Part shown: one piece after another, positions 1 through 24,000 of the stretch
Position numbering within the stretch: position 1 is the first letter of the stretch
How the letters are laid out: the number at the start of each line of letters is the position of its first letter
Assembly (NCBI RefSeq): GCF_017912555.1
Contig: NZ_JAERSD010000033.1
Span: forward strand, 5,445-29,444
DNA length: 24,000 nt
Direction of reading: 5' to 3'
Source: Bacillus sp. REN3
GTDB lineage: Bacteria; Bacillota; Bacilli; Bacillales; Cytobacillaceae
The notes under the pieces: model-generated
The model's database searches: none
What the model saw: the letters and a program-made list of their open reading frames with translations, nothing else
What the model was told of the DNA's origin: nothing
Program-made: the position numbers and the translations under genes

Positions 1-6369: not shown

Positions 6370-6512
6370 ATGCCTAATACCGTTCCCATTTTTGGAAAGG
6401 GTCGGAAAAGGAATCCAGGTACAATTGCCCTATAAAACAATTTACCGATCAAGTAAGGAGGACTTAATCGGCTTTCAATTTTAAATTTTTTTTAAAAAAA
6501 GGGGAGAGAATA

Positions 6513-7616
6513 ATGGGTTTCTTAGCAGGTGTAGGTTTCTTAGGATTCATAGTTTTTATTGTCATGGGAGTTGTTTCACTTTTTAAAAGGAATGGAAGAG
6601 CGAAGAAGAATTTCGGGATAGCTGCAGGCCTCTTTGTTCTATTTATTATTGGCGCAGTCAATTCAGATTCTGAAGAAGTGTCGACGGAACCTCAAACAAA
6701 AGAGGAAGTATCTAAGGACGATCAGGAAGAAGAGCCTAAGGAAGAAAAGAAGCAAAAAGAGGAGAAAGCCGAAGAGAAAAAGGCTCCGTCCACATTAGCG
6801 GATGTATTGACGGTTGTTAAAAAAGATATGTCTGATCAAGATTTTAAGAAAGCAAAAAAAGACAAATTGAATGTGGAACAGCCTAAAAGCATATCGGTTG
6901 GGAATGGGAATGTTGGCTATGTCCTTCAGGCAACGGATGGGATTGTAGTAGCGAGTACGGATGGCAAGAAGATTTCCGATGTTGTCCAATTCAAGACAAT
7001 GGATGAAGTTGATAAATTTGAAAAAGAGAGCGTTGCTAAGGCTGAAGCGAAAAAGAAAGAAGAGGCCAAAAAAGAACGAGAGGCTTCTAAAATTGCTATG
7101 AGCGGAAGAGGCGATACAGCTTCTGATGGTTTGAAACTAAAGGCGGGCTGGGCTATTTTTGAAGGTTCTCATAATGGAGGAGCGAACTTCATTGTCCAGC
7201 TTCAGGATCCAAATGGAAATGACATTGAATTGCTGGTCAATACGATTGGCGGTTATAAGGGCAAAACTTTCGCCCAGATTCCAGCGGATGGAGAGTACTT
7301 TTTAAATATCAAGGCAGATGGTGCCTGGAATTTCAGTATTTATCAATCGCCGCCAGTTGATGTGGCAGATGCACCTGTAACGCTTCAAGGGAATGGTGAT
7401 GATGTTGTTTTCTTCAATGCAAAAAGCGGAACCTACAAGTTTACTTTTACGCATCAGGGCCAGGCGAATTTCATCGTCATGTTAAATGGTGAAGGTTTAA
7501 TGGTGAATGAAATTGGTCCTTATAATGGCTCCGCACGGCAAAATCTTGGCACTGATGGTTACTATGGTTTGGTGATCAGGGCTGATGGGGCTTGGAGTGC
7601 TAAGGTGGAGGAATAG
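6513..7616 (+). CDS. membrane-anchored protein with K/E-rich spacer and two tandem copies of an uncharacterised beta-type domain
   Basis: RBS aaaggggagag. N-terminal hydrophobic segments, then a low-complexity EEEPKEEKKQKEEKAEEKK region. Two C-terminal repeats share G.ANFIV.L, N.IG.Y.G and DG.Y...I.ADGAW. Confidence 0.7.
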   Translation: MGFLAGVGFLGFIVFIVMGVVSLFKRNGRAKKNFGIAAGLFVLFIIGAVNSDSEEVSTEPQTKEEVSKDDQEEEPKEEKKQKEEKAEEKKAPSTLADVLTVVKKDMSDQDFKKAKKDKLNVEQPKSISVGNGNVGYVLQATDGIVVASTDGKKISDVVQFKTMDEVDKFEKESVAKAEAKKKEEAKKEREASKIAMSGRGDTASDGLKLKAGWAIFEGSHNGGANFIVQLQDPNGNDIELLVNTIGGYKGKTFAQIPADGEYFLNIKADGAWNFSIYQSPPVDVADAPVTLQGNGDDVVFFNAKSGTYKFTFTHQGQANFIVMLNGEGLMVNEIGPYNGSARQNLGTDGYYGLVIRADGAWSAKVEE

Positions 7617-7750
7617 GCAGCTTTGGGTTGTTCGGCGATTTCGGGTGAAAACGAGCAATAATACTTTGGCAGCAATGTGTTATGGAGTAACTTAAGGGTA
7701 TCATCCGGAAATTGTTAAATAGACTATTATAAGCAAAGGGGGAGTTCAGA

Positions 7751-8074
7751 ATGGATGCTTTCTTGAAAGTTATGATTGGCATTTTGTTATTGGCCGGGAT
7801 GATTTTTATTTTTCAGGGATATGACAAGCTTACTAATTACTCAAACCCTAACCCTGATGAAGAGTTGTTTGCTGATGATGAGGATATGGTGAATGCCTAT
7901 GTTGGGGGAGACGCCTATAATTACATCATCAATGCTGAAAGAGCTACTGGAATGTTCGTTTTAGCAGGATTTTCGTTTGTGTTAGCTGTAGGGTCAGGCA
8001 TCCTTTTGCAAATGCGCTTGAATACTTCCAAGAATCTAAACGTTAAGGGAAGCGATTTTTCTATAGAGGGTTGA
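7751..8074 (+). CDS. small membrane protein (2 TM), unknown function
   Basis: RBS agggggag. Hydrophobic segments VMIGILLLAGMIFIF and MFVLAGFSFVLAVGSGILL. Confidence 0.6.
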   Translation: MDAFLKVMIGILLLAGMIFIFQGYDKLTNYSNPNPDEELFADDEDMVNAYVGGDAYNYIINAERATGMFVLAGFSFVLAVGSGILLQMRLNTSKNLNVKGSDFSIEG

Positions 8075-8109
8075 TTTTTTAAGGCCAAAGCGGAAGCGGA
8101 TAAGATGTA

Positions 8110-8138
8110 GCACTTGCAATGATTGCAGGTGCTTTTTT
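8110..8138 (+). terminator. rho-independent terminator
   Basis: gcacttgca-atgat-tgcaggtgc (one G-U pair) followed by tttttt. Confidence 0.7.
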
Positions 8139-8339
8139 AGTACCATCCCCTTTTTGGGTAAAGGTTGGATGGAAATATGTAGTAAAATGAATTATGTAAT
8201 TCACATTAACCTGCACCATAGAATCTGTCAATCTCACTGGCAATCCCTCAGTACAAATGTCACATTACCCCCAACACCATTCAACATGACAATTACATTC
8301 CATTAGAGGCCAAGGAAAAATTCTTTGAGGAGGAACGAA

Positions 8340-9188
8340 ATGCAAAAAGAGGCAGTTATTAATGGACATTATAGGTATTCTTTGAAACGTGTATGGGATA
8401 CTGCAAATCCTAAAAAAGCTGTTTTTATCATGCTGAATCCTAGCACGGCTGATTGTACAAGTGATGACCGCACGACAAATCGATGTATTTCGTTTGCGAA
8501 GAATTGGGAATGTGGTTCCCTTGAAATCGTGAATATTTTCGCGCTCCAATCAACCGATTATAAGAAATTAAAAGAGAAAACTAAAGAAGAAGCGATTGGA
8601 CCAGAAAACAGACAGTATATTAAAAGGGCCTTGGCAGACGCAGCTGTAACTGTTGCTGCCTGGGGTGAAAATGTGAAGATCCATTTTAAAAAGAGCGCTG
8701 CTGAAGAATTGAAGGAGCTATTTTCAGGCCATGAACTCATGTGTTTAGGAATAACGAAAGATGGTTTTCCCAGACATCCTTTATTCGTTGAATCACATAA
8801 GGAATTGGAGCCGTATTCTTTTGAAAAAGCATCCAAAAGAAGATTAAACGAAAAGGGATTGCCTTATCTTGATGGAAAATTGCTGAACCTTATTTTTGAT
8901 TTGGTGTATGAACAGTCGGACTTGAAAGGTGCTCGTAATCTTCCAAAAGATGAAAAGCTTATTTACTTTTTAAAAGCCTTAAAAAACCTGCAAGAATACA
9001 ACTATCGATGTCGCTTTGAACAAACCAGTGAGCTTTTCCCTTTATTCGAAGAAACGATTGGACCGTTCGAAATGAATTCAGAGGGTACAACTCTTTGGTT
9101 GGCGCTTGGGCTTGCACTTAAAGAGCTATATGGTTTCAGGAATCATACGCTCAGAAGCTTGCTAAAGCAAGTGAATATCAGGAAGTAA
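8340..9188 (+). CDS. DUF1643-domain protein with C-terminal extension
   Basis: RBS GAGGAGGA, then the ATG at 8340 (MQKEAVING). RYSLKRVWDT...AVFIMLNPSTAD...DDRTTNRCISFAK...NIFALQST is the DUF1643 pattern as I remember it. About 120 extra C-terminal residues are unassigned. Confidence 0.7.
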   Translation: MQKEAVINGHYRYSLKRVWDTANPKKAVFIMLNPSTADCTSDDRTTNRCISFAKNWECGSLEIVNIFALQSTDYKKLKEKTKEEAIGPENRQYIKRALADAAVTVAAWGENVKIHFKKSAAEELKELFSGHELMCLGITKDGFPRHPLFVESHKELEPYSFEKASKRRLNEKGLPYLDGKLLNLIFDLVYEQSDLKGARNLPKDEKLIYFLKALKNLQEYNYRCRFEQTSELFPLFEETIGPFEMNSEGTTLWLALGLALKELYGFRNHTLRSLLKQVNIRK

Positions 9189-9206
9189 TGATGAGGAGGG
9201 ACATAG

Positions 9207-9512
9207 ATGGAAAGAGAGTACAAAGCTATTAAGAGTTACGAGGCGGATGGTTATGAGATTAATATTCATGTTGCTAATCTGGACCCCTTGCTCGAGAATG
9301 ACGAGGTAATGAGAGAAATCGCCCTGCTCGCTGCCCAGGAAGGGTATTTGAGATTCGTGGGTGCAATCGATCCATCAAGTTACAGAGAAGATTGGACCTT
9401 TATTTTCTCAAAGGAAGGATATTTTGATAATGATGATATGCTTGTTCGGCACAAAGAAGCCGAAGCAAAAATCACGCCGATTTTAGAGGAAGTTAAGAGA
9501 AATTCTAAATAG
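9207..9512 (+). CDS. hypothetical protein (101 aa)
   Basis: RBS GAGGAGGG 6 nt upstream, 18 nt after the previous stop. I recognise no motif. Confidence 0.55.
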   Translation: MEREYKAIKSYEADGYEINIHVANLDPLLENDEVMREIALLAAQEGYLRFVGAIDPSSYREDWTFIFSKEGYFDNDDMLVRHKEAEAKITPILEEVKRNSK

Positions 9513-9526
9513 GGGTGATGCAGCGC

Positions 9527-9611
9527 GTGAGCATGGGGACGGTTCTCGTGGCAACCTCATTTTTTCACGCGGATTGTGGGAAACATGTGGTGACCACGAG
9601 AACAGTCCCTT
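9527..9611 (+). repeat. ~80-bp palindromic intergenic repeat, copy D
   Basis: gtgagcATGGGGACGGTTCTCgtggcaacc...ggtgaccacGAGAACAGTCCCtttt. Confidence 0.8.
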
Positions 9612-9680
9612 TTAATTAGAGGTAACCCAGGAATGAACTTAGATGATAACGATAAAGTTTATAAGAAGAGGAGCTATTAC

Positions 9681-10391
9681 ATGAAGTTAATTACCTGGAA
9701 TGCTTCAATGCGATTTAGAGATAAAATTGAAAATTTACTCCCTTCCACTGCTGATCTATTAGTCATCCCTGAATGTGAAGCTCTTAAAAAATGGAAAGCA
9801 AACAAACATCTTCAAGAAATTAATCAATTTCTCTGGTTCGGTGAAAATCTGAATAAGGGAATTGGAATACTGACTTTTAATGATGCCTTTCATATTAAAT
9901 TACACCCATCTTATAATAAGGAATTTCGTTATATTATTCCTCTAATAGTTACCGGGAAGCAAAATTTCATTCTGATTGCAGTTTGGTCTCAACTTTCAAA
10001 AAGCAAATTTTATAGTTATATAGGTCAAATTTATTTGGCTTTGAAGTATTATGAGGCATTATTGAAAGAACCATGTATTATTGCAGGTGACTGGAACAGT
10101 AATAAAATATTCGACAATATTAAACGGGTGGGTAATCATTCAATAGTTGTTGATATTTTGGAAAAAGTGTCGATCAGAAGTGCCTATCATAAGTCGTTTA
10201 ATGAGGAACACGGACTTGAAACCTGGCCAACGCATTATTTTAGAAAGGAAAAAGCAAGACCTTTTCATATCGATTTTATATTTGCATCCGACTCGATTCT
10301 GAAACAGATGAGCAAGTTCGAGATAGGCTCATATGAAGATTGGATTAAATATAGTGATCACATGCCGATTATCATGGAGCTTAATAAATAA
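9681..10391 (+). CDS. endonuclease/exonuclease/phosphatase (EEP) family protein
   Basis: MKLITWNASMRF (N-terminal TWN motif), LLVIPECE, IAGDWNSN and YSDHMPIIMEL give the conserved E / D-x-N / S-D-H catalytic pattern of the EEP fold. I prefer the start at 9681 after agaggag. Confidence 0.75.
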   Translation: MKLITWNASMRFRDKIENLLPSTADLLVIPECEALKKWKANKHLQEINQFLWFGENLNKGIGILTFNDAFHIKLHPSYNKEFRYIIPLIVTGKQNFILIAVWSQLSKSKFYSYIGQIYLALKYYEALLKEPCIIAGDWNSNKIFDNIKRVGNHSIVVDILEKVSIRSAYHKSFNEEHGLETWPTHYFRKEKARPFHIDFIFASDSILKQMSKFEIGSYEDWIKYSDHMPIIMELNK

Positions 10392-10399
10392 ATTGTGTT

Positions 10400-10484
10400 C
10401 CATGGGGACGGTTCTGCTGGCAACCTTCATGTTGCGGTTGGGTAAGGGTAACTGATGTGGGTTGTCACAAGAACCGTCCCTATG
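10400..10484 (+). repeat. ~80-bp palindromic intergenic repeat, copy E
   Basis: ccATGGGGACGGTTCTgctggcaacc...ggttgtcacaAGAACCGTCCCtatg. It starts a ~690-bp segment colinear with 1026-1716. Confidence 0.85.
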
Positions 10485-10612
10485 AAAGCCCCTTATTTTT
10501 CATTTTTTAAGTCTTTTATCCTATTAAAAATAAAGAGGTTTATTTGGATATTTGTGGAATTATATAACGGTTGTGTCTAGGTATGCAGGAGTGGTTATCA
10601 ATAGACTTAAGA

Positions 10613-10726
10613 ATGCTTCTTTTGACGATTTTCAGTCTGCTGTTATTGAGGAGCCATCCAGATGGTATATTTTATATAGTGTTGGTGTTTTTAGGAAGAT
10701 GGGATAAATATGAAGAAAAAGCATAG
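10613..10726 (+). CDS. possible 37-aa hydrophobic peptide, paralogue of 1237-1356
   Basis: ATG-started MLLLTIFSLLLLRSHPDGIFYIVLVFLGRWDKYEEKA. It stays intact although the neighbouring 87-aa paralogue has decayed. Confidence 0.3.
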   Translation: MLLLTIFSLLLLRSHPDGIFYIVLVFLGRWDKYEEKA

Positions 10727-10973
10727 AAATAACCAAACAGATTTTAAACTTGCTAAGTATTATTATGTTGTTTTTCGTTTTTTTCGGTTGTATAGTTTCT
10801 AGTTACATAGTAGTTGAATCGGTACTTCAATAATTGCAAGTTTAGAGGAGGATAGGATATTTGGTGTATTAATCTTTGCACCACTATCCATATTGTTCGC
10901 CTATTTAGCATTCAAAATGGCAAGTCAGAGATACCAAGCATTAAAGGCAAAAAACGTACAGGAATTACAATAA
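10710..10973 (+). pseudogene. decayed paralogue of the 87-aa membrane protein gene
   Basis: The T-run is 7 nt here versus 6 in copy 1 (cgtttttttcgg vs cgttttttcggg), which shifts the frame. There are also a TAA (caa taa ttg vs caa ata ttt) and small indels. The tail IFGVLIFAPLSILFAYLAFKMA is still recognisable. Confidence 0.7.
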
Positions 10974-10993
10974 AGGTATAGTATAGCGGTGAC

Positions 10994-11074
10994 CAGAGGG
11001 ACTGTTCTCCTGACAACCTTGCAATTGCGGTTGGCTAAAGGAAACTGACGGTTGTCACGAGAACCGTCCCCATG
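10994..11074 (+). repeat. ~80-bp palindromic intergenic repeat, copy F (leader of SseB-like gene)
   Basis: cagaGGGACTGTTCTCctgacaacc...ggttgtcacGAGAACCGTCCCCatg. It ends 25 nt before the ATG at 11099. Confidence 0.85.
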
Positions 11075-11098
11075 AAAACCTAGGAGTGGTTATGATTT

Positions 11099-11833
11099 AT
11101 GAGTGTTTCTTTTGATGAGCTTTTGGCTGCGGCTATTGAGGGGCCTTCTGGTCGTTTTCTTTTTTATAGGGCGTTGGTGGAGCTTGAACTTTTCGTGATT
11201 GGTTCGGTGGAGGATGATGAGTCTTTGAACTTGAAGTACATCGAGGAGGATGGGGAGCTGGTGCTGCCTGTTTTTACGAGCCGGGATAAGTTCGATGAGA
11301 TTTTTGAGTCAGAGTATCCATATGTAAGGATTCCTGCGGCGATGCTGCTGGAGATGGCAGGGACGGCCATTCCATGGCTGGTGAATCCTTTTACCGGGTT
11401 AAGCAAGAAAATCATCCGGGAGGAGCTTGAAACCTTGAAGGATGGCCGGATACTGAACTATTTTTTCGAACAGCTTCGGGATGATGAGAAGGAGAAGATC
11501 CTGACTGAGCAAATGGAAGAACTGCCTGAAGAGGCAATGGATGTGCTTCGTACATGTCTCAGGAATTTCCCTACTGTTAAAAAAGCCTACCTGGTGAACT
11601 TGTTTGATCCTGTGGTTGCTGATCCGGCTTTTCCGTTGCTGGCAGTGGAGGTGGAAGCTGTGGAAGAAGGTCTGGTCGGTGAACTTTTCGGCGCTATCAA
11701 TCATCAGGCAGAGCTGCAGATCGAAGTCATGATTCTCGACGAGGGGTTCCCGCTGGCCAGATCCATTGTCGAGCACACCAGGCCATTTTATTTTCGTGAG
11801 TCGGTTGATGAGTTAAGGACCTTGTTTGATTAG
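11099..11833 (+). CDS. SseB-family protein (244 aa), toxin-associated, copy 2
   Basis: Colinear with 1717-2451. By hand count there are about 27 substitutions in 244 residues and no indels. Confidence 0.85.
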   Translation: MSVSFDELLAAAIEGPSGRFLFYRALVELELFVIGSVEDDESLNLKYIEEDGELVLPVFTSRDKFDEIFESEYPYVRIPAAMLLEMAGTAIPWLVNPFTGLSKKIIREELETLKDGRILNYFFEQLRDDEKEKILTEQMEELPEEAMDVLRTCLRNFPTVKKAYLVNLFDPVVADPAFPLLAVEVEAVEEGLVGELFGAINHQAELQIEVMILDEGFPLARSIVEHTRPFYFRESVDELRTLFD

Positions 11834-11844
11834 GAGGTCGACGG

Positions 11845-13194
11845 GTGTCAAAGATTGATATTAAAATAAATCAAGTCAAGGCGGCGAACAGGGATTTAGT
11901 CAATCTGTCATCTCGCGTGGAGAATGAGGAGAACCGGATTTCTTCCCTTAGGGGGCAGGTTGATGGCAGGATCGCCAGCCGCCGGAACATCGGAAGGAAC
12001 TTGAGTGAGGCAGCGGCAAAGGCGAGGACAATTGAAAAGAAGCTGGGTAAACTCCATCAATTCATTGATGCATCGATGGATTTGTATATGAAGGCGGATA
12101 AGAAGGCGGACCGATTCCGGGAGCCAGAAAAGAAATCGATCTGGGAGAAGTTCGCAGACGGTTTTAAGACAGCGAATGATATAAGGAAAGGATTCCGCAA
12201 GGGAGTGGCAGAGGCCCTTTTTTCAACCGTTGAAGGTATTTGGAATGCCGTCACCCATCCGGTCAAAACCGCCAAAGGAATCGTCTATGCAATCGGCTAT
12301 CCTCTGGAAACCGCCAAAAGTATTTGGAACTCCATCTCAGACTCCTGGAAGAACGATGTTATAAACGGCGATGCCAAAAGCCGTTCTGAATGGTTCGGCC
12401 GAGCCGTCGGTGAAGCCGCCCTTGCGATTATCGGGACCAAAGGCGTCGACAAGGCTGTAAAGGTGGCCAAAGGGGCCAGGGTTGTGAAGGAGGGTGGAGG
12501 AGTTAGGGTTGTTAGGCCGGAGACTATTGAGAAGAAGGATGGCGGGGATAGGGATGGAAAACGTGTGGCTCCTGAGAGGAAATACAGCGGAGATAGGGTG
12601 GAAAAGCGGGAGATTCCTCGGATCATAGACGGGAATGGCGGAATTGGGGATAATGGGAGGAATGATACGGGTAATGGTATAGACAATGGTAATAAGGAAA
12701 CCAGCCAGCCAAGGACAGCAGAGCAAATAATATCAGATAGAACTAAGGGATTGGATTTAAACCCACATCCTATTCAGCAAAAACAATTGAGTGCTAAAAA
12801 GATGAAAGACCTGAGAGTGAAAATAGAGAATAGGACTATTACAAAAGCTGAGTATGAACAATATATATGGAATAAAAAATTTGTTAAACATAGGGCTTCA
12901 GGTGTAACCGATTTCTGGTATCAAGAACGTCAAAGAATATTAAATAACGAAACTCCAACCAGAGACTGGAATCAAGAACAATTAAATGATATTTTGAATG
13001 GTAAGAAACCTAAAGTAGATGGAGAAATAGTACAGGGGCACCATTCCTACAGTGCTTCACAATATCCGCACTTAGCGAATAAAGGGGAAATTATATATCC
13101 AGCTACACCAAACGAGCATTTCAAAGGTTGGCATGGAGGTAATTGGAAAAATAGTCTGCCAGGTAAACCAATTAATCCTATTGATGATTTCTAA
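11845..13194 (+). CDS. polymorphic toxin: conserved N-terminal 270 codons + HNH/EndoVII-type nuclease CT with GHH signature
   Basis: Same taGGAGGtcgacggGTG junction as copy 1. After G-D-N (12646-12654) the unique AT-rich CT ends ...VQGHHSYSASQYPHLANKGEIIYPATPNEHFKGWHGG, giving G-H-H ... N ... E-H as in HNH/EndoVII toxin domains. Confidence 0.8.
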   Translation: MSKIDIKINQVKAANRDLVNLSSRVENEENRISSLRGQVDGRIASRRNIGRNLSEAAAKARTIEKKLGKLHQFIDASMDLYMKADKKADRFREPEKKSIWEKFADGFKTANDIRKGFRKGVAEALFSTVEGIWNAVTHPVKTAKGIVYAIGYPLETAKSIWNSISDSWKNDVINGDAKSRSEWFGRAVGEAALAIIGTKGVDKAVKVAKGARVVKEGGGVRVVRPETIEKKDGGDRDGKRVAPERKYSGDRVEKREIPRIIDGNGGIGDNGRNDTGNGIDNGNKETSQPRTAEQIISDRTKGLDLNPHPIQQKQLSAKKMKDLRVKIENRTITKAEYEQYIWNKKFVKHRASGVTDFWYQERQRILNNETPTRDWNQEQLNDILNGKKPKVDGEIVQGHHSYSASQYPHLANKGEIIYPATPNEHFKGWHGGNWKNSLPGKPINPIDDF

Positions 13195-13215
13195 TTCATG
13201 GAGGGAGACATTCAA

Positions 13216-13545
13216 ATGGCTAAAATGAATATACAAATAGAAAAAGATACTAATGAGGTCAAGTACATTTCTATTTTAAGAAAAAATACTAATAAGAGTA
13301 TATCTGAATTAAAAGCGTTACTAAATAATAATGATTTCGTCTTATCGTATAATCTCTTAGAAATTGATGAATTGTTGGAAATGAAAAAAATAGTAAGTTT
13401 ATTATTAGGGGCTGGTGCTGAAGTCCACATATTTGAAGAGAATAGAGAGGTTAGCATTGAGTTCTTAGATAATCTTATAGAATCTCATTTAGATACAGAA
13501 AGGTATCTGGAAGAAGTTGATGAGCAAATGTTTAATGAGGATTAA
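13216..13545 (+). CDS. cognate immunity protein candidate for the GHH nuclease toxin
   Basis: Immediately downstream of the toxin. GGAGGGAG RBS before the ATG at 13216 (MAKMNIQ). Small, acidic and AT-rich like the CT module. Confidence 0.65.
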   Translation: MAKMNIQIEKDTNEVKYISILRKNTNKSISELKALLNNNDFVLSYNLLEIDELLEMKKIVSLLLGAGAEVHIFEENREVSIEFLDNLIESHLDTERYLEEVDEQMFNED

Positions 13546-13599
13546 TACAGCTATTTTGGTATATTCGAGGACAAAAAAATGGATTAGAGTGAAAGTTAC

Positions 13600-14016
13600 A
13601 TGGCAGTAGGATTATTAGTAGATTGTTTTTATTATGAATTAGGTCATAGCGATTTTGTACATTCTTTTTTTTCAACAATATCCTATCATTTAGAAAAAGA
13701 AGGCTGGGGTACAAAATACCCTTTATTGATGAATGGATTGTATAATGACCAACTAGACTGGAATGATGTTCCTGTTGTAAAAGCTAATTTAATTAAAATT
13801 GAACAGGAATTATCAAATTACTCGCCGGAACAAGTTATATGGGATATTGATGACTTATCACAAGTACCACCGTGGGGAGATAAAATAAGCCCAAAAGTAA
13901 CTAGTCTAGCAAATTATTTTGCAACATCTGATGGGAAAACATTTTTTGAAGTACTACGTACAGCAATTGAGGTAGCAGAAGAAGATAAATGTGATTTAAA
14001 AATTCACAAACTATAA
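13600..14016 (+). CDS. orphan immunity protein, paralogue of 3686-4102
   Basis: Clear paralogy to the locus-1 immunity protein (GHSDFVHSFFSTISYHLEKEGWGTKYP...PEQVIWDIDDLSQVPPWGDKIS), but no matching PD-(D/E)xK toxin module lies upstream in this locus. Confidence 0.7.
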   Translation: MAVGLLVDCFYYELGHSDFVHSFFSTISYHLEKEGWGTKYPLLMNGLYNDQLDWNDVPVVKANLIKIEQELSNYSPEQVIWDIDDLSQVPPWGDKISPKVTSLANYFATSDGKTFFEVLRTAIEVAEEDKCDLKIHKL

Positions 14017-14023
14017 TCTTTCT

Positions 14024-14056
14024 AAACCATGGGACACTATCCCATGGTTTTTTTTG
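14024..14056 (+). terminator. rho-independent terminator
   Basis: aaaccatggga-cacta-tcccatggttt followed by tttttt. Confidence 0.8.
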
Positions 14057-14059
14057 CGA

Positions 14060-14701
14060 ATGAGTACTATTGAGAAGAAGGATGGCGGGGGCAGGGATGG
14101 GAAACCTGTGGCGCCTGAGAGGAGAAATAGCGGAAAAGGTGTTGGAACAAGGGAGGTTCCTCAGAGGATAGACGGGGATGGCGGAATTGGGGATAATGGT
14201 GGTAAGAGTACGGTTAAAGTGTACCCTACAAGACAAATAGATCCTATAAAAGAAATCCATATAATTGATAGGGTGAAAGAGCTTAGAGGAAACTTAACTG
14301 CTGGATACAAAAAGTCAGGAAATTTTGCTATAGCAGAGGTATACGTCAAGGGGTTGAGGAAAGAATTTTATGCTCAGAGTAGTATAAATGATTTAAACGG
14401 TACTTTAGAAGAACGTGTTCCGGATATTTCATTAAAACCTATCAACCCAACATTTAAAGCTTCATATGCAGCAGATAAAAATGGAATTGAATATTTAAGA
14501 GACAGTGATACAGAATACAAAATTCTAAACGATATTGCTCATAGTCTTGGACATAATACTGAAGCTACAGGTAAGATAAAGCTGTTTACAGAATTAGATA
14601 CTTGTAATAGTTGTAGTAAAGTCATAGCGGAATTTTCTGTGAAATTCAAAAACATTGAGTTAGAAGTTGTCCATAATGATGGAAAAAGAATTAAACCTTA
14701 G
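14060..14701 (+). CDS. orphan toxin C-terminal module (linker handle + deaminase-fold-like domain), probably not independently translated
   Basis: It begins inside the terminator T-run with no RBS. From about 14065 the first ~45 codons (TIEKKDGGGRDGKPVAPERRNSGKGVGTREVPQRIDGDGGIGDN) are homologous to the linker of the full-length toxins, up to the G-D-N junction (14189-14197). The unique CT contains DSDTEYKILNDIA ... IKLFTELDTCNSCSKVI, a [HCD]xE ... CxxC spacing typical of the cytidine-deaminase fold. Confidence 0.55.
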   Translation: MSTIEKKDGGGRDGKPVAPERRNSGKGVGTREVPQRIDGDGGIGDNGGKSTVKVYPTRQIDPIKEIHIIDRVKELRGNLTAGYKKSGNFAIAEVYVKGLRKEFYAQSSINDLNGTLEERVPDISLKPINPTFKASYAADKNGIEYLRDSDTEYKILNDIAHSLGHNTEATGKIKLFTELDTCNSCSKVIAEFSVKFKNIELEVVHNDGKRIKP

Positions 14702-14721
14702 CTTTATAGGAGAGGGTATAT

Positions 14722-15093
14722 ATGGAAGAATGGGAATACAATGAATTGCTTGAAAGTGTTAATGATGTATACCTTGATTTGTTGAATGAAAAAAGAGGAT
14801 ATAAATACGCTATTGCCAGGACATTTTATGAATTTGAAACTGTATGCAATGAAGGGGAAACAGAAAACCTATTAGTTCATTTAGCTATAGGAGAGATTGT
14901 ATTAGCACATCCAAAAGTCTTTGTAGGGGTAGTTGACTCTATTAAAAAAGCACTGGGGCACACCAATATAGAACATTTGGAGAATGAATTGGCACCTGAA
15001 GAGATTGAGGATCTTTTTACAAGAAAAAATAATGTTATTAATGGAATTAATAAAGTAGAGATAGATTATGATCCCAATGCAGATAATTATTAA
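14722..15093 (+). CDS. immunity protein candidate for the orphan deaminase-like module
   Basis: RBS taggagaggg. Starts 20 nt after the orphan CT stop. Small and acidic. Confidence 0.6.
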   Translation: MEEWEYNELLESVNDVYLDLLNEKRGYKYAIARTFYEFETVCNEGETENLLVHLAIGEIVLAHPKVFVGVVDSIKKALGHTNIEHLENELAPEEIEDLFTRKNNVINGINKVEIDYDPNADNY

Positions 15094-15153
15094 TTAAGGT
15101 AATGACTTTTTCAACAAAGAAAACCGGTATTAAAAATCTATCATACCAACAAT

Positions 15154-15188
15154 GACCTTGACTAGCCAATGCCGGTCAAGGTTTTTAT
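15154..15188 (+). terminator. rho-independent terminator
   Basis: gaccttgac-(12 nt)-gtcaaggt followed by ttttat. Confidence 0.6.
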
Positions 15189-15200
15189 AATTTTAGATCA

Positions 15201-15286
15201 GTGAGCATGGGGACGTTTATCGTGGCAACCTCGCTTTTAGCCGTGATTAAGGGAAACTACGGGTGAGCACAAGAACCGTCCCCGTG
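15201..15286 (+). repeat. ~80-bp palindromic intergenic repeat, copy G
   Basis: gtgagcATGGGGACGTTTATCgtggcaacc...gtgagcacaAGAACCGTCCCCgtg. Confidence 0.8.
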
Positions 15287-15385
15287 AAAACTCACGTGAA
15301 AACCTCTCAAATAAAAACAAGTGAATAAATACCATATATAACCATTTTTATGATAAAATAACAACATCCTTAATAATGGAGGAAT

Positions 15386-15562
15386 ATGATGATTAATGGC
15401 ATACGTGGGATAGGAATTATTGCGGCTGTTGTTTATTTTATCTGCCAATTCACTTCTCTGGGGGACAACCAGGCTGTTGAGAAAGGTGCATTGGTGGTCA
15501 TCGTTGTTAGCGTGTTAATCAGCTTTATCATTCCTGATAAGAGGAAAGAGGAAAAGGCGTAG
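15386..15562 (+). CDS. possible small membrane protein (58 aa, below ORF-track cutoff)
   Basis: TGGAGGA RBS, then ATGATG. The product is MMINGIRGIGIIAAVVYFICQF...GALVVIVVSVLISFIIPDKRKEEKA, with two hydrophobic segments. Confidence 0.45.
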   Translation: MMINGIRGIGIIAAVVYFICQFTSLGDNQAVEKGALVVIVVSVLISFIIPDKRKEEKA

Positions 15563-16167
15563 ATGGGCAAAAGAGGGAGAAGACACTAATGCTAGTGTCC
15601 TCTTCTTAATAATAGGCTAATACTAGGATAGTTGTAATAGCGTCAGTTAGAATGGGATCAAAAGAACGAAACCATGAATCCTATAGTAAATAAACAATTT
15701 GGTGAATAATACCAAATGGAGGGAGAACAAATGAAAAATATTATATTTTAAATTTCTGTAATAGTAGTGGCTTTGTCTTTGTTCTTTTTAAGATATTCTT
15801 TAAATGTTATTAACGACTATACTTTTAAAATTATCAGTATTATTGTGCTAATAATAGTACTAACATTAAGATCAATTTTAAAAATTTCATTTTTTAAAAT
15901 CTTAAATCTCTAAAATTATTTTTATCTTCAATGAAACACCTTCTACAGTAACAAAATAAGAAAATCTTCACATTTGAAGTGAGGATTTTTTTATTTTCTA
16001 AAAGTTGAAGTCCCAGAAAGGGGTAGCGTCAGGAAAATGCGGATATACAACGCTACGCCCATTTTCGAGAAGATTCCCCCCCATTTTTAACAACGGTAAG
16101 AAAATTTTATTAAAGGATCTAACGAGCCGGCCAGGAGGAACAAGCCAAGTCGGATGATGAAGGTGCT

Positions 16168-16656
16168 GTGGAAGTCGATAAGGGCCTTTTTAACGTGGAA
16201 GTGACGCTGCCGGCATCCTTATTTGAGGGTGAGGATATTGATAAAGCTATCGAAGAGGCAAACACTGAAGGCGTTAAGGAAGTGATCAAGAATGATGATG
16301 GTTCCGTCACCTGCAAGATGTCCAAGTCGGAGCATAAGAAAATGATGAATGAGCTTGAAACAAGCATCCAGGAATCAGTGGAAGAGATGAAGACAAGCGG
16401 GGATTTTGTTTCAATCAAGGATATAACCCACAACAAATCTTTCTCAGAGTTCACTTTGGAAGTTGATAAACATGCCTATGAAAATAGCATGGATGGATTC
16501 GCTGTATTTGGATTGGGGATCTCAGGCGCATATTATCAGCTGTTCAATGGGGCTGGAAAGGATGATTATAAAGTGACGATTTTTGTGAAGGACCAGGCGA
16601 CTGGCGAGGAAATGGACCAGATTGTTTTCCCGGATGATATGGAGGAGAATGAGTAA
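16168..16656 (+). CDS. acidic hypothetical protein, possibly a 5'-truncated gene fragment
   Basis: The frame is open from 16123 (RAGQEEQAKSDDEGAVEVDK...) without an ATG or a good RBS. The track start is a GTG. The upstream sequence is unrelated AT-rich DNA. Confidence 0.4.
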   Translation: MEVDKGLFNVEVTLPASLFEGEDIDKAIEEANTEGVKEVIKNDDGSVTCKMSKSEHKKMMNELETSIQESVEEMKTSGDFVSIKDITHNKSFSEFTLEVDKHAYENSMDGFAVFGLGISGAYYQLFNGAGKDDYKVTIFVKDQATGEEMDQIVFPDDMEENE

Positions 16657-16798
16657 ATTTTTAGCGGGAAAGGCACTTGTCAAAAGAATCTTGGCAAGTT
16701 CTTTCTCACTGCCTTTTAGGAAGGATCGGGTCCGGATGGAAGTTTATGGGCCTATCTATCATAGAACGGATTATAGAGAATGGTAAGGGGATGAAGAA

Positions 16799-16987
16799 AT
16801 GAAGGCCAATAAGGATTTTATTAATCAATTAGAAGATTTATATCAATTATATGAAAAAGAGGTAAAGGAACGTTCTAAAGAAGGTTTGATAACAAAAAGT
16901 ACTGCAGATACTTATCTTCTTCACTCAGGGAACTTTATTAAATGGTGTAAGGGCAACTTTATTCCGGGAGGAAGAAACAAAGGTTAG
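16799..16987 (+). CDS. hypothetical protein (62 aa)
   Basis: RBS aagggga. I recognise no motif. Confidence 0.35.
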   Translation: MKANKDFINQLEDLYQLYEKEVKERSKEGLITKSTADTYLLHSGNFIKWCKGNFIPGGRNKG

Positions 16988-17137
16988 ATTTTGGTTACTG
17001 ACCAACATAAGATAGCAGATTTATCTTTTTATTAACATATAGAGGATTAGGAACGTTTTGCTAAGAAAATCTTATTCATATTTAAGTAGCTCAGTAAATG
17101 TTATTTAATGCTTGCTAGCCCTATTTGGGATAGCAAG

Positions 17138-17194
17138 CCTTGCTGTGCGGTTGACTAAAGGGAACTGCTGGTTGTCACGAGAACCGTCCCCATG
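17138..17194 (+). repeat. palindromic intergenic repeat, copy H, left arm missing (leader of SseB-like gene)
   Basis: ...ccttgctgtgcggttgactaaagggaactgctggttgtcacGAGAACCGTCCCCatg. The centre and right arm are present, with no GGGGACGGTTCTC on the left. Confidence 0.75.
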
Positions 17195-17229
17195 AAAACT
17201 CATGAAAATCCAGGGAGTGGTTATATTTT

Positions 17230-17964
17230 ATGAGTGTTTCTTTTGATGAGCTTTTGGCTGCGGCTGTTGAGGGGCCTTCTGGTCGTTTTCTTTTTTATAG
17301 GGCGTTGGTGGAGCTTGAGTTGTTCGTCATTGGTTCGGTGGCGGATGATGAAACTTTGAGCTTGAGGTACATCGAGGAGGATGGGGAGCTTGTGCTGCCT
17401 GTTTTTACGAGCCGGGAGAAGTTCGATGAGATTTTCAAGTCTGAGTATCCATATGTAAGGATTCAGGCGGAATTGCTGTTGGAGATGGCAGGAACGGACA
17501 TTCCATGGCTGGTGAATCCTTTTACAGGGTTAAGCAAGAAAATCATCCGGGAGGAGCTTGAAACCTTGAAGGATGGCCGGATCCTGAACTATTTTTTCGA
17601 ACAGCTTAGTGACGAGGAGAAAGAACGGATCCTGACTGAGCTAATGGAAGAACTGCCTGAAGAGGCAATGGATGTACTGCGAACATGTCTCAAGCAGTTC
17701 CCTACTGTTAAAAAAGCCTACCTGGTAAACCTGTTTGATCCTACGGCGGCTGATGAGGCGTTCCCGCTGCTGGCAGTGGAGGTGGAAGCTGTGGAAGAAG
17801 GTCTGGTCGGAGAACTTTTTAACGCTATCAATCATCATGCAGAGCCGCAGGTCGAAGTCATGATTCTCGACGAGTCGTTCCCGCTGGCAACCTCCATTGT
17901 CGGGCACACCAGGCCATTTTATTTCCGTGAATCGGTTGATGAGTTAAGGACAATGTTTGATTAG
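17230..17964 (+). CDS. SseB-family protein (244 aa), toxin-associated, copy 3
   Basis: Colinear with copies 1 and 2, with no indels. Confidence 0.85.
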   Translation: MSVSFDELLAAAVEGPSGRFLFYRALVELELFVIGSVADDETLSLRYIEEDGELVLPVFTSREKFDEIFKSEYPYVRIQAELLLEMAGTDIPWLVNPFTGLSKKIIREELETLKDGRILNYFFEQLSDEEKERILTELMEELPEEAMDVLRTCLKQFPTVKKAYLVNLFDPTAADEAFPLLAVEVEAVEEGLVGELFNAINHHAEPQVEVMILDESFPLATSIVGHTRPFYFRESVDELRTMFD

Positions 17965-17975
17965 GAGGTCGACGG

Positions 17976-19175
17976 GTGTCAAAGATTGAGGTTAAAATAA
18001 ATCAGGTCAAGGCGGCGAACAGGGATTTAGTCAATCTATCCTCTCGAGTGGAGAATGAGGAGAACCGGATTTCTTCCCTTAGGGGGCAGGTTGATGGCCG
18101 GATCGCCAGCCGCCGGAACATCGGAAGGAACTTGAGTGAGGCAGCTGCAAAGGCGAGGGCAATTGAAAAGAAGCTGGGTAAACTCCATCAATTCGTTGAT
18201 GCCTCGATGGATTTGTATGTGAAGGCCGATTAGAAGGCGGACCGATTCCGGGAGCCGGATAAGAAATCGATCTGGGAGAAGATCACAGACGGTTTTAAGA
18301 CTGCGAATGATATAAGGAAGGGATTCAGGAAGGGAGTGGCAGAGGCCTTTTTTTCAACCGTTGAAGGTATTTGGAATGCCGTCACCCATCCGGTCAAAAC
18401 CGCCAAAGGAATCGTCTATGCAATCGGCTATCCTCTGGAAACCGCCAAAAGTATTTGGAACTCCATCTCAGACTCCTGGAAGAACGATGTTATAAACGGC
18501 GATGCCAAAAGCCGTTCTGAATGGTTCGGCCGAGCCGTCGGTGAAGCCGCCCTTGCGATTATCGGGACCAAAGGCGTCGACAAGGCTGTAAAGGTGGCCA
18601 AAGGGGCCAGGGTTGTGAAGGAGGGTGGAGGAGTTAGGGTTGTTAGGCCGGAGACTATTGAGAAGAAGGATGGCGGGGATAGGGATGGAAAACGTGTGGC
18701 TCCTGAGAGGAAATACAGCGGAGATAGGGTGGAAAAGCGGGAGATTCCTCGGATCATAGACGGGAATGGCGGAATTGGGGATAATATCAATAAGGGTCCG
18801 GGTAATGATGTACCTCCTTATGGAAGAAAGTCAGTCCCTATAGGGCCTTACCGTGAAGTAAATGGTTATCCAGTAAAAGTGAAACCAGGTGCTCAGGAGA
18901 AACATATTCCAAATACTCCGAATTACAAACAAGAGATAGCGAGTGGGAAAAACAAAAGTATCATCTATGGCGATAATAAAACAACACAAGAATTGCTTGA
19001 TAAGTTTGCAGGAAATGGAACCACTGTTACCAAAAATAAAGAGAGAGTGGACTTTGGTGAACCAATAGGTAAATACTATGATACTGTGACTGGACAATAT
19101 ATAGAGACTAGTAGAGGAATGATACACTATGGAAAAGATGGTGCTCATATAGTACCAGCAAAACCATCAGAATAA
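17976..19175 (+). pseudogene. polymorphic toxin interrupted by one in-frame TAG; conserved N-terminal part + Ntox50-like (YobL/YxiD-CT-type?) C-terminal module
   Basis: Track ORFs 17976-18233 and 18336-19175 are in the same frame. The only lesion is TAG at 18231-18233 where copies 1 and 2 have AAG (gcggatAAGaaggcgg vs gccgatTAGaaggcgg). The CT after G-D-N (18777-18785) reads QEKHIPNTPNYKQ...LLDKFAGNG...KERVDFGEPIGKYYD...[17 protein letters not shown], which resembles the 'polymorphic toxin type 50' pattern I remember. Confidence 0.8.
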
Positions 19176-19194
19176 AATAAGAAAGAGGATGTTT

Positions 19195-19533
19195 ATGGAA
19201 GCAGATTCTTTATTTAAAACATTATTAGAGTATGAAGGTGTAGAAATCATATTAGAGTGGAACAGTGGATTAAGAATTGTAGGAAAAACAGACACATTTT
19301 TTGAGACAGACAATGGATTAGATGATGATGATCCCGAGTACGCAGAGTATTATGCAACTGCATTTCAAGTAAATCATATTTTATCCCATCCTTCTACTAA
19401 CGAAGGTAGTGTATATGATTGGTTGAAACAAGAAAAAAGTTCATTGGTTGAAATTTCTCTCTATGACGACCCACCAAGTTCCGTATTATTAACTGACGGA
19501 AAGAGAGTATGGGATAGGGAAATACCTAAATAA
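19195..19533 (+). CDS. cognate immunity protein candidate for the Ntox50-like toxin
   Basis: Immediately downstream of the toxin. I prefer the start at the second ATG (19195), 6 nt after aagaaagagg. Small and acidic. Confidence 0.65.
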
Positions 19534-19654
19534 TAATTGCTATTCTAGTTTTGTCCTTGAATGTATTAAAGAGACCTGAGGACGCGTTTTATGTCCCTAT
19601 ATTTAACAAGTCTTTATTTGTTGAATTGCTGGAGCAAAAATGGAGAGATAAAGA

Positions 19655-19909
19655 ATGCTTGATAATATAACCGGTTCAATAATATTGGATAATGGAAATA
19701 TAGTTTTTAGCTCAGGAATGTCTTCTGAGACTTTTATGAAAACTCCTTTGTACAAGGGAGGAATAGTTGATAATAATTATTTATTAAAAGATACACAAGA
19801 AATAAGTGGGAAACCATTTTTGCTAACATTATTTTTTAACCATGAAAAACTCAAGGAGGTACATTTATCAGAAGTAATTAATGGACTATCGCGGGATAAG
19901 AATCGGTAG
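19655..19909 (+). CDS. hypothetical protein, possibly a 3'-truncated orphan immunity gene
   Basis: RBS tggagag. The AT-rich body changes abruptly to GC-richer sequence at about 19885, where the antisense glycosyl-hydrolase-like fragment begins. The last ~8 codons are therefore probably junction-derived. Confidence 0.4.
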   Translation: MLDNITGSIILDNGNIVFSSGMSSETFMKTPLYKGGIVDNNYLLKDTQEISGKPFLLTLFFNHEKLKEVHLSEVINGLSRDKNR

Positions 19910-20182
19910 GCTGTGGAAGATGTCATAATTATGGACTACATGCATGATGACATCCCTAGTGTAATTGACAGCATCAGGATGACCAGGGTCAATAACATAA
20001 TCAGACCCATTCACATAGCTCCCTGAGAAAGTCTTACTTAACCAATTTTGCTCGCTTGGCTGTGTAAGGCCATGAGCATTAAAGATATGGGCCGGATCTT
20101 TTGGTGGAGTAGATTTGTTCCAGATAGGCATCATCGCAAACCAGGCATGAACATGACAAACATGGTCCGGAAAATTTACACC
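19886..20182 (-). pseudogene. internal fragment of a YngK/GHL10-type glycosyl-hydrolase-like gene
   Basis: Minus-strand frame ...HVHAWFAMMPIWNKSTPPKDPAHIF...YVIDPGHPDAVNYTRDVIMHVVHNYDI resembles the HAWF ... (L)DPG.PEV..Y....V.E.V.NYD.DG.HFDD region of that family (from memory). Only ~95 codons are present, bounded by a stop upstream and loss of similarity downstream. Confidence 0.5.
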
Positions 20183-20208
20183 TCAGTCCAGAGTGTGAAA
20201 CGTTTAAA

Positions 20209-20493
20209 ATGAGGGAAGTGAATAACACTATGGAAGGTATAAAATTAGACGAAATTAAAAAAGCTTTGTCCTTGTTATCTCAATCAAATGAACCGGTTGA
20301 AGCAGCCATTGACTTACATGATATTCAGGAAAGTTGTGTTAATCTAGGGACATTAATGGAAGAAATAAAATCAATACAAGACAAGCAGACACTTATGGAC
20401 AAGTTAACTGAAATTGAGATTGAACTAGATCATATAAATTGGCACTATAAAAGCTTGAAGAAAGGATTGAAAATATTATACAAGCTTAATTAG
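20209..20493 (+). CDS. hypothetical helical protein (94 aa or shorter)
   Basis: ORF followed by a good terminator. The start is uncertain (20209 or the ATG at 20230), and the RBS gaggga is poorly spaced. Confidence 0.45.
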   Translation: MREVNNTMEGIKLDEIKKALSLLSQSNEPVEAAIDLHDIQESCVNLGTLMEEIKSIQDKQTLMDKLTEIEIELDHINWHYKSLKKGLKILYKLN

Positions 20494-20515
20494 CTTGCTG
20501 TAGAATCGGAACACT

Positions 20516-20547
20516 AAGGGGAAGGTTTGAATCCTTCCTCTTTTTTA
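20516..20547 (+). terminator. rho-independent terminator
   Basis: aaggggaagg-tttgaat-ccttcctctt followed by tttt. Confidence 0.7.
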
Positions 20548-20589
20548 TATGTGTTTTTTGCATTCTGTCAGTGTTGACTTCTGACGACC

Positions 20590-21079
20590 AATTCCCTGAG
20601 CGCAGTGATAGAATCCTTTGATTACACGTATGATACCAAAGGGAACCGGGTTTCTGAGAAAACATCCAGCGGCACCGCACAGTTCACATATGACAAGAGC
20701 GGGCAGCTGACGAAGGAAATCTGACCGAACGGGGACATCCTGGAGTATATGTATGATGCAGTGGGGAACGCCTGACCAAGAAAGTGACAAAGAGAACCAC
20801 CATTACTACTGACACTTATACGTATGATGCAGCCAACCAGCTTTCCACCATTAATGGAACGGCTGTGACCCATGATCAATCCGGCAACATGACAAGTGAT
20901 GGAAAGAAAACTTTCATTTATGAAGCCGATGACCGTTTGATTGAAGTCAAGGAAGTAACCACTTCTTTAGGAAAGTAATTCAGAAGGCCACCGTGTCAGC
21001 AAGACAACAGGATCCACTACTGTCTACTATACGTATGACGTATGACAAAAATGACAATGTCGAATTGGAGACCGACTCT
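20590..21079 (+). pseudogene. decayed RHS/YD-repeat fragment
   Basis: YD repeats are readable across three frames: SFDYTYDTKGNRVSEKTSSGTAQFTYDKSGQLTKEI*PNGDILEYMYDAVGN / LTKKVTKRTTITTDTYTYDAANQLSTINGTAVTHDQSGNMTSDGKKTFIYEADDRLIEVKE / RVSKTTGSTTVYYTYD / KNDNVELETD. Lesions: TGA at 20722-20724, a 1-nt loss near 20770, a deletion creating TAA at 20976-20978, and a 7-bp tandem duplication acgtatg-acgtatg at 21031-21044. Paralogous to 22380-22740. Confidence 0.8.
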
Positions 21080-21265
21080 GACCGATTCCGGGAGCCGGAA
21101 AAGAAATCGATTTGGGAGAAAATCGCAGACGGTTTTAAGACAGCGAATGATATGAGGAAAGGATTCCGGAAGGGAGTTGCAGAGGCTCTTTTTTCAACAG
21201 TTGAAGGTATTTGGAACACCGTAACCCATCCGGTCAAAACGGCCAAAGGGATTGTCTATGCCATC
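21080..21265 (+). pseudogene. internal fragment of a PT-TG toxin gene (about codons 89-152) fused to the RHS fragment
   Basis: DRFREPEKKSIWEKIADGFKTANDMRKGFRKGVAEALFSTVEGIWNTVTHPVKTAKGIVYAI. The nucleotide sequence is colinear with 2728-2913, 12110-12295 and 18241-18426. Confidence 0.8.
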
Positions 21266-21985
21266 CTGTCCATCAGGACATAGACCTGTTCCTCATCAGA
21301 GGCAGGAAACGTCTGAATCATTTCTATGGCCAGGTCGTTCTTGCTTTTGAAAGATCGATGATGTTCTTTGCAGTATTCCTGCCTGAAATACGTTCGGAAA
21401 TCCCATGCGAAGGAATAACCTTCATCTACCAAATGGGTTGTCACCAGGCAGTGCGACCAGACACTTTTCCCTTCAGAATGGGAGAAGTGGAAATCCAATG
21501 CCTCCATCTTTCGTGTTGAGTTATCCTTATGGCACCCGGTGTCATCGACGATCAGGAAAATAATCGGCCTGTCGTCACCCTGTTTATGCCGAGCCCGACG
21601 AATGGAATTCATCAGGTGATTCATTCTTTTGGACTGTACACGCTTGGCACACCATGGGGATTCCTTCAGGAAACGTGTCAAACAGCTAAGGTCACGGTCT
21701 TTCCCGGAATGGTTCCGTATCTGCGTCATCGTTTTTCTGCCTGCGGTCAGGATGATGCCATGCATGATGGTAATCAAGTGATTAAGCTGGGGCTTGGATA
21801 AGCATAGACCAAGAGTGACAATGAACTTGACGATAGCAGAATGGATAGTTACCATAACCTTAGACATCTCCTTTTTTCTGGAATTTGGATTGGGTGGTAC
21901 CTTCCATTTCCCACGATTAAAGGGATGTCATTCTTGTTTTTATGAAGTTTTCAAGGTTAGACAAAACTAGACAATGTTTACGACA
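21266..21985 (-). mobile_element. truncated IS (IS701/IS4-superfamily DDE transposase, N-terminal ~200 codons only)
   Basis: Minus-strand ORF 21256-21867: MSKVMVTIHSAIVKFIVTLGLCLSKPQLNHL...LSCLTRFLKESPW...IIFLIVDDTGCHK...SKNDLAIEMI...QVYVLMD. The L.RFL..S.W, DDT and SK..LA blocks are typical of IS701-like DDE transposases as I remember them. The reading frame ends at the junction with the toxin fragment. The outer end (about 21985) is estimated only. Confidence 0.6.
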
Positions 21986-23525
21986 AGATTTTTGCAAGAC
22001 TCAAGTTACTTATACTTATGACCCAAACGGAAATGTTTCAAGTAGCACCTTAGCTTCCGGTACATCCTTAATTGTCACTAATTATAAGTATGATAAAAAT
22101 AATCAACTTACGAATATTTCGGGTGGGAATAGCTCTACAAATTTTACTTATTCTGAAAATGATAAAGTAGTTGGAATTAATAATAAAAATGGAACCAATA
22201 CATTCTTAAACCATGACGGTGCTGGCCAGTTAACAAGTGTGATTACACAAGATGCTAATGGTAGCTTGATTAGTTCCTATGATTATACTTTTAATGAAAA
22301 GGGGAATATTATAAAAGAAAAAGCAAAAGAAGGAACGAAACAATTTTTTTATGACAAAAAGGAACAATTAACTAAAGAAGTGTTGCAAAATGGTGACATC
22401 TATGAATATTCTTATGATGCGGCAGGTAATCGAATTAGTAAAAAGACAATTAAGGGAACAGACGTATCTTCAATAAATTATACCTACGACGCAGCTAATC
22501 AACTGGTTTCCATAAATGGAAATGCAACGATGCATGATAATAATGGGAATCTTTCCGGTGATGAAAAAAAAACCTATATTTATGATGCTGAAGATAGATT
22601 GATTGAGGTAAAAGAGGGAACCGTTTCACTTTCTAAGTATGAATATAATTCAGCTGGTCTGAGGATAAGTAAAACTACAGGTTCAACAACTATTTATTAT
22701 AGTTATGACGAGAATAATAATGTGGTTTTAGAAACGGATAAAACAGGGACAATATTAGCTTCTTATATTTATGACAAGGAGAATAAGCCGGTAACTATGT
22801 CCCAAGGTGGAAAAACATTTACTTTCCACGCAAATGGCCATGGTGATATAACAAAAGTAACAGACCAAACAGGTACAATAGTTGCGTCATTCGAGTATGA
22901 TTCTTGGGGAAACATTCTTAATGAAAGTGGTATAGCTGCTGCGGATATCCCATTCCGTTATGCTGGTTATCGTTACGATGCTGAAACAAAATTGTACTAT
23001 TTACAACAAAGATATTACAATCCTGAGATAGGTAGGTTTATAACTACTGATCCGGTTTTAGGTGCAAAAGAATTACCTATTAGTCAAAACGGCTATGCTT
23101 ATGCAGATAATAACCCTGTAATGAATGTAGATCCTAACGGGATGTTTTCTGTCCCTAAAAAGTTAAAATCAGCACTAAGATACTTTATTACAAAAATCTT
23201 TGATGATTTTATTGAAAATACCCTCACAAACGCCGTAATGATAATTGGTGGTGGAGGTATTGGAGCATGGACAGCTAGGAAATTGGCAATGAAGGGATTT
23301 ACGATGTTGAGGCGCTCCCCAAATAAAAAGGCAATTATAGGTTTTGTCACAGGGGGGATAACATCATATATCGCAGGAAATTGGTTCTCTAAAGCTGCAT
23401 CTATTGCGCAATATTGGACTTCTAAACTATGGAAGTATGAAAATTGGTTTGATAGGAACTGGCTTGGAAAAAAGATAGATAACGGTTTGCGCAGAGCAAA
23501 AAATTATCTGCTTAGAAGAATCTAA
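21942..23525 (+). CDS. RHS-repeat toxin, 5'-truncated; YD repeats + RHS core end (DPNGM) + glycine-rich hydrophobic C-terminal toxin module
   Basis: YD repeats run from about 21990 (VTYTYDPNGN...). The core terminus reads YYLQQRYYNPEIGRFITTDPV...YAYADNNPVMNVDPNGM (DPNGM at 23130-23144). A 126-aa CT follows, with AVMIIGGGGIGAWTA and AIIGFVTGGITSYIAGNWF. The first ~15 codons of the track ORF derive from the IS end or junction. Confidence 0.7.
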   Translation: MKFSRLDKTRQCLRQDFCKTQVTYTYDPNGNVSSSTLASGTSLIVTNYKYDKNNQLTNISGGNSSTNFTYSENDKVVGINNKNGTNTFLNHDGAGQLTSVITQDANGSLISSYDYTFNEKGNIIKEKAKEGTKQFFYDKKEQLTKEVLQNGDIYEYSYDAAGNRISKKTIKGTDVSSINYTYDAANQLVSINGNATMHDNNGNLSGDEKKTYIYDAEDRLIEVKEGTVSLSKYEYNSAGLRISKTTGSTTIYYSYDENNNVVLETDKTGTILASYIYDKENKPVTMSQGGKTFTFHANGHGDITKVTDQTGTIVASFEYDSWGNILNESGIAAADIPFRYAGYRYDAETKLYYLQQRYYNPEIGRFITTDPVLGAKELPISQNGYAYADNNPVMNVDPNGMFSVPKKLKSALRYFITKIFDDFIENTLTNAVMIIGGGGIGAWTARKLAMKGFTMLRRSPNKKAIIGFVTGGITSYIAGNWFSKAASIAQYWTSKLWKYENWFDRNWLGKKIDNGLRRAKNYLLRRI

Positions 23526-23547
23526 TATAGCGGGAGGAAAACTATAC

Positions 23548-24000: not shown

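Follow-up and report, generated by a model that had tools for sequence, protein, structure and literature searches.

Palindromic doublets in a Bacillus polymorphic-toxin locus as probable REPIN-like repeats of a Y1-transposase system

Y1 transposases and their palindromic repeats

The REP, BIME and REPIN sequences of Proteobacteria are described as short imperfect intergenic palindromes that mostly occur as inverted doublets and can form a long hairpin. Their partner RAYT (TnpA-REP) is encoded by a single-copy Y1 gene flanked by the same repeats, and the repeat sequence is specific to the lineage. Escherichia coli TnpA-REP has a specific nuclease activity on its own REPs, as cited in PMC6006769. 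IS200/IS605 elements and their short palindrome-bearing derivatives combine a Y1 HUH domain with hairpin-forming ends, leave no target-site duplication and are expected to show a strand bias from their single-strand mechanism (PMC6006769).

In a second set of RAYT-like genes, the inverted repeats on either side share the consensus GGGG[AT][CG]A[CG] (GGGGWSAS), and the names TIRYTs and TIRtrons were introduced for this arrangement (Di Nocera, De Gregorio and Rocco 2013; PMC3733652). Such repeats also occur elsewhere in the genome, where they are moderately abundant and form dimers or clusters. Most TIRYTs fall into TnpA-Y1 subclass 2.1, which is characterised by NHVH, FQ and Y[IV]HLNP motifs, a length of ~238 aa and an HTH-like C-terminal tail, and in which the authors found no REP-like sequences (Quentin et al. 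2018; PMC6006769). RAYT Group 1 is the largest RAYT group, present in 21 classes including Clostridia, and its flanking 16-mers are repeated ~12 times per replicon (Bertels et al. 2017; PMC5581495). The papers cited here describe no cutting or movement of DNA by a subclass 2.1 enzyme.

We analysed a 24,000-nt stretch of the Bacillus sp. REN3 genome (the window), in which a repeat search and an alignment of eight sites identified an ~85-bp imperfect palindrome, present in seven complete copies and one copy reduced to its right-hand part. These copies are probably REPIN-like non-autonomous repeats of a Y1-transposase system that are passengers in a toxin locus. Each consists of two short palindromic units inverted around a spacer in an intergenic region, which is the REPIN layout, and the resemblance to the REP/BIME/REPIN and RAYT systems extends to the long hairpin, the lineage-specific sequence and, in other genomes, a single-copy Y1 gene with the repeats on both sides.

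There are also differences from these systems. Canonical REPs have GT[AG]G at the hairpin foot, whereas the element described here lacks it; neither the alignment of the eight copies nor a context logo revealed conserved GTAG or CTAC at the element ends. The conserved block here is instead 12 nt long, lies between complementary flanks and is the same across phyla. The Y1 HUH domain, the hairpin-forming ends and the lack of target-site duplication recall IS200/IS605 and its derivatives (PMC6006769). Unlike IS200/IS605, the transposase gene associated with our repeats is single-copy and syntenic, and its ends are arrays of a repeated unit.

Eight palindromic copies among toxin cassettes

The host of the window is a relative of Mesobacillus. 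Pfam searches identified three SseB + toxin + immunity modules in the window, with Tox-GHH, Ntox50 and deaminase toxin domains and Imm70, YezG-like and Imm3 immunity domains. Further genes encode WYL-WCX, DUF1643, EEP-family and RHS proteins. All window genes are on the + strand, GC skew is positive and the palindrome copies, likewise all on the + strand, are co-directional with the genes.

Full copies contain a core in two inverted orientations (F and R). Copy c1 (1023–1114), with F core GGGACGGTTCT at 1033–1043 and R core AGAACCGTCAC at 1094–1104, lies 5′ of a conserved block and the small ORF of cassette 1. Copy c2 (1599–1692; F core 1609–1619, R core 1671–1681) begins 2 nt past the stop of an 87-aa ORF (1334–1597) and ends 25 nt before the SseB start at 1717. 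Copy c3 (5080–5166) is a full doublet of a subfamily with the inner stem GGCAACC.../...GGTGnnCAC; it is located past a YezG-like immunity gene and two terminator-like hairpins, ahead of the WYL-WCX gene. Copy c4 (9526–9611; full, R core AGAACAGTCCC) lies between the EEP gene and a 101-aa ORF that is itself 3′ of the DUF1643 gene.

Copy c5 (10398–10487), a full doublet and paralogue of c1, directly follows the EEP gene stop at 10391. Copy c6 (10988–11081; F core GGGACTGTTCT, R core 11060–11070), the one to which the first-pass annotation was attached, is a full doublet and c2 paralogue that ends 17 nt before the SseB start at 11099. Copy c7 (15200–15288), which follows the Imm3 gene, is likewise full; its F core (GGGACGTTTAT) has decayed and its R core is at 15272–15282. 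Copy c8 (17138–17203; R core 17180–17190) has only the centre and right arm, the left arm being absent. Copies c2, c6 and c8 end 17–27 nt before SseB start codons. All eight palindromes of the first-pass annotation are thus present, at or a few bases from where it had placed them, and the alignment and gene map bear out its statement that the asymmetric centre is oriented alike in every copy and that every copy is intergenic.

The 11-nt core AGAACCGTCCC, allowing at most one mismatch, has 14 matches in the window on the two strands together. Dinucleotide-preserving shuffles of the window (n=100) gave an expectation of 0.22 ± 0.48, and 14 matches were reached in 0 of 100. Every full copy is predicted to fold into one extended hairpin; the energies lie between -33 and -48 kcal/mol, and the z-scores against shuffles between -2.4 and -6.2. 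The outer ends of the element are GTGAGCAT... and ...ATGAAAACC, and the host flank pair is GTGAGCAT / GGTTGTCAC. Stem mismatches in the window copies comprise 13 G·U and 14 A·C, which indicates no strand bias. Inspection of the alignment revealed no direct repeats or target-site duplication flanking the eight copies. There is no Y1 transposase homologue within the 24-kb window, and a promoter and terminator scan gave nothing informative on the elements.

Copies c1 and c5 are paralogues, as are c2, c6 and c8 (repeat families D1, D6, D11 and D12; 84–93% identity). Both sets arose by segmental duplication of the cassette 5′ region, and the three SseB-proximal copies are one site that was duplicated along with the cassette. 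The window therefore contains at most five independent sites, on which the co-orientation of the copies rests.

Orthologous loci provide a view of this region with the element missing. In two Mesobacillus loci that share the EEP / SseB / toxin arrangement, SseB is preceded by a terminator, a conserved block and a ribosome-binding site, and the palindromic element is absent from that position in both. The regions past c1 and c5 in the window (1166–1320 and 10542–10700) contain the block shared with Mesobacillus (TTGGATATTTGTGGAATTATATA), then the SseB ribosome-binding site and, further 3′, a degenerate duplicate of the initial ~100 nt of SseB whose ATG is now ATC; the functional-looking SseB start ~490 bp downstream is therefore the second of two. 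The conserved block is thus ~490 bp 5′ of SseB. Neither c2 nor c6 opens the transcript. The first-pass annotation had assigned three copies to a 5′ leader, but c2 and c6 are intercistronic, between the 87-aa ORF and SseB.

The 87-aa ORF (paralogue at ~10710–10975) has two hydrophobic segments or helices and no Pfam match. It sits between the decayed SseB fragment and c2 and is missing from the Mesobacillus loci, where a 148–149-aa ORF is found upstream.

A dispersed repeat family and its probable Y1 partner gene

We scanned one genome per species for GGGACGGTTCT followed, after a gap of 35–65 nt, by AGAACCGTCCC. The core GGGGACGGTTCT / AGAACCGTCCCC was identified as an inverted doublet at 120 or more genome loci (at least) in more than ten phyla, with ~2 matches expected in random sequence by our own estimate. 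The phyla include Bacillota (Clostridia and Bacilli), Actinomycetota, Bacteroidota, Omnitrophota, Atribacterota, Spirochaetota, Planctomycetota, Acidobacteriota, Myxococcota and Proteobacteria, and isolates among the loci include Neobacillus, Litchfieldia, Aquibacillus, Butyrivibrio and Micropruina glycogenica. A scan of viral contigs yielded four matches only. Phage-like contigs (L124, 232–4317; L121; L122) carry at least six co-oriented copies between structural and lysis genes, some of them with an extra R unit.

Several observations indicate a genuine family rather than a chance sampling of hairpins. First, the base before the core, which is outside the fixed search pattern, is G in 76% of cases and C in 1%. 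Second, 30% of 427 cores are enclosed by an uninterrupted Watson-Crick stem of 6 bp or more, compared with 1.2% of controls, and the flanking sequences are diverse (339 distinct 8-mers). Third, the doublets have a strict polarity: 153 pairs are F-then-R and 5 are R-then-F (27 versus 3 among non-seed pairs). Finally, the flanks on the two sides of the core (S and S′) are constant from copy to copy within one genome and differ between genomes or lineages. Since only ~30% of cores have a clean stem, display of the core in a hairpin loop would be a tendency and not a rule.

Single S-core-S′ units also exist, as do tandem arrays with a period of roughly 20–23 nt. The UBA3678 genome has core sites in three loci (L008, L080 and L103). 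An all-against-all BLAST of ORFs from 120 loci identified no recurrent neighbour gene, as would be expected of dispersed repeats, and copies outside the toxin locus adjoin unrelated genes, including ordinary housekeeping genes. The first-pass annotation had weighed a repeat family scattered over many sites with no bias towards the cassettes against a role specific to them; across other genomes, such a distribution is what we found.

Omnitrophota-type copies (L032, L057, L065, L073, L098 and L101) have outer arms TAGGGACGGTTCTCA... and a short inner hairpin GTCCCC...GGGGAC(A), a design that reads as two half-elements back to back. BLAST of plasmids with the element gave no match, and a 1.8-kb query matched the EEP gene only. 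Metagenomes scanned with the host-specific arm gave one match, which was unrelated, and the literature on the 10–12-mers returned only unrelated primer and eukaryotic matches. By sequence inspection, the spacing or palindromic layout also misfits a sigma-54 promoter, an ECF promoter, a SinR box, an rRNA boxA, a tRNA T-arm or tmRNA-like structure, a group II intron domain V and a hammerhead core.

We recognised a candidate partner gene from F-only and R-only arrays ~1.1 kb apart in locus L008, where six tandem F cores and four R cores bracket a 258-aa ORF. This ORF matches the Pfam Y1_Tnp family (E 2.5e-16). Among NCBIfam models, the one for REP-associated tyrosine transposases scores highest, with 69.8 bits, which is below its cut-off of 80; the IS200 model reaches only 16.5 bits. 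A tblastn search with approximate IS200 TnpA and E. coli YafM sequences detected a single IS200 copy but not the true partner, which is too divergent.

Related genes have similar surroundings. A homologue that is 65% identical (P0035, in L143/L144) has four F cores upstream and three R cores downstream. An isolate of Acetoanaerobium noterae (L140; tblastn match H23) has two F cores and one R core around the gene, with the exact core sequence. Two further homologues are flanked by variant cores, GGGACCGGTTCT for P0078 (L129–L138) and GGGACAGTCCC for P0046 (L142). Inverted arrays thus flank the gene in L008, L143/L144, L140, L129–L138 and L142. Many S flanks are GGGGACAC or GGGGACAG. The gene with upstream arrays and inverted downstream arrays is present in four lineages, all Clostridia. 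We found no Bacillaceae example of this layout, and a search of cluster names returned no Bacillaceae homologue.

NHVH, FQ[DN]RF and RY[IV]xxNPxKA motifs are kept in the five proteins that we aligned (L008/P0033, P0035, P0046, P0078 and the A. noterae ORF; 256–262 aa), all from genomes other than the host. Pfam searches at E<=0.01 found no HTH domain in the C-terminal tail, and a PDB sequence search with the transposase gave no match at the same threshold. The Y1 family comprises 32,144 protein clusters at E<=0.001. Its gene is single-copy and syntenic, with the order yunB – gene – 2Fe-2S thioredoxin-like gene in ten loci. The gene also adjoins recD2 in L008 (2168–5801), L142 and L143, with the order uvrA – gene – recD2 in the latter two, so that a place beside DNA-repair genes is a conserved position. 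Many Y1 homologues are found on contigs of 900–1400 bp that barely exceed the gene length, as expected if flanking repeat arrays break short-read assemblies.

These genes and repeats closely resemble the TIRYTs and TIRtrons. Shared features are a Y1 HUH gene of ~240–260 aa whose product, in genomes other than the host, has the motifs NHVH, FQ and Y[IV]HxNP; inverted flanking repeats, apparently with the GGGG[AT][CG] start; a wide but patchy taxonomic spread that includes Clostridia; and repeats elsewhere in the genome as singles, dimers or clusters (10 sites in A. noterae, 3 loci in UBA3678 and 8 copies in the window). GGGGACGG agrees with the TIRYT consensus at 7/8 positions, and GGGGACGGTTCT runs 4 nt beyond the published 8-mer. 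The gene with its flanking repeats has the published REPtron or TIRtron layout, and the motifs of the partner protein fit RAYT Group 1 / TIRYT / TnpA-Y1 subclass 2.1. Our analysis adds to this known system a Bacillaceae family, a 12-nt core, an S-core-S′ rule and arrays; the TIRYT literature examined (PMC3733652 and PMC6006769) contains neither Firmicutes/Bacillaceae repeat families nor a 12-nt invariant core, an S-core-S′ rule or tandem arrays.

In A. noterae, a 200-kb sample contained 10 sites, all less than 25 kb from the transposase gene, whereas three other 50-kb samples contained 0. This distribution suggests local spread of the element around the gene. The doublets in this genome include ~60 nt from the 3′ end of the gene region and are therefore deletion derivatives of a gene-bearing unit. 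These sites are in L145 (NZ_CP154629.1, 400001–450000), on a 2.6-Mb replicon that is labelled as a plasmid and is almost unannotated.

The first-pass annotation had listed a MITE- or REP-like mobile palindrome among its readings and had envisaged a transposase whose ends carry the same arms. The Y1 (RAYT-like) gene bracketed by core arrays in other genomes corresponds to such a transposase and supports that reading. The annotation had also taken the conserved arms as a sign of a protein-recognised site; the core, invariant across phyla, and the arrays that flank the Y1 gene support recognition by a protein.

Proposed mechanism and alternative explanations

Each element consists of two inverted ~25-nt units around a short spacer, with each unit organised as S–GGGGACGGTTCT–S′. 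S and S′ are complementary, which allows a unit to fold back on itself with the invariant 12-nt core as the loop, and the whole element can also form one long hairpin. By analogy with E. coli TnpA-REP, the Y1 enzyme would recognise the core on single-stranded DNA, perhaps displayed in the S-core-S′ hairpin loop, and would cut and rejoin the DNA there. Such a reaction would copy or move doublets with a strand bias and without target-site duplication. A single-strand mechanism fits the lack of visible target-site duplication, the one strand orientation and the absence of G·U bias among the window copies. The host of the window would presumably encode such an enzyme as well.

Within the window, c2, c6 and c8 probably descend from one insertion between the small ORF and SseB that was duplicated together with the cassette, and c1 and c5 from one insertion further upstream. 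The repeats probably served later as homology for recombination at cassette edges. A stable hairpin 17–25 nt before a start codon and 2 nt past an upstream stop might influence the mRNA, an effect that would be a by-product of insertion.

Four other explanations were considered. According to the first, the core is an operator or iteron bound on double-stranded DNA by a protein, for example through the HTH tail of the Y1 protein, and serves regulation or chromosome organisation without spreading by transposition. The array period of roughly two helical turns would suit such a protein, as would the C-terminal region described as HTH-like in PMC6006769 and the clustering of A. noterae sites near the gene. 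This explanation is nevertheless unlikely. The A. noterae doublets carry a piece of the gene 3′ end, as deletion derivatives of a mobile unit would; related genomes have the element in different positions; conservation extends to the HUH and Tyr motifs required for catalysis; and the tail lacks a detectable Pfam HTH domain at the threshold given above.

A second explanation is a dedicated recombination site for toxin/immunity cassettes, comparable to attC or Xer-bound modules, on which a site-specific recombinase would act. The elements do bracket modules (c1|c2|c3|c4|c5|c6|c7|c8), and two cassette junctions fall in them. Cassettes 1 and 2 are homologous from the left arm of c1/c5 onwards. The left edge of c8 is fused directly to a terminator hairpin, and a homologous terminator precedes the SseB upstream block in the Mesobacillus loci; c8 therefore marks a recombination or deletion junction inside an element. 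These two junctions are the only ones in favour, however, and the right-hand limits of cassette homology lie inside toxin genes and not at elements. No recombinase or integrase gene is present in the window, and elsewhere the element is found between ordinary housekeeping genes.

Integron attC sites have outer core sites R″ (RYYYAAC) and R′ (GTTRRRY) and are associated with a linked integrase or a promoterless cassette array. Sequence inspection found neither RYYYAAC nor GTTRRRY at the outer ends of our elements. We regard a dedicated site as improbable. The cassette-shuffling site that the first-pass annotation had suggested is not borne out as a dedicated system; two between-cassette homology breakpoints are nonetheless located in elements, a pattern that fits passive recombination. 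Because these breakpoints fall in elements, the elements are probably passive substrates for recombination between dispersed repeats at cassette edges.

The third explanation is that selection maintains an RNA structure, in a leader or between cistrons, for the regulation or processing of SseB-toxin mRNA; the first-pass annotation had also proposed such a leader. Three copies end shortly before SseB start codons and c2 begins almost at the upstream stop, the hairpins are highly stable and the copies are co-directional with the genes. In addition, the element occupies the corresponding position in a relative from a soil metagenome with an 88% identical SseB, on a contig whose end falls inside the element.

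Against this, the three leader copies trace to one duplicated site, and the Mesobacillus loci have the same SseB-toxin layout without the element. The remaining copies adjoin WYL, DUF1643 and EEP genes, and the same core is found beside unrelated genes in more than ten phyla. The near-equal numbers of G·U and A·C mismatches argue against selection on + strand RNA. The whole window has no Rfam match at E<=1, and relaxing the threshold to E<=10 over 10380–11100 gave only weak, chance-level matches to microRNA and snoRNA models. A selected RNA element is thus a distinctly improbable account of these copies. The fourth explanation, a classical MITE derived from a DDE-transposase IS with terminal inverted repeats and target-site duplications, would match the inverted-repeat structure, small size, multiple copies and intergenic positions, but it is very unlikely given that no flanking direct repeats were seen around the window copies, that the most conserved block is the internal core and the palindrome tips are less conserved (context logo and alignment), and that the sole gene found bracketed by the repeats encodes a Y1 HUH transposase.

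Reading the window copies as REPIN-like passengers removes, for this locus, the tempting idea of a dedicated toxin-operon leader or cassette site. It also explains short-read assembly breaks at the locus, such as contig L128, which ends inside an element. More broadly, a common and uncharacterised Y1 class is tied to a concrete DNA partner with a defined 12-nt core and a predictable layout. This partner is a candidate substrate for biochemistry on an enzyme group in which one survey found no REP-like sequences, and the simple pattern allows annotators to mask such repeats in Bacillota and other phyla. We tentatively suggest that RAYT Group 1 / TIRYT / subclass 2.1 may have cognate REPIN-like hairpin doublets, with a 12-nt core invariant across more than ten phyla and co-varying stems, which in Bacillaceae may be clustered in polymorphic-toxin cassette arrays and supply their duplication junctions. 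The conservation of the core across phyla, together with its link to a group said to lack REP-like partners, makes this possibility worth following up.

The toxin locus itself has further features. The polymorphic-toxin array occupies 1717–4834, 11099–15093, 17230–19533 and 21942–23525. Its three SseB-like genes, of 244 aa each, are followed by toxin genes with a common N-terminal part and differing C-terminal domains (Tox-GHH, Ntox50), and immunity genes (Imm70, YezG-like and Imm3) lie 3′ of the toxins. An orphan deaminase toxin module and an RHS protein are also present. Between c3 and c4 (5260–9512), the window encodes the WYL-WCX regulator, 367-aa and 107-aa ORFs without a Pfam match, DUF1643 and the 101-aa ORF, and this segment could be a defence-island-like insert between toxin cassettes. 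Within the common N-terminal part of the toxin genes is a 42-nt tandem pair (2863–2942, 12245–12324, 18376–18455 and 21216–21253; family D10, seven copies) that is probably a peptide repeat.

Follow-up and report, generated by a model that had tools for sequence, protein, structure and literature searches.

[quoted passage not shown] 2014, PMC3967940). The loci of Rhs, CDI, and T6SS systems show C-terminal displacement and arrays of orphan effector and immunity genes (Kirchberger et al. 2017, PMC5361080, citing Jackson et al. 2009); in them, a constant 5′ part is joined to a variable 3′ tip that has an immunity gene, orphan tips and immunity genes occur in strings, and homologous recombination makes mosaic genes. 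For these systems, it is established that homologous exchange can run up to the constant/variable junction, that orphan tips carry homology arms, and that effector genes can be mosaic (PMC3967940, PMC5361080). Here, we describe two paralogous toxin operons of Bacillus sp. REN3 that are identical over a 437-bp tract ending at the boundary of their tips, probably as a result of recent gene conversion.

The loci share the plan of the Rhs, CDI, and T6SS systems, with orphan strings and recombination mosaics; however, the accounts of those systems concern mostly exchange between strains, and the exchange here is between paralogues of one genome. As in LT2, a few hundred base pairs of near-identity run up to the tip boundary (522 bp at 95% in LT2 and 437 bp at 100% in REN3). 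In LT2 the orphan is truncated, whereas its counterpart here is a complete operon that has an SseB-like gene and a front of its own and is silenced by a single nonsense codon; the delivery family here is a different, Gram-positive one. Recombination in the shared stretch of LT2 swaps the tip, whereas the sequence here shows a noncrossover patch and no swap as such.

The LXG-type T7SSb toxins of Bacillota (PF04740, Bacillus subtilis YeeF/YezG type) have the same plan and the same pool of tips as the toxins described here. LXG toxins are usually paired with small helical partner proteins, whereas the upstream partner here belongs to the SseB family, and the N-terminal 270 aa here match neither the LXG nor the PT-TG model. 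Gene conversion between bacterial paralogues (concerted evolution) produces the same kind of identity patch inside diverged copies and is recognized by the same longest-run logic, which is that of Sawyer’s GENECONV test; the present case does not differ from it in any essential way, its special feature being a patch that adjoins a module boundary.

The window, meaning the whole stretch of 24,000 nucleotides that was analyzed, lies on contig C27 of a 4.36-Mb draft genome in 100 contigs. The genome has five paralogous operons, each made up of an SseB-like gene, a toxin gene, and a small downstream gene; three are in the window (loci 1 to 3) and two are on contig C13 (15422-17049 and 18221-19861, called C13a and C13b). 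The five toxins have about 270 N-terminal residues in common, followed after the residues G-D-N by unrelated tips (GHH, Ntox50, and others), and from sequence the loci are best read as a polymorphic toxin system with exchangeable C-terminal tips. The features of the window that bear on this are as follows.

1717 to 4102, plus strand: locus 1, with an SseB-like gene, a toxin gene (402 aa), and an Imm70 immunity gene.
11099 to 11833, plus strand: SseB-like gene of locus 2 (244 aa; Pfam SseB and SseB_C).
11845 to 13194, plus strand: toxin gene of locus 2 (449 aa), with the conserved N-terminal 270 aa and Pfam Tox-GHH at aa 348-419.
13198 to 13545, plus strand: putative immunity gene of locus 2 (115 aa), so called from its position directly 3′ of the toxin gene only.
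13600 to 15093, plus strand: orphan array between loci 2 and 3, with an Imm70 gene, a terminator-like hairpin, a start-less deaminase tip, and an Imm3 gene.
17230 to 17964, plus strand: SseB-like gene of locus 3 (244 aa, intact; Pfam SseB and SseB_C).
17976 to 19175, plus strand: toxin gene of locus 3, interrupted by TAG, with an Ntox50 tip in its 3′ part (Pfam).
19189 to 19533, plus strand: putative immunity gene of locus 3 (114 aa), a homologue of the open reading frame after the C13b toxin gene, without a family match.
21080 to 21265, plus strand: relic fragment, 91% identical to 12109-12294 and covering the first 77 bp of the tract region.

The immunity side is represented by the Imm70 gene 3′ of the locus-1 toxin gene and, nearby in the window, by the orphan Imm70 gene, deaminase tip, and Imm3 gene and a YezG-like orphan gene. 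The orphan deaminase tip has a homology arm of ∼150 bp at 14066-14218. The 115-aa open reading frame after the locus-2 toxin gene had no family match in Pfam or NCBIfam. A 527-aa open reading frame with YD repeats and an RHS-associated core domain (21942-23525) lies just 3′ of the relic fragment and represents a second kind of polymorphic toxin in the same island. A palindromic, noncoding repeat of ∼85 to 90 nt was also observed at cassette borders, in eight copies.

1023-1114, 1598-1691, 5081-5160, 9527-9609, 10405-10490, 10988-11080, 15201-15291, and 17146-17199: copies of the palindromic repeat.

None of these toxins matched PF04740 (LXG) at an E value of ≤0.01, nor did the toxin halves at an E value of ≤10, and the N-terminal part had no match in NCBIfam. 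The PT-TG model (PF14449) does match a control LXG toxin and the toxins of contig C34 (see below) but had no match in the 145 aa encoded by the tract, even at an E value of ≤10; the region may nonetheless bear a remote likeness to PT-TG (a G-T-K-G motif). BLASTP against a genuine LXG toxin gave an E value of 0.01 over 122 aa only, and a sequence search against solved structures returned no meaningful match. The 270-aa N-terminal part, modeled with AlphaFold2 from a 20-sequence alignment, reached a mean pLDDT of 36, too poor for a fold search; this part is predicted to be mostly helical, with a disordered linker after about aa 224. By protein search, the genome's nearest named relatives were Mesobacillus and other Bacillaceae. 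T7SSb machinery is encoded in the genome, namely, an EssC-type ATPase (model TIGR03928, 1133 bits, C34:223455-227333) and WXG100 proteins, whose genes adjoin it.

Four other species of the genus have nucleotide homology to locus 2 (75 to 77%) only as far as query base 1557-1558, corresponding to 12655-12656 of the window. From aa 275 onward (12667-13194), the tip has 95% protein identity to the tip of an LXG-annotated toxin of Sporosarcina (name as given by its source). Because homology to other species ends at G-D-N, and the match to an LXG toxin of another genus begins five residues on, G-D-N (codon 270) is a true module boundary. The same GHH tip is 76 to 91% identical to LXG toxin tips of Priestia, Cytobacillus, Oceanobacillus, and the Bacillus pumilus group; with identities of 76 to 95% in all, such tips are thus common to several genera and delivery families. 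In the wider family, the variable part starts either after G-G-V-R-V-V (about aa 221), as seen in more distant members, or after G-D-N (aa 270), and with these two alternative starts the linker of aa 222-270 acts as a semivariable module.

Loci 2 and 3 were compared directly with each other, and the tract that they share has the following two copies.

12218 to 12654, plus strand: identical tract, locus-2 copy, in the intact toxin gene with the GHH nuclease tip, where it starts at the second base of codon 125 and ends with codon 270.
18349 to 18785, plus strand: identical tract, locus-3 copy, in the Ntox50-tipped toxin gene (100% over positions 1-437).

All 437 positions are the same, and the run is maximal, since the neighboring base differs between the loci at each end. 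No exact repeat in the assembly is longer, and a search of the contigs found no third copy. Homology between the two loci runs at a constant offset of +6131 from ∼11076, in the leader of the SseB-like gene, to 12654; it takes in the SseB-like gene and then codons 1-270 of the toxin gene (from 11845 and 17976, respectively). Of the 1142 bp 5′ of the tract, 96 (8.4%) are mismatched: the leader, the SseB-like gene, and a short spacer account for 73 of these, and the toxin gene, over its first 373 bp, for 23. The SseB-like genes of the two loci have a nucleotide divergence of 9.3%, and the longest exact run upstream of the tract is 56 bp. Past 12654, identity is 26/50 and then at random level, and in both toxin genes codons 268-270 (G-D-N) close the tract. 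The earlier note had described a tract identical base for base, scattered substitutions 5′ of it (also in the SseB-like genes), unrelated sequence 3′ of it, and an end exactly at G-D-N. The pairwise comparison, with its offset homology, identical patch, and unrelated tips, bears out each of these, where “exactly” is to be read as within about 10 to 20 bp: the copied stretch may end anywhere between the last former difference and the stop of homology, so the true 3′ end can be placed only to the spacing of the former differences. A scan for promoters and terminators gave nothing informative for the tract. The Chi-like AGCGG at 12586 and 12605 within the tract was dropped from consideration, a 5-mer being too common to be meaningful.

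A run as long as 437 bp arose in 0 of 20,000 permutations of the mismatch positions (p < 5e-5). Its analytic chance, at an overall divergence of 6.1%, is about 1e-10, which is conservative because the tract itself is included in the divergence figure. With an expected count taken from the flanks (40 synonymous differences in 370 codons), the 145 codons of the tract should differ between loci 2 and 3 by 15.7 synonymous changes and differ by 0 (P about 1.6e-7).

Such identity might have been maintained by selection, either on a function of the nucleotide sequence itself, such as an RNA element or a regulatory site, or through extreme protein constraint. The tract does encode the most conserved N-terminal stretch of the family together with the linker, and in the family alignment the invariant columns cluster at aa 116-219. 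However, the same tract differs from the other three paralogues of this genome (locus 1, C13a, and C13b) at 46 to 63 of 437 sites (10.5 to 14.4%; 63 for locus 1), with 19 to 26 synonymous codon differences, and it also encodes the linker of aa 222-270, which varies across the family. Since three paralogues in the same genome are free to differ, at synonymous sites as well, constraint does not explain the identity, and we regard this account as extremely improbable. It is also very unlikely, in our view, that a short-read assembler merged a few real differences by bubble popping and wrote one consensus in both places, although the genome is a 100-contig draft and the tract its longest exact repeat. 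The flanks differ every 12 to 16 bp, too densely for merging, and so the abrupt drop to zero differences requires genuine near-identity. Elsewhere, the same assembly kept an isolated repeat mismatch between 226 and 163 exact bases, and it kept repeats of 96.5% identity separate. At worst, smoothing would turn “100%” into “>99%” and leave the biological reading unchanged. A two-copy direct repeat can be traversed by only one linear path that takes in all of the sequence, so the arrangement of segments in loci 2 and 3 should not be in doubt.

The pattern most probably arose when loci 2 and 3 recently underwent nonreciprocal homologous recombination (gene conversion), its 3′ end being set by the loss of homology. 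This agrees with the earlier note, which had suggested that the two loci very recently underwent gene conversion or recombined: a run identical at synonymous sites too lies in flanks diverged by 6 to 9%, and each locus retains its own sequence on both sides. Retention of both sets of flanks points to a noncrossover exchange (gene conversion or double crossover) and not to an unequal single crossover, which was ruled out, as its products would have the wrong layout. Recent duplication of the whole cassette was likewise ruled out, the flanks being 6 to 9% diverged. The alternative offered in the earlier note, a recent C-terminal replacement in which one gene gained its present tip by a single crossover and the tract is the footprint of the donor arm, is unneeded and fits worse; we consider it very unlikely. 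It would account for identity that stops at the module boundary, orphan tips with homology arms lie nearby, arm-mediated swaps have been demonstrated in rhs (PMC3967940), and tips do move, as the 95% protein identity of the locus-2 tip to one in another genus indicates. Yet the donor arm would have had to match the other resident locus exactly, and a single crossover would have either deleted 6.1 kb and joined the locus-2 front through the tract to the locus-3 tip or produced a hybrid as a third copy. Both loci instead keep their own 5′ part and their own tip (locus 3 being a mosaic of its own front, the locus-2 tract, and its own tip), and the assembly is without a third copy of the tract.

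Under gene conversion, recombination, which we take to be of the RecA type, would have occurred between paralogous operons lying 6131 bp apart as direct repeats. No crossover would have taken place, and one toxin gene would have received at least 437 bp of the other. Heteroduplex extension or pairing would have halted where the conserved delivery part meets the exchangeable tip, the 5′ end of the patch being arbitrary; the 3′ end would coincide with the tip boundary because pairing cannot proceed into unrelated sequence. With 0 differences in 437 bp, the 95% upper bound on divergence since the event is about 0.7%, under a tenth of the flank divergence (6 to 9%), and the event is therefore young. 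There is a weak hint that locus 3 was the donor and locus 2 the recipient: the 3′-terminal 41 bp of the tract are C13b-like, with 1 mismatch to C13b against 4.8 expected (P = 0.04, for a boundary picked post hoc), and run on into the C13b-like segment of the locus-3 tip. In a protein search with the N-terminal part, identity of >77% was found only for the copies of this genome itself. A cluster look-up returned start-codon variants only, plus one 60-aa metagenome fragment of the locus-3 tip, and metagenomes searched with the protein and with a 30-nt word specific to the tract gave no match.

Locus 3 is a mosaic of four parts, namely, its own 5′ sequence to 18348, the tract identical to locus 2 (18349-18785), a C13b-like segment, and then sequence of 70 to 78% identity.

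18745 to 19007, plus strand: C13b-like segment of locus 3, 97% identical to C13b (8 mismatches in 263 bp) and overlapping the last 41 bp of the tract.

Past 19007, the Ntox50 domain and the downstream gene are only 70 to 78% identical to C13b. C13b itself is decayed, its SseB-like gene truncated to 158 aa and its Ntox50 domain frameshifted. It shares a 112-bp exact run with C13a (p = 5e-5). Next in length among the exact repeats of the assembly is one of 388 bp (C34: 282887-283274 and 292317-292704), which lies inside a 1.33-kb, 96.5%-identical pair of operons that encode a YwqH-like protein and WXG100/PT-TG toxins with differing tips, about 55 kb from the T7SSb essC gene on the same contig. 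This run covers the upstream gene and the start of the toxin gene, away from the tip boundary. Taken together, the patches between locus 3 and C13b, between C13a and C13b, and on C34 indicate that toxin paralogues of this genome have exchanged patches repeatedly and not at one fixed site.

Codon 86 of the locus-3 toxin gene (18231-18233) is an in-frame TAG, where loci 1 and 2 have AAG. It sits 116 bp 5′ of the tract and divides the gene into open reading frames of 85 aa and 279 aa; the SseB-like gene and the small downstream open reading frame of locus 3 are intact. Private substitutions number 55 in locus 2 and 55 in locus 3, and with these equal counts the silencing of locus 3 looks recent. 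Because the nonsense codon lies upstream of the tract, locus 3, as assembled, would act as a silent, spare tip cassette with a perfect 437-bp handle. A single crossover within this handle would join the intact front of locus 2 to the Ntox50 tip and its immunity gene, so that the tract is a ready homology arm for a future tip swap. By extension, the perfect handle might be no accident: repeated conversion could keep spare or silenced fronts identical to the expressed one and so allow high-frequency tip switching by a cassette system, comparable to silent-cassette antigenic variation but in an undescribed, SseB-partnered toxin family of Bacillaceae; we think this unlikely.

What is new here is only the host family, the SseB-partnered toxin family without a model in the domain libraries, and the fact that one operon of the pair is intact and the other silenced by a nonsense codon. 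The known picture of how polymorphic toxins diversify is unchanged. To that picture, the two loci add a clean, dated example of Gram-positive toxin paralogues in the same genome exchanging sequence up to, and not across, the tip boundary. For annotation, the end of the tract shows where the modules meet in a toxin family missed by current domain libraries. For the biology of the family, a nonsense-silenced operon could be a reserve tip with a perfect recombination handle.
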